Positions 1-64,000 of a stretch of 64,000 nucleotides of DNA are shown here, piece after piece (position 1 is the stretch's first letter; every line of letters begins with the position of its first letter). Location of the stretch: the IMG/VR virus record IMGVR_UViG_3300037493_006316, positions 22,224-86,223 of that record. The stretch is one strand, 5' to 3'. The notes beneath the pieces are model-generated. The model did not search any database and had not been told where the DNA came from. It saw only the letters and a program-made list of their open reading frames with translations. Source of the DNA: a virus. Position numbers and translations under genes: made by a program.

Positions 1-9
1 GGGCGCGCC

Positions 10-753
10 GTGAACCTGCCCTGGCCGACGCTCGCTGAGGAGTCGCGGACCGCCCTGCGCCTGATCTCCACGCAGCTCAGTGGGCGCGAGGTGGCCGCCC
101 TCGACTGGCTCCTGGCCGAGACGGTCGGCAAGGGCGTGTGGTGGGTGAGCTTCCGGCCGCGCGACCTCGCCGAGGTCGTCGGCATGTCCGAGCGGCGCGC
201 GTCGGACATGCTGCAGCGCTTCATCGGCGAACGCTACCTCGAGCTGCCGTCCATCGAGCGCACCACGCAGGACCCGTGGACGGTGCGCCCGGCGCTCTAC
301 GAGGACTGGCCCTGGCCAGCCGAGCTCAAGGCCAAGCTGCCGATCCGCATCCATGCCGTGCTGTGCGGCCCTTGGTGCAGCGGCGCGGTCATCGCGGCCG
401 CGAACGACCTGTGGGACCTGGCCCGGGACACCGGCGCCGAGCGTGACCAGCCCAGCACGGACCTGCCCGAGCGCACGCCCTACGACGAGACCTGGCGGCG
501 GTGGTGCGCCACGCTGTGCGACCTCATCGACCGCCCGCCGAAAATGGGCGGCACGCTGCCGACCTTCCGGCGCGTGTTGGCCTTCCTGCGCACCGACCCG
601 CGTGAGCGCCAGCGCGTGCACGGGCCCTACGCTGACCGTCTGCTCGCCGTCCGCTACGAGCAGCTCTACCGCACGACGCGCATGCAGCACGTCGTCGCCA
701 CCACCCGCTACCGGGACCATGAGCGTGGCCGGTACTCCAAGGAGCCCACGTGA
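10..753 (+). CDS. winged-HTH DNA-binding protein
   Basis: FRPRDLAEVVGMSERRASDMLQRFIGERYL resembles a wHTH; stop overlaps the next start (GTGA). Confidence 0.5.
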   Translation: MNLPWPTLAEESRTALRLISTQLSGREVAALDWLLAETVGKGVWWVSFRPRDLAEVVGMSERRASDMLQRFIGERYLELPSIERTTQDPWTVRPALYEDWPWPAELKAKLPIRIHAVLCGPWCSGAVIAAANDLWDLARDTGAERDQPSTDLPERTPYDETWRRWCATLCDLIDRPPKMGGTLPTFRRVLAFLRTDPRERQRVHGPYADRLLAVRYEQLYRTTRMQHVVATTRYRDHERGRYSKEPT

Positions 754-2198
754 GCACGATCCCCATGGTCGCCGTCATTCTTCGCACCGTCGACGGCAAA
801 CCCCAACGCGAGCGGATGCCGAGCAAGCGGCGGATCGCCCAGGCGATGGCCACGATGAGCGGCCATCCGGTGTTTCCGGCGCACTACCCGTTGCGCGACG
901 CCACCGAAGATGACGGCCCCTTCGCCATCCTCGGCAAGGTCTACGACCTGCACATTCCCGTGCGCAAGGTCGGAGACAAGGAGGTGCGCGCCATCGCAGG
1001 CTGGCACATGCCGGGCCTCGACGGCCCCGGACACCCGCTGGGCCCGCCGGCCGAATGGCCGCTCGACGCGCAGTTCTTGGAGCCCCTGGAGCACGCGATC
1101 AGCTTCGACCGCGTCGTCTTCACCGCGAGCGCGCCCACCGTCGCAGTTCAGGCGTGGCAGTGGTTGGGCCGGCGCACCGTCGAAGCCCAGCGCGAGGCTG
1201 GCGTGCACGCCGACGTTGCGGTCGCAGCTGTGGATGAGGCCGTCGCGGCCATCGTCGCAGCCATGAACCGCTACAACCCCTCGATCAAGCGCATCGCCCA
1301 GCCGGTCTACATGGACCTGAAGCGCGGCCTGATCACCGTCGACACCAGCGGCGCCGCGCGCGACGCAGCCCTGTCGGCCATGCGCTCGCTGTTGAGCACG
1401 GCATCCCTGCCCGAGGACTGCACCGAAGACGTGGCCACCAAGCTCAGCCCCGACGTGCTCCTGCGACCACTCGACATCGTGACGTGGGTCATCGCCACGC
1501 ACCCCGATGACCGGACGCTGACGGCGTCCGAGTGGCGCGACCGCTTCGGCCGGTGGCTGCTCGACACCATGCGCGGCGGGCCGCTGTACGTGTCCCTGCG
1601 CGACCCGGACTGCGTGTACCGCGTGAGCTTCGGCAACCGCATGAAGCTCACCGCCGGCGAGGGTGCGTTCAAGCAGAAGGTCCAGGCCGAGCTGTCCGAC
1701 TCGCGGCGCGAGCGGCTCGCCGAAGTGGTCGACCTGGCCCGCGAGGTGGGGATGCAGGAGGCCACCATCGGCGCGACCTTCGACCTCGAGATCGCCACGC
1801 CTGACGACACCGAGCCCGTCTACCTGACCCTGTCCGGCGGCGCCGTGATCGACGTGGACGTGCGCATCAAGCCGCTCGACATGAAGTACGACGCGCCCGA
1901 GCCGGGCACGATGGAGGCGAGCACGCAGGCCCCCGAGCGCCTGTCGGTCGCCGCCGACCGTGGCCTGCGCTTCGGCGCGGTCTTCGACGCGTTCTGCGTC
2001 ATGGAGGCGCTGTGGACCGCGTGCTTCGGCGCGCTGCGAGACACGCGGCAGGCCACGATTCCGGCGGTGCCTGACCCCACCTACACCTGGCCGTTGCCCG
2101 CGCGCGGGGCGATCCTCTACACCGAGGCGGACCTCGACGCCTCGCAGTCCAGCGACAAGCGCGCCGCGGAGGTGCGCCGGGCCTGGGGCGTCTTGTAG
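750..2198 (+). CDS. hypothetical protein, possibly RdgC-like recombination-associated protein
   Basis: 482 aa, high-GC3 codons; VYMDLKRGLITVDTSGAARDAALSAMRSLL recalls the RdgC 'D...g.l.vDaaS...ae.ll..Lr..L' segment. Confidence 0.35.
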   Translation: MSTIPMVAVILRTVDGKPQRERMPSKRRIAQAMATMSGHPVFPAHYPLRDATEDDGPFAILGKVYDLHIPVRKVGDKEVRAIAGWHMPGLDGPGHPLGPPAEWPLDAQFLEPLEHAISFDRVVFTASAPTVAVQAWQWLGRRTVEAQREAGVHADVAVAAVDEAVAAIVAAMNRYNPSIKRIAQPVYMDLKRGLITVDTSGAARDAALSAMRSLLSTASLPEDCTEDVATKLSPDVLLRPLDIVTWVIATHPDDRTLTASEWRDRFGRWLLDTMRGGPLYVSLRDPDCVYRVSFGNRMKLTAGEGAFKQKVQAELSDSRRERLAEVVDLAREVGMQEATIGATFDLEIATPDDTEPVYLTLSGGAVIDVDVRIKPLDMKYDAPEPGTMEASTQAPERLSVAADRGLRFGAVFDAFCVMEALWTACFGALRDTRQATIPAVPDPTYTWPLPARGAILYTEADLDASQSSDKRAAEVRRAWGVL

Positions 2199-2209
2199 CG
2201 GTTTCGCGC

Positions 2210-2238
2210 TTGCATCCCCGCCGGCCCCGTGGTAGCCT
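2210..2238 (+). promoter_or_regulatory. sigma70-type promoter
   Basis: TTGCAT-N17-TAGCCT with TG extended -10; near-identical architecture at 60885-60913 (-). Confidence 0.65.
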
Positions 2239-2291
2239 CTGCAGGCGCACGGGGCTTTCGCCTTGAGCGCCACCACCCTGAACGGAGGCGC

Positions 2292-2513
2292 ATGGTCCAA
2301 GAGCAGCTCTTCGCTGACGTCGAGGTTGACGTGCGGGTGGTGTGGGTGTCGCTCATCGACCGCATGGCGCGGTTGGCGGTGGGCGGCGCCTACTACGAGG
2401 TGCACGAGGGGCAGGCGGCTCCGGCGCGTGGGCGGTTGGGCCGCGCGTTGGAGGCGGCGCTGCGGCGTGCCTTGCGTGAGGCTGCGGCCTCGGGGGTGTG
2501 TTTTGGGCAATGA
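2292..2513 (+). CDS. small hypothetical protein
   Basis: GGAGG RBS before ATG 2292, downstream of the promoter. Confidence 0.55.
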   Translation: MVQEQLFADVEVDVRVVWVSLIDRMARLAVGGAYYEVHEGQAAPARGRLGRALEAALRRALREAAASGVCFGQ

Positions 2514-3213
2514 ACGGACGACTGGCGCTAGCCTGAGCCCCGAAGACCTCGCCGCGATCAGCGCGGCCTTAAGGATGGACGTGGTTCCGGTGAGGAGGGC
2601 GCCCGACCCCAGCGACCGGACCACCACAATGGGGTTTGACCCCGTGTCGGGGTCGGCGGAGCAGTTGCCGCCCGTTTTGGACGAGGGCCTCGCCGAGCTT
2701 ATGGAAGAGCCTGACGCGGACGAAACCAAGCCGCTCCCGAGCGAGGGGGCCGACGATTGGGTCGCCGTCCTGACGGAGCGCCTCCGCGACTGTCCAGGGG
2801 TCTTTCTCGTTGCTCCCGACACCACGCGGCAACAGGTTGAGTCTAAATGGACCGATGCCGTGTTTTTGGTGGAGCGCGCTGAGGGCGGGTTTCGCTGGTT
2901 TCAACGGGGCGCCAGCGGTCTTGGCTGGGTTGCTGCCGGCAGGGTGGTTGCGACCTATAACGAGCTGCTCTCGAAACTGCGGTTTGCCAACGATCTGGCG
3001 GCCGAGGTGGCGAAATCGACGCCACCAGCCAAGAAGGCCGTTTCCTTCTGGCAGCATCGCGCTGAGCGACTCAACGACCACCTGGTCCTGCTTATGCAGC
3101 GCTCGACCCAGCGGCTTCATGATGACCTCTGCGCCGAAGAGTTTGACCTTGATGGGGTCGCAGTCCGAGCCGCCGACATCGCCGAGACCCTCCGCGTCCT
3201 GGCGGAGGCCTGA
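2503..3213 (+). CDS. hypothetical protein (start uncertain)
   Basis: Open frame ending in TGATG overlap with thyX; visibly more A/T-ending codons than neighbours. Confidence 0.55.
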   Translation: MGNERTTGASLSPEDLAAISAALRMDVVPVRRAPDPSDRTTTMGFDPVSGSAEQLPPVLDEGLAELMEEPDADETKPLPSEGADDWVAVLTERLRDCPGVFLVAPDTTRQQVESKWTDAVFLVERAEGGFRWFQRGASGLGWVAAGRVVATYNELLSKLRFANDLAAEVAKSTPPAKKAVSFWQHRAERLNDHLVLLMQRSTQRLHDDLCAEEFDLDGVAVRAADIAETLRVLAEA

Positions 3214-4064
3214 TGCGCCCGCACTCTCCCGCCCTTGACGCGATCCTGGGCCAGCGCTTCGACGTCCTCGATCACGGCTTCGTCCGCGTGATCGACTACA
3301 TGGGGGACGACGCTGCGGTGGTCCAAGCCGCGCGGGTGTCCTACGGCGAGGGCACTCGGGCCGTGCGCGAAGACCGCGGGCTCATCCGCTACTTGATGCG
3401 GCACCGCCACACGACGCCCTTCGAGATGTGCGAGCTGAAGCTCCACGTCAAGCTGCCGGTCTTCGTGGCCCGCCAGTGGATCCGCCACCGGATGGCGAAC
3501 GTCAACGAGGCCAGCGCCCGCTACAGCGTGATGGATCGGGAGTTCTACCTCCCGGCGCCCGAGGCTGTGGCGCTCCAGTCCGCCGACAACAAGCAGGGCC
3601 GGGGGGAGGCGGTCGACCCGCACACCGCGGCGTCGTTCATTGAGGTCCTGACCAAGGTCTCGGCCCAGGCCCGCGAGGACTATGACGGCGCGCTCGAAGC
3701 CGGCATCGCCCGGGAGCTGGCCCGGATCGGCTTGACCTTGAACACCTACACCGAGTGGTACTGGAAGATCGACCTGCACAACCTGCTGCACTTCCTCGCG
3801 CTGCGCATGGACGCGCACGCGCAGATGGAGATCCGCGTCTACGCCGACATCATCGCCGGCATCGTGGCGCAGTGGGTGCCGCTGAGCTGGGAGGCCTTCG
3901 AGGACTACCGGCTGCACGCGGTGACCTTCAGCCGGGGGCAGCTCTCCGCCCTGCGGGTCGCCCTCAAGGGCCAGCCGGTGTCGCTCGCCGAGCACGGCAT
4001 CACCGCCCGCGAGCTGCGGGACCTTGTCGAGGCCACGGGCCTCGAAGACGTGGAGGTCCGATGA
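3213..4064 (+). CDS. thyX: FAD-dependent thymidylate synthase
   Basis: VLDHGFVRVIDYMG, AARVSY, HTTPFE, ARQWIRHR...NEASARY ThyX motif, DLHNLLHFLALR..HAQMEIR. Confidence 0.97.
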   Translation: MRPHSPALDAILGQRFDVLDHGFVRVIDYMGDDAAVVQAARVSYGEGTRAVREDRGLIRYLMRHRHTTPFEMCELKLHVKLPVFVARQWIRHRMANVNEASARYSVMDREFYLPAPEAVALQSADNKQGRGEAVDPHTAASFIEVLTKVSAQAREDYDGALEAGIARELARIGLTLNTYTEWYWKIDLHNLLHFLALRMDAHAQMEIRVYADIIAGIVAQWVPLSWEAFEDYRLHAVTFSRGQLSALRVALKGQPVSLAEHGITARELRDLVEATGLEDVEVR

Positions 4065-4660
4065 GCCTGATCATCAGCAACCGCGACGCCCTCGTTGCGC
4101 ACGCCGCGGGCTGTTTGGCCGCCCGCCAGGCACAAGCCCCGGCGCCGCGCCTGCGCCTGGGCAACATCAGCGGCCTCGACTTCTCGGGGCTCAACCTCGA
4201 AGGGTTGACGCTGTTGGCGCCCTTTCTCGCCGGCGGGTACAACATCTCTCGCTGCAAGTTCCGCGGCAGCAACCTGCGGGGCGCGCGGCTGACGTTCCAC
4301 GACCTGACGGGCGTGGACTTCACCGAGGCGGACCTGACCGGCGCGACGCTCTTCGGCGCCGACCTGCGCCGCGCGACGATGGCGGGCGCCAAGGTCGCCG
4401 AGGGCGTGGTGCACGCGACCGCGCCGCTTCTCGCCAGTTTTGAGACCCGCGAGAACGACGAGATGTGGCACGCCTACGCGCTCACCGACGGGCGCGTCAT
4501 CCTGACCCTCGGCAACGAGCGCCAGCCGCTGGAATGGTGGCTGGCGAACGTCAAGGCTTGGGCCAAGGCCCGCGCCTATGCGGACTGGCAGTTCCGGCAG
4601 AAGGTGGAGCCTGCCATCCGCAAGGCCCAGGAGCTGGCGGCAGAGGTGGCTCGTGGGTGA
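4061..4660 (+). CDS. pentapeptide repeat protein
   Basis: SNLRG ARLTF HDLTG VDFTE ADLTG ATLFG ADLRR; ATGA coupling to thyX. Confidence 0.85.
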   Translation: MSLIISNRDALVAHAAGCLAARQAQAPAPRLRLGNISGLDFSGLNLEGLTLLAPFLAGGYNISRCKFRGSNLRGARLTFHDLTGVDFTEADLTGATLFGADLRRATMAGAKVAEGVVHATAPLLASFETRENDEMWHAYALTDGRVILTLGNERQPLEWWLANVKAWAKARAYADWQFRQKVEPAIRKAQELAAEVARG

Positions 4661-4811
4661 GCTCGCGGATGACGAGCGGGGCCTGTTGTGGGCCCTGCGG
4701 TGGACGCTGTTGGCCCTGGTGGTTGTGTGGGTGACTGCCGGGGGTCTGTTTGCGGTGAATCAGGAGAGCCGCGCGGTGGCGCGGTGGGAGGTGAGCGATG
4801 GGAGCCAATGA
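4653..4811 (+). CDS. small membrane protein
   Basis: Hydrophobic LLWALRWTLLALVVVWVTAGGLFAV; overlaps both neighbours. Confidence 0.45.
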   Translation: MGELADDERGLLWALRWTLLALVVVWVTAGGLFAVNQESRAVARWEVSDGSQ

Positions 4812-5316
4812 CACGATCGTGAGGCCCGCGTACGAGATGAATCTGTGCTCCGGGCTGGTTGAGGCAGCGAACATGCTGGCCGCCGAGGCTGCAGCAGAAA
4901 GGCGGGTCATCGAGCGCCCATTCAACGGGCTGGCCATGAAGGCGTGGCCCGGCATCACTGGCGCGCAGGTCGTGGTCGACTGGCAGTACGGCCTTGGCTG
5001 CCGTCGTGAGACGAAGCAGCGCGCCGAGCGCGACGCCCTCCGCACCCGCGCCGAGGCCGCCGAGCAGCGCGCCGAGGCCGCCGAGGCCGCGCTGGCACAG
5101 GCCCGCGCCGACCGCGCGCTCATGACCGGCCTGTGGCTCGCCACGGTGCCGCCGGACGTGCTGCCTACGCTGCTCCCGGCAGACCCGGGCGACCGAGACC
5201 GGCTGGTCGCCGCGCTCGACGCGGTGGACCTGCAGTCGGGCACCGCGTCGCACACGGCGGCGGCGCGCGCGGTCATCGCGCGCATCGTGGCGGAGACGGC
5301 TGGGGGTGCGCGGTGA
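4798..5316 (+). CDS. coiled-coil hypothetical protein
   Basis: GGAGGT RBS; RAEAAEQRAEAAEAALA heptads. Confidence 0.6.
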   Translation: MGANDTIVRPAYEMNLCSGLVEAANMLAAEAAAERRVIERPFNGLAMKAWPGITGAQVVVDWQYGLGCRRETKQRAERDALRTRAEAAEQRAEAAEAALAQARADRALMTGLWLATVPPDVLPTLLPADPGDRDRLVAALDAVDLQSGTASHTAAARAVIARIVAETAGGAR

Positions 5317-5531
5317 CCCTCCGCCACCTCCTCCGCCGACCCCGCACCACCGCCGAGCGCCGCGCTGCCTGCGCTGCCGCGGCCGACGTGCGGAGCGGCG
5401 AGGACGTGGTGCCGGTGCGGGCCTGGTGGCGGCCGACGGCGTGGGATGACCGCCCGGTCAGCGCGCGCGGCGACAGGTCGCGGCGGTGGCCGGGGTGGTG
5501 GCCCTGTCCGCGTGGTGCGGGTGGGGCGTGA
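5313..5531 (+). CDS. small Arg-rich phage protein
   Basis: GTGA overlap; RRPRTTAERR...PTAWDD pattern. Confidence 0.45.
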   Translation: MTLRHLLRRPRTTAERRAACAAAADVRSGEDVVPVRAWWRPTAWDDRPVSARGDRSRRWPGWWPCPRGAGGA

Positions 5532-5567
5532 GGGTAGAGGCGCCGATGGGGCGCGATGGAGGTGAGC

Positions 5568-5912
5568 ATGGGCGATATCAGCATCAGCGACCTGCTGCGG
5601 TGCATTCCGAGCACGCGCGCGCAGATCGCCTACACCGGCGACCCGCTGGTGTACCTGCAGGCCGCGTTCGAGGCGGTGGCGCGGGAGGCTGCCGAGGACG
5701 CGCTGAAGGTCCCGCCGGGGGCGAGACGGCAATTGTTCATCCAGCCGCAGGCCGGCGGCGGGTGGTTCCACCTCGGGCCCGCCGACCGGGTGCGGACTGG
5801 CGATCTGCGGGACTCGTTGGTTGATTTCGAGGCTGAGGAGGGCGTTGAGTTCGACGTGCGCCCGATGACCCAAGCAGCCGTTGACGCTCTGCCCGAGTTT
5901 GACGGCTGGTAG
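5568..5912 (+). CDS. hypothetical protein
   Basis: GGAGGTG RBS before ATG; ends VDALPEFDGW. Confidence 0.65.
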   Translation: MGDISISDLLRCIPSTRAQIAYTGDPLVYLQAAFEAVAREAAEDALKVPPGARRQLFIQPQAGGGWFHLGPADRVRTGDLRDSLVDFEAEEGVEFDVRPMTQAAVDALPEFDGW

Positions 5913-6009
5913 TTGTCACCCGCTGAAATCCGCCGGCGCCCTCCGGGTGCTACGCTCCGCCCAGGCCCGAGCCCCCACCACACCCGGGGGACGTGCGCCC
6001 GGGGGGAGC

Positions 6010-6258
6010 GTGGCACCGCACCGCACACGGCAGGCCCTGCTCCTCACCCTCCGCGACGCCGCGCGCCTGCTCCGGGCGCCGGTCGCGGGGCCGGACGGGC
6101 CGCTGGCCGACCGGGCGGCGGTGGCGCAGCATGAGGCCGTGGGCCTGCTGCTGACGGTGGGTGGGCTGCGGGGTGGCTGGACATGGTGGGCCGCGGTCCG
6201 GGTGGTCTGGGCCGCGGGGAGACTGTACGAGAGGGCGCGAGGGGCGCCGAAGGGGTGA
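6010..6258 (+). CDS. small hypothetical protein
   Basis: GGGGAG just before GTG; hydrophobic/Trp-rich C-terminal half. Confidence 0.4.
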   Translation: MAPHRTRQALLLTLRDAARLLRAPVAGPDGPLADRAAVAQHEAVGLLLTVGGLRGGWTWWAAVRVVWAAGRLYERARGAPKG

Positions 6259-6261
6259 GGG
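6233..6261 (+). repeat. 29-bp leader repeat, copy 1
   Basis: gggcgcgaggggcgccgaaggggtgaggg; 28/29 identical to 6682-6710; each copy sits just before a start codon. Confidence 0.85.
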
Positions 6262-6262
6262 C

Positions 6263-6637
6263 GTGTCTGAACTTGAACAAGCTATCGCGAACATCAAGGC
6301 GCACGTTGATGTCGACGACTACGAGGGTCGCTGCGGTCTTGCGCTAGCTCTGTCACTTCTGGAGGCCATGCAGGCTGCGGACCATGCATCTATGGTCGGG
6401 CAGATGCTGGGCTACCGATGGGCGGTCAGCCCTGCCGTCGGGCACCCAGCCGGGTGCGGGCTGTTCCTGAGCTACCAGCGCGGAGCGTTCGACATGCTCG
6501 CCGCTCGGGACACCGACACCGACCCGTGGGACCTGCTGACGAGCGACAGCACGCGGGCCGGTCTGACGACTGCGCAGATGGTCGCCGAGGCGCGCGCAGC
6601 CGCCGCCCGGTTCGAGCGGGAGTCCACTGAGGACTGA
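6263..6637 (+). CDS. hypothetical protein (cassette-like gene 1)
   Basis: GTG start 2 nt after the leader repeat; stop lies inside the 3' repeat. Confidence 0.6.
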   Translation: MSELEQAIANIKAHVDVDDYEGRCGLALALSLLEAMQAADHASMVGQMLGYRWAVSPAVGHPAGCGLFLSYQRGAFDMLAARDTDTDPWDLLTSDSTRAGLTTAQMVAEARAAAARFERESTED

Positions 6638-6673
6638 CAGCACCAAGCCCCGGCCTGCCGATGCGGGCCGGGC
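6634..6673 (+). repeat. 3' repeat plus GC hairpin, copy 1
   Basis: ctgacagcaccaagccccggcctgc, 24/25 identical to 7256-7280; stem cccggcctgc-cgat-gcgggccggg. Confidence 0.8.
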
Positions 6674-6681
6674 AACACGAC

Positions 6682-6710
6682 GGGCGCGAGGGGCGCCGAG
6701 GGGGTGAGGG
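6682..6710 (+). repeat. 29-bp leader repeat, copy 2
   Basis: gggcgcgaggggcgccgagggggtgaggg directly before ATG 6711. Confidence 0.85.
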
Positions 6711-7259
6711 ATGGGCGACATAGAGAAGCTTGAGGCGAGGCTTGATGCGGCCCTGGTGAGAGTCAAGGCGGCGCGAGCCGATGGTCAGCGCGCCGAGAAT
6801 GAGGCGCTTGACCTGATGATTCAGATCGGCACCCATTCGGCGCGCAAAGCCGAGGTCGAGCGAGACGCCGCCGTGGCCCGCGCCGAGGCTGCAGAGGCCC
6901 GCGCGACGCTCGCCGAGGCGGACCTCGACGCGCTCGCCCGCACCGTCGGAGCCGCCATCGTGGCGGGCTCGCTCGCCTCGGGCGAGTCGCTGACCAGCCC
7001 ACCACAGCACGCCATCGTCTCAACGGTGAACCGGCTGCGCGCCCGCGCTGAGGCTGCGGAGGCAGCGCTGGCCGCCGCCAATGCGCGCGCCGACCATGCC
7101 GTACACCGCGCGGCCAAGGCTGAGGTCGACGTGGATGAGGCTGACGTGCGCTGCGACGGTTTCGAACGCCTGCTTAGCGAGGGGCTGGAGATCGTCGAGA
7201 GCCTGAGCGCCGGGCATGACGTGTGGGCGGCGCAGGTGCGCCGCGCTCTGGGTGTCTGA
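6711..7259 (+). CDS. coiled-coil hypothetical protein (cassette-like gene 2)
   Basis: RAEAAEA heptads shared with 4798-5316; flanked by both repeats. Confidence 0.65.
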   Translation: MGDIEKLEARLDAALVRVKAARADGQRAENEALDLMIQIGTHSARKAEVERDAAVARAEAAEARATLAEADLDALARTVGAAIVAGSLASGESLTSPPQHAIVSTVNRLRARAEAAEAALAAANARADHAVHRAAKAEVDVDEADVRCDGFERLLSEGLEIVESLSAGHDVWAAQVRRALGV

Positions 7260-7297
7260 CAGCACAAAGCCCCGGCCTGCTGGTAGCAGACCGGGGC
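7256..7297 (+). repeat. 3' repeat plus GC hairpin, copy 2
   Basis: ctgacagcacaaagccccggcctgc; stem gccccggcctgct-ggt-agcagaccggggc. Confidence 0.8.
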
Positions 7298-7368
7298 CAG
7301 AACGCCCGTGCGCCGGGATGCCGCAGCCCATCACACCGTCACCCACAACCAACCCAAACGGAGCCTCA

Positions 7369-7854
7369 ATGCTAACCACGGCTTTCGCCCTGGCCTCCTA
7401 CATACACGCGGGCCAACGCTACGGCAACCGTCCGTTCATCAGCCACGTCATCGACGTGCACGAAGTCATCGCCGCGCTCTACCCCGACGACGTCGAGCTT
7501 CAGGCCGCCGCCTACCTCCACGACGCCATCGAAGACGCCCCTGAAGGCATGGACGCGCGGCAGATGATCGCCGTGCGCTGCGGCGCCGGTGTGCTCGCCT
7601 TGGTCGAGGCCGTCACCGACGAGCCCGGCGAGACCCGCGCCGAGCGCAAGGTCAAGACCCTGCCGAAGACCGCCGCGGCCGGCTGGCGCGCGGTGGCCCT
7701 GAAGCTGGCTGACCGCAGCTGCAACATGCGCGGCCAGGCCCACGCCGCCATGTACCGGGCCGAGCTGCCCGCCTTCCGCGCCGCGCTCTTTCCGGTCACC
7801 GCTGAGCGCCCCGAGTTGGCGCCGCTGTGGGCCGGGCTGGGGGTGGTGTCGTGA
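7369..7854 (+). CDS. RelA/SpoT-type HD hydrolase (Mesh1/small alarmone hydrolase-like)
   Basis: HAGQRYGNRPFISHV, AAYLHDAIED, LVEAVTD, LKLADRSCNMR; GGAG RBS. Confidence 0.85.
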   Translation: MLTTAFALASYIHAGQRYGNRPFISHVIDVHEVIAALYPDDVELQAAAYLHDAIEDAPEGMDARQMIAVRCGAGVLALVEAVTDEPGETRAERKVKTLPKTAAAGWRAVALKLADRSCNMRGQAHAAMYRAELPAFRAALFPVTAERPELAPLWAGLGVVS

Positions 7855-8609
7855 TCGCCTGGATTGCCACCGACAACTCGGATGGCGGCCCGCTCGCCTT
7901 CGACCATGACTTTGTGGCCATCGCCGAGGGCTACGAGCGCCTCGGCTACGAGGTCAAGGCCCTGCGGACCACGATCAACCCGCACCAGACCCGCCCGGTG
8001 GACATGGGCGGGGTGACGGCCGAGACGCCCGTGGTCGGCGACCTGCGGCTGCTGCCGCGGCTGGTGACCGCCCTTGGCGGTCGGTGGGAGCCGATGCCGT
8101 CGTGGCCGGAGCAGCTCCGGTACTACATGCGCCGCGACCTGTCCGAGATCCGCGCCGAGGATGCCATCGACCGCATCCTCAACGGCGAGCGCCTGTTCCT
8201 GAAGCTCGATCACAAGTGGCTGCCGGGCGCGATCTACGACCTGGGCAACGTCGAGGCGCTGATGAACATCCACGAGGGTACGTTGCTCATGCGGTCGGAG
8301 ATCGTTGACTTTGCGGCTGAGTGGCGCATCTTCTACGATGAGCACGGCGAGGTGGAGCACATGGCGCAGTATCGCGGTGAGGCCCATCCCATCGGTGACG
8401 CGCACTTCGAGCACGTCCGGTCGGCCGGCAAAGCCTTCGGCCGCGCTCCGGCCGGGCTCAGCATTGACTTCGGCGTCACGCGCGGCTGGCACCTGCGCGT
8501 CGTCGAGGCGCACGCCGGGCCCGCCCTGGGGCTCTACGGCCTGCCCCCGCTTCTGGCTGCCCAACGGCACCTCCGCGCATGGCGCGCGTGCTTCGAGGTG
8601 GCGCCATGA
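7851..8609 (+). CDS. ATP-grasp protein (R2K/DUF4343-like)
   Basis: LFLK, SEIVDFAAEWRIF, IDFGVT, VVEAHAGPALGLYG; GTGA coupling. Confidence 0.7.
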   Translation: MIAWIATDNSDGGPLAFDHDFVAIAEGYERLGYEVKALRTTINPHQTRPVDMGGVTAETPVVGDLRLLPRLVTALGGRWEPMPSWPEQLRYYMRRDLSEIRAEDAIDRILNGERLFLKLDHKWLPGAIYDLGNVEALMNIHEGTLLMRSEIVDFAAEWRIFYDEHGEVEHMAQYRGEAHPIGDAHFEHVRSAGKAFGRAPAGLSIDFGVTRGWHLRVVEAHAGPALGLYGLPPLLAAQRHLRAWRACFEVAP

Positions 8610-9022
8610 CGCCCTGGGTCGCCCTCCTGGCCATCGACGACGACCGCGACCGCTACGCAGAGCTGGCCCGCCGGCTGGCGCCGCACCGCGTGGCGGTGCT
8701 GGTCATGCACGAGGTCACCCGCGTCGAGCGGCGCCTGTCGACCGCGTCGACCGCGCTGCCCCTGGTCGGGATCTTCCTCGACCGAGACATGCCGGAGCGC
8801 GTGGGCGAGGACTGGGTGGCGCACCTGCCCGTCGATCTGCCGGTGTGCGTGTCGAGCGCCAACCGGGCCATGGCTCGGGTCGTCGCGGCGCGCCTGCGCG
8901 GCCGGGGCATCCACCACGTCGTGATGAGCGCGCTGGACGCCTCGCCCGAGTGGCCGTGGATGGGGTGGGCGCTCGACGTGGTCGGTCGACATCGGCTTGC
9001 GGCCGCCCAGGCCCCGCGGTAG
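8606..9022 (+). CDS. cyclic-phosphate-processing receiver-like domain protein
   Basis: LLAIDDDRDR...IFLDRDM...GEDWV...VSSANR matches the LDD.R / LDHDLG / G.D / HSAN pattern; ATGA coupling. Confidence 0.6.
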   Translation: MTPWVALLAIDDDRDRYAELARRLAPHRVAVLVMHEVTRVERRLSTASTALPLVGIFLDRDMPERVGEDWVAHLPVDLPVCVSSANRAMARVVAARLRGRGIHHVVMSALDASPEWPWMGWALDVVGRHRLAAAQAPR

Positions 9023-9060
9023 GCTGGCGACGTTCTTCGCCGTCGCGCTTTCGGCGCTTG

Positions 9061-9098
9061 AGGCCCGCTGGGATGTCCCCGGCGGGCCTTTCGCTGTT
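9061..9098 (+). terminator. intrinsic terminator of the + strand operon
   Basis: 12-bp stem aggcccgctggg-atgtc-cccggcgggcct followed by ttcgctgtt. Confidence 0.6.
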
Positions 9099-9233
9099 GG
9101 CCTTGTTGCTGTTCCAGGGCCCTGGCTGCAACAAGGCGCGCCGAACCGTCCCCATGTTGCAGCCCGTTGCCATCGCAGCCGCTGCCGCGGCGCGCTACCT
9201 TCTCGCTCGGCTCGAACGGACGGAAGGTGCCCC

Positions 9234-9494
9234 ATGGCGCCACGGAGGGACGTGCACCGCGCAGACCCACCGCCCGCCGACGACCCGCGCCACCGGCTCT
9301 CGCTTTGGCTCCTGTCGCAGTTGACCCGGCCGAAGATCGGCGAACCGATGCTGATGCACCTGATGGTCGGGATTCTGCTGCTGCTCATGATGCAAGGAGG
9401 CCCCCGGTTGGGGAGCCTCCTCAGGTTGGCCTTCGCGGCCGGCCGGCTCTACGGACAGACCGCAGAGCGGCTTAGAGCGGCTCGGGGTAGGTGA
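9234..9494 (+). CDS. small membrane protein
   Basis: GGAAGG before ATG; hydrophobic MLMHLMVGILLLLMM. Confidence 0.4.
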   Translation: MAPRRDVHRADPPPADDPRHRLSLWLLSQLTRPKIGEPMLMHLMVGILLLLMMQGGPRLGSLLRLAFAAGRLYGQTAERLRAARGR

Positions 9495-9825
9495 AGCCGT
9501 TGTAGCGCTTCGCGTGGTTGCGCAGGGCCTGCCGCGCGGCCGTCGCGGTGATGCCCCGCGCGCCCGCCCCGCTGATGACCCGGGCGTACCAGGCCGGGCT
9601 CTTGTCTTCGAGGTCCTCGGCCCAGTCGAGCGTGGTGACCTGGTCGTTGGCCGCGCTCGACCGCAGGGTGTTCCACTGCGCCATGGACAGGAACTCGTCT
9701 GGACTCATCGCGACGTGCAGCATGGCACCCTGGGACGGACTCTCAATGCCGAACGACAGCTCGATCATGACCGTGCCGTTCTTCTTGACCTTGTCGCTGC
9801 CGCAGTTGGTGATGTCGTGGCCCAT
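9472..9825 (-). CDS. hypothetical protein
   Basis: 117 aa, high GC3, GGAGG RBS, TGATG coupling. Confidence 0.65.
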   Translation of the reverse strand: MGHDITNCGSDKVKKNGTVMIELSFGIESPSQGAMLHVAMSPDEFLSMAQWNTLRSSAANDQVTTLDWAEDLEDKSPAWYARVISGAGARGITATAARQALRNHAKRYNGFTYPEPL

Positions 9826-10043
9826 CAGGCCTCCATGGGTTCGGGTTGGTGGTTGACGGTCGGGGTGGGCTCGGGGTCGAGGTCCAGCGGCTCCTCCGCG
9901 GTCTCTGCGGCCCGCAGGAGCAGCAGCAGCAGTGCGCGCTGGGGGGACATGCGGTTGGGTCCAGGCGGCGCGCCCGGGGCGACAGCGACGCGGCGCATCG
10001 CGCTCGACGTCCCCACCGACCGGGCCTCCATCGGTTGGCTCAT
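9825..10043 (-). CDS. small hypothetical protein
   Basis: AAGGAG RBS; QPMEA / EPMEA at both ends. Confidence 0.45.
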   Translation of the reverse strand: MSQPMEARSVGTSSAMRRVAVAPGAPPGPNRMSPQRALLLLLLRAAETAEEPLDLDPEPTPTVNHQPEPMEA

Positions 10044-10122
10044 GAGGTCTCCTTGGGGGCCCAGCGCCCCCGACGCGCCGCCGCCCGGGAGAGCGCCCCG
10101 CGCGCCATCCGGGCCGCGCGGC

Positions 10123-10416
10123 TCACTTCGTGTCCTCGACGATGTCGTGGATGTTGCGGATCTCCTTGCCCAGGCCGCCGATCCGACCGGCGAGCTTCTG
10201 GTCAGCGAGGCGCCGCTCGGCCTCCTCGCCCTTCAGCGCCAGCGCCTGGGCGTCGACCTTGTCCTCGACGGCCTTCATCCGGGCGTCGAGCTTCTGGTCA
10301 ACGCCCGCGGTGACGTGCTTGACCATCCAGCCCAGCAGGCCCAACAGGCCGGCTACCAGCATGCCCAGAATGCCGACCGTGGTGGCCGGCACCTCCATCG
10401 GCATGCCCTCAGGCAT
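10123..10416 (-). CDS. membrane protein with coiled coil (lysis cassette, holin/spanin-like)
   Basis: TM segment VGILGMLVAGLLGLLGWMV followed by heptads; downstream of the putative endolysin. Confidence 0.55.
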   Translation of the reverse strand: MPEGMPMEVPATTVGILGMLVAGLLGLLGWMVKHVTAGVDQKLDARMKAVEDKVDAQALALKGEEAERRLADQKLAGRIGGLGKEIRNIHDIVEDTK

Positions 10417-10774
10417 CGGGCCCGCCCTTGCGGCCGGCGGCGACCCGCTGGGCCAGGCGCCCGAGCGCAGTGTCGTCGTCGTCGGCCGCCCGGTTGGCGA
10501 GCAGGGCGAGCTCGAGCAGGCCGCGAACGATGGTGTCGCGGCGCGCCTCGCTCAGCTCGGCCCAGCCGGCCGGCATGCTGTCGACGTCGTCCACGGCCCT
10601 GGCGACCCGCTGCAGCACCAGCGCGCGCCGCTCGGCGCCCGACAGGTCCTCGCGGCCCTCAAGCTCGCGCACGAGGTCGAAGACCAGCATCAGCAGGGTG
10701 GCCAGGAGCGGGGCGATCCAGCGCGCGTGCGAGGGCAGGAGCGCGTTGAGCAGGGTCTTGACGATGAGGGTCAA
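10409..10774 (-). CDS. putative holin-like protein
   Basis: Hydrophobic WIAPLLATLLMLVF; coupled to the endolysin stop. Confidence 0.45.
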   Translation of the reverse strand: MTLIVKTLLNALLPSHARWIAPLLATLLMLVFDLVRELEGREDLSGAERRALVLQRVARAVDDVDSMPAGWAELSEARRDTIVRGLLELALLANRAADDDDTALGRLAQRVAAGRKGGPDA

Positions 10775-11391
10775 AGGTCACTCTCCTCGATGAGGGTGTA
10801 GGTGAAGCGCTTGCCGCGGCCAGCCATGACCTGCAGGTCCGCCAGCCGCATCAGCTCGTCAAAGTCGCGCTTGTGGCGGAAGACCTGGCACCCAGCCGAG
10901 GCCGATCCCACCCAGTCGTCAGACGCGCCCGAGCCCTGGTGGTGGACGTTGGTCTTGATGTTGCCCTCGAACACCGGCCCGCCGATGTCGAGCACGCCGT
11001 CGCCGTTGTTGTCCCGGGCGTAGCGGGCAGGCACCCGCTGCTCAAGCGCGCGGTGGCCGCCGCCGGGCTTGGAGCGACCGTGGATGCCGATCTCGTAGAG
11101 CCCGCGGTACTGGCCCGGCAGCAGGATGGCTGTGCCCTGGCTGTGTCGCGCGCCCGTCAGACTGGTGAGGCCCGGGTCGGTCGTGATCGGGAACGCTTTG
11201 GCCACCGGAGCGCCGGACGTGTCGCGGTAGGCGATGACGAACGCGTCGTCGAAGCTGCGCGGCTCGCGGCTGCGGCCGCGGATGCCGATCAGGTTGAGGT
11301 TGTAGGTGCCGACGTCGAAGAAGACGTAGCCCTTGCGCTCCAGCACGAGCTTCATCCGCTGGTAGAGGGGTGTGGCGCCTTCGAGCTGCAT
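10771..11391 (-). CDS. putative endolysin, YkuD/L,D-transpeptidase-like cysteine family
   Basis: LNLIGIRG, FDD, TTDPG, PGQY, RDNNGDG, NVH...SAGCQVF, FTYTLIEE; lies between tail and membrane genes. Confidence 0.6.
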   Translation of the reverse strand: MQLEGATPLYQRMKLVLERKGYVFFDVGTYNLNLIGIRGRSREPRSFDDAFVIAYRDTSGAPVAKAFPITTDPGLTSLTGARHSQGTAILLPGQYRGLYEIGIHGRSKPGGGHRALEQRVPARYARDNNGDGVLDIGGPVFEGNIKTNVHHQGSGASDDWVGSASAGCQVFRHKRDFDELMRLADLQVMAGRGKRFTYTLIEESDL

Positions 11392-11427
11392 GGGGCCTCC
11401 GGGTTAGCGTCGGGCCTGGGGGCCGAC

Positions 11428-12204
11428 ATGGTGATCGCGTGCGACCTGGACAACCAGCACTCCGGCCTCGCCCTTCTCGCTGGCGAGCCCGGCCGTGAAC
11501 AGGTGCTCGACGTGCGGCGCGTGGTCATGGGCCCCGACCCCTTCGAGGCCATCATGTGCCGAGTCGCGCCCGTCGTCATCGGCTGGCTTGAAGAGCAGCC
11601 CACCGCGCGGCTGCTCATCGAGCGGCCGCCCGGCAAGGTCAGCGCGAGCCTGCAGCACGGCCCTCAAGCGGTCATCGGGGAGGCGCAAGGGTGGGTCGCC
11701 GGCGTCCTGGCGGGCGCTGTGGCCTCCAGGCTGGTCGCTCCGCCCGTCCGCGTGCCCAACGGGGCCTGGCACGACACGCTGGCCCTGGTGGCCGCCAGGC
11801 GGGGCGTCAGCCTGCCCACGGCCCACCGCAAGGGCGCGGGCCCGCCACCCGACCTGGTGCGGGTCGGCGGCGCCCTGCGCCTGCACTGGGCCTGCGGTCA
11901 CGAGCTGCCCTTCAACCCGGCCGAGGCCGCCCGGGCGCCGCAGGCCTGCCCCACCTGCGCCAAGGCCCCAGCCGACGCGCGGCGCGACCTGCGCAAGCAG
12001 CGGGCGTGGGCGCTGGCCCAGGCGCTGGCCCCCGAGCTCATGGCTGGTGTCGTGGCCGAGGCCACCGCCAAAGCCCGCAGTGAGCGCGAGCCGTGGCGCC
12101 TCGCCGGCGTGGATGATGTCGCCGACGCTGTGGGCGTCGGCCTTCACGGCTTGAACACGAAGCTCGACACGAGCCCGAGCGGGACCGGCGTGGCCTGCGC
12201 GTAG
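11428..12204 (+). CDS. RuvC-like Holliday junction resolvase with inserted Zn-ribbon
   Basis: MVIACDLD..HSGLALL, LLIERP, VPNGAW, DDVADAVGVG; insert WACGH...CPTC. Confidence 0.7.
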   Translation: MVIACDLDNQHSGLALLAGEPGREQVLDVRRVVMGPDPFEAIMCRVAPVVIGWLEEQPTARLLIERPPGKVSASLQHGPQAVIGEAQGWVAGVLAGAVASRLVAPPVRVPNGAWHDTLALVAARRGVSLPTAHRKGAGPPPDLVRVGGALRLHWACGHELPFNPAEAARAPQACPTCAKAPADARRDLRKQRAWALAQALAPELMAGVVAEATAKARSEREPWRLAGVDDVADAVGVGLHGLNTKLDTSPSGTGVACA

Positions 12205-14090
12205 TGCACGTTGATGTGGCGGCTGGTGGTCGTGTAGAAGTCCTGATCCAGCGCGAAAATCAGCGCCCCCTCGGGGGTGAACTGTGCGTGGCCAGTCCGG
12301 GGCATGGTCGTGTAGCCGCAGCCGAACACACCGACCTTGCGCAAAATGCGCCGCTCGCGCTGGTAGGTGTAGGTCAGCGCGAGCAGAACGTACTCCTCAG
12401 GGACGACGACAGCCCTGCTCTCCACCGCTCCGGTGATGACGAGCTGCTCGCCGATGAAGTGCGGCTCCACGAGCACCACGTCGTCGCCAATGGCCTGCAT
12501 TTGCGCCGGCGAGCTCCACGTCGAGGGGTTGTCGCTGGTGAACCGGTAGACGCGCCACTCGCTGTCCGTCGTGCTGTAGATCGTGAAAATCGGCAGCTGG
12601 TCAAGCGGGTCGAACGTCATGCGGAAGTCGCGATCCGCCCCCGTCGTGAGCACGTTGAACCCGTTGTTGCTGTTCGTGCTCCAGGTCTCGCAGTAGTCGT
12701 CGCTGTAGATGACCCGGGAGCGCGTCGTGGTCGCGCTGTTGTCCACGTAGGTGGCCGAGAGGTAGACGCGCCCGTTCAGAGACTGCGTGATGGCCAGCTT
12801 GCTGATCGTGTCGGCCGCGTCGACCGCCGCCGGGTTCCAGATCGTGCCCAGCACGGTCCAGCTGGCGCCGCCGTCGAGGCTGCGGGCGGCCAGCACGCTG
12901 TTGGTGGACCCGATGTAGAAGGCCATGATCCGACCGTCGGTGTGGCCGGGCTGCAGGCCGACGGGCTCGGTGGCCGCGGTGTTGCTGGTGACCTGCACGT
13001 CGGTGAACGTCGACCCGTCGAAGTCGAGGTACTCAGGCGCCATGGAGCCGACCGAGCCGTCCCGGTAGCGGAACCGGATGCCGCCACCGGTGAGCTTGAA
13101 CAGCACGCCCATCGTGGGCGAGGCCCACGTGTCCAGGTAGCGGAAGAAGACCGGCCAGGGGTTCAGCAGGTCACCGGCCGCGTCGGTCCGCACCCGGGCG
13201 TATCGGCCCTCCACCCCACCCACGGGACCGGTGCCGTCCGGCGGGTTGAGCACGTCGATCATAGGCTGGAAGGTGAAGCTGAACGGCAGCCGCGGCCGGG
13301 CCCAGCTCTGCGCGCGCCGGTCGATGACCTGGATGGTCGAGCTCGCGCCGGTGTCGAGCATGACGTCAGCCAGCACGTAGCTGCCCGAGGCCGGGGTGCG
13401 CGTGCGGGACGCCAGCTCGTAGACCGGGCGCCAGCGCTGGACCGCGTCGGGCGCCGCAGGCGGGGTGACCCCCTCGGGGTAGTAGCCGCCGAGGCGCCAC
13501 TTGCTGGCCGTCTCGCTGAAGCCGGGCGCCGTGGCTACGGTCAGCTCGGTGTCGCTGACGACCGTCAGGACCTCGAACTCGCCCACGTTGGCCGCGTTGA
13601 CCTCGCCGGACACGAGCCGGATCTTCGATGGCAGGGTGTTGCCGGCCGGGTTGCGCGGAGTCAGCATCGTGAACCGCGTGTTGGTGCCGGTGATCGTCGT
13701 GCTGCCCGACGTCAGCACCAGGCTCCCGCGCATGTAGGTCGTCTGCTCGAAGCGCACCGTGAGCGTGCGCCACGTCGCGTCGTCGGTCACGGTCGGCAGG
13801 GTGCGCTGATCGATCTCGACGGTGACCATGCCCTCGGGGGTGTACGCCACCAGCGGGTCCGTCGTGCGGAAGCCCAGGTAGGCGCCCGACCCGCCGACGA
13901 GGCTCTCGACCCGCCACTCGTCGCCGCCCACGCCGTCGGCCTCGGGGGCCACGACCAACCCGTAGGTCCGCAGGGCCGACCGCGCCGCGGCGAGGATCTC
14001 GTCGGACATCATCACGCTGCCCATCGACAGCTCGGCTTGGCCGACCTTGAGGTTCTTCTTCCAGGCGATGCCCTGCCGGTCGATGGTCAT
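12144..14090 (-). CDS. tail fiber / receptor-binding protein with BNR (Asp-box) repeats
   Basis: SLDGGASW and YSDDYCETW Asp-boxes; GSTTITGTNTRF fiber motif; last of the tail genes. Confidence 0.7.
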   Translation of the reverse strand: MTIDRQGIAWKKNLKVGQAELSMGSVMMSDEILAAARSALRTYGLVVAPEADGVGGDEWRVESLVGGSGAYLGFRTTDPLVAYTPEGMVTVEIDQRTLPTVTDDATWRTLTVRFEQTTYMRGSLVLTSGSTTITGTNTRFTMLTPRNPAGNTLPSKIRLVSGEVNAANVGEFEVLTVVSDTELTVATAPGFSETASKWRLGGYYPEGVTPPAAPDAVQRWRPVYELASRTRTPASGSYVLADVMLDTGASSTIQVIDRRAQSWARPRLPFSFTFQPMIDVLNPPDGTGPVGGVEGRYARVRTDAAGDLLNPWPVFFRYLDTWASPTMGVLFKLTGGGIRFRYRDGSVGSMAPEYLDFDGSTFTDVQVTSNTAATEPVGLQPGHTDGRIMAFYIGSTNSVLAARSLDGGASWTVLGTIWNPAAVDAADTISKLAITQSLNGRVYLSATYVDNSATTTRSRVIYSDDYCETWSTNSNNGFNVLTTGADRDFRMTFDPLDQLPIFTIYSTTDSEWRVYRFTSDNPSTWSSPAQMQAIGDDVVLVEPHFIGEQLVITGAVESRAVVVPEEYVLLALTYTYQRERRILRKVGVFGCGYTTMPRTGHAQFTPEGALIFALDQDFYTTTSRHINVHYAQATPVPLGLVSSFVFKP

Positions 14091-16042
14091 GAGGTCCCCA
14101 GGATGATGCGCATGCGGTCGCCAGAGCTCCAGGCCCCAGCGGTGCGCGTGGTGGTGATGGTCAGGCCGGTGATGTTGGTGATCGTCGCCCGCTCATAGCC
14201 CGAGCTGCTCACCAGCTCGACCACGTCGTCGACCGCGAAGCCAAGCGTGCGCGTGACGTCGAAGGAGATGAGCCCCGCGCCGGCAGACGCGCTCGAGGAG
14301 GTCAGCAGCGTGTAGAGCCCGACCCGGTAGGTCAGCTCGGCCGTGCTGATGGGCAGGATGTAGCGCAGGGCCAGCCGCGCGATGTCGCTCGGGGTCAGCA
14401 GCAGCGACTGCGCCGGGAACTCGTAGGTCACCCGGTGCGAGGCGCCCTCGGCGTCGAGGTAGATCGGCGTGACGTCGGGAAAGGACACGTCGAGGTACCA
14501 GCAGGCCGGCGCGCTGTCGTCGGTCTCGAACACGCTGGCGTTGCAGGTCAGGCGCTCCATCTCGACGATGATGCCCCGGCTGGTGCCGCGCATGGACGCG
14601 TTGTCGAGGCGCGACCGCTTCCACGTCTCGAGCTCCCCGTTGCTCTCGCAGCCGCCGCGGAAGACCAGCCGCTCGATGGCTGTCTGGTAGAGCATGGACC
14701 GCTGCTCGCGCGAGAAGACCTCGCGAGTCGCGACCACGGCGCCGAAGTCGGCGACAACATCACGGCAGGTGCCGTCCTGCTGCACCGTCAGGTGCGCCCG
14801 GGCCGACGTCGCGCTCGACGGGAAGTCGGTCAGCGGTGTGCGGTCGACGATCCGTCCGTCGATCACCAGCAGCACGACGCCATCGGCCTCGGCCCGGAGC
14901 TGAACGGTGTGCTCCTGGCCTGCGTTCACCCGCCACTGCCGACCGATGGGCGCCGCGTTGAGCCCATCGGTGAACGCCCAGAAGGCCGCCTCGTTGCGCC
15001 ACGTGCCTGCGTCGGCCGCGTACAGCGCGACGCGCACGGCTCGCCCGCCGGTGAACAGCTCCAGCAGCGGGCCCAGCTCATCGTCGGCGCCCGGGGTGCC
15101 GCTGTGCCAGATGACCGTCGTCTGGATGGTCGACTCGGTCGCGGCTGCGGTGGGCGCCACAGACAGAGCCGGGAAGATGGCCACGGCCCGCTGCAGGTTC
15201 ACTCCGGCCGCAAAGCGCACGCGCTGCCGCACCAACGAGGCCGTGCCGGTGACGGTCCAGGCCGGGGACTCCGCCGTCGGCGCCCGCAGGCCGGTCAGCT
15301 CAAAGCGGCTGACGACCTCCCGGGCCGCCTGCAACTCAAGCCAGGCCTCGCTGAGCGCCGCGTCGACCGTGGAGTAGGCGCCAGCCATGCCGCGCAGCAG
15401 CGCGTCCCCGACGTTGCCCCAGGCCTGCTGCATCCGGGCGGGAATGCGCGCGACGAAGCGGTCAAGCAGGAAGCTCTGCGGCTGGAAGGCGTCGACGGAC
15501 ACCCGGGCCGCGGTGATCCGCAGGTCGGCGCCGGTCGCGCTCGCGTCGATGACGCCGACAGTCGCCGAGCCCCAGGGCAGGGTGCTGGCCGCCGCGCGCT
15601 CGTAGGCGATCCGCATCAGCTCCCGGCCGTCCACCTCGACGATCCACCACGCCGCGGTCCACTTCCGCACGCGCAGGTCGAACGGTCGGGTGCCGAGCGG
15701 ATGGGCCACGTTCGCGACGACGTTGCCCGCAGAGTCGACCGCCTGAACGCTGGTGCCGCCGACAACGACGGCGAGCTCGCGCGTGCCGTCGGTCAGGAAA
15801 ATGCCCACCGGGGGCGCGCCAGAGGCCCAGCCCGCGGCGCTGTACGACGCGAGCTCGACGCGCACCTCGGAGTCAAGGTGCGACGCGCTGGTCACGTTGC
15901 CCAGCGCGCGCGTCATCTTCGCGTCGCCCAGGAACTTCAGCGCGGTCGCGGTGAGCGTGATCGACCCCGTGCCGGCGTCCTCGGTCCAGTCCGTGCCGTC
16001 GGGGCGGACACCCTTGAGGCGGCTCCAGTCGGCGAAGGTCAT
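14087..16042 (-). CDS. baseplate/tail structural protein
   Basis: 651 aa beta-rich protein after baseplate J; RGTSRGI motif typical of wedge (gpI-like) proteins. Confidence 0.6.
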   Translation of the reverse strand: MTFADWSRLKGVRPDGTDWTEDAGTGSITLTATALKFLGDAKMTRALGNVTSASHLDSEVRVELASYSAAGWASGAPPVGIFLTDGTRELAVVVGGTSVQAVDSAGNVVANVAHPLGTRPFDLRVRKWTAAWWIVEVDGRELMRIAYERAAASTLPWGSATVGVIDASATGADLRITAARVSVDAFQPQSFLLDRFVARIPARMQQAWGNVGDALLRGMAGAYSTVDAALSEAWLELQAAREVVSRFELTGLRAPTAESPAWTVTGTASLVRQRVRFAAGVNLQRAVAIFPALSVAPTAAATESTIQTTVIWHSGTPGADDELGPLLELFTGGRAVRVALYAADAGTWRNEAAFWAFTDGLNAAPIGRQWRVNAGQEHTVQLRAEADGVVLLVIDGRIVDRTPLTDFPSSATSARAHLTVQQDGTCRDVVADFGAVVATREVFSREQRSMLYQTAIERLVFRGGCESNGELETWKRSRLDNASMRGTSRGIIVEMERLTCNASVFETDDSAPACWYLDVSFPDVTPIYLDAEGASHRVTYEFPAQSLLLTPSDIARLALRYILPISTAELTYRVGLYTLLTSSSASAGAGLISFDVTRTLGFAVDDVVELVSSSGYERATITNITGLTITTTRTAGAWSSGDRMRIILGTS

Positions 16043-16048
16043 GGGGCC

Positions 16049-17434
16049 TCAGTAGGTCTGCAGGAGAGTGGCGTTGATCTGGTCGCCGCTGGTCGCGTCG
16101 ATCAGCCACAGCCGGGTCAGCACGGGCAGGCTGTCGGCCGCCACGTCGACGTTGGCGGCGGGCTCGAAGGTCGCGGTCTCCAGCGAGCCAACCCCGGGCG
16201 TCTGCCGCACCAGCACAAGCAGATCGGCCTCGTCGACGTCGTCGCCAAACTCGCGCTTGCGGATGTCGAGGAACTCGGCGATGCGGCTGGCCGCCGAGGC
16301 GTAGACCTGCCGCAGCGTGAAGCTCGGCCGCAGGGTGATGGTCGCTTTGACCTCCACCGCCGTCATCGTGGCGTTGATGACGTCGATGCCAAGGTGCGAG
16401 CGCACCCGAGCCGCGATGAAGTCCTCGAGGGCTGCGAGCCGCGCCGCAGACATCGCCCCGCCGCCGCGCCCGACCACTGCGATCTGCATGACGCCCACAG
16501 CGATGGACGTGGTCCGCACGGCGCGCAGGACCTCTTCGTCGCCCACCTGCGCCACCGACTCCACCCAGGCCAGGGTCTCCTGGGCCGCGCCCTGCGTGGT
16601 GTTGGCTGCCCGGCGCTTGGCCGCAAAGTCGCTCTCGGTGTCGGCGCCGCCCGTCGCCGCGTTGGGGTTGTTCACCGCGGTGATGGCCGCCACCGCCGGC
16701 GACAGGGTGGTCAGCGTGCCCGCAGCGACGTTGCCCGCGGCGCCGGCGGTGGTGCACTCAGCCCAAGCCTTGTCCGCAAGGGCCAGCGCGACGCTCTCGC
16801 CGGCGAGCACGGGGTTGGCGTCGCCGACCGACACCGCGTCGAGCAGCTCGAAGGTCTGGTTGCCGCCCGTGACCTGCTGCCCGACGGCAAGCACGCTGCG
16901 CAGGATCACCGCGCAGTCGTCTGTGCTCGGGGTGTAGGTTCCGCTGAGCGTGGCAACCTCGAGCTCATCGCCGCCGGCCGGGCCCGTGCCTGAGGTGACG
17001 GCGATCACCGTCGCGATCTCGGTCTCGGTGCCGTCCGAGTTGCGCACCCGGATCGACGAGCCCACGCTGAAGTTGGCGCCGTCGCCCGCGGCGATCTCAA
17101 GCAGGTCCGTCGCCCCGGACGTGATGTCGATCAGGGGCGTCGTGTAGGGCTGGAAGCAGACGAGCGCCTTGGCGCGCTGGGCGCCGCGCCGGGGCGCCCC
17201 GCTCTCGACAAGCACCTGGTCGAGCTGCTCACCGTCGGCCGCCTGCAGGGTGAAGCGCCGCAGCACACCGGTGTAGAGCTGCCCGGTGTAGCCGCCAAGC
17301 TGCGCCGACACGTCGAGAAGCGACCGCGCGACGCCGCCCTCACCGAACCACGTCAGCAGCGGCGTCGCGGCCACGGTGCGGCGGATGCCCTCCTGGGCGA
17401 GCTCCACCGCGTCAAGCACCCTGGGGAACGCCAT
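16049..17434 (-). CDS. baseplate J-like protein
   Basis: GEGGVARSLL, AECTTAGAAGNVAAGTL, VNNPNAATGGADTESD. Confidence 0.9.
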   Translation of the reverse strand: MAFPRVLDAVELAQEGIRRTVAATPLLTWFGEGGVARSLLDVSAQLGGYTGQLYTGVLRRFTLQAADGEQLDQVLVESGAPRRGAQRAKALVCFQPYTTPLIDITSGATDLLEIAAGDGANFSVGSSIRVRNSDGTETEIATVIAVTSGTGPAGGDELEVATLSGTYTPSTDDCAVILRSVLAVGQQVTGGNQTFELLDAVSVGDANPVLAGESVALALADKAWAECTTAGAAGNVAAGTLTTLSPAVAAITAVNNPNAATGGADTESDFAAKRRAANTTQGAAQETLAWVESVAQVGDEEVLRAVRTTSIAVGVMQIAVVGRGGGAMSAARLAALEDFIAARVRSHLGIDVINATMTAVEVKATITLRPSFTLRQVYASAASRIAEFLDIRKREFGDDVDEADLLVLVRQTPGVGSLETATFEPAANVDVAADSLPVLTRLWLIDATSGDQINATLLQTY

Positions 17435-17435
17435 C

Positions 17436-19142
17436 TCAGACTCCGAACGTCAGGGGGCCAGTCGAGTTGATCGCGCGCGCTTCGATGCTCACCACCAGGT
17501 CGCCGTCGTTGTGGGTGACGGTGGCCACGGCTGACTCTATCCGGCGGTCCGAGCGCACGAGCGCCTCAATGCGCCTGGACAGGTAGACGAGCCGCACAAC
17601 GTCCGGCACCGCCTGCGACGCGGTCAGCAGGGCGTCCGCGTTGTCGGCGAGCAGCATCGCCATGCCCTGCTCGAGCACTGCCGGGCCGCTCAGGACCTCA
17701 AGGTCGCCCGCGCCGGTCACCCGCAGGGCGGCAGACAGGTCGGCGCCCCACGCCGCCTGCCCTCGGTGCGAGCCGAAGGTCGGCAGGCCGTCAATGGGCT
17801 GCGGGCCCAGCGGGCGCGTCACGGGGATGAGCAGCTGCCGGTCCCGCTGCAGAGCCTCGACGGGGGTGAGCCGGTTCAGCGCCAGGATGTCGCCCTCGGC
17901 GGCGCCATAGGTCTCAGCGATGCTGGCCAGCGTGTCGGTGGCGATGACGACGTGCACCGTCGTGCCCGACACCGCGGGGCCCAGGATGCCCGCCCGGGCG
18001 CCGCCGGTCAGGTAGAGCAGGTACTCGTCGCGGCTCATGCCGAAGAGCGCGCCGGCGGCGAGCTGCCACCGGCAGGCCGAGGCCACTTCGCGCAGCTGGT
18101 AGACCTGCTCCACGCGGTCGAGCTCGAGGTTGGTGCCCTCACTTGGCGCGCCTGCGTAGTCCGGGTAGCCGCCGTCGTCGGACGGAGACCGGCCGCCGCG
18201 GCCCAGGTCATCCGCTGCGGCGTCAGCGGCCGCCGCGGCCTCGCCGGCCAGGTCAGGGAAGTCCTGCGTGGGGCGCGAGGCCGCGGTCGTCGCTTGCGCA
18301 CCAGAGCCCGCCGCGGTGCCCGGGCGCGCGGCCGTGCCGTAGGTCGGGGGCCCGGCCATGACCCTGCGGGCAGCCTCGAGCTGCCCCTCGAGCGCGTCGA
18401 GCGTCTCCCCAACCAGCGTCTTGACCGGGCCCGCGAGCGCCTTGAAGCTGTCGAGGATGGTCTCCAGCGTGTAGCTTTCGAGCACGTTGTTGACGTTCTT
18501 CCACAGCGTCAGCGCCGTGAAGAGCACGTCGAGGATCTTGGTGCCCAGCGAACCCTCGACGATGGGCCCGGCCTCGTCGAGCTGCATCCGGTAGAAGACC
18601 GCCCCGGATGCGCCGCCGCGGGCGGCCTGTCGGCCGTCGCTCCACGAGCGCACCACGACCTGAAAGCGCCGCTGGTTCCAGAAGTCCCAGAAGTTGATGT
18701 AGGGCGTGGGGCTCAGCTCGGCCACGTACTGGCGCGCCAGCAGCGACACGAACGGGGTGCCGGTCAGGATGTTGATGCAGTCGTCGAACTCGGCCTGCGT
18801 CAGCGCCTCGCCCATCTTGACGACCTCGTTGACGAAGCGCTGATGGAGCATGTCGCCGTTGCCGATGTAGGGGCCCAGGCCGCGGGGCTCGACGCCGAAG
18901 GTGCCTGCGAGCGAGACCCGCCACGGCGCCCGGCCGCCGCGGGTGCCCGACCAGCCGCCGGCGGTGCGGGTCACCGTCGACATCGAGCCCGTGGCGTAGT
19001 CGATGGACGAGGGGCCCTTCACCAGCGGGTGGATGCCCATCGTCTTCGGGATCTGCGAGCCGGTGACGGGGTCGCGAAGAAGGATGCCCACCTCGAACAT
19101 GAAGATGTTGAGGTTGCCGCCGGTGTTGGCGCCGATGCTCAT
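17436..19142 (-). CDS. LysM-containing baseplate/tube-initiator protein with C-terminal gp25/GpW-like region
   Basis: LysM HVVIATDTLASIAETYG...ILALNRL...QLLIP; GADL...GDLEVLSG...LEQ; SDRRIES. Confidence 0.65.
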   Translation of the reverse strand: MSIGANTGGNLNIFMFEVGILLRDPVTGSQIPKTMGIHPLVKGPSSIDYATGSMSTVTRTAGGWSGTRGGRAPWRVSLAGTFGVEPRGLGPYIGNGDMLHQRFVNEVVKMGEALTQAEFDDCINILTGTPFVSLLARQYVAELSPTPYINFWDFWNQRRFQVVVRSWSDGRQAARGGASGAVFYRMQLDEAGPIVEGSLGTKILDVLFTALTLWKNVNNVLESYTLETILDSFKALAGPVKTLVGETLDALEGQLEAARRVMAGPPTYGTAARPGTAAGSGAQATTAASRPTQDFPDLAGEAAAAADAAADDLGRGGRSPSDDGGYPDYAGAPSEGTNLELDRVEQVYQLREVASACRWQLAAGALFGMSRDEYLLYLTGGARAGILGPAVSGTTVHVVIATDTLASIAETYGAAEGDILALNRLTPVEALQRDRQLLIPVTRPLGPQPIDGLPTFGSHRGQAAWGADLSAALRVTGAGDLEVLSGPAVLEQGMAMLLADNADALLTASQAVPDVVRLVYLSRRIEALVRSDRRIESAVATVTHNDGDLVVSIEARAINSTGPLTFGV

Positions 19143-19801
19143 GTGGCCCTCGTTGCGCGCGTGGAGAGGGTGCCGCCCCCGGCCGCCTGATCGGCCGCGA
19201 GCCGGATCAGTGCAGACGCTGTGTCGGGGGTGAGCGTGCCGGCCGCGAGCCCGATGGCCACGACCTCGGTGAACACGCTGATGAGCAGGTCGAACAGCTC
19301 AGGCGCGAAGGCCAGTCGATGGCCGCCCGGCCCGCCAAGCTCCACACGGGGCGCGTAGGCCTTGATCGCCTTGCTGGCGTCGAGTCGCACTCCGGCGCCC
19401 TGGCCGCCGCCGACCTCGAGGTTGACCGTGCCGGTCGACACGCCAGCGTCGGACTTGAAGTCCAGCGCGAGCTTGAGGTTGTCGCGCGCCGGTGCGTCGC
19501 TGGGCTTCTTGGCCAGGCCCGACTCGTCGGTGGAGGGCCGGATCGACCCGAGCACCACCGGTGAGCGCGCCTTGCCGCGGATGAAGCCGACGACGACCAA
19601 GTCGCCCTCGACGATGAAGGCCGCCCCCGACGTGCCCAACGGCACCCAGATCCGCGGGAACCACTGCGCGCCGGACGGCTGCACGATGGAGTAGGTGTCC
19701 TCATCGAACTGGCCGCCGCTCTCGATGCGCAGCACGCGCCGACCGCCGACCAGCACGATCCGGCCGGTCTCGATGGTCGGAAACGTGCCGCCCTGGCCCA
19801 T
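19139..19801 (-). CDS. baseplate spike / gpV-like protein
   Basis: GDLVVVGFIRGKARSPVVLGSI OB-fold-like motif; follows the hub gene. Confidence 0.6.
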   Translation of the reverse strand: MGQGGTFPTIETGRIVLVGGRRVLRIESGGQFDEDTYSIVQPSGAQWFPRIWVPLGTSGAAFIVEGDLVVVGFIRGKARSPVVLGSIRPSTDESGLAKKPSDAPARDNLKLALDFKSDAGVSTGTVNLEVGGGQGAGVRLDASKAIKAYAPRVELGGPGGHRLAFAPELFDLLISVFTEVVAIGLAAGTLTPDTASALIRLAADQAAGGGTLSTRATRAT

Positions 19802-21360
19802 CAGGTCTCCGCGAAGTGCAGGGGGTTCGTCGGCGGGGCGTCGAGAGTGATCTCGACCTTCAGCGCGTCGATGAGCGGCCCGTTGTAGCCCCGGGTGAGC
19901 CGCAGCGTGCACTCGTAGGGTGAGCCCACCGACCACGACCACGTCACCTGCGTGCAGTAGAAGTGCACGCCCTCGCGCAGGCCGAAGGTCGCCGCCGGCG
20001 GCAGGGGAGGGACCTCCTCAGGCAGGAACACCGGGTCGCCCGGGCGGTAGTTGTCGTTGCCCTCAACGGTGATGGACCCGCTGAGCATGCGCGCCGACGC
20101 CCAGTACCAGTTGAACAGGCGGTTGCGGGCGTTCGTGGCCTCGTTGACCAGCTGGCTGTCGTAGGCGGCCGCGCCCTCGGCGCGCTGTGCCAGGTCGCCA
20201 CCCACAAGGCTCAGGGCGGCGCGGTAGCTGCGCAGGCCGTACCTGCGGGCCGCCCAGGTGTCGACCAGCGGGTAGCTCAGGCCGGCGCCACCAGCGTCGG
20301 AGCCCAACAGGTACTCGCTGGTCACGAGGTAGTGCGAGCACACCGACCGGTCGTCGATCCCCAGCGCTGTGCGCCAGATCTGGTCGTTGGTGAACTCGTG
20401 GTAGGGCTTGGCCTCGATGAGCGTGACGAGGTCCTCGCGCCCCGAGTAGGCGCTGGTGACGCGTGCGCGCTCGAGCTTGGGGTCGTCGAACGGCTTGGGC
20501 CGGATGATGAGCACCGGCTGGCACACCGGATCGAACTTGCCCGGCAGGGTCTCCCGCGGGATGTCGTCGACCCGCAGCTCGAACAGGTCGGCGTCGATCA
20601 ACGTCTGCAGGAAGCCCCACACCGTGCCCGCGTACTGGTTGAGGCTCTGGTTCCACAGCCGCACGTCGGTCGGGGCGATGAACGTCTCGGCGTCAATGAT
20701 CTCGGCCGCGCTCGCTGCCGAGCGGGGCGACGTCGGCGCGCCGAACGCGTTCCGGAGCGCAGGGACCTGCAGCGTCGAGCCGAACCGCAGCGCAAAGAGG
20801 GCCGCCTGCGACACTTCGGCGCCCAGGAAGGTGAAGCCCTCGTCACCCTCTGCGCCCCGGGCGGGCCCGCGCAGGCCGTAGATCATCTGCAGCAGAGGGT
20901 GGTCGCTGCCCAGCGCCGCGGCGATCTTGCGCTCGAAGTCGGCCTGCGTGGGGCCCAGCACCGTGCTCAGCACGATGTGATCGTTCACGAGCAGCTTGCC
21001 CATCGTCCGGCCGCTCAGGGTGACGGCCACCGATGCCGTGCCGCTCCCGTTGCGAATGGCCTGCTGCCGCTGCACCTCGACACGGTCGACGAGGCCCAGC
21101 GTGATGCCGCCGGGGCGGTCGTAGCCGATGCTGACCACGTCGTTGGGCTGCACGGCCCGCAGCCACCAGGACTGGTCACGGGTCTTGCCCGGCAGATCTG
21201 CGGGGCCCGACGTGCGCGGGGCCAAGCGCAGGGTCCAGGTGCCGACGGGGCCGTCCACGTCCTTCTGCACCTGCAGGGCGAGCACCTCGCCGCTGATGTC
21301 GACCTTGCCGACGAACGGGTCGGCGGCGAACAGCCAGACGTGGGGGCGACCGAGGTTCAA
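19801..21360 (-). CDS. baseplate hub / late control D-like protein
   Basis: QKDVDGPVGTWTLRL, LSGRTMGKLL, SGSITVEGN..YRPG; follows tape measure. Confidence 0.7.
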   Translation of the reverse strand: MNLGRPHVWLFAADPFVGKVDISGEVLALQVQKDVDGPVGTWTLRLAPRTSGPADLPGKTRDQSWWLRAVQPNDVVSIGYDRPGGITLGLVDRVEVQRQQAIRNGSGTASVAVTLSGRTMGKLLVNDHIVLSTVLGPTQADFERKIAAALGSDHPLLQMIYGLRGPARGAEGDEGFTFLGAEVSQAALFALRFGSTLQVPALRNAFGAPTSPRSAASAAEIIDAETFIAPTDVRLWNQSLNQYAGTVWGFLQTLIDADLFELRVDDIPRETLPGKFDPVCQPVLIIRPKPFDDPKLERARVTSAYSGREDLVTLIEAKPYHEFTNDQIWRTALGIDDRSVCSHYLVTSEYLLGSDAGGAGLSYPLVDTWAARRYGLRSYRAALSLVGGDLAQRAEGAAAYDSQLVNEATNARNRLFNWYWASARMLSGSITVEGNDNYRPGDPVFLPEEVPPLPPAATFGLREGVHFYCTQVTWSWSVGSPYECTLRLTRGYNGPLIDALKVEITLDAPPTNPLHFAET

Positions 21361-23171
21361 TTGCCGCTCCCGGCCGGGCCAACCCCGGACCCAGGCGTGT
21401 TCATGGCGCGCCCGGCGTTGTCTGGCGACTGGCCGAGAATGCCGATCCGCGTGGCGTATTCGGAGGGCGAGAAGTCACGCACCCAAGCTGCGGTCTCGCC
21501 TGCTTGGTTGACCATCTCGGGCACCCCGCGCTGGACGCCTTGCGCGGCGCCGCGGAAGAACTCTGGCGCGCCCATGTTGCGGCTCGCCCCTTCAATGGCG
21601 CCGGTGAGCTCTTTCAGCGCGCCGACCGCGCCGCTGACCATGCCCGGGATGTCGCTCGCCTTGAAGCCCGTCAGGTTGCCTAGGGTCTTGACGAGGTCCA
21701 TGACCATGTCCCGCAGGCCCATGATGAGCGTCGTGGCCGGCCCACCGATGGCCATCTGGATCGCCTCGGTCTCGACGGCGAACCCTTCACCAGCGCCGAT
21801 GCGCCCGGGGGCCCGGCCAAGGCCCGCGAACCCGCTCTTGCCGTAGGTCGCGCGCTCGCCCTGGTCGAGGCTGCCCATGAACGCGCGCAGAGCCTCGGGG
21901 TCGCCCTCGCCGATGACCCCTTGCAGCTGCGCAAGGCCCTCCGCCGTCCCGAAGCGGTCGACCATGGCCTCGAGCTCGTGCGCCTTGAGCGCGCCGCCCG
22001 TGGCGCTTTTGAGCGCCTGGAAGGTCGCCGTCCGGCCAAGCCCCATGCGCTGGAAGCCGGCGAACATGTCGGCGATGTTGCGCGGGTCGTAGGCGCCGGC
22101 CTCCAGACGCTTCTGGGCCTCGATGTAGCCGGGCCCGCCCTCTTCGCCGTAGCCCATCATCCGCAGCCGGAAGACGTCGGTGGCTGGGTTGCGCATGCCC
22201 TCGGACAGGCGCCCGAGCAGCTCGGCTGCCGAGCGTCCGCGCCCCCGCTCGTCGCCGGGGCCGAACGCCATCCCGGGGATCTGCGTCAGGGCGGCGAGCT
22301 GATCCAGGTCAGCGCGACCGGTCTGCCGGAACATGGCCTCGGCCAACGTCGTCTGCGACTCCAAGAACTCGCCCAGGCGGCCCTGGCCCATGCCCTGCAG
22401 CGAGGCCCGGCCGGCCATGCGGGCCATCTCCGAGCTGGTCAACTGCCCGCCCGACAGGTTGCCGATGCGCCCCAACGTGGCCGCGGCGGTCTGCGGGTCC
22501 AGGCCGCGGTCGCGGGCGAACCCGACGATGCGGTTGTAGTCGCCGCGGGTCACCTGGTCGGTTTGCCGGCCGAGAGCCTCGACGATGGCGGCGTTCTTGC
22601 TGATCGTGTAGCCGTAGCTGTAGCCGAAGGTCGCGACCTCGCTGCCGGTCTCGCGGAACTGGCGCCCCAGCTGCGTGACGGTGCCCGACAGCTCCATGAA
22701 CTTCGAGGCCGCTGACGACAGGATGCCGATCAGGCTGGTGCCCAGGCCGAAGCCTGCGGCGGCCGCGGCGCCCTGCGCCAAGCTCGACGCCGTGTCGCGC
22801 CAGCCCGAGCCCTCTCGCTGCGGCGCCTGGGGCCGCCCCAGGCTGCCACCCTGGCCGCCCTGGGCCGGCGCGGGGCCCGGCGCCGGAGCGCCGCCCTGTG
22901 GGCCGCCAGCGCCGGGAGGCGGGGGGCCAAGGCCGCCACCGGCCGGCGGCGGGGTGCCTGGCGGCGCCGGCGGCGCGGCCGAGGGGGACGGCGGGGCGCC
23001 TGCGTTGGCGCCTCCGCCCACAGCGCCCGCGCCGCCCGGGGCGCCCGCCAGAGAGGCCAGGGCCATGCTCAGCGCGTCGGTGTCCGCCTTGGCGCCGCGC
23101 AGCTCGGCACGGAGCGCCTGCAAGCCCGCCAGCTCGGCCTGTGTGCGGATCTTCAGGGTGGTCTCACCCAT
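21357..23171 (-). CDS. tape measure protein
   Basis: 604 aa Ala/Gly-rich helical protein after tube and chaperones. Confidence 0.75.
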   Translation of the reverse strand: MGETTLKIRTQAELAGLQALRAELRGAKADTDALSMALASLAGAPGGAGAVGGGANAGAPPSPSAAPPAPPGTPPPAGGGLGPPPPGAGGPQGGAPAPGPAPAQGGQGGSLGRPQAPQREGSGWRDTASSLAQGAAAAAGFGLGTSLIGILSSAASKFMELSGTVTQLGRQFRETGSEVATFGYSYGYTISKNAAIVEALGRQTDQVTRGDYNRIVGFARDRGLDPQTAAATLGRIGNLSGGQLTSSEMARMAGRASLQGMGQGRLGEFLESQTTLAEAMFRQTGRADLDQLAALTQIPGMAFGPGDERGRGRSAAELLGRLSEGMRNPATDVFRLRMMGYGEEGGPGYIEAQKRLEAGAYDPRNIADMFAGFQRMGLGRTATFQALKSATGGALKAHELEAMVDRFGTAEGLAQLQGVIGEGDPEALRAFMGSLDQGERATYGKSGFAGLGRAPGRIGAGEGFAVETEAIQMAIGGPATTLIMGLRDMVMDLVKTLGNLTGFKASDIPGMVSGAVGALKELTGAIEGASRNMGAPEFFRGAAQGVQRGVPEMVNQAGETAAWVRDFSPSEYATRIGILGQSPDNAGRAMNTPGSGVGPAGSGN

Positions 23172-23550
23172 GCGCCCTCCCGAGGCTCAGCCGCGGCGCC
23201 TTGGGCGGCGCAGGCTCTGCTGGGGCAGCACCTATCGCGCGCAGGCGCGCCAAGGTCGCCGGGTCGCTGAGCCAGGCCTGCGCGTTCGACGTCATCTCCG
23301 CCTGCGCCTGCTTGTTGGTGGCGATCTTCCACACGTCCGAGAGGCCCGGGTTGCGCCGGAGCATCTCCCGCTCGTCAGCCAAGCGGTCGGCGTAAAGGTC
23401 CACCAGCATGTCGGTCTCGGTGAGATCCAACAGCGCAGGGTCGGCCGCAGAGAGGTTCCACCGCCGCCTGTAGGCGAAGCGCAGCGAGCTCGCCCGCTCG
23501 CGCGCCTGCTCGATCAGCCAAGCGTCCTTGCCGCCCTCCAGGTCCGGCAA
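23164..23550 (-). CDS. tail assembly chaperone GT-like C-terminal part, reached by -1 frameshift
   Basis: Frame is open from the slippery site at 23592 through this ORF; YRRRWNLSAADPALLDLT. Confidence 0.75.
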   Translation of the reverse strand: MPDLEGGKDAWLIEQARERASSLRFAYRRRWNLSAADPALLDLTETDMLVDLYADRLADEREMLRRNPGLSDVWKIATNKQAQAEMTSNAQAWLSDPATLARLRAIGAAPAEPAPPKAPRLSLGRAHG

Positions 23551-23564
23551 AGGGCCGGCGACGC

Positions 23565-24101
23565 TCAGCGCCCGGAGGACAGCGCTTTTCCCGCGCGGAA
23601 GTCGACCACAGCCTCGTCGTAGGCGGCCTGCAGGGCGTCAATGGCAGCGTCACCCGCCACCACGCCGTCGAGCTTGCGCCAGGACTCAGGCCCGCGCAGG
23701 AAGCACGCGTTCCAGCGCCCCACCCACTCAGCCCGCTGAACGCTCGCCCGGGCGCGCAGGAACGCGTCCTTGAGCGGGCTGTTCAGTCGGCGGAACACCT
23801 CGTCACGCGCGGCCTCGCGCTCGTCGTCGGGGATGCCGGGGCCGGCCTCCTCGTCGCACTCCTGCGCCACCGCGGAGTACAGGTCGCGCACAGCCGCAGC
23901 CAGCTCGGCCTGCTCACGGAAGCCGCCGAGGAAGGCGGTCATCGCGCGCTCGGCCGCGGCCTGCTGCCGCACGGTGGGGTCGCCCTCGAGCACAACCTCG
24001 AGGGCCTCGGCCGGGTCGGTCGACCACCCACCGCCTGCGGTGACGAAGTGCGCCACGCCGTCGACGATGCGCGTGCCGCGCACCTTGACCGGGAAGCTCA
24101 C
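23565..24101 (-). CDS. tail assembly chaperone (G-like)
   Basis: Between tube and tape measure; GTGA overlap with tube stop; slippery heptamer near 3' end. Confidence 0.7.
   Translation of the reverse strand: MSFPVKVRGTRIVDGVAHFVTAGGGWSTDPAEALEVVLEGDPTVRQQAAAERAMTAFLGGFREQAELAAAVRDLYSAVAQECDEEAGPGIPDDEREAARDEVFRRLNSPLKDAFLRARASVQRAEWVGRWNACFLRGPESWRKLDGVVAGDAAIDALQAAYDEAVVDFRAGKALSSGR
23586..23592 (-). other. programmed -1 ribosomal frameshift site G GGA AAA
   Basis: GCG GGA AAA in chaperone frame; -1 frame reads GKSAVLRALSVAGPLPDLEGGK with no stop into 23164-23550. Confidence 0.85.
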
Positions 24102-24577
24102 GAGCCCGCCAGGGCGGCCCACTCGGCGCCGTTGTAGGCGCGCGAGAAGACCATGCTGAGGTTCGTGGTCATCGCGCCGCGGGCCCCGTGGCTGTCGCTG
24201 ACGCCGGTGATCCGCGCCTTGGTGAGCACCCGCAGGGGGGTGCCCGCGCCGGCGCGCCCGGGGGCGATGCGCTCGATCACGGTGTAGCTCTTGCCGATGA
24301 AGCTCTGGCGGGTCGGGATCGACTCCGCCCAGGCGGGGGTGAAGAAGGCCGAGATGTCGGCCCGGCCGGTGTGCCGGTCCTGCACGAACTCGTCAACACC
24401 GTCGTTGCCGGCCTCTTCGACGGGGGTGACGGCGAACTCTTGGGTGAGGTTCATCGAGCTCGCGGCGCCGATGATGGGCGCGCCCGGGTCCGCTGCGTCG
24501 AAGATGAGGATCTCGACGCCGGCGCCGGACTGCTTCTCGCGGAACTCCGGCAGGGCCTGGAAGTCGCTGTAGGACAT
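24098..24577 (-). CDS. tail tube protein
   Basis: 159 aa directly after sheath; IIGAASSMNLTQEFAVTPVEEAG. Confidence 0.75.
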   Translation of the reverse strand: MSYSDFQALPEFREKQSGAGVEILIFDAADPGAPIIGAASSMNLTQEFAVTPVEEAGNDGVDEFVQDRHTGRADISAFFTPAWAESIPTRQSFIGKSYTVIERIAPGRAGAGTPLRVLTKARITGVSDSHGARGAMTTNLSMVFSRAYNGAEWAALAGS

Positions 24578-24578
24578 G

Positions 24579-26339
24579 TCACACCAGCAGGTTGAGGGTG
24601 GAGCCGATGAAGTCGACGGTCTTCGGCGGCGAGCCGGTCCAGGTCACGTTGTAGCCGGCGCCCGAGGCGTCCTCGGTCACCGTCAGCACCCGGCCGGTGC
24701 CGGCCCGCAGCCAGCCGCGGTCGGCGATCTGGCCGAGCTTGGCCACCATCACCGACCGGATGCTGTCCGGGTCCACGCCGTCGGCGCCCTGCTGCGCACC
24801 CAGCGCATCGAGCATGGCCGCGTCGACCGCGTCGGCGAGGTCCCGCTGCATCACGAGGCAGCTCGCGTTGGCCGCGGTGTCCCAGGCCTGCAGGTTGGTC
24901 TGGTAGGTGCTCAGGCCCTGCTGGATGACGTAGCGCTTCTCCCGGTCGTACCGCAGGCGGTTGGTGACCACGCCCGCGCGGGTGAGCGACGTCAGCTCAC
25001 CGAGCCCGTCCTCATTCCAGGTGACCTCGCTCGGCTCGATGGGGTAGGCGTCGCCGGTCAGGTTGTGGGCGACACCGCCCGCGCACCGCGCGCCCCAGAC
25101 GAAGGCGGCCCGGGTCAGGTGCGCGCCCAGGTAGCCCATGCCGTTGGCCACCAGACAGAAGTCCTGGCTGTTGAGCGCCCGCGCCCGGAAGACCGGGGAC
25201 GTGGAGTCGCTGGCCGAGACCACGACGTCGCCCCAGCCGCAGCCCGCGGTGACGTTGACCGGCCGGCGCCGGCTGCGCATGGAGCGGGCCCAGGTCGCGA
25301 ACGACGCGTGCGCCGTCGTCGAGCTCGTGGCGATGAAGAACGCCCGCATGAGGCGGCCCTCGGCGAGGGCAAAGTCGTCGTACATGCCCGCGTCGAGCAG
25401 GCTGATCAGGTCGGCGTAGTCGGTGGCGGTCGCGGCCGGGCTCTCGCCCGGGGTGACGGTACCCCACGTGCTGATCTGCTTGAGCGGGGTCGCGCTCGAC
25501 AGGTAGGCCACCGGCGCGGCGCCCGTGTAGGTGCCGGTCTTGGTGCAGTCGATCAGCCTGGACGTGTAGCGCGCCCAGGTGAAGAACTGCGCCGTGGTCG
25601 TGATGCCGGTCGCGGTCTCGCTGGCGGTCGTGTCGTACACCACCGCGTAGGGGAAGTCGGCCAGGGTCAGCGTCACGGTCACGCTCGACGCGAGGTCGAT
25701 CCAGTACCGCTTCTGCCCGTTGGCCAGCGTCTCCTCGCCGGAGCCCGACACGACGGCGGCCACGTTGTTCGTGTCGTTGTCGCCGAGCTCCATCGCGAGG
25801 CCGGGCACGGCCCAGCTGTTGTCGGCCACGTAGATCCGCGTGCCGGAGCTGAACGCCTCGGTCACCGCGGTGAAGCGCTTCAGCGGAATGACCTCAACCG
25901 CCCCGCCCGACGTCCACTTCAGCTTCATGAACGTCGGGGGCGCCCCGAACAGGCGCGGAAACACGTTCAGCTCGGCGACCGGGCCCGTGCTCGGGCACAC
26001 CACGTTGCCGCGCACCAGCGCCGAGGCGTTGATGAAGAACGACCCCTCATGTCCAGCCCGCGCGGCCCACTCGGCGGCCTGGACGGCCTCAGCGTCCCGC
26101 GCCTGGCCCATCACCGACGCGGCCGTGGTGTTGGTGCCGAAGAAGGTCCAGGGCGCAAAGCTCTCGTGAGCCTCCCGCTCGGCCTTGGCCGTGTACGGGA
26201 TGCCCTGGGGCGCGCTGCCGACCAGGATCGGCGTGTGGAACTCGGGCAGCGGGGTCGGGGTCCCGCTCACCGCTCGCACCAGGCTGTAGACGCCCGGAAC
26301 GTAGACCTCAGCGCCATCCGGGGTAGTGAACAAGGGCAT
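24579..26339 (-). CDS. tail sheath protein
   Basis: YVPGVYS N-terminus, ARALNS, IQQGLSTY, C-terminal PKTVDFI; 586 aa. Confidence 0.85.
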   Translation of the reverse strand: MPLFTTPDGAEVYVPGVYSLVRAVSGTPTPLPEFHTPILVGSAPQGIPYTAKAEREAHESFAPWTFFGTNTTAASVMGQARDAEAVQAAEWAARAGHEGSFFINASALVRGNVVCPSTGPVAELNVFPRLFGAPPTFMKLKWTSGGAVEVIPLKRFTAVTEAFSSGTRIYVADNSWAVPGLAMELGDNDTNNVAAVVSGSGEETLANGQKRYWIDLASSVTVTLTLADFPYAVVYDTTASETATGITTTAQFFTWARYTSRLIDCTKTGTYTGAAPVAYLSSATPLKQISTWGTVTPGESPAATATDYADLISLLDAGMYDDFALAEGRLMRAFFIATSSTTAHASFATWARSMRSRRRPVNVTAGCGWGDVVVSASDSTSPVFRARALNSQDFCLVANGMGYLGAHLTRAAFVWGARCAGGVAHNLTGDAYPIEPSEVTWNEDGLGELTSLTRAGVVTNRLRYDREKRYVIQQGLSTYQTNLQAWDTAANASCLVMQRDLADAVDAAMLDALGAQQGADGVDPDSIRSVMVAKLGQIADRGWLRAGTGRVLTVTEDASGAGYNVTWTGSPPKTVDFIGSTLNLLV

Positions 26340-26348
26340 GGGGGCCTC

Positions 26349-27107
26349 TCAGTAGAAGGTGCCAGGGAGGACTTGGAACCCGCCGGGCTTCGGGCCGATG
26401 CGGTCGGTGTAGGTCACAGCATAGCGCGCCGAGACCTTGAGCACCGGCACCGACGCTATTGCCGGCTGCATCTGCGGGGATGGGGCGATGCCGCCATGGG
26501 ACATGTCGAGCGCCAGCAGGCCGAGCGTGTCGATCAGCCAGCCCTTGCGCTCAAACAGCACCCGGTGCGCCGCGGCGTGGAGCGCCTCGGCGAGCTCACC
26601 GCTCAGCGACCACACGGCGATCTCGACGCTTTCGGCGATGATGCCGGCCCGCACGCGGTGCTCGATCACCGGGGCCAGCCGCACGGACTCGTAGCCGTCC
26701 GGCGCGGGCCCGATGAACTCCTGCTCGGTGCCGTCGGGCATGACCGCCACCGCCGGCCGGAGCTGCTGCGTGCTCGAGTACAGGTGGTCGGCCGCGGTGG
26801 CCTCGTCGGGCTGCTCGCCGCCGGTCATGACGTTGATCGACAGCGCGGGCATCTGCGCGTCGCCAGCCGGGTAGGCCGACACGATGCGCAGGCGCTGGTC
26901 GGTGCTGAGCACGCACGCCTTCAGCTTGGTGCGCAGCTCGGCCGCACGCTCTGCGTAGTCCGGGGTGCGCAGGCGGGTCTGCTCGGTCAGCAGCTCGATC
27001 AGCGCGGCGTCGTCGTTCACCAGCTCGACAAGGCCGCGCCAGAGCACATCGCGGAGCGCGCGAGACAGGGTCCCGAGCGAGCGGGCGCCGTTGGGTCGAA
27101 CGGTCAT
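26349..27107 (-). CDS. tail completion/terminator-like protein
   Basis: Precedes sheath; AYPAGDAQMPALSI; ATGA coupling. Confidence 0.55.
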   Translation of the reverse strand: MTVRPNGARSLGTLSRALRDVLWRGLVELVNDDAALIELLTEQTRLRTPDYAERAAELRTKLKACVLSTDQRLRIVSAYPAGDAQMPALSINVMTGGEQPDEATAADHLYSSTQQLRPAVAVMPDGTEQEFIGPAPDGYESVRLAPVIEHRVRAGIIAESVEIAVWSLSGELAEALHAAAHRVLFERKGWLIDTLGLLALDMSHGGIAPSPQMQPAIASVPVLKVSARYAVTYTDRIGPKPGGFQVLPGTFY

Positions 27108-28087
27108 CGCGAGCCCCCAGGGGCGGCCGAGGGGTCGATCACGGACATAACGGCCTGCGAGAACAGCTCGCCCAGCTCGGGTCCGCTGTCGATGGCGGCC
27201 GCCGTGCGCGCCGCGACGTAGTAGCCGGTCATCGCGGGGATGTTCCACCCGTCGCTGTCGGGCGTGAGGGTGCGGATCGTCAGGTAGCGCGTGTGGCCCG
27301 GGCCGCCGGTCTTGATCATCCCCTCGAAGCGGCTGGTCTTCCACTCGGGGTTGACGAGGTCCTTGCCGCGGCGGCCGGCGGCGACCACGCGGGCGCCCCG
27401 GCGCTCTTGCACCAGCTGCCCGGTGTGCGGGTCCGGCGCGAATGACGTCGAGGTCTGGCCCCGCCGCATGCGCGTCTCGGTGCCGCCCTTGCCGAGGTCC
27501 TCGGTCCGGTAGGTGTCCCGCTGCAGGAATCGGCCCTGGCCGCCGCCGGCCGGCGCCGGCGCGCGCACGGGGCCGCGGTTGTTGGCCACCCGCCAGACCT
27601 GCCGCTTGGCCTGCTCGTACACCGCCTGCGGCATCTGCGCCTTGGAGGCAGACTTGGTCATGCCGCCACCGGGCTGACCTGGCACGGTGTGGCGGAAGGG
27701 GATGTGCAGGTAGGGCCGGCCCGACTCGCCGATCTTGATGCTGCCCCCGGTGTTACCCCAGTCGATCTTGTCGGCCAGCCGGAACGCGCCGTGGCCCTCT
27801 TCGACGATGGAGGCATGGGGTGCGGTGTTGGTGACCATCAGCTCCACACCCACGCCCACGCCGCCGTCGGGCATGCGGGTGACCTCGACGCGGCCCTCGT
27901 CGGTGATGCCGTTGCGGTACTCGCCGGTGTCGAACGCGCCGAGCTCGATGGCAGCCAGGCCCCACACCTGCTTGACGTACTCGCCCGCCAACAGCGCGCC
28001 CCGCTCGAGCGCGGCCGAGAGCCGGCCAGCGTCGAGGTCCATGTCCAGGGGCGCGCCCTCGATCCGCACGTCGCTCAGCAGAGGCAT
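27104..28087 (-). CDS. neck / tail completion protein
   Basis: TGEYRNGI, NTAPHASIVEEG, PYLHIPFRH, YLTIRTLTPDSDGWNIP. Confidence 0.65.
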   Translation of the reverse strand: MPLLSDVRIEGAPLDMDLDAGRLSAALERGALLAGEYVKQVWGLAAIELGAFDTGEYRNGITDEGRVEVTRMPDGGVGVGVELMVTNTAPHASIVEEGHGAFRLADKIDWGNTGGSIKIGESGRPYLHIPFRHTVPGQPGGGMTKSASKAQMPQAVYEQAKRQVWRVANNRGPVRAPAPAGGGQGRFLQRDTYRTEDLGKGGTETRMRRGQTSTSFAPDPHTGQLVQERRGARVVAAGRRGKDLVNPEWKTSRFEGMIKTGGPGHTRYLTIRTLTPDSDGWNIPAMTGYYVAARTAAAIDSGPELGELFSQAVMSVIDPSAAPGGSR

Positions 28088-28896
28088 CAGCGCAGACCCT
28101 CCTCGCCCCAGCGGTCCAGGCGGTGTAGTTGCGCGTGGTAGGGCATCGACGCTCCGGCCTCCATCCGCGCCCGGGGCGCGCTCTCGGCGACCATGTAGAC
28201 CGCCTGCGCGCGGTAGCGCAGGGACACGGCGCGGCCACGCTCGGGGCCCTGGCCCGGCCTCCAGACGATGTAGGTCTGGCGGTCGACCCGCTCAAGCGTG
28301 AAGTGCACGCCCTGCCGCAGCTCAATGGCGCCGGTCGGCCCGCGCACCGCGCAAAACTCGACCGCCAGGACGTTCGGGTAGAGCAGGCGGTCGCGCTCGG
28401 GCTCAACCGCCCGCGGGGGCGGCTCGGGGCCCCAGTCCATCTCGGACCGGTCAGCGAGATCGGGCATGCCGCCGCGGTAGAGCAACTGCGCGACCACGTG
28501 CTCCTCACCCTCTGGCCAGAGCTGATCGCCGCGCCCAGGGATGAGCGGCACGTCCTCGCTGATGGACGACTGGAAGGTGGCCGACAGGTGGCCCGTGGTC
28601 ATCTGCCCAACCGACAGAGCGCGCGTGCTGGCGTCCCGGGACGTCAGCAGCACGGTCGTGTGCACGTCGAGGCTCGACGGGTACAGCAGGCCCGTGCCGA
28701 AGCAGTCGGGGCAGTCGACGGCGGCCTGCTCGCTCGCCGCGCGGCGGCAGGGGCAGACCATCGCCCGACGCAGGCGCCCGCAGGTGCCGTGCTGGGCGAT
28801 GAAGCTGTCGAACTCTTCTGGATCGAAGTGCACCGGCGTGAAGCTGGTCGCCTTCGCGAACAGCTCGTCAACGCTCGGCAGCCCGCGCTGGCTCAT
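28087..28896 (-). CDS. head-tail joining (neck) protein with Zn-finger
   Basis: FDPEEFDSFI..HG, CPC...CPDCFGTG, as in SPO1/Twort-type neck proteins. Confidence 0.65.
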   Translation of the reverse strand: MSQRGLPSVDELFAKATSFTPVHFDPEEFDSFIAQHGTCGRLRRAMVCPCRRAASEQAAVDCPDCFGTGLLYPSSLDVHTTVLLTSRDASTRALSVGQMTTGHLSATFQSSISEDVPLIPGRGDQLWPEGEEHVVAQLLYRGGMPDLADRSEMDWGPEPPPRAVEPERDRLLYPNVLAVEFCAVRGPTGAIELRQGVHFTLERVDRQTYIVWRPGQGPERGRAVSLRYRAQAVYMVAESAPRARMEAGASMPYHAQLHRLDRWGEEGLR

Positions 28897-29852
28897 CGCA
28901 GGCTCCGCGTGCTCATCGCGATCACGCGCATGGGGTTCTTGTAGGCCCGCAGCGCCTTCCAGTCGATAGAGTCGGCGGCCTCTTTGTAGACGGCCTCCAG
29001 CGCGCTGTTGAGGCCGTACATGGCGCTTGCGGTGGTCGAGAACGACTTGCTCAGCCCGTCCACCGACAGCGAGGCTGACGCGATGCCGCCACCCGACGCC
29101 GTGCCGGCAAGGCTCAGCAGGCGCACGCCGGCCGTGAGCCCGATCCAGTCGGCGATGGCGAGCTCAATGCGCCCGGGCATGTCCTTGCCGTCGTACTTGG
29201 CCCAGGGCCCGCAGGTGAAGTCGCAGCGCCAGAACCCCGGGATGGGTCGGTTCTGCGCCAGAACGGCCGGGCCGACGGCGCCGAACGCCACCGACAGGCT
29301 GCGCAGCTCGGTCGGTGTGACCGACACCTCGCCGCGCTGGCCGTCGACGATGTCGATGTGCACCCCGGTCGTCTCGGGGGTCCAGTCGAGCACCACGTTG
29401 CCCCACGCGACCCCGCGGATGCGCTCCACGCTGAGCAGCGAGGGCGGCAGGTCCAGGCGGATGAAGTCGCGGGACGTCGCGGGGTTGAAGGCGATGGGCT
29501 CGCTGCGCAGGTCATAGTCCCGCTGCAGGACGAAGCCGTCCTCGGTCGGCATGCCCTTGTAGCGGCGGATGGCCATGCTGATGCCGAGCTTGATCTCGGC
29601 GTCGGACAGCGCCGACCGCAGGTGCCACGCGATCACGTCGAGGGGGATGCCCTCGACGAGTCGCTTGAGGTCCTCGAGGTCGCGCTCGGTGCCGCCGCAC
29701 CGGCGGATGGCCGCTTTGAGGTCCACGGAGCCGCCGAGAGCGACGCCCCACGCGTACCGCTTTCGCCAGAGGGCCGGATCGATGGCCTCGGCGACCGAGC
29801 AGGTGGTGCCCAGGCAGCGATAGGACGGGGGGTCGTCGGTCCCGATGGTCAC
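28893..29852 (-). CDS. head completion / connector protein
   Basis: GIASASLSVDGLSKSFSTTASAMYG, as in SPO1/Twort-type connectors. Confidence 0.7.
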   Translation of the reverse strand: MTIGTDDPPSYRCLGTTCSVAEAIDPALWRKRYAWGVALGGSVDLKAAIRRCGGTERDLEDLKRLVEGIPLDVIAWHLRSALSDAEIKLGISMAIRRYKGMPTEDGFVLQRDYDLRSEPIAFNPATSRDFIRLDLPPSLLSVERIRGVAWGNVVLDWTPETTGVHIDIVDGQRGEVSVTPTELRSLSVAFGAVGPAVLAQNRPIPGFWRCDFTCGPWAKYDGKDMPGRIELAIADWIGLTAGVRLLSLAGTASGGGIASASLSVDGLSKSFSTTASAMYGLNSALEAVYKEAADSIDWKALRAYKNPMRVIAMSTRSLR

Positions 29853-29859
29853 AGTGTCC

Positions 29860-30351
29860 TCAGAGCCGGCGGAGGTAGACGGTGGTCCGCTGCGTGTTCA
29901 GCGCGCCGCCGCTGCCGCTGGTGCCGCTGATGCGCAGGCGGTCGCCGGCGGCCAGCGTGTGCTTGGTGTCGTCGATGGCCGCGTCGACCTCGGTGCCGAC
30001 CGCGGTCTTCACGTCGGTCGCCGCCGTCTGGATGGTAGCGAAGGTGGTCGGGGTGGCCAGCGCGGCCTTGTGCAGCGCCATGGTGCCGGTGGCGCCGGCA
30101 GCGGTCATTGCAGAGTGGTGGACCTTCACCACCTCACAGGCGAACGGCACCAGGTACGAGGGCCCGGTGGTCGTGGTGCCAGCCGAGGCGTCGGCGCCGT
30201 GCAGCTCGAGCGGGATGATGCCGGCCTGCTCGTCGAACCGGTTCAGGTCGATGCCGATGGTGTTGAGCGCGGCGCGCGCCAGGGCGGCCATCGCCGAGGT
30301 GAAGCGGAGGGTGACGTTGCTGAAGAAGACCGGGGGCACAACGGCGGCCAT
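29860..30351 (-). CDS. probable capsid decoration / virion protein
   Basis: Small beta-rich protein (LAAGDRLRI) downstream of capsid. Confidence 0.5.
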   Translation of the reverse strand: MAAVVPPVFFSNVTLRFTSAMAALARAALNTIGIDLNRFDEQAGIIPLELHGADASAGTTTTGPSYLVPFACEVVKVHHSAMTAAGATGTMALHKAALATPTTFATIQTAATDVKTAVGTEVDAAIDDTKHTLAAGDRLRISGTSGSGGALNTQRTTVYLRRL

Positions 30352-30359
30352 GATGGACC

Positions 30360-31184
30360 TCAGGGGTATAGGTTGTCGAACAGGGACTTCAGCTGCAGCT
30401 TGGCGGTCTCGTCATCGTCCGACAGCGGCGGCAGCTTGTTGCGCTGCAGGGCGGCCTGCACCTTCGCCAGCGACGGGCGGGGGCCTCGGCCGCTCCACAG
30501 GTTCTTGAGGGTGTTGACGGCCTCCTCAGTGGCCTCGTAGCGCATGGCCTCAGGCAGGGTGATGGCCCCGCGCTTGACCGGCGCCGGCGCGGCCTCCTCG
30601 GCGGCCGCCACGATGGCAGCGACCTCCTCGATCACCACGACCGGGTCGGCCGCGGCGGCGGGCTGCACCTTCGGCTGCACGGCGGGCTGCTTGAAGTTGG
30701 GCGGGGGCGCCCAACCCGGCACCTGCCAGGGCCACAGGGTGGCGACCACACCGCCCCAGCCCTCGGGCGCCGGGGCCATGACCATCTGGCCAAGGTTCAG
30801 GCCCGTGGTCGCGCTCACCCCGCCTGCGGGCCCGGGATCGCCGTGGGCGCCCGTGCCGACAAGGTCCTCGGCGAACCAGCCGTTGGCCAGCGCGAGGTCT
30901 GCAGGCGTGGTCGACACGACAGGCCGGGCCGCGGCCGGGCGCGACACCGGGGCATCGACGGCCAGCGGCTTGCGGTCGAACATCTTGTCGTCGACGAGGC
31001 GGTACGACGGATGCCCGGCCGCGCGCTGCTTGACCTCGGCCTCGGCGCCGGCCGGGACCTCCGCGACGAGGCGAGCCATGCCGCGGCGGTCCAGGAGGAG
31101 GGCGAACTCGAGCGCAACCGAGCCCAGCGACGTGCGAAACTCGGTGGACCGGACGCCCGGGGGTTGGATGCGCTCGACGAACAT
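30360..31184 (-). CDS. hypothetical protein
   Basis: TGATG coupling to capsid stop; Pro/Ala linker. Confidence 0.6.
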   Translation of the reverse strand: MFVERIQPPGVRSTEFRTSLGSVALEFALLLDRRGMARLVAEVPAGAEAEVKQRAAGHPSYRLVDDKMFDRKPLAVDAPVSRPAAARPVVSTTPADLALANGWFAEDLVGTGAHGDPGPAGGVSATTGLNLGQMVMAPAPEGWGGVVATLWPWQVPGWAPPPNFKQPAVQPKVQPAAAADPVVVIEEVAAIVAAAEEAAPAPVKRGAITLPEAMRYEATEEAVNTLKNLWSGRGPRPSLAKVQAALQRNKLPPLSDDDETAKLQLKSLFDNLYP

Positions 31185-32716
31185 CAGTAGCTCCGACGGC
31201 CAACGTTGGTGAACACGTAGTTCTTGCGCGGGTCGCGCACCTCGACGCCGTAGACCGACGCGAGGAGCTGCCGGCTGACCACGAAGCCGAGCTTGGCCAG
31301 GTCCATGGTCATGAGCTGCGGGCCCAGGTGGGCCAGCGCGACCGTGTTCATGGGGGCGTCAGCCATCTGCGCGAAGGCGGCGCGGCGCTGCCAGGCGGCG
31401 TCGTAGGCCTCGGCCGAGGGGTTGGCCAGGGCGTTGACGGCCGGGCTGACGATCCGCAGGGCGAACGCGGTGGACAGGCCGGGGCGCACGTAGTTGAGGT
31501 CGTCGAAGGTCACCGACGCGGCGCTCGGCACGCGGACCTCGCCGATCAGCTGCGCGGCGGTCGTGGCGCCATCGCCGCTCGCCGGGGCGCTGCCGCGGTA
31601 GATGCGGAAGCTCTCCACGTTGGAAGCGCCGGGGGTGATGGTCAGGCGCGCGCGCTCGCCCACCGCCACGGCCTGGTGACCCGACGAGGGCACGCGGACG
31701 CCGGCGCCCTCGCGCTCGCCGACGACGGGGGTGACGACCCAGTAGAAGTCGCCGGCGCCGCCCGGGTTGCTGTCGAAGCGCGAGTTCGAGTCGCTCGAGG
31801 CAGCCACGCTCGCGATGGGGACGGTGATGGGCGCGCCGTCCTCGAGCTCGTCGGTGTAGAAGGGCTGCGCGAACGACGGGTCCAGGGTGTTGTCGGTGAG
31901 GAACGCCACCCGGTTGCCGTTGGTCTGGACGCCCGCGACCATCTGGCCCATGAACATGGGCGACAGGCCGGCGGGGATCTCGAGGCGGGCCGCGCCGTCC
32001 AGCGAGCTCTCGAAGTCCGCGCGGGTGAGCGCGTCCATGAAGATGCTGTTGATGCTGCCGAACGCGCGGATACCGCCCGCGACGACGTTGCGGATGTTGA
32101 TCAGCGACAGGGGCAGGCCCCGCATGTCGATGATGTGCGACTGGCCGTCGACACCGGTGCCGGAGGTGCCGTCGGTGCCCTCGCGGATCTGCTGCTGCAG
32201 GCCAGCCACGCGCAAGCCCGCGGTCAGGCTGCGGGTCTTGCTGTCGTCGCTGAAGTAGATGTTGCGGGCCTTCTTCCGCAGCATCAGGTTGAGGGTCGCC
32301 GCCAGTTGGAAGGCCGCCGGGGAGCCGCTCCCCATGACGCTGACCATCTTCTGCAGCTCGGCGAGCTGCGTGGTGCTGCTCTCCTCGCCCTGCAGCTTGA
32401 GGTTCACCGTCTTCTTGTCGGTCGACGGGGTGTTGCGGTTGGCCGACCCGGTCTCGCTGAAGAAGCCGTTGCCCTTGGCGTTGCCGTAGCTGAGCACCCG
32501 CGCGTACTCGTGGACGACCTTGGTCGCCTGGACGCTCGGGATGCACTTCAGCAGGGTGAGCTCGTTGGGGCTGTTCTGGTCCCACTGGGTGTTGAACGCG
32601 ACCTCCTCAAGGCTCTGGGGGACGACGCTGCTGATGCCGTCCGACGTGGTGGCCTTGGCGAGGGCGGTCCAGTCCTGGGTCTCGAGCTGGGCGAGGATCT
32701 GTGCGGCGGTGATCAT
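31184..32716 (-). CDS. major capsid protein (SPO1/Twort-like HK97 fold)
   Basis: QSLE...LLKCIPSVQATKVVHEY...YG...GFFSETG; GLQQQI; HIIDMRGLPLS; GAGGAGG RBS. Confidence 0.85.
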   Translation of the reverse strand: MITAAQILAQLETQDWTALAKATTSDGISSVVPQSLEEVAFNTQWDQNSPNELTLLKCIPSVQATKVVHEYARVLSYGNAKGNGFFSETGSANRNTPSTDKKTVNLKLQGEESSTTQLAELQKMVSVMGSGSPAAFQLAATLNLMLRKKARNIYFSDDSKTRSLTAGLRVAGLQQQIREGTDGTSGTGVDGQSHIIDMRGLPLSLINIRNVVAGGIRAFGSINSIFMDALTRADFESSLDGAARLEIPAGLSPMFMGQMVAGVQTNGNRVAFLTDNTLDPSFAQPFYTDELEDGAPITVPIASVAASSDSNSRFDSNPGGAGDFYWVVTPVVGEREGAGVRVPSSGHQAVAVGERARLTITPGASNVESFRIYRGSAPASGDGATTAAQLIGEVRVPSAASVTFDDLNYVRPGLSTAFALRIVSPAVNALANPSAEAYDAAWQRRAAFAQMADAPMNTVALAHLGPQLMTMDLAKLGFVVSRQLLASVYGVEVRDPRKNYVFTNVGRRSY

Positions 32717-32727
32717 GATGGGCCTCC

Positions 32728-33534
32728 TCAGGCCTTGAGGGACTTGTTGAGGGCCTCGCGGATCGCCGCGTCCGTCGCGGCGTCAGCGGAGAAGACCCCG
32801 TTGAACTTGAACTTGACGGCTGCGTCGGGCGACAACACGCCCTGCTCGACACCCTTGCGCAGGTCTTCGTCGCTGAAGGCAGCGGGCGCAGACTTGCCCT
32901 CGGTGCCCATGCGGGCCGCGGCCGCCGCGGGGGACGACTGCAGCGAGGTGCCGGCCGGGACGCCGGCGGGGCGCGTGGTCATCGACTTGACCAGCGGATC
33001 GACGATGCTCTCGCCGAGCTTGGCCAGCGCGAGGTGGCCCGCGCCGACCAGGGTCTGCAGCGCTGCGTTCTCGGCGCGCACAACCTGAAGCTCGGCACGA
33101 ATGACGGCGATGTCGGCCGCGTTGGTGGCAGAGGCGTCGGTGACGCTCTTGGCGAGAGCTTGCAGGCTGGCCGTGAGGTTGGCCACAAGCTCGGTGGCGT
33201 CGACATAGGCCTGGCCGTCGGCGCCCTTCTCGAGGTCATCGTAGCCGGCCTCGCTGCCGGGTTTCTCCATGTCCTCGTCGGACTTGGCGTCGCCCTCCTC
33301 CTTCTCGACGTCAGGCATCTCCTTGCCCTCGTCGCCCTTGTCGTCGGACTTGGCCTTGTCGTCGGCGTCGTCGCTGTCCTTGTTCTTGGCCATGTCCTCG
33401 GTCTTGTCCTCGGCCTTGCCGAGTTTCAGCAGGCCGAGCATGTCGCCCAGGCCCTGCTTGAGGCCGGCGCCAAGCTCGCGGCCGATGAGGGCGAGGCCGG
33501 AGCGCTCAAGCTCCGTGGGGGTGATGTCAGGCAT
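32728..33534 (-). CDS. capsid scaffolding protein
   Basis: Acidic/Lys low-complexity region plus coiled coil, between protease and capsid; many LxK[AGS] motifs. Confidence 0.65.
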   Translation of the reverse strand: MPDITPTELERSGLALIGRELGAGLKQGLGDMLGLLKLGKAEDKTEDMAKNKDSDDADDKAKSDDKGDEGKEMPDVEKEEGDAKSDEDMEKPGSEAGYDDLEKGADGQAYVDATELVANLTASLQALAKSVTDASATNAADIAVIRAELQVVRAENAALQTLVGAGHLALAKLGESIVDPLVKSMTTRPAGVPAGTSLQSSPAAAAARMGTEGKSAPAAFSDEDLRKGVEQGVLSPDAAVKFKFNGVFSADAATDAAIREALNKSLKA

Positions 33535-34276
33535 GGACGGCTCCGGCCGCGACGATGGCCGCGGCAATCTCAGGGGTGTAGCCCCGCGTTTCAGCCAACA
33601 GCCGGGCCACCTCGGCTCGGCGAAGAGGATCGGCCAGCTCGGCCCGACTCAGCGGCGTGTCAAGCGTCAGCCGGCGAGACAGCGCGAGCGGCTGGGCGGT
33701 CGCCTGGGGGTTCATCGGGATGGAGCACACCGCGGCCTGCGTGATCCGCGCACCGACGATGGTGTTGTTCCGCACCTTCGACTGGCCGTGCGCCGAGAAG
33801 CCGATGCCGCGACCCAGGGCCTCAATGGACTTGGCGAGGCCCCAGTACATGGACGCGCGGCCGAGCTCAGCCTCGGTGGGTCGCAGCGGCGCCGAGGGCT
33901 GCGGGATGGCGCCCCAGATGTCCGCCGGACGCCCCTTGGCGAACTGCTCCCAGGACGCCGGGTCGTCGCCGTCGAAGAGGTGACCCTCGGTCCACAGGCC
34001 GACCTTGCCGTGCTCCCGGGCGAGCGGATGGTCGGGCCCGCAGAACTCCAAGAAGGTCGGCACGCCCACGAACGTAGGCCGGTGCTCGTCGTTCCAGAGG
34101 CCCCAGCCGATGTAGGGCGCGAGGTCGACGGCGTCGACGCTGCCGCTGGCGAGGAAGACCTGCCCCTCGCGGTCGGACACCGGCCGCAGGCTGCCGTCGG
34201 CCATGATCTCGTGCGAGGTCGCCAGCCAACCGCCAAGGGGCCGCGTGGGGGTCCACGAGGCCTTGCGCAGGTCCAT
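33527..34276 (-). CDS. prohead protease (start uncertain)
   Basis: WNDEH, GLWTEGHLF, YWGLAKSI..LGRGIGFSAHG, AAVCSIPMNPQAT parallel the SPO1/Twort protease motifs (NYEH, LGFSIEG, PANP). Confidence 0.8.
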   Translation of the reverse strand: MDLRKASWTPTRPLGGWLATSHEIMADGSLRPVSDREGQVFLASGSVDAVDLAPYIGWGLWNDEHRPTFVGVPTFLEFCGPDHPLAREHGKVGLWTEGHLFDGDDPASWEQFAKGRPADIWGAIPQPSAPLRPTEAELGRASMYWGLAKSIEALGRGIGFSAHGQSKVRNNTIVGARITQAAVCSIPMNPQATAQPLALSRRLTLDTPLSRAELADPLRRAEVARLLAETRGYTPEIAAAIVAAGAVHA

Positions 34277-34305
34277 GAGGGCGGCGGACTTCAAGCGTGG
34301 ACCCC

Positions 34306-34349
34306 AAAACGACGAAGGCCCACCGGCCGCCCGTAGGCGGTCGTGGGCC
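34306..34349 (-). terminator. hairpin with cUACGg tetraloop and U-rich tail
   Basis: ggcccac-ga-ccgcc-tacg-ggcgg-ccg-gtgggcc then ttcgtcgtttt on - strand. Confidence 0.5.
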
Positions 34350-34382
34350 GTTGCTCTCGGTGGAGCGGCTGCTGCTGCCAGA

Positions 34383-34646
34383 CTACGGCGTGCCCGTCGG
34401 CCTGTCAACCCCAACGCGCACCACAAGGCGCCTGCGGGGCGTAGGCGCGGCCGGCGCCGGCGGCATAGTCAGGGCCAGGAAGGGCAGCGGAACGACCTCA
34501 GAGCACCTGTCGCCGGGGCACCGCAGGCTCATGGAGCCGTCGGCCTCCACGCGCAGCATGGCGCCCGCGAAGGTGAGCTGACCCGACCGCACGGCCGAGA
34601 TGGGCGTGCTGCAGCGGGGGCAGCGTAGGCGGAAGGGGTCGTCCAC
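34383..34646 (-). CDS. small zinc-ribbon protein (Com-like)
   Basis: LRCPRCS...LRCPGDRC; GAGG before GTG 34646. Confidence 0.6.
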   Translation of the reverse strand: MDDPFRLRCPRCSTPISAVRSGQLTFAGAMLRVEADGSMSLRCPGDRCSEVVPLPFLALTMPPAPAAPTPRRRLVVRVGVDRPTGTP

Positions 34647-34678
34647 GTGGCCTCGCGGGCGCAGGCTATCGCGAGACG

Positions 34679-35482
34679 TCAGCCGATGTGGCGGATGTCG
34701 GGCCAGATCAGCGCCGCCCGGCGGTAGGTCGCCGGCCACCAGCGTTGCAGCCACTGGAAGTGCAACTCGGCCATGTAGGTGTCGAGCCCGACGACGAACC
34801 ACGAGTGCCGCATGGCCAACGCGTCGGCGCCGATGTCGATGCAGCCGTAGACCGGGTGCAGCGGCACCTTGTTGGCCCACAACATTGCGTGCACGTCCAG
34901 CGCGGTCCACGCCCGCAGAGGCGCGGCGCGCCAGGTGCCGTCGGCGATCTGGTAGAACGCGCCGCGCGACCACAGCAGCATGCGGCGGCGCTTGTTCTCC
35001 TCGGCGCGCAGGCCCCAGAACATCGAACGCCCCGCGCGTGTGCGGTTGGCGGCATCGAACCAGGGCCCGGACAGCGCGCCGCGGCGCTGGTCATCGGTGG
35101 AGCCGTCGAGCGGCCGCGAGGTGTCGATCTGCACCCACGGCAGCTCCAGCGAGCATTCGACCTCGAGCGCAACACGCTGCAGGTAGGTCTCCTCTCCCTC
35201 CCAGCACAGATCGTCGCGCAGCGACAGCAGCGGCACCCGAACGCCGGCCTCTCGCAGGATCAGCGCCAGCGCCGTCGAGTCCTTGCCGCCGGACACGCTG
35301 GCCTGCCAGGCGTCTGCTCGGGTCATGGCTGAGCGGACCACGTCAACGGCCTCGGCGCGGCGCCGGGCGAACTCGCGGCTGTTCGCGTGAAGCATCACCT
35401 GCCGCGCCGGGTAGCGAACGCCCCAGTCGTCGCGGTCGGGCATCGGGCCGTCCCACCAGCCCTCAAGCGCCTCACGCCGCAT
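34679..35482 (-). CDS. cysH: CysH-like / PAPS-reductase-family protein (type IV-B associated)
   Basis: PP-loop SVSGGKDS, WGLRAEENKRR, PLRAWTALDV...VPLHPVY; no C-terminal ECG motif of true sulfate-assimilation CysH. Confidence 0.85.
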   Translation of the reverse strand: MRREALEGWWDGPMPDRDDWGVRYPARQVMLHANSREFARRRAEAVDVVRSAMTRADAWQASVSGGKDSTALALILREAGVRVPLLSLRDDLCWEGEETYLQRVALEVECSLELPWVQIDTSRPLDGSTDDQRRGALSGPWFDAANRTRAGRSMFWGLRAEENKRRRMLLWSRGAFYQIADGTWRAAPLRAWTALDVHAMLWANKVPLHPVYGCIDIGADALAMRHSWFVVGLDTYMAELHFQWLQRWWPATYRRAALIWPDIRHIG

Positions 35483-36218
35483 GCAGCACGCCCCACCCTT
35501 CGCTCCGATGGGCCCCCAGCGCAGTGTGCGGCGGCAGCACGGCGTTGCAGACGAAGTCGCAGACGAAGCCCACGGCGCGCGCGCCTTGGCCGCGGGCTGG
35601 CCGCTCGAAGGACACCGGCACCAGCCGCAGCGTCGACGAGTCGATGACGACGTGGGGCACGATGGACTGCCGCAGCACGCCGAGCTCGCCCAACAGCGTC
35701 ACCACCGCGGCCGACAGGTAGTGCCCAGCCCAGGCCAGCTCGAGCATGTCGTTGCCGCGCGGGCGCCGCTGATCCACGACGCTGCTCGGGAAGATCGGCG
35801 ACCGCAGGCTGTAGCGCCGCCAGGACTTGCCCAGGTACTGCGCGTCGGTCTCGCCGACCTCAAGCTCGCACCCGCGCACCTCGAGGACCTCGCCGGCCGG
35901 CAGGCGCAGAGCGCGCACCCGGCCCAACAGCGCGGCGTTGGTCGCGGCCCGCGGCCCGACGAAGTACAGCTCGGGCACGTCAAACACGCGGTAGTGCACC
36001 TCGGACGGGCGCGCCGACGACTGCGCATCGTCGCCGTGGTTGTGCCACGACACGGACGCGCCGCAGAGGTCCTCGATCTGCTTGACGACCGCGCCGCGCA
36101 GGATGCGCGCCGGTTTGCGCCGCCAGTCGCAGTCGAGCCGCGCCAGCGCCCAAGGGGTGCGGCGCACCCAGGGGTAGCCCTCGACCTCGGCGCCGAGCGG
36201 CGGCAGCTCGGGCGTCAC
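35472..36218 (-). CDS. Cas6-like RAMP protein
   Basis: C-terminal Gly loop LGAHRSEGWG (GxxxxxGxG), YSLRSPI, GFVCDFVCNAVLP; N-terminal ILRGAV, WHNH, VHYR; GTGA coupling to csf3. Confidence 0.65.
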   Translation of the reverse strand: MTPELPPLGAEVEGYPWVRRTPWALARLDCDWRRKPARILRGAVVKQIEDLCGASVSWHNHGDDAQSSARPSEVHYRVFDVPELYFVGPRAATNAALLGRVRALRLPAGEVLEVRGCELEVGETDAQYLGKSWRRYSLRSPIFPSSVVDQRRPRGNDMLELAWAGHYLSAAVVTLLGELGVLRQSIVPHVVIDSSTLRLVPVSFERPARGQGARAVGFVCDFVCNAVLPPHTALGAHRSEGWGVLHAA

Positions 36219-36877
36219 CGCGACACCGTCTGCCAGCACGCCACCGCGCGCCCCACCTGGTGGTAGGGCGGCCGGGTTGGCACGAAGGTTTGCCGCACGC
36301 GCCCACGGGGCAACTCCGCCACCGCGTCGACCGGCAGGTGCCGCAGGCGCACCTCAGCGGCGTAGGCCGCAAGCTCAGGCCCGCCCGGGTCGTCGATGAC
36401 CTCCCAGCGGCGCACCCAGCCCCACCCGTGCGTGCGGCGGGCTCCGATGCCGTCGATGTAGCTGAGCGCCGTCGCAATGGCCTCGGGATCACCGATGCAC
36501 GTCCACGACACCTCGTTCATCTCCACCCGCGAGTAGAGCGGCACCCGGAGGCTCTTGTCCGGGCCGGCGCCGCTGTCGATGTTGCGCACGCCGTCGAGCA
36601 GCTCGGCGATGTGCCCCGCGTGCCGGCGGTGCGCGTAGCTGAGCGCCTCCATGCCGTGGAGCACCGCCTGCGACGCGGCCCACCACCAATCGCCCCCGGC
36701 CTCGACCCGGGCGAGCGGCAGGGGCAGCGCGTCGGCCTCGTCGAGGTCCATGATGCCGCCCGGCAAGTTGTGGCAGGCCACCTGCGCCACGCCGGCGAGA
36801 AGCAGCCCGTCGAGCATCGGCGGCACCTTGAGCAGCGCGGGCTGCGCAAGGTGCGCGGTGACCCTGAGCTTTCTCAC
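36215..36877 (-). CDS. csf3: type IV CRISPR effector Cas5 (Csf3)
   Basis: LRVTAHL, MLDGLL, LPLPLAR, WWWAASQ, GPDKSLRVPL, WTCIGD, IGARRTHGWGWV, PTRPPYH; AAGGAG RBS. Confidence 0.85.
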   Translation of the reverse strand: MRKLRVTAHLAQPALLKVPPMLDGLLLAGVAQVACHNLPGGIMDLDEADALPLPLARVEAGGDWWWAASQAVLHGMEALSYAHRRHAGHIAELLDGVRNIDSGAGPDKSLRVPLYSRVEMNEVSWTCIGDPEAIATALSYIDGIGARRTHGWGWVRRWEVIDDPGGPELAAYAAEVRLRHLPVDAVAELPRGRVRQTFVPTRPPYHQVGRAVACWQTVSR

Positions 36878-37899
36878 AGGTTCAGCTCCTTGCGGATCTG
36901 CTCCGCGTTGGCCCGCACGTGCTCCGCGTAGGCCGTGGCAAAGGCCTCGGCCGACGGGTCGATGCTCTCGGCGTGCTCGAGGGCCTCGGCGGACGCGACC
37001 GTGACCGGCACCGGGCCGCCCACGCCCCGGGTGCGGCTGGCGACGGCGATCCGCACCGCGCACTGACCGTGCCCCTTCGAGGACGCCCCGCCCAGGTGCG
37101 CCCCGCTCGAGATCCAGCGTGTCAGCGCGAGCATCAGGCAGGCGGCTTCGTTGTCGGTGGCGTCGGTGAGCCGGATGGTGCACACCATCGGCGTTCCGGG
37201 CGCGATGGCTTGGAACGCGTGGGGCATGCTCTCGTTGGCCTCGCGGCGCTCATCCTTGCCAGCCGCCTTGCCCTTCCGGGCCGCGGCCGCGTCCTCGATC
37301 TGCCGGAGCTCGGCCGGGGGCAGCAGCGCCGCGGCGTGCGAGGTCTTCAGGTCGTGCCGGTAGTAGGTGATCGGCGTGGGGCTCTCGATCAGGTGGTGCG
37401 GCAGAGGCGGCTGGCCACCGAACAGCAGAGGCTTGAGCCCGGCGGCGCCGACGTCGATCAGGCCGCTGCCCACCGTCAGGTCGGTGTAGGGCATGACCGT
37501 CGAGACCTGCACACGGCCGCGCATGATCATCGCGCCATCCATCGCGCCAAAGACGCTGAGCACGGGCAGCAGGTCGCGCATGCGCCGGGCCTCGTCGAGG
37601 TTGGCCACGCGGTCGCTGCCCTCCATTTTGCCGCCCTTGAACAGCAGGCGCAGGCCGTCGCGGTTGACCTCGGAGATGCCTGCGAGCTGCAAGAACAGCA
37701 GGCCCGCGTGCTCGCGCAGGGTGGCCTTCATCGCGGCGCCGGACACGCAGGCGACGTCCTCCTGGCCCCAGCGGCCGTCGCGACAGACGTTGAGCGTTCG
37801 GCGGTGCAGCTCTTGCTCGTTGCCGTTGTTGCCGGCCCCATGGGTCAGGGCCGTGCGGGGCGTGATCTCGAGCACGAAGGTGTAGCTGTGGCGGGTCAT
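36874..37899 (-). CDS. csf2: type IV CRISPR effector Cas7 (Csf2)
   Basis: TALTHG, VSGAAMKATLR, LLFKGG, LPVLSVFGA, MRGRVQV, YYRHD, MPHAFQAIAPGT, HLGGASSKGHG; AAGGAG RBS, ATGA coupling. Confidence 0.88.
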   Translation of the reverse strand: MTRHSYTFVLEITPRTALTHGAGNNGNEQELHRRTLNVCRDGRWGQEDVACVSGAAMKATLREHAGLLFLQLAGISEVNRDGLRLLFKGGKMEGSDRVANLDEARRMRDLLPVLSVFGAMDGAMIMRGRVQVSTVMPYTDLTVGSGLIDVGAAGLKPLLFGGQPPLPHHLIESPTPITYYRHDLKTSHAAALLPPAELRQIEDAAAARKGKAAGKDERREANESMPHAFQAIAPGTPMVCTIRLTDATDNEAACLMLALTRWISSGAHLGGASSKGHGQCAVRIAVASRTRGVGGPVPVTVASAEALEHAESIDPSAEAFATAYAEHVRANAEQIRKELNL

Positions 37900-38402
37900 T
37901 CGGTCTCCTTGGCGTAGGCGCGGACCTGCCGCAGCCAGTCGATGAGCAAGCCGGTGGCCTGGATGACCTGCTCCATGCCCTCCCGGCTGCGGAGGGTGGT
38001 CCAGGTGTCGAGGCCGAGCTCCTGCCCGGCGCCGGCGGTGCCGCAGGCCCTGCGCCACCACAGAGCGCTCTCTGCGTGCAGCGCGTCGCCGCGGCAGCCC
38101 AGGCCTTGCAGGACGTTCAGGCCCCAGGCCTCGAGGCTGTGCGAGCGCGAGCGCGCGCCGCGCATGCGGGCGCCCAGCCGCTCCTGCGCCTCGAAGCCCT
38201 TGAGGCTCTTGAGGTTGCCGGTCGTGTAGCCGGCCCGCCAGGCGAGCACCCCGAAGTAGGCCGGAGCGATGACCTCAGCCGAAAAGGCTGAGCTGTCGTC
38301 GAGCAGGCCCGTCGGCACGAGGGCGCGCAGCAGGTGCGTCGCTCTCTCGGGCTCGCTCAGGGGCTTGAGGTACTCCAGCGCCGGGGTCGGCAGCTCGATC
38401 AT
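37896..38402 (-). CDS. small alpha-helical subunit, Cas11/Csf4-like by position
   Basis: 168 aa helical protein between csf1 and csf2; AGGAG RBS before ATG 38402. Confidence 0.6.
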   Translation of the reverse strand: MIELPTPALEYLKPLSEPERATHLLRALVPTGLLDDSSAFSAEVIAPAYFGVLAWRAGYTTGNLKSLKGFEAQERLGARMRGARSRSHSLEAWGLNVLQGLGCRGDALHAESALWWRRACGTAGAGQELGLDTWTTLRSREGMEQVIQATGLLIDWLRQVRAYAKETE

Positions 38403-39453
38403 GGATGGGCTCCTGCGGCGCGGGCGCCGCCTTGGGGGTGACGGGCGCCGGGGGCGTGGCCCTGATGGCGTCGGTCGACGGGCGGATGGCCTCGGCCAGC
38501 TCAAGCAGCGCCGAGCCGCGCCAAAGTCGGATGATGGGGTCCCAGGTGCGCGCCGCCAGCACGATCTGCGCGTCACCGCGAGGCCGATAGGCGCCGCTGA
38601 GCACCTCTTCGGGGTGCGCGCCGGCGCGGATCAGCTCTTCCATCGCCCGCAGCACGGCGGCCAGATCGGCAGGCGCGTAGCAGACGAGGCCCGGGCCGTT
38701 GCAGTAGACGCTCTGCACCTCGACGCGCCCGTCGCTGATGGGCGCGAGGTAGGCGCAGTGCTTCTGGCCGTCGCCCATGCTGAGCGACCAGGGCGCCGCC
38801 GGGGGGTTGAGCAGCACGCCGCGGATGACCTCGCGGTCGGCCGGGCGCTGAGCCTTGAGTGCGTGCCAAGCGCCGTCGATGACCAGGTGGTCGTAGTTGC
38901 GGAACTTGCCCACCATGGCCGCGCCGACGTCGGCCTCATCCAGCGTCGCCAGCAGCGGCAGCTCGGGCGGCATCGTCGACAGGTCGCCGCCGGCGGCCGC
39001 TGCTCGAGCCGCAAGCCAGGCCGCCTCAAGCGGCGCGCCGCGCTTGCCCTGTGGCGGCCGCGCGAAGACGTAGACCGTCGAGCCGGGCCCGCGGCAGATG
39101 GATGCCTTCGCGCCGCGGTCGCCGCCGAGGCTCAGCGAGACCTTGCCGTCGCCGTCGAGAGCCGCCTGCAACTGCGGCGCCCAGACCGCGCGCGGCAGGC
39201 TCACCCAGTCGGACAGCGACCACCCGCAGGCGTGGCAGAGGAACGCGCTGTCGAGGATGGCGGGCCCGCGCGGGATTGTCGCGTGGAAGCTGTCTGGCAG
39301 CGTCGAGATCGGCCGGCCGGAGCCGCCCAGGTCAACGCCGCACCACCAACACCCGGCGCCTTGCGGCGCGGGCTCGGCCTGCTCTGCGGTGGGGCGACCG
39401 GCGGCGCGCCACATGAGCGCGACGCCGGTCCTGGGGCTGGTCGAGGGCTTCAT
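38275..39453 (-). CDS. csf1: type IV CRISPR large subunit Cas8-like (Csf1)
   Basis: CWWCG...LCHAC Zn finger, FRNYDHLV..GAWH, LLNPPAAPW, GDGQKH; C-terminal QLSLFG. Confidence 0.8.
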   Translation of the reverse strand: MKPSTSPRTGVALMWRAAGRPTAEQAEPAPQGAGCWWCGVDLGGSGRPISTLPDSFHATIPRGPAILDSAFLCHACGWSLSDWVSLPRAVWAPQLQAALDGDGKVSLSLGGDRGAKASICRGPGSTVYVFARPPQGKRGAPLEAAWLAARAAAAGGDLSTMPPELPLLATLDEADVGAAMVGKFRNYDHLVIDGAWHALKAQRPADREVIRGVLLNPPAAPWSLSMGDGQKHCAYLAPISDGRVEVQSVYCNGPGLVCYAPADLAAVLRAMEELIRAGAHPEEVLSGAYRPRGDAQIVLAARTWDPIIRLWRGSALLELAEAIRPSTDAIRATPPAPVTPKAAPAPQEPIHDRAADPGAGVPQAPERARESDAPAARPRADGPARRQLSLFG

Positions 39454-39468
39454 GCCCTCTGCGTAATC

Positions 39469-40758
39469 TCAGGCCCCGGAGGGTGCAACGAGAGACCAGT
39501 CCGCCGGGCCCGCCTTCGGCCCGGCCTCCCACCGGATCTTGTCCTGCCGGGCCAGCGCCGGATCGCCCACCACGCCCGCGCGGGCGCCGCCCGGGTCGCG
39601 GCCGGGGATCTTCGCGACGGGGCGCAGGCCCTTGTCGGCGAGAGCCTTGTAGGTCGCGCCCTCCTCGCTGCTCAGGCTGTAGGTCACCAGCTTGCTGGGC
39701 ACCGCACGCGCAGCGAGCTGCCAGACGTCGAGCACCCGGGCGACCAGCTTGCTGGCCGCGCCCTTGACCGTGCCGTCGGTCGCCACCCGGGTCAGCTCCA
39801 CGACGCCGTGCGGGTCCGCGTACCGCGCCGTCGGGGCGTTGCAGACCGCAACACCCACAAGCCGAGCGCCACGGGCGACCCCGATGCAGAACAGCAGCCC
39901 GCGCGGGTTCGCCTCGGGCAGTGCGCTATGGTGCCGCTGCACGAAGTCGAAGGCGTCGCGCTTGCTCACCGGAACCAAGCGCAGTTCGGCGTCATCGCTG
40001 AGACTGTCGACCAGCACGGCCAGGGCCGCCCACTCCGGGAGCTCGAAGCCGTCGCCGATGGTCTTGCCGCCGCGGCCCGCGCCACCCACGCGCCACCGCC
40101 AGTCGGGCTCGTGTCGGCCCCAGACGTGAAGCGCCAAGCAGGTGACCAGCACCGCCAGATCAGCTTGCTCAACCGCGCTCAGCTCGCGGCCCGCTGCGTC
40201 CTGACCGGGCACGCCGACCAGCTCGGCCAGGGTCCACGCGTCGGGCTCTTCATAGGGGTCGTCGGGGTCGTCGAGGTCGTCGACCTGCCCCATCTCGCGG
40301 TCCCACGCCCACTTCATCTCGGGCTCGTTCATCATCGCGTGCGCCAGCGACAACATCGCCGAGGCCATGCCGAACGCGCGCACGTCGGCGTCGGGCAGCG
40401 GACGGAACGCCCGCGTCCCGGGCACGGGCTCAGCTACCGCGCCGAAGCGGTCATGCAGCGTGACGGGGGCGGCCTGGAACATCGTGGCCTGGGCGCCGAC
40501 GGCGCCGCGGAAGCGCTCGGCGTCCCCCATGGCCTCGACGTCGGACGCGAACCGCCCCTCGATCACCCCGTCGCGCCGCAGCTCGTAGCGGAGCGCAGCC
40601 TTGACGAGGTCCACATCAAGCCGGTTAGCCACAGCCACCACGAACGACGCGCCGTGGCGCCGGACCGTCCAGGTGCCGTCTTCCTGTCGCCGCCAGGGGT
40701 CGTCGCGCAGGCCGTCGAGCTTGGCCTCGCGGGGCAGGATGTGCAGGCGCATGGTCAC
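39469..40758 (-). CDS. Mom/XF1762-like GNAT DNA-modification protein with unknown N-terminal domain
   Basis: DAFDFVQRHHS, FCIGV, LVGVAVCNAPTAR, VELTRVATDG, AASKL, LVTYSLSSEEGATYKA, KIRWE. Confidence 0.75.
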   Translation of the reverse strand: MTMRLHILPREAKLDGLRDDPWRRQEDGTWTVRRHGASFVVAVANRLDVDLVKAALRYELRRDGVIEGRFASDVEAMGDAERFRGAVGAQATMFQAAPVTLHDRFGAVAEPVPGTRAFRPLPDADVRAFGMASAMLSLAHAMMNEPEMKWAWDREMGQVDDLDDPDDPYEEPDAWTLAELVGVPGQDAAGRELSAVEQADLAVLVTCLALHVWGRHEPDWRWRVGGAGRGGKTIGDGFELPEWAALAVLVDSLSDDAELRLVPVSKRDAFDFVQRHHSALPEANPRGLLFCIGVARGARLVGVAVCNAPTARYADPHGVVELTRVATDGTVKGAASKLVARVLDVWQLAARAVPSKLVTYSLSSEEGATYKALADKGLRPVAKIPGRDPGGARAGVVGDPALARQDKIRWEAGPKAGPADWSLVAPSGA

Positions 40759-41345
40759 CGCCGAGGCCGGGTTGCGCGGAGGGCGCCCTCCATCGCCGCG
40801 GCCTGTTTGAGGACCTCGTCATAGCGCGCTGGGTCGTGCGATACCACGCGCTGCAGCGCGCTCATCGCCTCGTCGTAGGCGCGAAGCATGGCCGCGGGCG
40901 GCATTTCGCCGCGCTCGATCAGCGGCATCATCTCGGCGCGCCGCAGCTCGACGGCGGCCGCCGCCTCGACGTCGTCGCACAGAGCCACCGGCGGCGCGAA
41001 GGCTGCCAGCGAGAGCTGCGCCGACCCGACGCGCACCGGCTCGCAGCCGTCTGGGCGCGGCTCGAGCGCCAGCTGCTCGCCCTTCGGCTCACCCGTGCCG
41101 GCCGGCGGCGCCGGCGGCAGGCGCCGCTCTGTGGGCACCCGGCCGTGCGGCCGCACCGTCACCGCGCCAGCCTCCGTGCGCCGGACGTGACCCCGCACAG
41201 GCACGCCGGGCGCCTTGGGGATGGGCAGCAGCGCCAGCGGGCGCCCAGGGCCCGCCACGCGCACTGCGGCGCCCTCCAGGCCCTGGGGCGTCGCCGGCGC
41301 CGTCGCGGCAGATTCCGCCTTGCGCAGCACGAGGCGGGCCTGCAT
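40755..41345 (-). CDS. probable internal head protein
   Basis: N-terminal LVLRKA; basic VRGHVRRT..G.VTVRPHGR motif; TGATG coupling. Confidence 0.5.
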   Translation of the reverse strand: MQARLVLRKAESAATAPATPQGLEGAAVRVAGPGRPLALLPIPKAPGVPVRGHVRRTEAGAVTVRPHGRVPTERRLPPAPPAGTGEPKGEQLALEPRPDGCEPVRVGSAQLSLAAFAPPVALCDDVEAAAAVELRRAEMMPLIERGEMPPAAMLRAYDEAMSALQRVVSHDPARYDEVLKQAAAMEGALRATRPRR

Positions 41346-43438
41346 CAGTCCTCCACGGTGGCGTAGCCGTAGGCGGCGAACGCGCTCACGCTGCGGTCGG
41401 GAATGGCTTCGACGGCAGCCCACTGCTGCTCGGCGACCTCGACAACGCGAGCGAACTCGGCCTGCGCCGGGGTGTTCTGGTACGTGTCGCCCGTGGCGAG
41501 GATCACCAAGCGGATCTGCTCGCCGCCCACCTCGAGCTTGTCGTTCAGTCCCAGCGAGGCCTTGGTCCCAAACACCTTCCGCGCATGCGCGGTCGGCTCG
41601 TCGGCGCCGAACACCCTGTCGAGCACGTCGCGCGTCGGGCACTCGCCGACCCGCATGGTCAGCGTGCGCGTCGCCGGGCTCCAGTCCATGCCCACGAGGT
41701 GACCCTGCAGGCCCCCGGGCTCGGGCTGCACCCACCCGTCGGACTCGGCCGAGGCCCAGGCGTCGGCAGCAGCCGCCTGCGGGCGGCAGTCCTTGAGCCC
41801 CCGCGCCGCGCCGGCCAGGCGCCGGGCCAGCCGCACGGCCAGGGTCTCACCCTGCTTGCTCGGGCCCAGGAAGCGCAGCCGCGCGATGCAGTCCCGGGCG
41901 GTCTCGGCCGCGGCGAGGTCCTCCATCGCCTTCGTCGCCCACAGGTGCGTGGCGCCCTCCATGCGGAAGGCGGACGCCACAGGGTCGCCGGCCTCGATGT
42001 CGAGCCGGGCGTGGCCCTCGATCCAGGCCGCCGGAACCGACACGGGCTCGTCGCCCAGCAGGGCGCTCACCGCCTCGCGCATGGCCCAGGACGCGGCGCA
42101 CTGCGCGCGCCAGAGGTTCGCGCTGGCCCGGGGGTGCAGGGCATCGTCGAGCGCGCCGGCGCGGGTCGCCGGCAGGGTGTAGGCCATGTCGTGGCTCACC
42201 CAGGCGATGAGCGCCGCGGCGCGCGGGCCGGCGGCGATCTCCATTGCGTCGAGAATGGCCGCAAGGTGCATCATCCCGGCGTGAATGTGCCGCGCACCGC
42301 GGTCGGCCTGCCGCGCGCGCCAGGCTTCGACCTCCTGGTGGAGGATCTTCTGCGCAACGTCGGCGATGATGACCGCCGCAGTGATCGGCGCCACCTGCGC
42401 CATAGCCAGGGCCCGCGCGACCTCGGTCACCGCCTTGGTCGCCCGCCCCGCGTTGGTCTGGTCGATCCAGCCCGCGGTCACCGCCTCTGCGAAGTAGCGG
42501 CCGGCTTGGCTGGCGATGGAGTACCCGGGCTCAATCTCGATGGGGTAGCGGCGCGCCATCTCGGCTTGCACCACGGTCCAGTCGGCCGCGGCGTCCACCC
42601 GCTCGGCCGGGCCCATGGTGGCCCACCCGGGCGGCAGCTTGAACGGGGCATCGGCGAACTCCAACCCGTCGCCCCACGTCGCCGCCGACACCGACTCGGA
42701 CGTGCTCACCGACTCAGAGCTGTCGTCGTCGTCGCCGAGCTCCTCGCCCACCTGCGCCCACTGGTAGGTGCCGTGGGCGGCCTTGACGGACTGGCCGCCG
42801 ACGTCGACCGTCAGGCCCATGCCGCCGACACCGGTGATCGTGCCGGCGCGCTGCTTGCCGTCGACCATGACGAGCACCGTCTCGCCCTGGGCCTTGGCCA
42901 GGCGCTCGGCGATGGCGCTCGGGCGGTCCAGGCGCGGGATCGTGCCCCCGGCGCGCAGCAGGTTGGCCAGCTCTTCGGCCGGCCACGCGGTCAGGCCGTG
43001 GAAGAACCCGCCGGCCGTGTAGGCGCTGCGGTAGAGCGCCTCGGCGTCGGCCGCGCTGGCCACCCCGATCACGACCTTGTCTTCGTCGATGGCCTGCGTT
43101 CCGGGGTGCTTCTGGTGCACCACGAAGGCCATCGGAGCTCCGAGGTCCGGCCCGACGAAGACGTCGACCGGATCGCCGTCGAGCGCGCTAATGGTGCCGG
43201 CCACCTCGCCGTAGTGCGCGGGCATCGTCACCCGCCAGCCGGGGCCGCTGCGGTCCTCGCCCTCGGCCGTCTCGATCAGCAGGGTCAGACCGCGCCAGAG
43301 CAGTGAGCCGACGTAGGGGTGCTCTTCGCGCCCGGGCGTCGGCGCCGGGGGCGGGAGCAGGACCGGGCTCTTGCGTGCGCCGCGGCTGTCGGCGAGCCGC
43401 TGCACCGCGCTTGGATCGAACACGTTGCGGCCCCTCAT
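41345..43438 (-). CDS. polyvalent protein: inorganic-pyrophosphatase-like domain plus HD-like domain
   Basis: HYGEVAGTISALDGDPVDVFVGP...VVHQ...DEDKVVIG; later DRGARHIH, SHDMAY, HPRASA. Confidence 0.7.
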   Translation of the reverse strand: MRGRNVFDPSAVQRLADSRGARKSPVLLPPPAPTPGREEHPYVGSLLWRGLTLLIETAEGEDRSGPGWRVTMPAHYGEVAGTISALDGDPVDVFVGPDLGAPMAFVVHQKHPGTQAIDEDKVVIGVASAADAEALYRSAYTAGGFFHGLTAWPAEELANLLRAGGTIPRLDRPSAIAERLAKAQGETVLVMVDGKQRAGTITGVGGMGLTVDVGGQSVKAAHGTYQWAQVGEELGDDDDSSESVSTSESVSAATWGDGLEFADAPFKLPPGWATMGPAERVDAAADWTVVQAEMARRYPIEIEPGYSIASQAGRYFAEAVTAGWIDQTNAGRATKAVTEVARALAMAQVAPITAAVIIADVAQKILHQEVEAWRARQADRGARHIHAGMMHLAAILDAMEIAAGPRAAALIAWVSHDMAYTLPATRAGALDDALHPRASANLWRAQCAASWAMREAVSALLGDEPVSVPAAWIEGHARLDIEAGDPVASAFRMEGATHLWATKAMEDLAAAETARDCIARLRFLGPSKQGETLAVRLARRLAGAARGLKDCRPQAAAADAWASAESDGWVQPEPGGLQGHLVGMDWSPATRTLTMRVGECPTRDVLDRVFGADEPTAHARKVFGTKASLGLNDKLEVGGEQIRLVILATGDTYQNTPAQAEFARVVEVAEQQWAAVEAIPDRSVSAFAAYGYATVED

Positions 43439-44745
43439 GCGGCCTTCCGTGCGGTCTTGAGTTGACCGACCTTGGCGATCAGCGCGCGGGCCGGAGCGAG
43501 GCCGGACAGCACGCGGGCGAGCTCGTCGGTGCCGTCACGCAAGGCCAGGGCCAAGTCTGCAGCCAGCACCAGCAGCGACTTGCCCGACGCAAGCGGGATC
43601 TGCAGCACACCCAGGCCCGTGCCGTTCTCGCGCCAGTAGGCCAGCGTGTCGCCGACCCGCACCTGTTGGGCGGGGGTGGCCACGGGGGCGAGGGTGGACT
43701 TGGCGAGGCGTTGGGTGATGGGAATGATGAGGCGAGCCTTGAAGAGGGGCGCCTGGGCCCCGGGGGGTGGGCCGCCCTGGCCGCCGCGCTTGGCCGGCTT
43801 GCGCGCCGACAGGTGATCCACCCGCTCTTGAACCGCCTTGGCGTCGTCGGGCGCGGGCGGCTCGTGCTTCAGGTTTTCGCTGTAGGCGTTTTCGATGAAG
43901 CCGCCGATCTTGGCGTGCTCGTGCCGCGGGTACGTGTCGATGACGGCAGACTCAGCTCGCGAGGCAGCCGTTTCAGCCTTGCGGCGCGCGTCCTGCCAGC
44001 GCTTGTGGTTGGCGGGGGTTTGCTCGGCCGCCTCGAACATCTTGTCGACGTGCTTGACGCGCTCCCAAGACTGATGCAGTTGCAGCACGGCGCGCTCTGT
44101 CAGCTCCGGATCAGAGGATCCTGCCGGAATTGCGCGGCCGCGCAGCGGGTAGCCCTTAGTTGGGGTCGGCGACTTTGGGTCGCGCGGCTCGGCGGCCTCC
44201 GCCTTGTGCTCCCGCGTGTTCTTCGCCTCCCCGCCTGCCCCAGGCTTGAGCTTGCCCAACTCCTGCCCGTTGAGCTTGCCACCCGCCCCGCCGATGATCT
44301 TGGCCCCGCCCCCGGCGGTCGACTCGATCAGCAGCGGGATGCCGCGCGAGCCGGGCCCGTTGGGGTGCCCCGTGATCCAGCGGCGGGCCTTTGCGAGGTC
44401 CCCAACGCTGCCCTCCAACGTGCCGCGCCACGTGCGCGCCGAGGCGATGAGCCCGCCGAGGTAGGCCGCGCCGTCGCCGTTGCCGCGCGACAGGACCGCC
44501 GCCACAGCGTCAAGCTCTGACAGCGGCACTTCCTGCGAGCCCACGGCGGACAGCGCGAGCGCGCGCCGCCACGTCGCCAAGTGCGGCCGGGCCTCGGGCG
44601 CGAACGCGGCCTCGGCCTCGGGGTCAGGCTCGGCCAGGGCCTCGACGGACAGCGCCAGCACCTGCGCCTCTTCCTCGCGGAGCGGGCGCACCTCGCCGAA
44701 GCCGTCGTCGATGTGCGGCACGCCGCCGCGGAGGAAGATCAGCAT
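43435..44745 (-). CDS. probable internal head protein
   Basis: DLAKARRWITGHPNG..SRGIPLLI...IIGGAGGKLNG motif known from head-associated phage proteins; several LxK[AS]. Confidence 0.55.
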   Translation of the reverse strand: MLIFLRGGVPHIDDGFGEVRPLREEEAQVLALSVEALAEPDPEAEAAFAPEARPHLATWRRALALSAVGSQEVPLSELDAVAAVLSRGNGDGAAYLGGLIASARTWRGTLEGSVGDLAKARRWITGHPNGPGSRGIPLLIESTAGGGAKIIGGAGGKLNGQELGKLKPGAGGEAKNTREHKAEAAEPRDPKSPTPTKGYPLRGRAIPAGSSDPELTERAVLQLHQSWERVKHVDKMFEAAEQTPANHKRWQDARRKAETAASRAESAVIDTYPRHEHAKIGGFIENAYSENLKHEPPAPDDAKAVQERVDHLSARKPAKRGGQGGPPPGAQAPLFKARLIIPITQRLAKSTLAPVATPAQQVRVGDTLAYWRENGTGLGVLQIPLASGKSLLVLAADLALALRDGTDELARVLSGLAPARALIAKVGQLKTARKAA

Positions 44746-44752
44746 GGGAACC

Positions 44753-45112
44753 TCAGCTCAGGTCAGAGGCGGAGCGGCCGTCAACGAACCAGGCCACCTC
44801 GGCATCGGCGCCGGGGTCGGTGTCGACGGTGATGGTCAGGTTGCCGGAGCCGTCCCACACGGCCCACACGCCGGTCGCGCTGCCGGGGGAGCCGTTGAAC
44901 GACACCAGCGCCGGCTTGGCGTCGTAGGCGGCGCCGACCGCGACGACTTCGGTGGTGGTGCCGTTCGCGATGGTCGCCACGCCGGACTTCAGCTTGCTCA
45001 GCTGGTTGAGGCGGGCGCCGAGCTTGACGAGCTCAGCGCGCAGGCCCATCGGCGAGCCGGGGCCGTGGTCGAGCTCTTGCACAAGCGAGGTGGAAAGGGC
45101 GGTGGTGCTCAT
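44753..45112 (-). CDS. virion structural protein
   Basis: GGAGG RBS; SGVATIANGTTT...LTITVD..PG.DAEVAWFV beta-rich. Confidence 0.6.
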   Translation of the reverse strand: MSTTALSTSLVQELDHGPGSPMGLRAELVKLGARLNQLSKLKSGVATIANGTTTEVVAVGAAYDAKPALVSFNGSPGSATGVWAVWDGSGNLTITVDTDPGADAEVAWFVDGRSASDLS

Positions 45113-45136
45113 GGTGGCCTCCAGGCCAGGGGGTGA

Positions 45137-45517
45137 TCAGGAACCGACGCGGACAGCCCAGATCTCGATCCGCGCCGCGTTGCTGCCGTTGCCAGACATC
45201 AGCACGTTGCCGGACGCCAGTGCGGCGGTGTCGGCATCTTGGCCGGCCAGCGTGAACATGCGCAGGCCAGCCATCGCCGTCTCGCCGGAGCGCAGCTTCA
45301 TGCTGAAGGGGTAGTCCTTGCTGACGATGATCAGCGAGGTGCAGGCGGGCAGGGCGTGGACCTCGTCAGAGGCCGCCGCGCCCAGGGTGAAGGCGTCGAC
45401 CAGCGTGCCGCCGGTGCCGGACAGGATGGCGGTCAGGTCGATCTCGCCCACAGGGTCGGCGCCCGGGGCGTCGCGGCGGTAGGCGATGAGGCGGATCTCG
45501 GCGGTGTCGGTGGACAT
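45137..45517 (-). CDS. virion structural protein (hypothetical)
   Basis: AGGAG RBS; beta-rich; in head region. Confidence 0.55.
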   Translation of the reverse strand: MSTDTAEIRLIAYRRDAPGADPVGEIDLTAILSGTGGTLVDAFTLGAAASDEVHALPACTSLIIVSKDYPFSMKLRSGETAMAGLRMFTLAGQDADTAALASGNVLMSGNGSNAARIEIWAVRVGS

Positions 45518-45527
45518 GCAGGGGCTC

Positions 45528-46751
45528 CTATCGGCGCAGGCGGGCCATCGTGCTCTGCACCGCCGCCGCGATCTCGGGGCGGTAGAGCTGCAGCGGGCCC
45601 TCAGTGCAGTTGGGGTGGGTTGGTCCGATGGTCGGGCCCCACTGTGACCGGGGCTTGCCGAAGTTGCCGCCAGCGAAGGACGCGCCCTCGACGTCGGTCA
45701 GCTTGTAGAGCTTGGGCGCTGTGTGCGGGCCCCAGATGCGCATGCAGTCCGAGCACGCGGTCGGCTGCGTGAGCTTGAACACCTGCTGCTCTTCGGGGGG
45801 CAGCTCGGCCGCCTCCAGGCGCTCACGGAGCGAGGCGTGCGCGCCGTGCGCATGCGCGAAAGACAGCTCAGTGCGCGCAATCCGGTCGACGTCGTTGATC
45901 AGCGTCGGGTTGCCCTCGAGCGCGTCGTGGATCTTGGCGCCCAGCGTGCGCCAGCCCTCGCCCGCGCGGATCTGCGCCTCGACGGCGTCGCGGATCTTCT
46001 TCTCCTCGCTCGGGAACAGGCGCCGCAGGTCACCGCTGGCGTCGACCACTTCGCCCAGCACGGCGCCGGTCGCGGTCGCCACCGGGCGCCGAATGTAGAT
46101 CGCGCCCCGCTGCTGGATGTAGGCCAGCGCGCGCTTGTCGCGGGTCGTCAGCGGGACCTCGACAAGCTCTCGCACCACCCGGGCCAGCTGGGGCTCAGGC
46201 TGGGCCTCATCGCCGGGCAGGGGCGGGGCCACGGGGGCATCAGCGGCCGAGGCGATCTGGTCCCACCGCTTGCCGGCCTTGTAGGCGAGCGTGATGGCCG
46301 ACCGCTCAGCGAGCGCCGCGGGATCGCCGCCGATGGCGCCGCTGGCCTTGGCTGCTTCAAGCTCGGCCGGAGTGGGCAGCACCCCGAACAGCCGCAGGCG
46401 CAAGCTCACCCGGTGCGAGGCGAACAGCCGGTCCAGCTCGGCCAACTCTTCGGCGTGGAAGGGGAACAGCCGCCCGCGGTCCACGAGCTTGCGGACCTCC
46501 TCCACCAAGGCGTCGCCGTACTCCTCCCACGACCGCCGCGCGAGCTTCAGCAAGGCCTTGAGCTCGGGGAAGCGCGGGTCGAAGGGCGCGGGCAGGGCCC
46601 GCACGGCCAGGGCCAGCACAGGCCCGTCGAGCTGCAGCCGGTCGCCCACCGCCTCGAAGACCTCGGGCAGCCCGCACGGGTCCAGGCCGCCGAGCACCTC
46701 GGCGACCTGAGCGGCCAGCGCAGCCGGGTCGTGGTGGGCGTGACAGCTCAA
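45528..46751 (-). CDS. head morphogenesis protein (MuF / SPP1 gp7-like)
   Basis: DRIARTELSFAH..G, ACSDC, GPTHPNC; TTGA overlap with upstream stop. Confidence 0.75.
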   Translation of the reverse strand: MSCHAHHDPAALAAQVAEVLGGLDPCGLPEVFEAVGDRLQLDGPVLALAVRALPAPFDPRFPELKALLKLARRSWEEYGDALVEEVRKLVDRGRLFPFHAEELAELDRLFASHRVSLRLRLFGVLPTPAELEAAKASGAIGGDPAALAERSAITLAYKAGKRWDQIASAADAPVAPPLPGDEAQPEPQLARVVRELVEVPLTTRDKRALAYIQQRGAIYIRRPVATATGAVLGEVVDASGDLRRLFPSEEKKIRDAVEAQIRAGEGWRTLGAKIHDALEGNPTLINDVDRIARTELSFAHAHGAHASLRERLEAAELPPEEQQVFKLTQPTACSDCMRIWGPHTAPKLYKLTDVEGASFAGGNFGKPRSQWGPTIGPTHPNCTEGPLQLYRPEIAAAVQSTMARLRR

Positions 46752-46963
46752 GGGGCGTCCTCGAGCTGCCCGGCGGCGTTGGCGGACGTCAGGACCTCCG
46801 CCATCGCGTCGGCGGCGGCAGCCTTGGCGGCGGCCTGGGCCACAGCGTCGGCGCCACCCAGCACGCGGGCACGCGCCGGGGACATGCGGACGACGACGGA
46901 GACTTGCTCGTCGAGCTTGTTCTTCGGGTCGTTCCACTCGAAGGCGACGTTGTAGTCCGACAT
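46748..46963 (-). CDS. small hypothetical protein
   Basis: TGATG coupling, high GC3. Confidence 0.55.
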   Translation of the reverse strand: MSDYNVAFEWNDPKNKLDEQVSVVVRMSPARARVLGGADAVAQAAAKAAAADAMAEVLTSANAAGQLEDAP

Positions 46964-48975
46964 CAGCGGCTCCCCCGGGGCATGCGGTAAAGCTCCAACC
47001 CGACCAGCTCAATGTAGGAGCCTGTGGTCGCGCTGCCGTCGTGGTAGAGGGTGAACGCCGTGCGGCCGCCGATCGTCGTCGCGAACCACGATGCCGACGT
47101 GGTGATGTCCGCCCCGGGCGCCGTCATCGTCCCCGTCGCGGACTGGCACCGCACACGCTGGCCCGTCTCGGGATCGCGGAAGGACGTGGCGCCGACGTTG
47201 GTGAACACGTCGTGGCGGCGGCTGTCGCAGATGCTGACCTGCAACTCGGCAGCCCAGGTGCGGGTCGAGCCGGCGGTGACCGTCTGGACAAGCTGCTCGG
47301 CGAACGTGGTGACGTAGCAAGCGGCCCGCAGGGCGGTGTTGCTGCCGCTGTTCGTCAGCCGCAGGCCCGTGGTGGGCGTGGTGGGCGCCGCGTTGGCGGT
47401 GGTGATGCCGCAGATGTGCACGAACCCTGCGGTGCCGGAGGGCTCTTCACCGCGCACCAGCGCCTTGATGAGCCACGCATCGCGCCGCGAGCCCCCCAAC
47501 AAGGCCGTCCAGCCGGCGGGCCACACCTGGATGCTCGGGCTCTGGGTGGTGCCGCCGTTGACCAGCCGCAACCCGGTCGCGCCCAGCGTCATCGTCCGGG
47601 TGTCCGACGACCCGTTGCGGACGTAGGCGCGTGTCGTCACGCCGTCCGCGGCTTTCAACTCGGCCAACCAAGCGACGCTCGACACCGTGTCGGCGGTCGA
47701 CGACCCCAGCGTCCAGTTGCCGTCGTTGAACATCAGCCGGTCGACCAACTTGTAGCCGCCCAGTGCGCTCGACGGGCTGACGGACACGGTGACGACGCTG
47801 TAGCCCTTGACCAACGCGGCGTCGGTGATCGTCAACAGGAAAACGTAGGTCTGCCCGTCGACCAGCCCGGCTGCCGTGTACGGCCCGAGGCCCGAGCCGC
47901 TGATGGTGACGCCGGAACCGCTGGACTCGGTGAGTGCGTAGTTGTATGGCGCGGTTCCGCCCGATGCCGCGCCCCACGTCCCGATGGTGACCGTGGTCGT
48001 CCCAGCGGCAAGCGCTTGGCCGGCGGGCGCGGCGCCCGATGTGACGCCGGCCGCGGTGGCCGCCACGGTGACTGCGCCCTGAACCACACGGCTTGTGCCG
48101 TTGGCGTCGGTGACAGTCCGCTGCATCACGACCGTTTGGCCGTTCACCAAGCCGCTGACCGTGGTTGCGCCTGCGCCTGCGCCCGCAGTGCTGAGGCTGG
48201 CGGTGGTGCTCGCGGCCTGCGAGTCGTAGACCACGCCGGGGTCGCTGTACTCGTAGGGCGCCGTCCCCCCGGTCGGCGTCGTCCAGGTCAGCACCGCCGA
48301 CGTGTTGCCGGCCGTGACCGAGGCCGCCGCGGGGGCCGCCCACGACAGCGCCGGCGACTCCGAGACCTCGATCCAGTGCGGATCGGCGGCGGCCTCTTGC
48401 AGGTCCAGCGTGCGCACCGCGGTCAGCACCGCCATGGCGCCCAAGCCGTTGGACACCGGGATGACGTAGGGCCCGAGGCCCGACCCGCTCACCGGGGTGA
48501 TGGAGTCGCCGGTCGCCGTGTCGGTCACCACCAAGACGTAGGTGATGCCGCTGGCGGGCGCGCCAGGGTGCGTCCAGGTCCGCGTGACCGTCGCCGTGCC
48601 CGACGCCTCGGGCGGGCCCTGCGCGGGCGGCGTGGGCGCCGTCAGCGGCGCCATGCGCACCGCCAGAGCGACGGTCACCACGGAGCTGCCGGAGCTTGCG
48701 GCGCCAGTCAGCGTGTAGCCGTAGACCTTGCCGGACTCCAGGCCCGACGCGACGCTCATGCTGTACGGCCCAGCCCCCGAGCCCGAGACGGTGGCCACCG
48801 GGGCGGGCGCGCCGGACTGGTCGACCCCTTCGACGGTGACGGTGACCGACTCGGACCACGACCCGACGACGATGGGGCCCGCGCCCGTCTCGTCCCAGGC
48901 GATGAGCACCGGTTCAGGCGAGTCGGGCGGCGTGGGGCCGCTGGTGTCGCGGCCGTAGAGCGAGCCGTAGAGCAT
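46963..48975 (-). CDS. Ig/FnIII-like repeat virion surface protein (head fiber/decoration)
   Basis: Repeated SGSG(A/L)GPY and GGTAPY.Y, GL..G.TY.F motifs; Ser/Thr/Gly rich. Confidence 0.65.
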   Translation of the reverse strand: MLYGSLYGRDTSGPTPPDSPEPVLIAWDETGAGPIVVGSWSESVTVTVEGVDQSGAPAPVATVSGSGAGPYSMSVASGLESGKVYGYTLTGAASSGSSVVTVALAVRMAPLTAPTPPAQGPPEASGTATVTRTWTHPGAPASGITYVLVVTDTATGDSITPVSGSGLGPYVIPVSNGLGAMAVLTAVRTLDLQEAAADPHWIEVSESPALSWAAPAAASVTAGNTSAVLTWTTPTGGTAPYEYSDPGVVYDSQAASTTASLSTAGAGAGATTVSGLVNGQTVVMQRTVTDANGTSRVVQGAVTVAATAAGVTSGAAPAGQALAAGTTTVTIGTWGAASGGTAPYNYALTESSGSGVTISGSGLGPYTAAGLVDGQTYVFLLTITDAALVKGYSVVTVSVSPSSALGGYKLVDRLMFNDGNWTLGSSTADTVSSVAWLAELKAADGVTTRAYVRNGSSDTRTMTLGATGLRLVNGGTTQSPSIQVWPAGWTALLGGSRRDAWLIKALVRGEEPSGTAGFVHICGITTANAAPTTPTTGLRLTNSGSNTALRAACYVTTFAEQLVQTVTAGSTRTWAAELQVSICDSRRHDVFTNVGATSFRDPETGQRVRCQSATGTMTAPGADITTSASWFATTIGGRTAFTLYHDGSATTGSYIELVGLELYRMPRGSR

Positions 48976-48978
48976 GGG

Positions 48979-49410
48979 TCAGCTCCGCTTGGTCAGGCCG
49001 CGAACCCCGATGAAGCCGTCATCGGTCGGGGTGCCGGCGATGTTTTTGACCGTGCAGGTCAGGCCGATGCCGTTGCCGTACTGCAGGATGAACGTGTCCG
49101 CGGTGATCGCGACCTCGGTCTCCAGCCGCCACGACCCGTCTGGGTAGTCGCGGGGCGTAGTGATCTTGGTGCGGTCCACCACGAACTCCACCCACCGCCA
49201 GAGGCAGAGGTCGGCGCCCGTCGCGCCCGGCGGCAGCAGCACCACCCACTCGACCTCGGTGTTGGTGAAGCCCTCGGGCCGGGCCTGCAGCGAGGTCGTC
49301 GGGTCCGCCATGTTCGCGGAAAACCGCGCCACCGCAGAGAACTTGGCGTCCGGGTTGCCAACGCGCGCGTCCGGCGCCAGTCCGCGGAGGTTCTGGTCGT
49401 GGGTGCTCAA
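48979..49410 (-). CDS. hypothetical virion protein
   Basis: AGGAG RBS; TTGA overlap with portal stop. Confidence 0.55.
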   Translation of the reverse strand: MSTHDQNLRGLAPDARVGNPDAKFSAVARFSANMADPTTSLQARPEGFTNTEVEWVVLLPPGATGADLCLWRWVEFVVDRTKITTPRDYPDGSWRLETEVAITADTFILQYGNGIGLTCTVKNIAGTPTDDGFIGVRGLTKRS

Positions 49411-51206
49411 GTGCGCTCCTGGGGCCAGGCAAAGCGCGAGCGCGCCGCCTTGGCCAGCGGGGTCGGTGTGGGCGCCGGGGGGCGCGGCGAGGGGGCCGGG
49501 GGGCGCGGCGAGGGGGCCGGAGCGGCCGGCGGCGCCTCGGGCGCCGCACCAAAGCCGTCATCGGTGGCAGAGGGCTGCAGCTTCGCGGTCATGGCTGCGG
49601 AGAAGGTCCCGTTCTGGATCCAGTTCCACGGGTTCGCGTCGTAGGCCGCCCGCTCGGCCGGGCTGCACTGGCCCAGCTCGCGCGCGGGCCAGTAGGGAGG
49701 CACCGGGACATCGCCGCGCAGCACGCGGGCCTCGTTGGGCGTGCAGTCGGTCGCGACGCGCATCTGGTAGACCTTGGCGTCCCGCTCGGGGTCCATCTCG
49801 CCGTAGTGCCAGCGCACCACGAGGTCAGGATGGCAGCGGCGCGCCATGGGCGTCAGGATGTGGTCGGTGATGTGCCCGAGCAGCGACTGCAGGCCGTCGG
49901 CGCGAGCCAGCTCGATCTCGGTCGCGCGGTTCGCCTCGTTCATCGACGCGCCCGAGCCGCCGGCCCAGGGCTTGGCGTTGATGCTGCTCGGGTCCTCGCG
50001 GTAGACCGCGCAGGTGAGCGCGACCAGCGCAGAGAGCCACGTCTCGAAGCCCATCTCGTTGTTGCTGCGCTTGAGCTCGATCCGATCCATGCCGCTGTCG
50101 GCGTCCGGCGCCGTCAGCACCAGCGGCTGGTGCGCGCGGTCCACGCCCTGGGCGGCGCTCTGCAGCTGCTGGATGAACCGGCTGGCGGCGTCGGGGTCCT
50201 GGGCGCCCTTGAGCAAGATCGCGAAGTCGGGCTGGAAGCCGTCGCGGAAGAAGTTCGCGTTGTACTGGAAAACTCCCATGAACGCGGCAATCAGCTCGGC
50301 GGCCGTCTCCACGGTCGACGGGTTGTACCCGGCCCACTGGATGTCCGTGCGCGTCTTCGCGTCGCCGACGATCAGCTCGTCGTCCTTGTAGAACCGCTCG
50401 GGGATGCCGTCGCGAATGAGCACCCAGCGCATGGAGTCGACGTGCGCGCCATAGAGGTCCCGCAACAGGGCCTTGCGGCCCTCAGGTGTGACCGGCACTT
50501 GGCGCTCGATCCAGCCCGAGCCGAAGGTGCTCTGGGCGATCCAGTCGGCCAGGGGCAGGATCAGAGCGCCATCGACAGGCTCCCAGCCCACGATCCGCCG
50601 GTCGTCGGCCGCCCAATAGAGCGGCGCCACTACCGGGCGGTTGATCGTGAGGTAGTCCTCGGCGAGCCTGATCATGAAGTCCGACAGGGTGTCCCCCTGC
50701 TTCGGCTCCTCCATGAAGGTCTCAAACTGCCGTATGACCGGCCCGAAGCCGCGCGGCACGCGGCCGTCGGGGCGCAGGGCGTCGCGGTGCGTGATCTCCC
50801 AGCCCACCTCGTGGCGCTGGCCATCCCAGCGGCGGCACACCCGGCGCAGCTTGGCGTGCACCGCGGCGTGCACCACCTGGATGATCGCCACGCCCTCACG
50901 CAGGCGCCGCAGCGCATCGAAGGTCAGCAGGGCCCGGCCGGAGCCTGCGCCGCGCGGCACGGCGCCGCCCATGTCGCGGGCCATCGTCCGGGGCAGCTTC
51001 GGGACCGGGCTCACCGCGCCGGCGCGCTGGGACCGCCGCTGCAGCTCGGCGTAGGCCTCGGGGGTCAGCTGCAGCCCACCGTCCGCCAGCCGGCGCATGC
51101 CTGCGGCGATGATGTCTTCGCCCATCGCCCGCAGCTCGCGCCGCTCGGAGTTGCGCTGCACCTCGGCGCTGATGGTGCCCGGCAGGTCCGTCGGGTCGTA
51201 GGTCAC
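49407..51206 (-). CDS. portal protein (SPO1/Twort-like)
   Basis: EPVDGALI, GYNPSTVE, YNANFFRDG, MGFETWLSALVALTCAVYREDPSSIN, TPNEAR. Confidence 0.85.
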   Translation of the reverse strand: MTYDPTDLPGTISAEVQRNSERRELRAMGEDIIAAGMRRLADGGLQLTPEAYAELQRRSQRAGAVSPVPKLPRTMARDMGGAVPRGAGSGRALLTFDALRRLREGVAIIQVVHAAVHAKLRRVCRRWDGQRHEVGWEITHRDALRPDGRVPRGFGPVIRQFETFMEEPKQGDTLSDFMIRLAEDYLTINRPVVAPLYWAADDRRIVGWEPVDGALILPLADWIAQSTFGSGWIERQVPVTPEGRKALLRDLYGAHVDSMRWVLIRDGIPERFYKDDELIVGDAKTRTDIQWAGYNPSTVETAAELIAAFMGVFQYNANFFRDGFQPDFAILLKGAQDPDAASRFIQQLQSAAQGVDRAHQPLVLTAPDADSGMDRIELKRSNNEMGFETWLSALVALTCAVYREDPSSINAKPWAGGSGASMNEANRATEIELARADGLQSLLGHITDHILTPMARRCHPDLVVRWHYGEMDPERDAKVYQMRVATDCTPNEARVLRGDVPVPPYWPARELGQCSPAERAAYDANPWNWIQNGTFSAAMTAKLQPSATDDGFGAAPEAPPAAPAPSPRPPAPSPRPPAPTPTPLAKAARSRFAWPQERT

Positions 51207-51583
51207 TGGCGCCTCTCGACGGTGGTGCTGATCCGCCACTGCGTCCCGCACACGCAGGCGAAGTCGTAGGGCAGCCGCAGCGTCTCGACCTTGCGCAGCT
51301 CGCTGTCGGCCCGGTCGTAGCAGCACGGCTTGCCGTTCAGCGTGTACTTGCCGTCGATGAAACGCGGCACCTCAGGGTGCAGCAGCGTCGAGGCGTTTGA
51401 CGGCGCTCGGCCGTTGGCGGCTTGGTAGGCAGCCACGCCCAGAGCGGCGATGTCGCGCGTGTCGCGGATCAGCTCGATCTTGTAGTTGAGCTGCATCCGC
51501 TCGGCCTGCGGCGCCTGCACGTGCCGATCCATCGCGCCCGTGCGCATCAAGGCTCGCTGCAGGTTGGAGGTCAGGCCGTGCAC
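51203..51583 (-). CDS. hypothetical protein with Cys pairs
   Basis: PCC...CVCG; between terminase and portal. Confidence 0.55.
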   Translation of the reverse strand: MHGLTSNLQRALMRTGAMDRHVQAPQAERMQLNYKIELIRDTRDIAALGVAAYQAANGRAPSNASTLLHPEVPRFIDGKYTLNGKPCCYDRADSELRKVETLRLPYDFACVCGTQWRISTTVERRQ

Positions 51584-51615
51584 GGCGCCACTGTACCCCC
51601 GGCGCGGCGCCGGGG

Positions 51616-53529
51616 CTACTCAGCGGCGATCTGCGCGGGGTTCTGACCGCTCATCGGGGGCGCCAGCCGCGACAGAGCCACGTCGGCGTAGAGCTCGGCG
51701 TGCGCGAAGTGCGGGTCCAGCCCGATGTGCTCGGCCCGCAGCGTGAAGCGGCCCGTCCGGCCCTCGGGGTCGGTGGCGAGGTTCGACCGCAGGATGGCCA
51801 CGCGCTGCAGGTGAAGCGCGTAGAGGTCCAGTGCCACCCGCACCGGCTGCCAGGCGCCGCCCGAGAGGTTGGCCGCCAGCACGGGCTGGCCCTTCTGCAC
51901 AGGCAGCTTCTGCAGCAGCTCGTCAGGCTTGGGCCAGCACTTCAGGCCCTGTTTCCACATGCCCAACGACCACTGAAAACCCGTTGTCCGCGCGACATTG
52001 ACCACGTAGGGGAACTTGGCCTCGCCCTTCTCTCGCTTCTTCTTCGTCGCGTCGCCCCAGGCGACCATCGACGCGCCCGGGCCACTCTCGACGTAGTTGC
52101 ACAGCCAGACCTTGCCTCGGAACGCCGTCGCGAACTTGCGCGCGTGGTCCCACTCGGGCTGGCTGTCGACCACGCAGTAGCGCACGCGGTAGCGGCCCAT
52201 CATCTCGGCGAGGCGCTCCCACGGGTCTCCGGCGCCCTGGTTGCGGTGCACCACCTCGACGTGCACCGTCGCGTAGTGCCCCGAGGCCGTGCGCTGCTTG
52301 AGCACCGCCACGAGGTAGCCGCGCTGCACGTCCACGCCCATCGCCGTGTAGCCGCCGTTCTCCTCCAGCCACTCGGGCGGCTGCAGGGCGATCCACCGCA
52401 GGCGCGGGTCCACGCTTGCGGCCAGCGCGTCTGCCGAGACCGGAACGCTCTCGGTCGACAGGTAGGGCATGCCCCGCTTGCTGTTGTGGAACTCCTGAAC
52501 GTCGAGCCCAGGCTGGTTGAATGCGTCCCACATCCGCGCGGCCGGCCACATGGGGTTCAAGAACTGCGGCAGCTGGTAGCTGCGCTGGCCGTGGTTCTGC
52601 GCGGCGTGCGGCTCCCACCAGCCAACGCGCGGGTCGGTCAAGATCGTGCCGCACTTCGGGCACCAGTAGACCACGTCGCCCCAGCGGCGCCGCTCGAGCG
52701 GCGTCATGCCGCCAAAGGGGACGCCGGCGTGGGTGAAGGCGTGCTCGGCCTTGGCCCGGAGCTGCGGCGTGGCGGAGCGCAGGTCCAGCACGCACTCGGG
52801 CCAGGACAGCGACAGCACGATGCCGTCGACGCAGCCGCAGTCGCTGTGAAAGAAGCGCTGATCGCCGCGCAGGAAGTACTTGTGGATGTCGCTGTCGGGG
52901 AACATCGCCGTGCTGACGTAGCGGGACAGCGGGTCCTTTTGCGCCGACGTGCGCTCCTCCGCGCGCTGGATGTCGCCCGCGTCCATCCGGCGCACCTCGT
53001 CGAAGAACACGCCCTGCATCGGGGTGCCCTCCGTCGTGCTCTTGCCGGCCACCGACAGGAACATGAACGTCGTGGCGCCGAACGCCTTGATGTGCGCGGT
53101 GTCGACGTCGTCCTTGTCGGCGGTGCCGCGGCCCAGCCACGCGCCGAGCTCGGGCGAGGACCGCACCATCGGCGAAAACCGCGACCGAGAGAAGGTCACC
53201 GGCAGGTGGTTGTCGGGGAAGTAGTACCCGATGTTCGCGCCCCAGCGCACGATGCCGGCCCGCAACAGCTCGGCCATGATCCACACCGACTTGCCCGACT
53301 GTGCGCCGGCCATGACCACGATGTAGGCGGCCGTCGCCTCGTAGAGCTCGCGCAGGTGCGAGAACGTTGCAAGGTCGAAGGGTCGGCCGTCGATGACAAG
53401 GCCGTAGTGCTGCACGAACTGGTGAAGGTTTGCGCGCGGGTCGAACGGGCAGGCCGTCGACCGGAACATCGACAGCACCTGCATCAGCGTCGCGAGCTGC
53501 AGGTCGGCGGCGCCGATCGGCTGCTTCAT
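51616..53529 (-). CDS. terminase large subunit (GpA-like)
   Basis: Walker A AGAQSGKS, Walker B VFFDEV, YVSTA, CPKCG, MGVDVQ, VVDSQP, DPHFAHA. Confidence 0.88.
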   Translation of the reverse strand: MKQPIGAADLQLATLMQVLSMFRSTACPFDPRANLHQFVQHYGLVIDGRPFDLATFSHLRELYEATAAYIVVMAGAQSGKSVWIMAELLRAGIVRWGANIGYYFPDNHLPVTFSRSRFSPMVRSSPELGAWLGRGTADKDDVDTAHIKAFGATTFMFLSVAGKSTTEGTPMQGVFFDEVRRMDAGDIQRAEERTSAQKDPLSRYVSTAMFPDSDIHKYFLRGDQRFFHSDCGCVDGIVLSLSWPECVLDLRSATPQLRAKAEHAFTHAGVPFGGMTPLERRRWGDVVYWCPKCGTILTDPRVGWWEPHAAQNHGQRSYQLPQFLNPMWPAARMWDAFNQPGLDVQEFHNSKRGMPYLSTESVPVSADALAASVDPRLRWIALQPPEWLEENGGYTAMGVDVQRGYLVAVLKQRTASGHYATVHVEVVHRNQGAGDPWERLAEMMGRYRVRYCVVDSQPEWDHARKFATAFRGKVWLCNYVESGPGASMVAWGDATKKKREKGEAKFPYVVNVARTTGFQWSLGMWKQGLKCWPKPDELLQKLPVQKGQPVLAANLSGGAWQPVRVALDLYALHLQRVAILRSNLATDPEGRTGRFTLRAEHIGLDPHFAHAELYADVALSRLAPPMSGQNPAQIAAE

Positions 53530-54203
53530 CGACCGACCTTGTGCGCGGCGTCGACCAGCTCGTGCTTGGCCGACTGCATGCGGCCCACCGCGGCGGCGAC
53601 CGCGGCGGCGACGTCGGCCTCGAACCGGCTGTGCAGCTCGGTCGGGATGTACCGCTTGGCGGCGGCGCCCATCATCTTGGCAAGGTCAAGCATCAGCGGC
53701 AGCATCTCGCCGCGCATGACCTCCTCTGCGTCGAGCGCCTTGCGCGCGAAGCCCACCATCTCGCCGTGGTCGATGGCGGCCCGGCTCGTGAGCTTGTAGG
53801 CCCGCACCCGGGCGTGATGGAAGTCCAGGTCGGTGACCTGCTGCGCCGCGCCCTCGAAGGCGACGCCGAGACGCGAGGCCGCCTCCTCCTGGGCCAGCAT
53901 GGCCAGCATGCGGTCGCTGAGCTCGAAGGGCAGGTCCTGCATCGACAGTGCGTGGAGCGCGACCGGGACCTTGACGTCCAGCAACTGCGGGTCGGCGGTC
54001 ATGCGCTCGACCGTCTCGCGGCCCTTGGCCGACAGGCTCTTGAGGAACCAGGCGGCCCCCTGCGGCCCGCGGTCGCGCTCCGCCTTGTGCCGGAAGCACC
54101 GCCCGGTGTCCGGGTTGGCCTTGGCCTGGCACCGCAGGCCCGAGGCCAGCGCGGCGCCGCACGCGCCGGGCTTGACCTGCATGCTCCCGCGGGGCTTGGC
54201 CAT
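53526..54203 (-). CDS. terminase small subunit (probable)
   Basis: CGA..SGLRCQ...TGRCFRH (HGGxSTG-like Zn motif); ATGA-coupled to the large subunit. Confidence 0.65.
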   Translation of the reverse strand: MAKPRGSMQVKPGACGAALASGLRCQAKANPDTGRCFRHKAERDRGPQGAAWFLKSLSAKGRETVERMTADPQLLDVKVPVALHALSMQDLPFELSDRMLAMLAQEEAASRLGVAFEGAAQQVTDLDFHHARVRAYKLTSRAAIDHGEMVGFARKALDAEEVMRGEMLPLMLDLAKMMGAAAKRYIPTELHSRFEADVAAAVAAAVGRMQSAKHELVDAAHKVGR

Positions 54204-54988
54204 CAGCCCTCCCCGTCGTAGGACTCGCGGTTGCCGTTCAGGCGATCGCGGTGCCGGCCGATGGCCTTCAGCACCGCGGGGGCGTTGAGGAGCACGCTCG
54301 GCGGTGCCGCCATGTCGACGCGCAGCGCGTCGAGTCGCACGGCCAGGTCAGGGGTCAGCTCCCGCGGGTCAATGACAGGCAGCCCGTCGAGGGCCAGCCA
54401 GGACAGGGCCAGGGCGCGGGCGCCATCCTGACCCCCACCGAAGGCGCCCGTCACCCCGTTGAGGGCGCGCACGGTCGGGCGATCGGCGTCGGACAGGTGG
54501 CCCGGCACGATGCGACCGAAGCCCGTCGTATGAGGCGTCGAGCTCACCAGGTGCAGCCCGACGTCGTTGAGCAGCTCGAGCCAGAAAGAACCGACCCAGT
54601 CGGCCAGCTGCTCCACCCACACCTCGCCCGACGCACGCCGCGGCAGCATGGTCGCGAAGTCAATGGCCGCAGCCCAGCCGCCGTGCGCCAGATCGTCGCC
54701 CCAGGCTGGGACGTGGGTCGACGACATCCGCGGCGACCACGCCGTGCTCCGGCCCACCTGCGGGCAGCCCGCGTCGAGCCAGTCAGCGTAGCGGTGGTGC
54801 TCGATCCGCCAGACCTGCTGTGGGATCTGCCCGTGGGCCAGGGTGATCGGCACGCGCAGCCGGTGGTCTGCGGCGCGCGCGACGAGGTCAGCAAGCGCGG
54901 CGGCGAGCGCCGGCGCGACCTTGCAGTCCTTGGCGGCGTGAATGCCGACGGGCGGCGCGACGGTGGCGATGATGGTGGGGCTCGACAT
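54203..54988 (-). CDS. hypothetical protein, possibly degenerate M15-type peptidase
   Basis: ALAAALADLVA...QQ...AHGGWAAAIDF...GLH....TPH loosely follows the M15 H-x6/7-D...H layout. Confidence 0.3.
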   Translation of the reverse strand: MSSPTIIATVAPPVGIHAAKDCKVAPALAAALADLVARAADHRLRVPITLAHGQIPQQVWRIEHHRYADWLDAGCPQVGRSTAWSPRMSSTHVPAWGDDLAHGGWAAAIDFATMLPRRASGEVWVEQLADWVGSFWLELLNDVGLHLVSSTPHTTGFGRIVPGHLSDADRPTVRALNGVTGAFGGGQDGARALALSWLALDGLPVIDPRELTPDLAVRLDALRVDMAAPPSVLLNAPAVLKAIGRHRDRLNGNRESYDGEG

Positions 54989-55006
54989 GCATGCTCCGAG
55001 GGATGG

Positions 55007-55420
55007 TCAGCCGAACAGCCCGCGCTGTGCGGGCGCCAGCGGCGTGGTGGGTGGCTTGCGGGGTGGCGCCGGCGCCGGCCAGGGGGTGGGCTCGAGCTCT
55101 GGCGCCCGGGCGGGCTGCAGCGCCTTGGGCACGGCCACCGGCGGCGAGGCGAAGACGCCCAGGCTCTCCGCCGGCGGCTCGCTGGCTCGGTCGTAGCCGT
55201 CGAGCACCGTCAGCCGCAGGCCGAAGGTGCCGTCGGGCTGCTCGACCATGGCGCCGGGCTCCATTGCCCACACGCGGTCGCCGTCCTCATCGAACGACTC
55301 GCGGAAGACCCGCCAGCCGCGCTCGTTGGCCTCCCACACCGCCGCCCTCAGCGAGGGGGCGCGCAGGAAGCCGCCGCGGGCGCCGGACCGCGGGGCCACG
55401 ATCCACAGGCGCTCGCTCAC
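55007..55420 (-). CDS. hypothetical protein ending in clamp-motif-like QRGLFG
   Basis: GTGA coupling; Pro-rich linker followed by QRGLF. Confidence 0.5.
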   Translation of the reverse strand: MSERLWIVAPRSGARGGFLRAPSLRAAVWEANERGWRVFRESFDEDGDRVWAMEPGAMVEQPDGTFGLRLTVLDGYDRASEPPAESLGVFASPPVAVPKALQPARAPELEPTPWPAPAPPRKPPTTPLAPAQRGLFG

Positions 55421-55959
55421 TCGGCCACCGCGCGCCGGACCTCGGCCGCGAAGACTTGGGCGCGGGCATCTGGCAGGACCCACAGGCCGGGCTGCGCCGG
55501 AAGCTCAACCTCGCCGCCGACGTAGACCGCGCTGTGCACCGGCCACGTCTGCCCGACCGCGACGCCGGTCCACGGCTGCGACCACGTCGAGGGCTGCAGG
55601 TCCTCGACTGGCCCGACGCGCACCAGCCCGACGACCCGGTTGGCCGTCGAGCCCCAAAACAAGGCGCGGTCGCGACGCCCCATTACGACGTACTTCTCGT
55701 CGCCGCGCACGAAGACGTAGCGGTCGAGCAGCGGCGAGCGCGTGCGCGCCACCGCCCAGCCGGCCCGCTCGGCCGCCTGCACAAGCAGCTCGCGGCGCTC
55801 GTCGGTCTGCGCTGCCGTCTCCGCCTCGACGGCCCCGTGGTGGATGGCCACGGGCGACACACCCCGCATCACGGGCAGGGCCGCAGCGACGGTGAAGCGG
55901 TCGGCGCGCAGGAGCATGAGCCCGAAGGCAACCTCGCCGGGAACGGAGACGGCGCGCAT
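55417..55959 (-). CDS. hypothetical protein
   Basis: TGATG coupling with mazG-like gene. Confidence 0.55.
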   Translation of the reverse strand: MRAVSVPGEVAFGLMLLRADRFTVAAALPVMRGVSPVAIHHGAVEAETAAQTDERRELLVQAAERAGWAVARTRSPLLDRYVFVRGDEKYVVMGRRDRALFWGSTANRVVGLVRVGPVEDLQPSTWSQPWTGVAVGQTWPVHSAVYVGGEVELPAQPGLWVLPDARAQVFAAEVRRAVAE

Positions 55960-56324
55960 CAGGCCACCTTCCCGCCGTGGCGGTAGCTGCGGGTCTCGTT
56001 GAACGCCATCTTGGCCCGCACTTCGCGCTCAAGGTCGATGCCCAGGGCGCCCGCGAGGTCCATCACGCGGATGACGATGTCGGCCAACTCGGTGGGGAAG
56101 CCCTCGGGCTTGCCGTCGGACTCCCGGACCACCGTCTGCATCTTGCCAACGCGGTAGTCCTCGAGGGCCTCGCTGGTCTCGCTGTGGATGAGGCACAGCT
56201 TCTCGGGGACGGTCGCGGCCACCGCCTGGCGGTTGAGACCGCCGGGCTCGCACTGCGCGTCCCACCACCCCTTGGAGACGGCGGTGCTGTGGGCGCGGTT
56301 GGCGAGGTCTTGAAGACTGCTCAT
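55959..56324 (-). CDS. MazG-like nucleotide pyrophosphohydrolase
   Basis: KLCLIHSETSEALEDYR, ELADIVIRVMDL, KMAFNETRSYRHGGK; AGGAG RBS. Confidence 0.85.
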   Translation of the reverse strand: MSSLQDLANRAHSTAVSKGWWDAQCEPGGLNRQAVAATVPEKLCLIHSETSEALEDYRVGKMQTVVRESDGKPEGFPTELADIVIRVMDLAGALGIDLEREVRAKMAFNETRSYRHGGKVA

Positions 56325-56935
56325 GCGAATGCTCCTGCGGGCTCGGCCCGCTGCGACAGAGAGGCGGCCCACTGGGGCCATTCAGTGGGGCCGACCACGA
56401 TCCATCGCTCGGTCTCGACGTCCGCGCTCGGCTGGATCGCCGCGGCCCAGCCGCTGGCGTGGTGGACGGTGACGTGCATGTAGCGGGCCGCCGTGACCAG
56501 CTCGACGGTGGCGAGCTCGCCCCGGCCGCGCACGGCCTCCATGGCCGCGGCCATGCTCGGCATCGAGCGCGCCGCCAGCAGGTCCGCATCAGTGAAGACA
56601 GCCAGCGGCCGGTCGCGCCAGATCCGCAGCTCCACCCCGCCGGCCAACAGGTCGCTGCGGTAGGTGAGCCGCTCCGTGCACAGGTGCTGCACCTCGTCGA
56701 GAAGCGCGGCCGCCTCGTCATGCTGGCCGAGGTCCAGCATGCGCCGGATGGTCGCGTCGAGCGAGCCGACGAAGCCGCCGAGCCGCCCGAGCATGCGCAC
56801 CTGCGCCGACATCAGGCACAGCGCGCTCATCGAGCACTGAGCGACCGGCGAGTGACCCAACAGGCGCCGCAGCAGGTTGAGGCTGTCGAGGCCGGCAGGG
56901 TAGTCCGCCGACGGGTTGCCGCGCTCACGAGTCAT
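56321..56935 (-). CDS. hypothetical protein
   Basis: GGAGG RBS before ATG 56935; ATGA coupling downstream. Confidence 0.55.
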   Translation of the reverse strand: MTRERGNPSADYPAGLDSLNLLRRLLGHSPVAQCSMSALCLMSAQVRMLGRLGGFVGSLDATIRRMLDLGQHDEAAALLDEVQHLCTERLTYRSDLLAGGVELRIWRDRPLAVFTDADLLAARSMPSMAAAMEAVRGRGELATVELVTAARYMHVTVHHASGWAAAIQPSADVETERWIVVGPTEWPQWAASLSQRAEPAGAFA

Positions 56936-57518
56936 GCTGGGCCTCCAAAGCGTCGAGCTGGGCCTGAATGTTGAGCACCACGCTCGCAAGCAGCTCGACG
57001 GCCTCGCTGCCGTGAAGCACGGTCTCGGCCTGCTGCTCGGCCGACCACACCAGCACCGTGTCCCGCAAGATGAGCAGCCCGAAGTGCGCCCGCTGCTGCC
57101 AGCCGAGCAGCTGCGGCACGACACCGTGGCCGGTGCGGAACGCCGTCACCGCAGACACCGCGGTGGAGAACACCTGGATGGCGGGGCCGACGTCCGCCTG
57201 AACGACCAGCAGCGGCCGCTGCCAAGGCGGCAGGGGCGGCCGGGCTGGGCCGACGAACGCGACGGGGTCGAAGCTCGCCATGCGCTTGGCGAGCAGGAAG
57301 TGCTGCCCGCTCTCGGTCAGGATGGCGGCCCGCTGCCGCTCCTCGCTGATGATGTCGAGCCGGTGGGCAATGTCAGGCACCCTTCGACCCTCGACGCCGA
57401 GGAAGGCGCGCTCGAGGTCTTCAAGGCGCGAGAGGATCGCCTGCGCCTCTGGCGGCCGCGGAGGCGGCACGCTGGATGGGTCGCGCAAGCGCGCAAGCGC
57501 CGGGGGCAGTTCGAACAT
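56925..57518 (-). CDS. hypothetical protein
   Basis: AGGAG RBS before ATG 57518. Confidence 0.55.
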   Translation of the reverse strand: MFELPPALARLRDPSSVPPPRPPEAQAILSRLEDLERAFLGVEGRRVPDIAHRLDIISEERQRAAILTESGQHFLLAKRMASFDPVAFVGPARPPLPPWQRPLLVVQADVGPAIQVFSTAVSAVTAFRTGHGVVPQLLGWQQRAHFGLLILRDTVLVWSAEQQAETVLHGSEAVELLASVVLNIQAQLDALEAQHDS

Positions 57519-57586
57519 CGGGGCTCCTGTCGGGGGAGGGTGGCCCATGGTGGGCGCAGGGGTGGTCTAACGCAAGCGGTCGGCCG

Positions 57587-59032
57587 CTACCAGCGGTCAC
57601 GGGCGGCGGGCTTGGTCTTCGGGCTCGACTTGGCCGGCGCCTCGCTGTGCGTGTAGTCGATCTCGAGCGCGCGGCCGATGGTCCAGTCGACGGAGAGCTT
57701 CAGTGCCCACCCGGACTCCCCCGAGCGCGCCTTGCGCATGTAGATCCACAGCGGATCCTCTGCGGCATCGTCGTCACGCTGTGAGGGGCGGTCCAAGCAC
57801 ACGACCCAGTCAGCCGCAGCGGCGATCCGGTCGCTGCCCGCAAGGTGATGCAGCTGCGGCGGCCCATCGGCGCCCTGGCGGTTGATCTGCACCAGGCCCA
57901 CCATCGTGCACGTGTGCCGCTTCCCGCGCGCCTTGAGCGCGTCGCTGATCTCGCCGAGCAGCTGGTGCTCGTCGAGGTGACGGTAGGCCGGGCCGCCCTT
58001 GACCAAGCCCAGGTGGTCGATCACGATCAGCTCGGCCGGGTCAAGCGTCTGCCCCACGTCGATGTCGACGATCAGCTCGTCGAACGTCATGCCTGGCTTG
58101 TCGACGATCCGCAGGCGGTTGGTACGCATGGCCTCCAGTGCCGTGTGGAGTTGATCGACGTTCTCGGCGGGTAGCTGCCCGTTGAGGGCCGACGTGTAGG
58201 ACACCTGCGCGTCGTGGCCGGCGATCCGCAACAGCCACTCGAAGTAGGGCACCTCGAGGCTGTAGACCACGACCCGCTTCCCGGCCCGCAAGGCGGCGTG
58301 CACCGCTTGGGCGGCGATCATGGTCTTGCCCACCCCGGTCCGGGCCGCAATGACCCCGAAGTGCGTCGGTCGCCAGGGGTTGCGGCGGCGCCAGGTCAAC
58401 CACGGGACCGGCAGCCCGACCTCGGTGCCGCTGAGTCGGTCGGTGAAAGCCGCCTCAATGAGTCGCCGCGCTTCGTCGATCTGCTCGTCGAGCAGCAGGC
58501 CCTTGGTAGCCGACGACTGCGACAACGCCGCGGTGAAGATCGCCCGAGCGCTCTCGCCATCGCCATCGGCCGCCGCCGCGGCGGCCAGCTTCCCGGCCGC
58601 AGCCATGCGGCGGAACTCGGCAGCCGACTGGATCCGGCGGATGAGGTAGCCCAGCGACTGCATGCTGGGCGCGGCCACGCGGCTCAGCTCGTGGAAGTAG
58701 CCGTGGCCGCCGACCTTCTCGAAGAAGTCCTGACCGCAGCCGAGCGCGATGGCCATCTCGTCGAACGGCTCGCCGCGCATGCGGCGCCGCTCGATCTCGA
58801 CCGCCAGCACCCGGTGGCCGTCGCGGTGCCAGTCGTCGGGGTCGGGCATGCGCGGCAGGCGCGCGCCGTCCGCGGCGTCGAGCATGGGGGCGAGGAACGC
58901 CCCCAGCACGGACCTTTCGGCATCGACGGTGCGGGTGTGCACCGCGGCGTCGGGGTCGACTTGCACCGTGCGGGAGGCTGCGCTGATCAGCTCCCGGGGG
59001 GCCTTGGGTCGGCCCTGTGTGCGCGGGCTCAT
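57587..59032 (-). CDS. dnaB: DnaB-like replicative helicase
   Basis: AERSVLGA, Walker A AARTGVGKT, YSLE, IVIDHLGL, LVQINR, LAGSDRIAAAADWV, RKARSGESG. Confidence 0.9.
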   Translation of the reverse strand: MSPRTQGRPKAPRELISAASRTVQVDPDAAVHTRTVDAERSVLGAFLAPMLDAADGARLPRMPDPDDWHRDGHRVLAVEIERRRMRGEPFDEMAIALGCGQDFFEKVGGHGYFHELSRVAAPSMQSLGYLIRRIQSAAEFRRMAAAGKLAAAAAADGDGESARAIFTAALSQSSATKGLLLDEQIDEARRLIEAAFTDRLSGTEVGLPVPWLTWRRRNPWRPTHFGVIAARTGVGKTMIAAQAVHAALRAGKRVVVYSLEVPYFEWLLRIAGHDAQVSYTSALNGQLPAENVDQLHTALEAMRTNRLRIVDKPGMTFDELIVDIDVGQTLDPAELIVIDHLGLVKGGPAYRHLDEHQLLGEISDALKARGKRHTCTMVGLVQINRQGADGPPQLHHLAGSDRIAAAADWVVCLDRPSQRDDDAAEDPLWIYMRKARSGESGWALKLSVDWTIGRALEIDYTHSEAPAKSSPKTKPAARDRW

Positions 59033-60645
59033 CGGGCCGCCTGTGCCGACTGATCGGCCTCATCGTCGAACCAGGCGGCCACGAAGGCGGCCTCCTGCGC
59101 CGGCGTCGGGGCGAACGGATCGAAGGCCACCCCAGCGGCCTTGGCGAAGACCTGGGCCACTCGCAGGCGCTGAGCGGTGCCATCGGGCGTGGCCGCCGCT
59201 TGGGCCCACTCCGACCGCGCCTGCCTGCGGACCTCCAGGCCGGCGCTGGCCGGCACCCGCCGGCGGGCGGACAGGTACGAGGTCCACGCCTCGAGGCTCG
59301 CGCTGTCGTGGCCCAGGGGCCGACCGCCGGTGTCCCAGGCCTGTGCGGCCTCGAGGTTGCGGTCGACCTCGCGGAGGATCACCACGAAGTCGGGCGCTTG
59401 GCCGATGGGCTGCGGGTACTGAGGCGAGGTCGCCATCCATCGCCGGTTGCTCGGCGAACGCAGCATGAACGCGTGGACGAGGTCAATCTCGTGCCCCCGC
59501 GCCACAAGCTCCTGGGCCAGATCGGCCCGGGCGGCGAGGGCCTCGGCGGCGGTGACCGCTGCCGACAGGCCCGACTGCCGGGAGTCCAGGCGCAGCAGCG
59601 CCTTGGCCATGGCCGCCACGCTGGCCTGCGCGAACGACTCGCGCGGGGTGCCGCCCATGCCGAACACTGCGCGCCGGCGGCTGTCCAGGCGGGCCAGCAC
59701 TGTCTCGGCGCAGGCCACCACCGCGGCCTCCACCTCGGCCCGCGGCGCCCGCACAGCGCGACTGCGCGCTGGCAGGGTCTGCCCCCCTGCCACCAGCGTG
59801 AGCACCGGCCGGCAGGGGGCCTCGACGACCTCAAGCGCCTCTGGCGCTGGCGCGGCCGCCACGGGCTCTGCGGGCTCCTCCAGGCGCGCCTGGGCCTCGT
59901 GTGGGGCCTCCGGCTGGGCCTGCGCCATCGGCTGTGCCGTCAGGGCCGCCAAGGCAGCCTGCAGGCTGCCCAGCTGGGCCTCCAGGCGCCTGCGGGCCTC
60001 GCGCTCCGCTTCAAGCTCTGCCCTCAAGCTCTCGACGATGTCCATCAGCCCTCCGGCCGCGTCAGCGGCGGGGGTGGCGCCGACAGGCGCAGGGGGCGTA
60101 GCCCCCTTTGGGCCCCGGCCCCGAGCTCTATGTGTGAGGGGTTCTTGGAGCGGGTTGTATGGAGCGGGTTCGGTGCCACCGTGTGGCATACCCCCCTGCC
60201 ACCGCGTGGCAGCCCCCCTGCCATCCTGTGGCATACCCCCTGCCACGGGGCCGGGCTCCTCTGCCACCGCGCGGCAGGGGTCAGCGACCGTGGCAGGGGT
60301 GCCACGGCGTGGCAGGGTCAGGCGCTCGGCGCGCAGCTGGGCCACGCACTGCAGGCGGTCGGCGTCGAGATCGACCGTGCACCGCAGCGGCTCCCCGCGA
60401 CGCTGCGGCCGCTTGAGGAGCACGCCAGCCTCGAAGAGCAGGCGGCGCTCGGCCTGCACCTTGCCGCGGCTGGCCCGCGCGGCCTCGCACAGGTGCTTCA
60501 GGCCGGGCCAGGACTCACCCTGCTCTACTGGCAGGGTCGACGACTGGCAGGCGATGTACGCCCGCATGATCGCCACCTGAACCAAGCTCAGCGGGGCCCT
60601 GTCGAGCAGGTCGTAGGCCTGCAGCCGGGTCAGGGGCGCGCTCAA
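59029..60645 (-). CDS. replication initiator (lambda O-like, N-terminal wHTH); start uncertain, 60645 or 60756
   Basis: SWPGLKHLCEAARASRGKVQ...LFEAGVL HTH; internal iterons; ATGA-coupled to dnaB. Confidence 0.7.
   Translation of the reverse strand: MSAPLTRLQAYDLLDRAPLSLVQVAIMRAYIACQSSTLPVEQGESWPGLKHLCEAARASRGKVQAERRLLFEAGVLLKRPQRRGEPLRCTVDLDADRLQCVAQLRAERLTLPRRGTPATVADPCRAVAEEPGPVAGGMPQDGRGAATRWQGGMPHGGTEPAPYNPLQEPLTHRARGRGPKGATPPAPVGATPAADAAGGLMDIVESLRAELEAEREARRRLEAQLGSLQAALAALTAQPMAQAQPEAPHEAQARLEEPAEPVAAAPAPEALEVVEAPCRPVLTLVAGGQTLPARSRAVRAPRAEVEAAVVACAETVLARLDSRRRAVFGMGGTPRESFAQASVAAMAKALLRLDSRQSGLSAAVTAAEALAARADLAQELVARGHEIDLVHAFMLRSPSNRRWMATSPQYPQPIGQAPDFVVILREVDRNLEAAQAWDTGGRPLGHDSASLEAWTSYLSARRRVPASAGLEVRRQARSEWAQAAATPDGTAQRLRVAQVFAKAAGVAFDPFAPTPAQEAAFVAAWFDDEADQSAQAAR
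60174..60314. repeat. iteron array / probable replication origin
   Basis: Palindromic TGCCAC-N3-GTGGCA units at 60174, 60197, 60219, 60241 (half), 60262, 60281 (half), 60300; 19-23 bp spacing. Confidence 0.8.
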
Positions 60646-60734
60646 AGCGCACCACCCGCGCTGGGCGCAAAAAAACCGGGCACAGCCCGGTTGCGTGCAA
60701 AACTCTGGGGCGTCTGCCCCGTCTGTGATGGCAT
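60642..60734 (-). CDS. putative 30-aa leader peptide
   Basis: AAGGA RBS, ATG 60734, MPSQTGQTPQSFARNRAVPGFFAPSAGGAL; TGA overlaps the initiator TTG. Confidence 0.45.
   Translation of the reverse strand: MPSQTGQTPQSFARNRAVPGFFAPSAGGAL
60669..60692 (-). terminator. intrinsic terminator / attenuator upstream of initiator
   Basis: AACCGGGC-TGT-GCCCGG-TTTTTTT, perfect stem plus 7 U. Confidence 0.8.
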
Positions 60735-60878
60735 TGACTTTCCTTGGTGAAGTCACTCGGAAAGTGCGAGGGCACCGCGGTTTCGTCTGGCCGGACTACA
60801 CCGCGGTTGCCGCTTCTGCGGCCGCCCTCGACACCCACCAAGGACACAATGGACACCGCCAACCTCATGCCGGTCGGC
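60669..60878 (-). ncRNA. candidate ~210-nt structured leader RNA / ncRNA
   Basis: Bounded by promoter and terminator; nested complementary blocks (see findings). Confidence 0.5.
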
Positions 60879-60884
60879 ACGACA

Positions 60885-60913
60885 AGGCTACCACCAGCGC
60901 CCCCGCGGCGCAA
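60885..60913 (-). promoter_or_regulatory. sigma70-type promoter
   Basis: TTGCGC-N17-TAGCCT with TG extended -10; shares CGCTTGC...GTGGTAGCCT with the 2210 promoter. Confidence 0.7.
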
Positions 60914-60921
60914 GCGGCCGG

Positions 60922-61917
60922 TCAGAACTCTTCGTCGAAGTCGACCTCGCCGGTGAGGCCGATCTGGTAGGCGCTCACCCGGCGCTCGAAGAAGTTGGCC
61001 AGCTCTTGGGTGCCGAGCATGACCATGAAGTCGAAGGGGTTGCGGCTGCCGTAGAGCGGCGCGTAGCCGAGGCGGGCCAGCCGCTGGTCAGCGACGTGCT
61101 GCAAGTACTCGCGCATCAGGGCCGGCGTCATGCCTGGCAGGCCGCCGCTCAGCACGTCGGCGGCGAAGGCGGCCTCGGCGTCGACCGCCTCGGCGATCAT
61201 CGCCCGAACCTCTGCCTCGAGCTCGGGCGTGAACAGCTCGGGCTCCTCCTGGCGGATCACGTCGACCGCCGCGAAGGCCACCTCCATGTGGCCGCTCTCG
61301 TCGCGGAAAACCCAGTTGGTGCCGACGGCCAGCCCGTCGAGAAGACCCTTGCCGCGCAGGTAGAAGACGTAGGCGAAGGCGCCGAAGAAGAACAGGCCCT
61401 CGACGCACGAGCTGAACGCGATCAGCGTCAGCAGGAAGCTGCGCCGGTCGTCAGGCGTGTTCAGCGCCGGCAGGGTCGCCGAGCGCGCTGTCCAGCGGTC
61501 GCAGAACTGCGCCTTGAGCCGGATGCTCGGGACCGTCTCGACGGCGCGGAACATCTCCTCGCGCTCGGCCGGGTCGGGGATGTAGGTGTCGAGCAGCAGC
61601 AGGTAGAACTGGACGTGAAGCGCCTCCTCAAAGAGCTGGCGCGAGAGGTACATGCGGACCTCCGGCGCGTTGAGGTGGCGGTAGAGCGTGAGCACGAGGT
61701 TGTTGCCCACGATGCTGTCGCCGGTGGCGAAGAAGGCGACCAACCGCTTGATGAGGTGGCGCTCCTCCGGGCTCATGTCGGCCAGGTGGCCGGTGTCGCG
61801 CGAGAAGTCGACCTCGCCCACGGTCCAGGTGTTCTTGATGGCGTCCTGGTAGGCCGAAAAGGCCCACGGGTAGCGCATGGGGCGCAGGGTGAGGCTGAGG
61901 CCAGGGTCAAGCAGCAT
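60922..61917 (-). CDS. nrdB: ribonucleotide reductase class I beta subunit
   Basis: FFATGDSIV (D), EEALHVQFY (ExxH plus radical Tyr), EGLFF, RDESGH, NFFERRVSAYQ; GGAGGAG RBS. Confidence 0.95.
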   Translation of the reverse strand: MLLDPGLSLTLRPMRYPWAFSAYQDAIKNTWTVGEVDFSRDTGHLADMSPEERHLIKRLVAFFATGDSIVGNNLVLTLYRHLNAPEVRMYLSRQLFEEALHVQFYLLLLDTYIPDPAEREEMFRAVETVPSIRLKAQFCDRWTARSATLPALNTPDDRRSFLLTLIAFSSCVEGLFFFGAFAYVFYLRGKGLLDGLAVGTNWVFRDESGHMEVAFAAVDVIRQEEPELFTPELEAEVRAMIAEAVDAEAAFAADVLSGGLPGMTPALMREYLQHVADQRLARLGYAPLYGSRNPFDFMVMLGTQELANFFERRVSAYQIGLTGEVDFDEEF

Positions 61918-61989
61918 GGGGGCTCCTCCGGGCAGCGGGAGCCGCCCATGTAACGGCGGCGCCCTGTGGGGACTTAGGCGGCCGACTGA

Positions 61990-63135
61990 TCAGCGGCGCC
62001 GCCGGCGCCAGACCTCGATGTCGCTCCATCCGGCGCACAGCCGCCCGCTCTCGCCAGCGGGCTCGCGGTCGGTGTGCCGCAGCGCGGGCTCGGCGCAGGC
62101 CTGGTCGAGCAGGCGCAGGCACTCAATCACCAGCCGCATGTCCATGTCATCGTAGGCGACCGCATAGTTAGCGGCGTCGGTGATCTCGATCAGAAAGTCG
62201 TCGCAGGCCCTGCGCAGCTCCGCCGGCGAGGCCTCGCGCTCGTCGAGCAGCGACGCCGTGCGCCCGTAGCGCAGCACCCCGAGCCGCAGCCGGGCCAAGA
62301 CGGCGCCGTTGACGCTGTAGCGCGGCAGGCCGCAGTCGAGCGCGATGCGCAGCAGCGACCGCGGGTGGACGCGGTAGCGCGCCAGGTTTTCGATGCTGGT
62401 CCGCACCCGCGGCCGGTCGTCGAGCTCGAACACCAGCGGGGGCTGGTGGCCAAAGTCCGAGCCGTCGAGCACGTCTTCGTGGACCGCGAGCGCGCGGTCG
62501 CCGACGTAGACGCCGACGTACTCGGTCGCGGGGCCGCCGCCCTCGTCGTGGACCCAGGCGTAGTCGGCGGCGTCAAGCTCAAACACCGGCGCGAAGGCGG
62601 CGTAGTCGCTGACCGGGGATGCGCGCGCCAGGGCCAGGTCGAGCACGTCGATCAGGTCGAGGACCAGGGCGCCGACGCCGGGGCTCACCTGCCACAACCG
62701 CCAGCGCAGGGCGCCGATCAGGGCGTCGGTCAGCTCCTGCACCACCTCCCACTTCGCCGGCCGCCAGCCCACGCGCAGCTCGACGCCGTAGCAGGTCAGC
62801 CCGTGGGCCAGGCGCGCAGCCATGCGCTGGCGCGCGGCCTCGGTGGCGTCCACGGCATCGAGAGCGTCGGCCACGCTGCGCCGGCCCGCGTGGTCGGCGC
62901 AGGGGCCGGCCCAGCGCACGGCCGGGTGCGGGCAGTATGCGTTGTGGCTCGCACGACTCATGCGCTCGAAGGTGAGCGGCCCGCTGCCGGCGTCGTTGTC
63001 CCAGGCCACCAGGCAGCTATCGGCGTCCTCGCCGATGACGGTGCCTTGCATGTGGAGCAGGCGGGCGTCGCGCAGGCGCTGGAACAGGCCCAGGCCACGG
63101 CCCGGGCGGCGGTGCTCGGTCGTCAGCTCGGACAC
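61990..63135 (-). CDS. hypothetical protein; C-terminus possibly MazG/dNTP-diphosphohydrolase-like
   Basis: ARLRLGVLRYG...DDFLIEITDAANYA; GGAG before GTG 63135. Confidence 0.4.
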   Translation of the reverse strand: MSELTTEHRRPGRGLGLFQRLRDARLLHMQGTVIGEDADSCLVAWDNDAGSGPLTFERMSRASHNAYCPHPAVRWAGPCADHAGRRSVADALDAVDATEAARQRMAARLAHGLTCYGVELRVGWRPAKWEVVQELTDALIGALRWRLWQVSPGVGALVLDLIDVLDLALARASPVSDYAAFAPVFELDAADYAWVHDEGGGPATEYVGVYVGDRALAVHEDVLDGSDFGHQPPLVFELDDRPRVRTSIENLARYRVHPRSLLRIALDCGLPRYSVNGAVLARLRLGVLRYGRTASLLDEREASPAELRRACDDFLIEITDAANYAVAYDDMDMRLVIECLRLLDQACAEPALRHTDREPAGESGRLCAGWSDIEVWRRRRR

Positions 63136-63683
63136 AGGATCTCCAGTCGAGCGCGTGCGCTCGCTGCACGGGTGTTGACCTCGCCCTGCAGGCAGCGGAG
63201 CGCCGCCGCAAGCTCGAGGTCGGTCCAGGCCTCGACAGGCCCGGCGGGAAACAGGTCGGCTGCCGCGGGGGCGGCCTCGGGCTCGACGGCGGCCCGCAGG
63301 CTGGCGCTGAGCGGGAGCGCGAGCTGCGTGTCCGGGTCGCGCGCCGCGGCGGGCCCTGGGAGCGTCGGCGGCCGCTCGGGGCGCTCCAGCGTCCAGTCGG
63401 CGGGCGGCAGAGTGACGTCGTCGGTCGCGTTGACCGACCGCGCAACGAAGCGCTGCCAGCCCCAGTAGCCCTCGCCCTCCTTGTAGACGCGAACGACCCA
63501 CCAGCCGTTCACGCGGTCGATCAACGTGTCGCGGGGTTTAGGGCGGGTCGCGCCTTCGGTGAGCTTCAGCGCGGCGATGAGCGCGCGGGTCGCGCCGCGC
63601 GGAGTGCTGCCGGTGGCCTTGCACGCGGCGACCGTGTCGATGCGGCGCCACGCGCCGACGGGAATGAGGTCCAACAGGTGCAT
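63123..63683 (-). CDS. hypothetical protein
   Basis: GGAG RBS; contains QLALPL in a Pro/Ala-rich region. Confidence 0.55.
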   Translation of the reverse strand: MHLLDLIPVGAWRRIDTVAACKATGSTPRGATRALIAALKLTEGATRPKPRDTLIDRVNGWWVVRVYKEGEGYWGWQRFVARSVNATDDVTLPPADWTLERPERPPTLPGPAAARDPDTQLALPLSASLRAAVEPEAAPAAADLFPAGPVEAWTDLELAAALRCLQGEVNTRAASARARLEILCPS

Positions 63684-63704
63684 GCGGTGCTCCAGGCGGG
63701 ATGG

Positions 63705-63995
63705 TCAGAGGGCCAGGAAGAACACCCGGAAGTGCGTGCGGCCCTGGCCGGTGTCGGGCACGATCCGGTGGTCGTCGTAGCGGAAGCCGACCGGCGCGCA
63801 GTCGGCGTCCTGGCTGTCGGGCAGCATCTGGCAGCCCCAGATGGCCACGACGGGGCCCTCGGCCGGCACGCCTTCGAGCGCGCGGTCGGCGCCGAGCACG
63901 TCGACGAAGGTGACGCCGGCCACCGCCGGCGGGCCATCGGGGATGACCAGCACGTCGGGGCCGGTGTCGTCGGGGTTGCCGCACGCGGACAGCAC
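63705..63995 (-). CDS. hypothetical protein, 5' end probably outside the window
   Basis: Open frame to window edge; VLSAC lipobox-like segment. Confidence 0.4.
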   Translation of the reverse strand: MLSACGNPDDTGPDVLVIPDGPPAVAGVTFVDVLGADRALEGVPAEGPVVAIWGCQMLPDSQDADCAPVGFRYDDHRIVPDTGQGRTHFRVFFLAL

Positions 63996-64000
63996 CGCGC

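Follow-up and report, generated by a model that had tools for sequence, protein, structure and literature searches.

Why does the phage-encoded Csf1 of this locus run beyond its core into the coding region of the next gene, and why does it end there in a peptide resembling a sliding-clamp-binding motif? Type IV-B is a CRISPR-Cas subtype whose function is still called unknown in the available text of PMC8175902 and PMC7937560, and Csf1 is unresolved in the sole IV-B structure described there. A conserved candidate clamp-docking peptide on Csf1 provides a concrete and cheap hypothesis, namely that the complex acts on replicating DNA through the beta clamp DnaN. The initial annotation was not aware of a clamp motif being described for type IV effectors, and a full-text literature search, with supplementary files and subscription papers outside its scope, likewise found no paper connecting the sliding clamp with Csf1 or with type IV and type IV-B systems. 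In the accessible portion of PMC11519345, 'clamp' occurs twice and solely as a verb. We analyzed the locus within a 64,000-nucleotide stretch of the phage genome (the window).

Csf1 consists of a core, a Pro/Ala-rich linker and a terminal QLSLF

The csf1 gene encodes the following elements:

38275..39453, minus strand: csf1, type IV Cas8-like large subunit of 392 aa (translation, PADLOC typeIV_Cas8, hhalign, seven homologs)
39226..39351, minus strand: Cys4 (CxxC...CxxC) zinc-finger-like N-terminal region with Csf1 residues C35, C38, C73 and C76 (alignment A2)
38296..38475, minus strand: Pro/Ala-rich variable linker, Csf1 residues 327-386 (composition; last 107 nt within the next gene)
38281..38295, minus strand: QLSLF, candidate beta-clamp-binding motif, Csf1 residues 387-391, followed by Gly (38278-38280) and the stop codon TGA (38275-38277)

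The identity of Csf1 follows from profile comparisons. The PADLOC family PDLC01721 (typeIV_Cas8, 'Csf1_0_IV') matches residues 201-299 with an E-value of 3.3e-12 and PDLC01574, a IV-A large subunit family, matches at E 4.4e-7, while Pfam-A and NCBIfam searches returned no match. Using hhalign, the Cys-rich N-terminus could be aligned to the gene position annotated as Csf1 in the type IV-B locus of Mycobacterium adipatum pMYC1 (93.7%, E 1.9e-7). The nearest Atlas cluster (score 0.83) carries PF27781 Csf1 in 12% of its members and is used as a lead only, and a PDB sequence search with the A2 profile gave a single chance-level match (E 0.26). Alignment A2 consists of the query and 31 of the top 39 representative matches and omits eight fragments (P0009, P0028, P0034, P0036, P0040, P0041, P0043 and P0044). 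The four cysteines are invariant in all 32 of its rows and form a putative metal site. A zinc-finger N-terminal domain is known in type IV-A Cas8/Csf1, and the combination of a zinc-finger-like N-terminal and a C-terminal domain is shared with the P. oleovorans IV-A1 and K. pneumoniae IV-A3 structures, as described in the available part of PMC11519345.

Csf1 is built from a presumably folded core, comprising the Cys4 N-terminal domain and a conserved C-terminal domain, followed by a Pro/Ala-rich linker and a terminal QLSLF-G. Residues 327-386 contain 22% Pro and 27% Ala (49% combined), and 7% of them are hydrophobic compared with 31% in the core. Both the length and the sequence of the linker differ among homologs (alignments A1 and A2). 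Based on this composition, the roughly 60-residue linker is probably disordered. The protein ends in ...PRADGPARRQLSLFG*, i.e. RRQLSLFG-stop, which places QLSLF one residue short of the C-terminus and directly after the 60-residue Pro/Ala-rich segment.

The phage cassette is organized like type IV-B systems

csf1 is the first gene of a csf1-(cas11)-csf2-csf3 operon in which the downstream genes are linked by ATGA and GTGA overlaps. The surrounding genes are:

39469..40758, minus strand: 429-aa gene, C-terminal XF1762-family domain; its end lies 15 nt before csf1
37896..38402, minus strand: small-subunit (cas11) candidate of 168 aa, assigned by its position between csf1 and csf2; five homologs
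36874..37899, minus strand: csf2 (type IV Cas7), PADLOC typeIV_Cas7 E 1.1e-40; its ATG overlaps the previous stop codon (ATGA)
36215..36877, minus strand: csf3 (type IV Cas5), PADLOC typeIV_Cas5 E 2e-30; its GTG overlaps the previous stop codon (GTGA)
35472..36239, minus strand: Cas6-like gene, start not fixed; weak match, C-terminal only
34679..35482, minus strand: cysH-like gene (PAPS-reductase family), type IV-B accessory; PHROG 424 and 2302

csf2 is also matched by NCBIfam cas7_csf2 (E 1.4e-13; 50.8 bits vs a curated cut-off of 130) and csf3 by cas5_csf3 (E 3.7e-15; 56.1 bits vs 140), and both matches thus fall short of the cut-off. The XF1762-family domain (NCBIfam NF045478, E 2.3e-20, above the cut-off) spans residues 261-388 of its protein. 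The cysH-like gene matches PHROG 424 and 2302, phosphoadenosine phosphosulfate reductase, at E 1e-11 and 6e-11, respectively, and is also present in the related locus L009 and in pMYC1. CysH-like enzymes belong to the PAPS-reductase/ATP-pyrophosphatase family.

Type IV-B systems consist of csf1-cas11-csf2-csf3 together with a cysH-like gene and do not contain an array, one example being the Csf complex of Mycobacterium sp. JS623 (PMC7937560, PMC8175902, as far as available). Like JS623 and M. adipatum pMYC1, the phage shows the order csf1, small-subunit position, csf2, csf3, with a PAPS-reductase-family gene alongside. The cassette is likewise located on a mobile element, and neither an array nor adaptation genes nor a nuclease were observed with it. 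No CRISPR array was detected in the 64-kb window, and a scan of the whole phage for array-like repeats (22 nt, at most 2 mismatches, spacing 45-94) found none. Positions 7800-9400 of the phage genome, before the window, likewise contained no family of direct repeats. In contrast, type IV-A systems combine DinG with a CRISPR array (PMC11519345, available part).

The phage cassette differs from its mycobacterial type IV-B counterparts in several respects. The mycobacterial Csf1 has 214 aa, whereas the phage protein has 392 aa and possesses an N-terminal extension as well as the linker and motif. An XF1762-family gene lies directly upstream of csf1, and the small-subunit candidate is not recognizable as Cas11 by sequence. 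The gene at this position has homologs in all related loci. It yielded no family match in Pfam, NCBIfam or PADLOC and no PDB match (profile A4), and hhalign gave a probability of 2% against the pMYC1 gene at the cas11 position. The phage also carries the extra Cas6-like gene, a weak match (Pfam Cas6b_C E 5.4e-4, below cut-off; PADLOC Cas6 E 8.1e-6) that departs from the textbook IV-B layout.

A terminal clamp-binding motif recurs in Csf1 tails

According to the available part of PMC11139829, clamp-binding motifs are defined as Q-aliphatic-x-[L/M]-[F/L], or the same with one extra residue, and the best binders carry QLxLF. The QLSLF of Csf1 fits this definition, and its initial assignment as a clamp-binding consensus agrees both with the definition and with the consensus QL[S/D]LF given in that source. 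Clamp clients with terminal motifs described there include E. coli Pol II (C-terminal ...QLGLF), Pol IV (...QLVLGL) and Pol III alpha. Similar to these clients, Csf1 presents Q-L-x-L-F with a free x at its extreme C-terminus on a segment that, by its composition, is probably flexible. Some Csf1 homologs carry exactly the QLGLF of Pol II, and some variants fit the six-residue class (PMC11139829, available part). Csf1 differs from the known clients in being a Cas8-like subunit of a CRISPR-derived complex, where they are polymerases or repair proteins, and in having its candidate motif encoded in an overprinted frame.

Whether homologs keep a terminal QLxLF, a point raised in the initial annotation, can be answered for seven of seven close homologs and for two deep lineages (L005 and L009), all of which do. 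All eight rows of alignment A1 (the query and seven homologs of 47-99% identity) end in RQL[S/G]LFG. The Csf1 of L005 (30% identity) ends in ...VQLGLFGSGGPG and that of L009 (28% identity) in ...VQLSLFGG, and both motifs overprint the same aligned site of the downstream protein. In four of nine related loci, Csf1 ends at the core without the motif, and the annotated type IV-B Csf1 position of M. adipatum pMYC1 also stops at the core and has no motif. Profile searches of genome contigs (A1 and A3) and a tblastn search of Csf1 against plasmids and phages found no relative.

To describe the family as a whole, we surveyed the best 150 of 292 matches, 141 of which have the core C-end. A tail of at least 25 aa (median 85 aa) is found in 85 of these 141 representatives, while 56 end at the core. 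Within the same best 150 of 292, a clamp-binding motif falls within the C-terminal 12 residues in 45 of the 85 tailed rows vs 1 of the 56 tail-less rows; 2000 shuffles of the 85 tails produced a mean of 0.07 motifs and a maximum of 2. Strict QLxLF occurs within the C-terminal 15 residues in 39 of the 150 best matches (of 292), compared with a mean of 0.01 and a maximum of 1 in 2000 shuffles. At x, the 45 motifs (best 150 of 292) mostly have S, G, A or D, and for 38 of them the distance to the C-terminus is 0-5 residues, in agreement with the C-terminal QLGLF of E. coli Pol II. In 33 of the 85 tails (best 150 of 292), the last 25 residues contain no motif that satisfies the review definition; many of these tails end in near-motifs, e.g. 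xSLF[D/G] or LPGF. In alignment A2, all 17 tailed rows end in QLxL[F/W].

Tail state was mapped onto an unrooted FastTree tree of 139 rows, built with 11 of the 150 rows (no core C-end or <200 aa) and extra close homologs left out. On this tree, a weak method for such divergent rows, the tail state changes 30 times, at least 15 of which are forced by starred branches. Because the rows are divergent and the tree is unrooted, we conclude only that the tail is scattered and was gained or lost repeatedly. As judged from these sequences, the tail is not universal and is dispensable for the Csf1 family.

The Csf1 terminus is probably a beta-clamp-docking tail

The phage genome is 100% complete according to CheckV, has a size of 86 kb and is of the lytic tailed type with head, portal and terminase genes. 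The nearest isolate phages by TerL, with varied hosts, share only about 29% identity, and Atlas host leads are low-scoring. The phage encodes a DnaB-like helicase, and no dnaN and no family A, family B or Pol III alpha polymerase was found in the complete genome. The sliding clamps on its DNA during replication should accordingly be those of the host.

We consider it likely, based on the sequence features described above, that the Csf1 terminus is a beta-clamp-docking tail. The QLSLF of Csf1 would dock in the hydrophobic cleft of the host DnaN ring and thereby bring the Csf ribonucleoprotein, probably together with its CysH-like partner, onto the clamp. Clamps are found on DNA at the replication fork and behind it, so the Csf complex would become concentrated on replicating DNA. 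This would include the phage's own DNA because the phage must use the host replicase.

The terminal peptide might instead be a functional motif for another partner, for instance the small subunit, Csf2, the CysH-like enzyme or another replisome protein, and its likeness to a clamp motif might be coincidental. What is observed is selection on the motif, and DnaN is its predicted partner. The C-terminal clamp motif of Pol III alpha binds tau as well (PMC11139829, available part), and flanking residues outside the published clamp motif recur in Csf1, with Gly following 26 and Arg preceding 17 of the 45 motifs (best 150 of 292). However, three features agree with published clamp definitions, namely the core (Q, aliphatic, free x, L, F), the variants that are tolerated (QLxLW, QMxLF and six-residue forms resembling QLxLPGF) and the terminal placement on a probably flexible tail. 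In addition, tail-less systems carry the same other subunits, so a contact within the complex should have been universal. We therefore regard another partner as unlikely.

It seems quite improbable that the tail binds DnaN purely as a takeover or competition device, displacing host polymerases, repair proteins or the clients of rival elements with no delivery of the Csf complex. The motif evidence is the same as for a docking tail, the cassette resides on a tailed phage of lytic type (head, portal, terminase and DnaB-like genes), and MuC of phage Mu is a phage protein that enlists the beta clamp (PMC12867686, available part). Yet the motif is carried by a structural subunit of a multi-protein Cas complex and preceded by a long linker, which is the layout of a tethered client and not of a small inhibitor. 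The phage itself also appears to depend on the host clamp for replication, so blocking the clamp would harm the phage. As a docking tail, the Csf1 terminus would parallel MuC, a mobile-element protein for which the host clamp serves as a landing platform on replicating DNA. MuC functions in transcription activation, and both the protein and its function are unrelated to Csf1 (PMC12867686, available part).

The motif is overprinted on the start of the next gene

The region shared by the two genes contains:

38275..38402, minus strand: dual-coding overlap of csf1 and the next gene, 128 nt (sequence reading)
38410..38414, minus strand: AGGAG ribosome-binding site of the next gene, within the csf1 tail coding region and 7 nt upstream of the ATG

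The initial annotation had described a csf1 that extends 128 nt into a gene with its own AGGAG and an ATG at 38402, ending in RRQLSLFG after a Pro/Ala-rich linker. Sequence reading confirms the former, and translation and composition the latter. The start codon of the next gene is the ATG at 38402-38400 (minus strand), and the csf1 linker and motif are encoded in a different frame that extends across its first 42 codons.

Codon choice in the overlapped gene reflects the presence of the Csf1 frame. In this phage (GC 71.7%), TTT accounts for 7.7% of Phe, TCA for 1.8% of Ser and GCT for 5.9% of Ala codons. Codons 38, 40 and 42 of the overlapped gene are TCA, TTT and GCT, three rare codons within six, and they coincide precisely with the sites at which Csf1 requires AGC (Ser), CTT-TTC (Leu-Phe) and TGA. 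Going by codon usage, these rare codons are forced by the Csf1 frame. The constraint imposed by overprinting is thus directly visible, and the csf1 locus represents a clean natural case of a short linear motif born by overprinting.

Comparison across lineages leads to the same frame. At the motif site, the downstream protein has the sequence DSSAFSA for the window, SSLAYSD for L005 and CSYRCSE for L009, and it varies at the aligned site in four tail-less loci as well. As the downstream protein changes at this site while Csf1 keeps QLxLFG, the Csf1 frame is the conserved one. Codon choice and the comparison of the overlapped frames together indicate that selection on the Csf1 frame maintains the motif. 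Within the close clade, 12-13 substitutions in the overlap change Csf1 and are silent in the other frame while 3-4 do the reverse. Because most substitutions alter Csf1 and are silent in the other frame, the similarity of the linker within the overlap is due to hitch-hiking. At the motif site, SSAFS of the overlapped frame is equally invariant in this clade, the sole change being Ser->Gly, which is silent there, and close-clade substitution counts consequently cannot tell the two frames apart at the motif itself.

These observations strongly disfavor, and make very improbable, a tail that is a non-functional by-product, with a frame open by chance in a 72% GC genome and conservation stemming from the overlapped gene. 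Long open alternative frames do come with high GC, and the overlapped frame is under the tighter constraint within the close clade. Q[LM]xLF is found once in the six-frame ORFs of at least 60 aa of the 86-kb phage, which by our own estimate is close to the expectation from composition, so occurrence alone is not significant. In contrast to mere occurrence, the extreme C-terminal position and the conservation of the motif are significant. The by-product explanation is at odds with the three rare codons at positions needed by Csf1, with the variation of the overlapped protein across lineages that retain QLxLFG in Csf1, and with the excess of motifs in tails over shuffles (45 of 85 vs 0.07; best 150 of 292). 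Moreover, lineages of lower GC hold both tail and motif (L005, GC3 0.58; L009, GC3 0.65), whereas the Csf1 proteins of the high-GC homologs L003 and L008 end at the core.

An assembly or sequencing frameshift that artificially extends csf1 has almost no probability left, being a generic risk of metagenome contigs with nothing specific in its favor and refuted as far as contigs can show by the identical frame and 128-nt overlap in L001, L002 and L007, by seven homologous proteins from other assemblies that share the extension and by the contigs of four of four other metagenome runs, near-identical variants with no indel in 38275-38402. In the contigs of the same four runs, the motif codons are unchanged among the differences listed, a comparison in which 10 less supported differences fall outside the listing.

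Clamp docking could couple Csf complexes to replication

A broader proposal can be formulated around the clamp-docking tail, which we put forward tentatively and with low confidence. A large branch of type IV-B Csf complexes may be sliding-clamp clients, in which the Csf filament with its RNA would travel on DnaN behind the fork and carry the CysH-like enzyme, here perhaps also the adjacent XF1762-family protein, to freshly replicated DNA. The motif would have arisen where csf1 overprinted the beginning of the small-subunit gene, and the family would have retained or lost it many times. If this were true, phages and plasmids could mark or survey nascent DNA along with its replication, and Csf complexes would represent a prokaryotic, Cas-scaffolded counterpart of clamp-coupled DNA modification, for which DNMT1-PCNA is the eukaryotic parallel. 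Csf1 would also add a Cas protein, as a candidate by sequence, to the mobile-element proteins that exploit the bacterial sliding clamp. Among these, TnsE of Tn7 uses the host clamp on replicating DNA, where it serves transposition target choice and is unrelated to Csf1.

Csf1 is extended by overprinting of the downstream gene

The large-subunit gene csf1 overlaps the gene downstream of it, the two being read in different frames. Coordinates of these and of two nearby features are:

38275..39453, minus strand: csf1, a 392-residue ORF with the C-terminal end ...PRADGPARRQLSLFG-stop
38402 (ATG) to 37896, minus strand: overlapped gene, 168 aa
38414-38410, minus strand: AGGAG of the overlapped gene, the ATG at 38402 starting 7 nt later
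35472-36239, minus strand: Cas6-like gene, weak match at the C-terminus only (Pfam Cas6b_C, E 5e-4; PADLOC Cas6, E 8e-6)
39469-40758, minus strand: XF1762-family gene, 429 aa, domain at residues 261-388 (NCBIfam, above cut-off)

Direct reading of the sequence gives 128 nt common to csf1 and the overlapped gene, bearing out the initial annotation, which had described a 128-bp run into a next gene with its own AGGAG and ATG at 38402. Both later cassette genes are joined by ordinary 4-nt overlaps only (csf2 starting at 37899 with ATGA, csf3 at 36877 with GTGA), which leaves the csf1 end as the only one with a long overlap.

PADLOC models identify the 392-aa protein as type IV Cas8/Csf1 (E 3.3e-12) and the next-but-one genes after it as type IV Cas7/Csf2 (E 1.1e-40) and Cas5/Csf3 (E 2e-30); the NCBIfam csf2 and csf3 equivalogs also match, both below their cut-offs. 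Four cysteines in the Csf1 N-terminus are invariant in alignment A2 (the query with 31 of the top 39 representative hits), and hhalign pairs the N-terminus with the type IV-B Csf1 position annotated on plasmid pMYC1 of Mycobacterium adipatum (93.7%), in agreement with the zinc-finger N-terminal domain of type IV-A Cas8 described in the accessible text of PMC11519345. The 168-aa gene occupies the cas11 position of the type IV-B gene order and is not recognised as Cas11 by family, PDB or hhalign searches. The Cas6-like gene is placed between csf3 and a PAPS-reductase-family (cysH-like) gene. Cas6 is absent from textbook type IV-B. The XF1762-family gene ends 15 nt upstream of csf1 and may be part of its operon; the first ~260 residues of its product have no family match. 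Also upstream of the cassette and on the same strand, 41345-43438 (minus strand) encodes a 697-aa protein with an N-terminal PF18823 'InPase' domain (E 1.4e-24) and no assignment over its remaining length. Repeat scans of the window and of the full 86,223-bp record found no repeat-spacer array, and G000:C1:7800-9400, ahead of the window, contained no family of direct repeats.

QLxLFG is kept in Csf1 while the downstream protein drifts

RQL[S/G]LFG forms the C-terminal end in 7/7 close homologs (47-99% identity, from other assemblies), preceded by a linker that varies in sequence and length. The overlapped protein is likewise conserved in this clade (MIELPTPALEYL...SSAFSAEV), and the single motif change, Ser to Gly, is silent in its frame, so that the close clade alone cannot tell which frame holds the motif. 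Across the 128-nt overlap, 12-13 substitutions in the clade change Csf1 yet are silent in the other frame and 3-4 do the reverse, indicating that linker similarity among close relatives is largely hitch-hiking.

The deep lineages separate the two frames. Csf1 of L005 (30% identity) ends in ...VQLGLFGSGGPG and that of L009 (28% identity) in ...VQLSLFGG, both tails overprinting the identical aligned position of the downstream protein. At the motif site this protein reads DSSAFSA in the window, SSLAYSD in L005 and CSYRCSE in L009, and ESLAFDP, LGIAYTQ or DCAARPE in four tail-less loci; QLxLFG is thus kept in Csf1 while the downstream protein drifts. Codon usage provides a second line of evidence. 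Measured on 23 long genes of the phage, TTT (7.7% of Phe), TCA (1.8% of Ser) and GCT (5.9% of Ala) are rare codons. The overlapped gene reads AGC TCA GCC TTT TCG GCT over codons 37-42, and its three rare codons coincide exactly with Csf1 Ser (AGC), Leu-Phe (CTT TTC) and stop (TGA). In L005 and L009, T-ending Tyr and Cys codons supply the first T of the Csf1 Phe codon.

Clamp-type motifs end many Csf1 tails across the family

A Csf1 profile search gave 292 matches, the best 150 of which were examined. Among these, Csf1 ends at its folded core in 56 of 141 rows with a core C-terminus, the other 85 carrying tails of at least 25 aa (median 85 aa, range 29-175). Strict QLxLF lies within the last 15 residues in 39/150, compared with a mean of 0.01 and a maximum of 1 when the last 60 residues were shuffled (2000 shuffles), and Csf1 bodies hold only 3 matches in 40,612 positions. 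Under the definition in the accessible text of PMC11139829 (Q-aliphatic-x-[L/M]-[F/L], or one residue longer), a clamp motif is present in 1/56 tail-less rows, in shuffled tails at a mean of 0.07 and never more than 2, and in the last 12 residues of 45/85 tails and the last 25 of 52/85. Of the 33 tails that remain, many finish in near-motifs (…SLFD, …LPGFG, QLxLW) and a few in something else. In the hand-checked A2, QLxL[F/W] ends 17/17 tailed rows while 15 rows are tail-less. The seven close homologs, L005 and L009 also retain a terminal QLxLF, the check proposed in the initial annotation. A variable linker apparently present only to carry a peptide is the pattern expected of a tethered short linear motif.

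The tail is not constant across the Csf1 family. Csf1 stops right at the next-gene start in 4/9 fetched loci (L003, L004, L006 and L008; 36-39% identity) and in pMYC1 (214 aa). Tail state changes 30 times on a FastTree phylogeny of 139 core sequences, where well-supported branches force at least 15 of these changes; this suggests repeated loss or gain on what is a weak tree. The 133-kb tail-less phage behind L008 has its own DnaN (L013, G002:C1:107676-108791; TIGR00663, E 1.4e-68, above cut-off), a single case that does not establish a correlation. Q[LM]xLF occurs once, with no second instance, in six-frame ORFs of at least 60 aa over the whole phage, by rough estimate close to chance expectation for 86 kb; the motif's significance consequently derives from position and conservation, not occurrence. 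In two close loci (L001 3699-3713, L007 3736-3750), an ORF of ~440 aa lying upstream of the cassette contains an internal RQMPLFK, about 100 residues before its end.

Csf1 is a candidate client of the sliding clamp

As far as sequence goes, conservation, codons and the family survey support the initial reading of the tail as a clamp motif, showing that the tip of this low-complexity tail is a peptide under selection and that it matches the clamp-binding motifs of the best-binding class. The C-terminal ...QLGLF of E. coli Pol II binds with a KD of 1.7 uM (PMC11139829, accessible text), and the same five residues occur in several Csf1 homologs.

The phage record (86,223 bp, GC 71.7%) has direct terminal repeats and is rated 100% complete. 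Among its gene products are a major head protein, portal, large terminase and DnaB-like helicase; searches of it found neither dnaN nor a polymerase of family A, family B or the Pol III alpha type. With only the helicase, the phage probably depends on the host replicase, and its replication presumably uses the host clamp as well. The Csf1 tail is probably a clamp-docking tether. Its peptide would enter the cleft of host DnaN, and Csf1, the Csf complex and accessory enzymes would thereby be kept on just-replicated DNA, the phage's own included. Once there, the complex might act through modification by the XF1762-family or CysH-like enzymes, in surveillance, or by interfering with the other clients of the clamp.

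The peptide could instead bind a partner other than the clamp; given the match to the clamp-binding class, we consider this unlikely. Clamp binding used for competition or takeover would involve the same peptide and host clamp and appears somewhat less likely still. A tail that is functionless or an artefact, taken jointly, is highly improbable beside the shuffled controls.

Read as a docking tether, Csf1 would be a clamp-binding-motif client of unexpected type, made by overprinting. The motif itself is textbook; its Cas carrier is, as far as searched, new in print. Full-text literature searches, exclusive of supplements and subscription journals, found no paper tying type IV, Csf1 or type IV-B to the sliding clamp. 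In their accessible text, a type IV-B structure paper and a review (PMC7937560, PMC8175902) call type IV-B function unknown and have zero occurrences of 'clamp' or 'DnaN'.

Two runs of ~19-22-nt tandem repeats with units beginning TGCCAC...GTGGCA (60174-60317; TRF scores 104 and 61) resemble iterons. Their place is downstream of the DnaB-like helicase gene (57587-59032) and by a 575-aa gene of no known family (59029-60756). Contigs from freshwater, lake and sediment metagenomes of several studies carry near-identical DNA. Over the pieces compared, the csf1 and small-subunit region (37896-39453) has copies ~98-99% identical in freshwater, lake and other aquatic runs of at least four other studies, which makes this a phage lineage widespread in fresh water.
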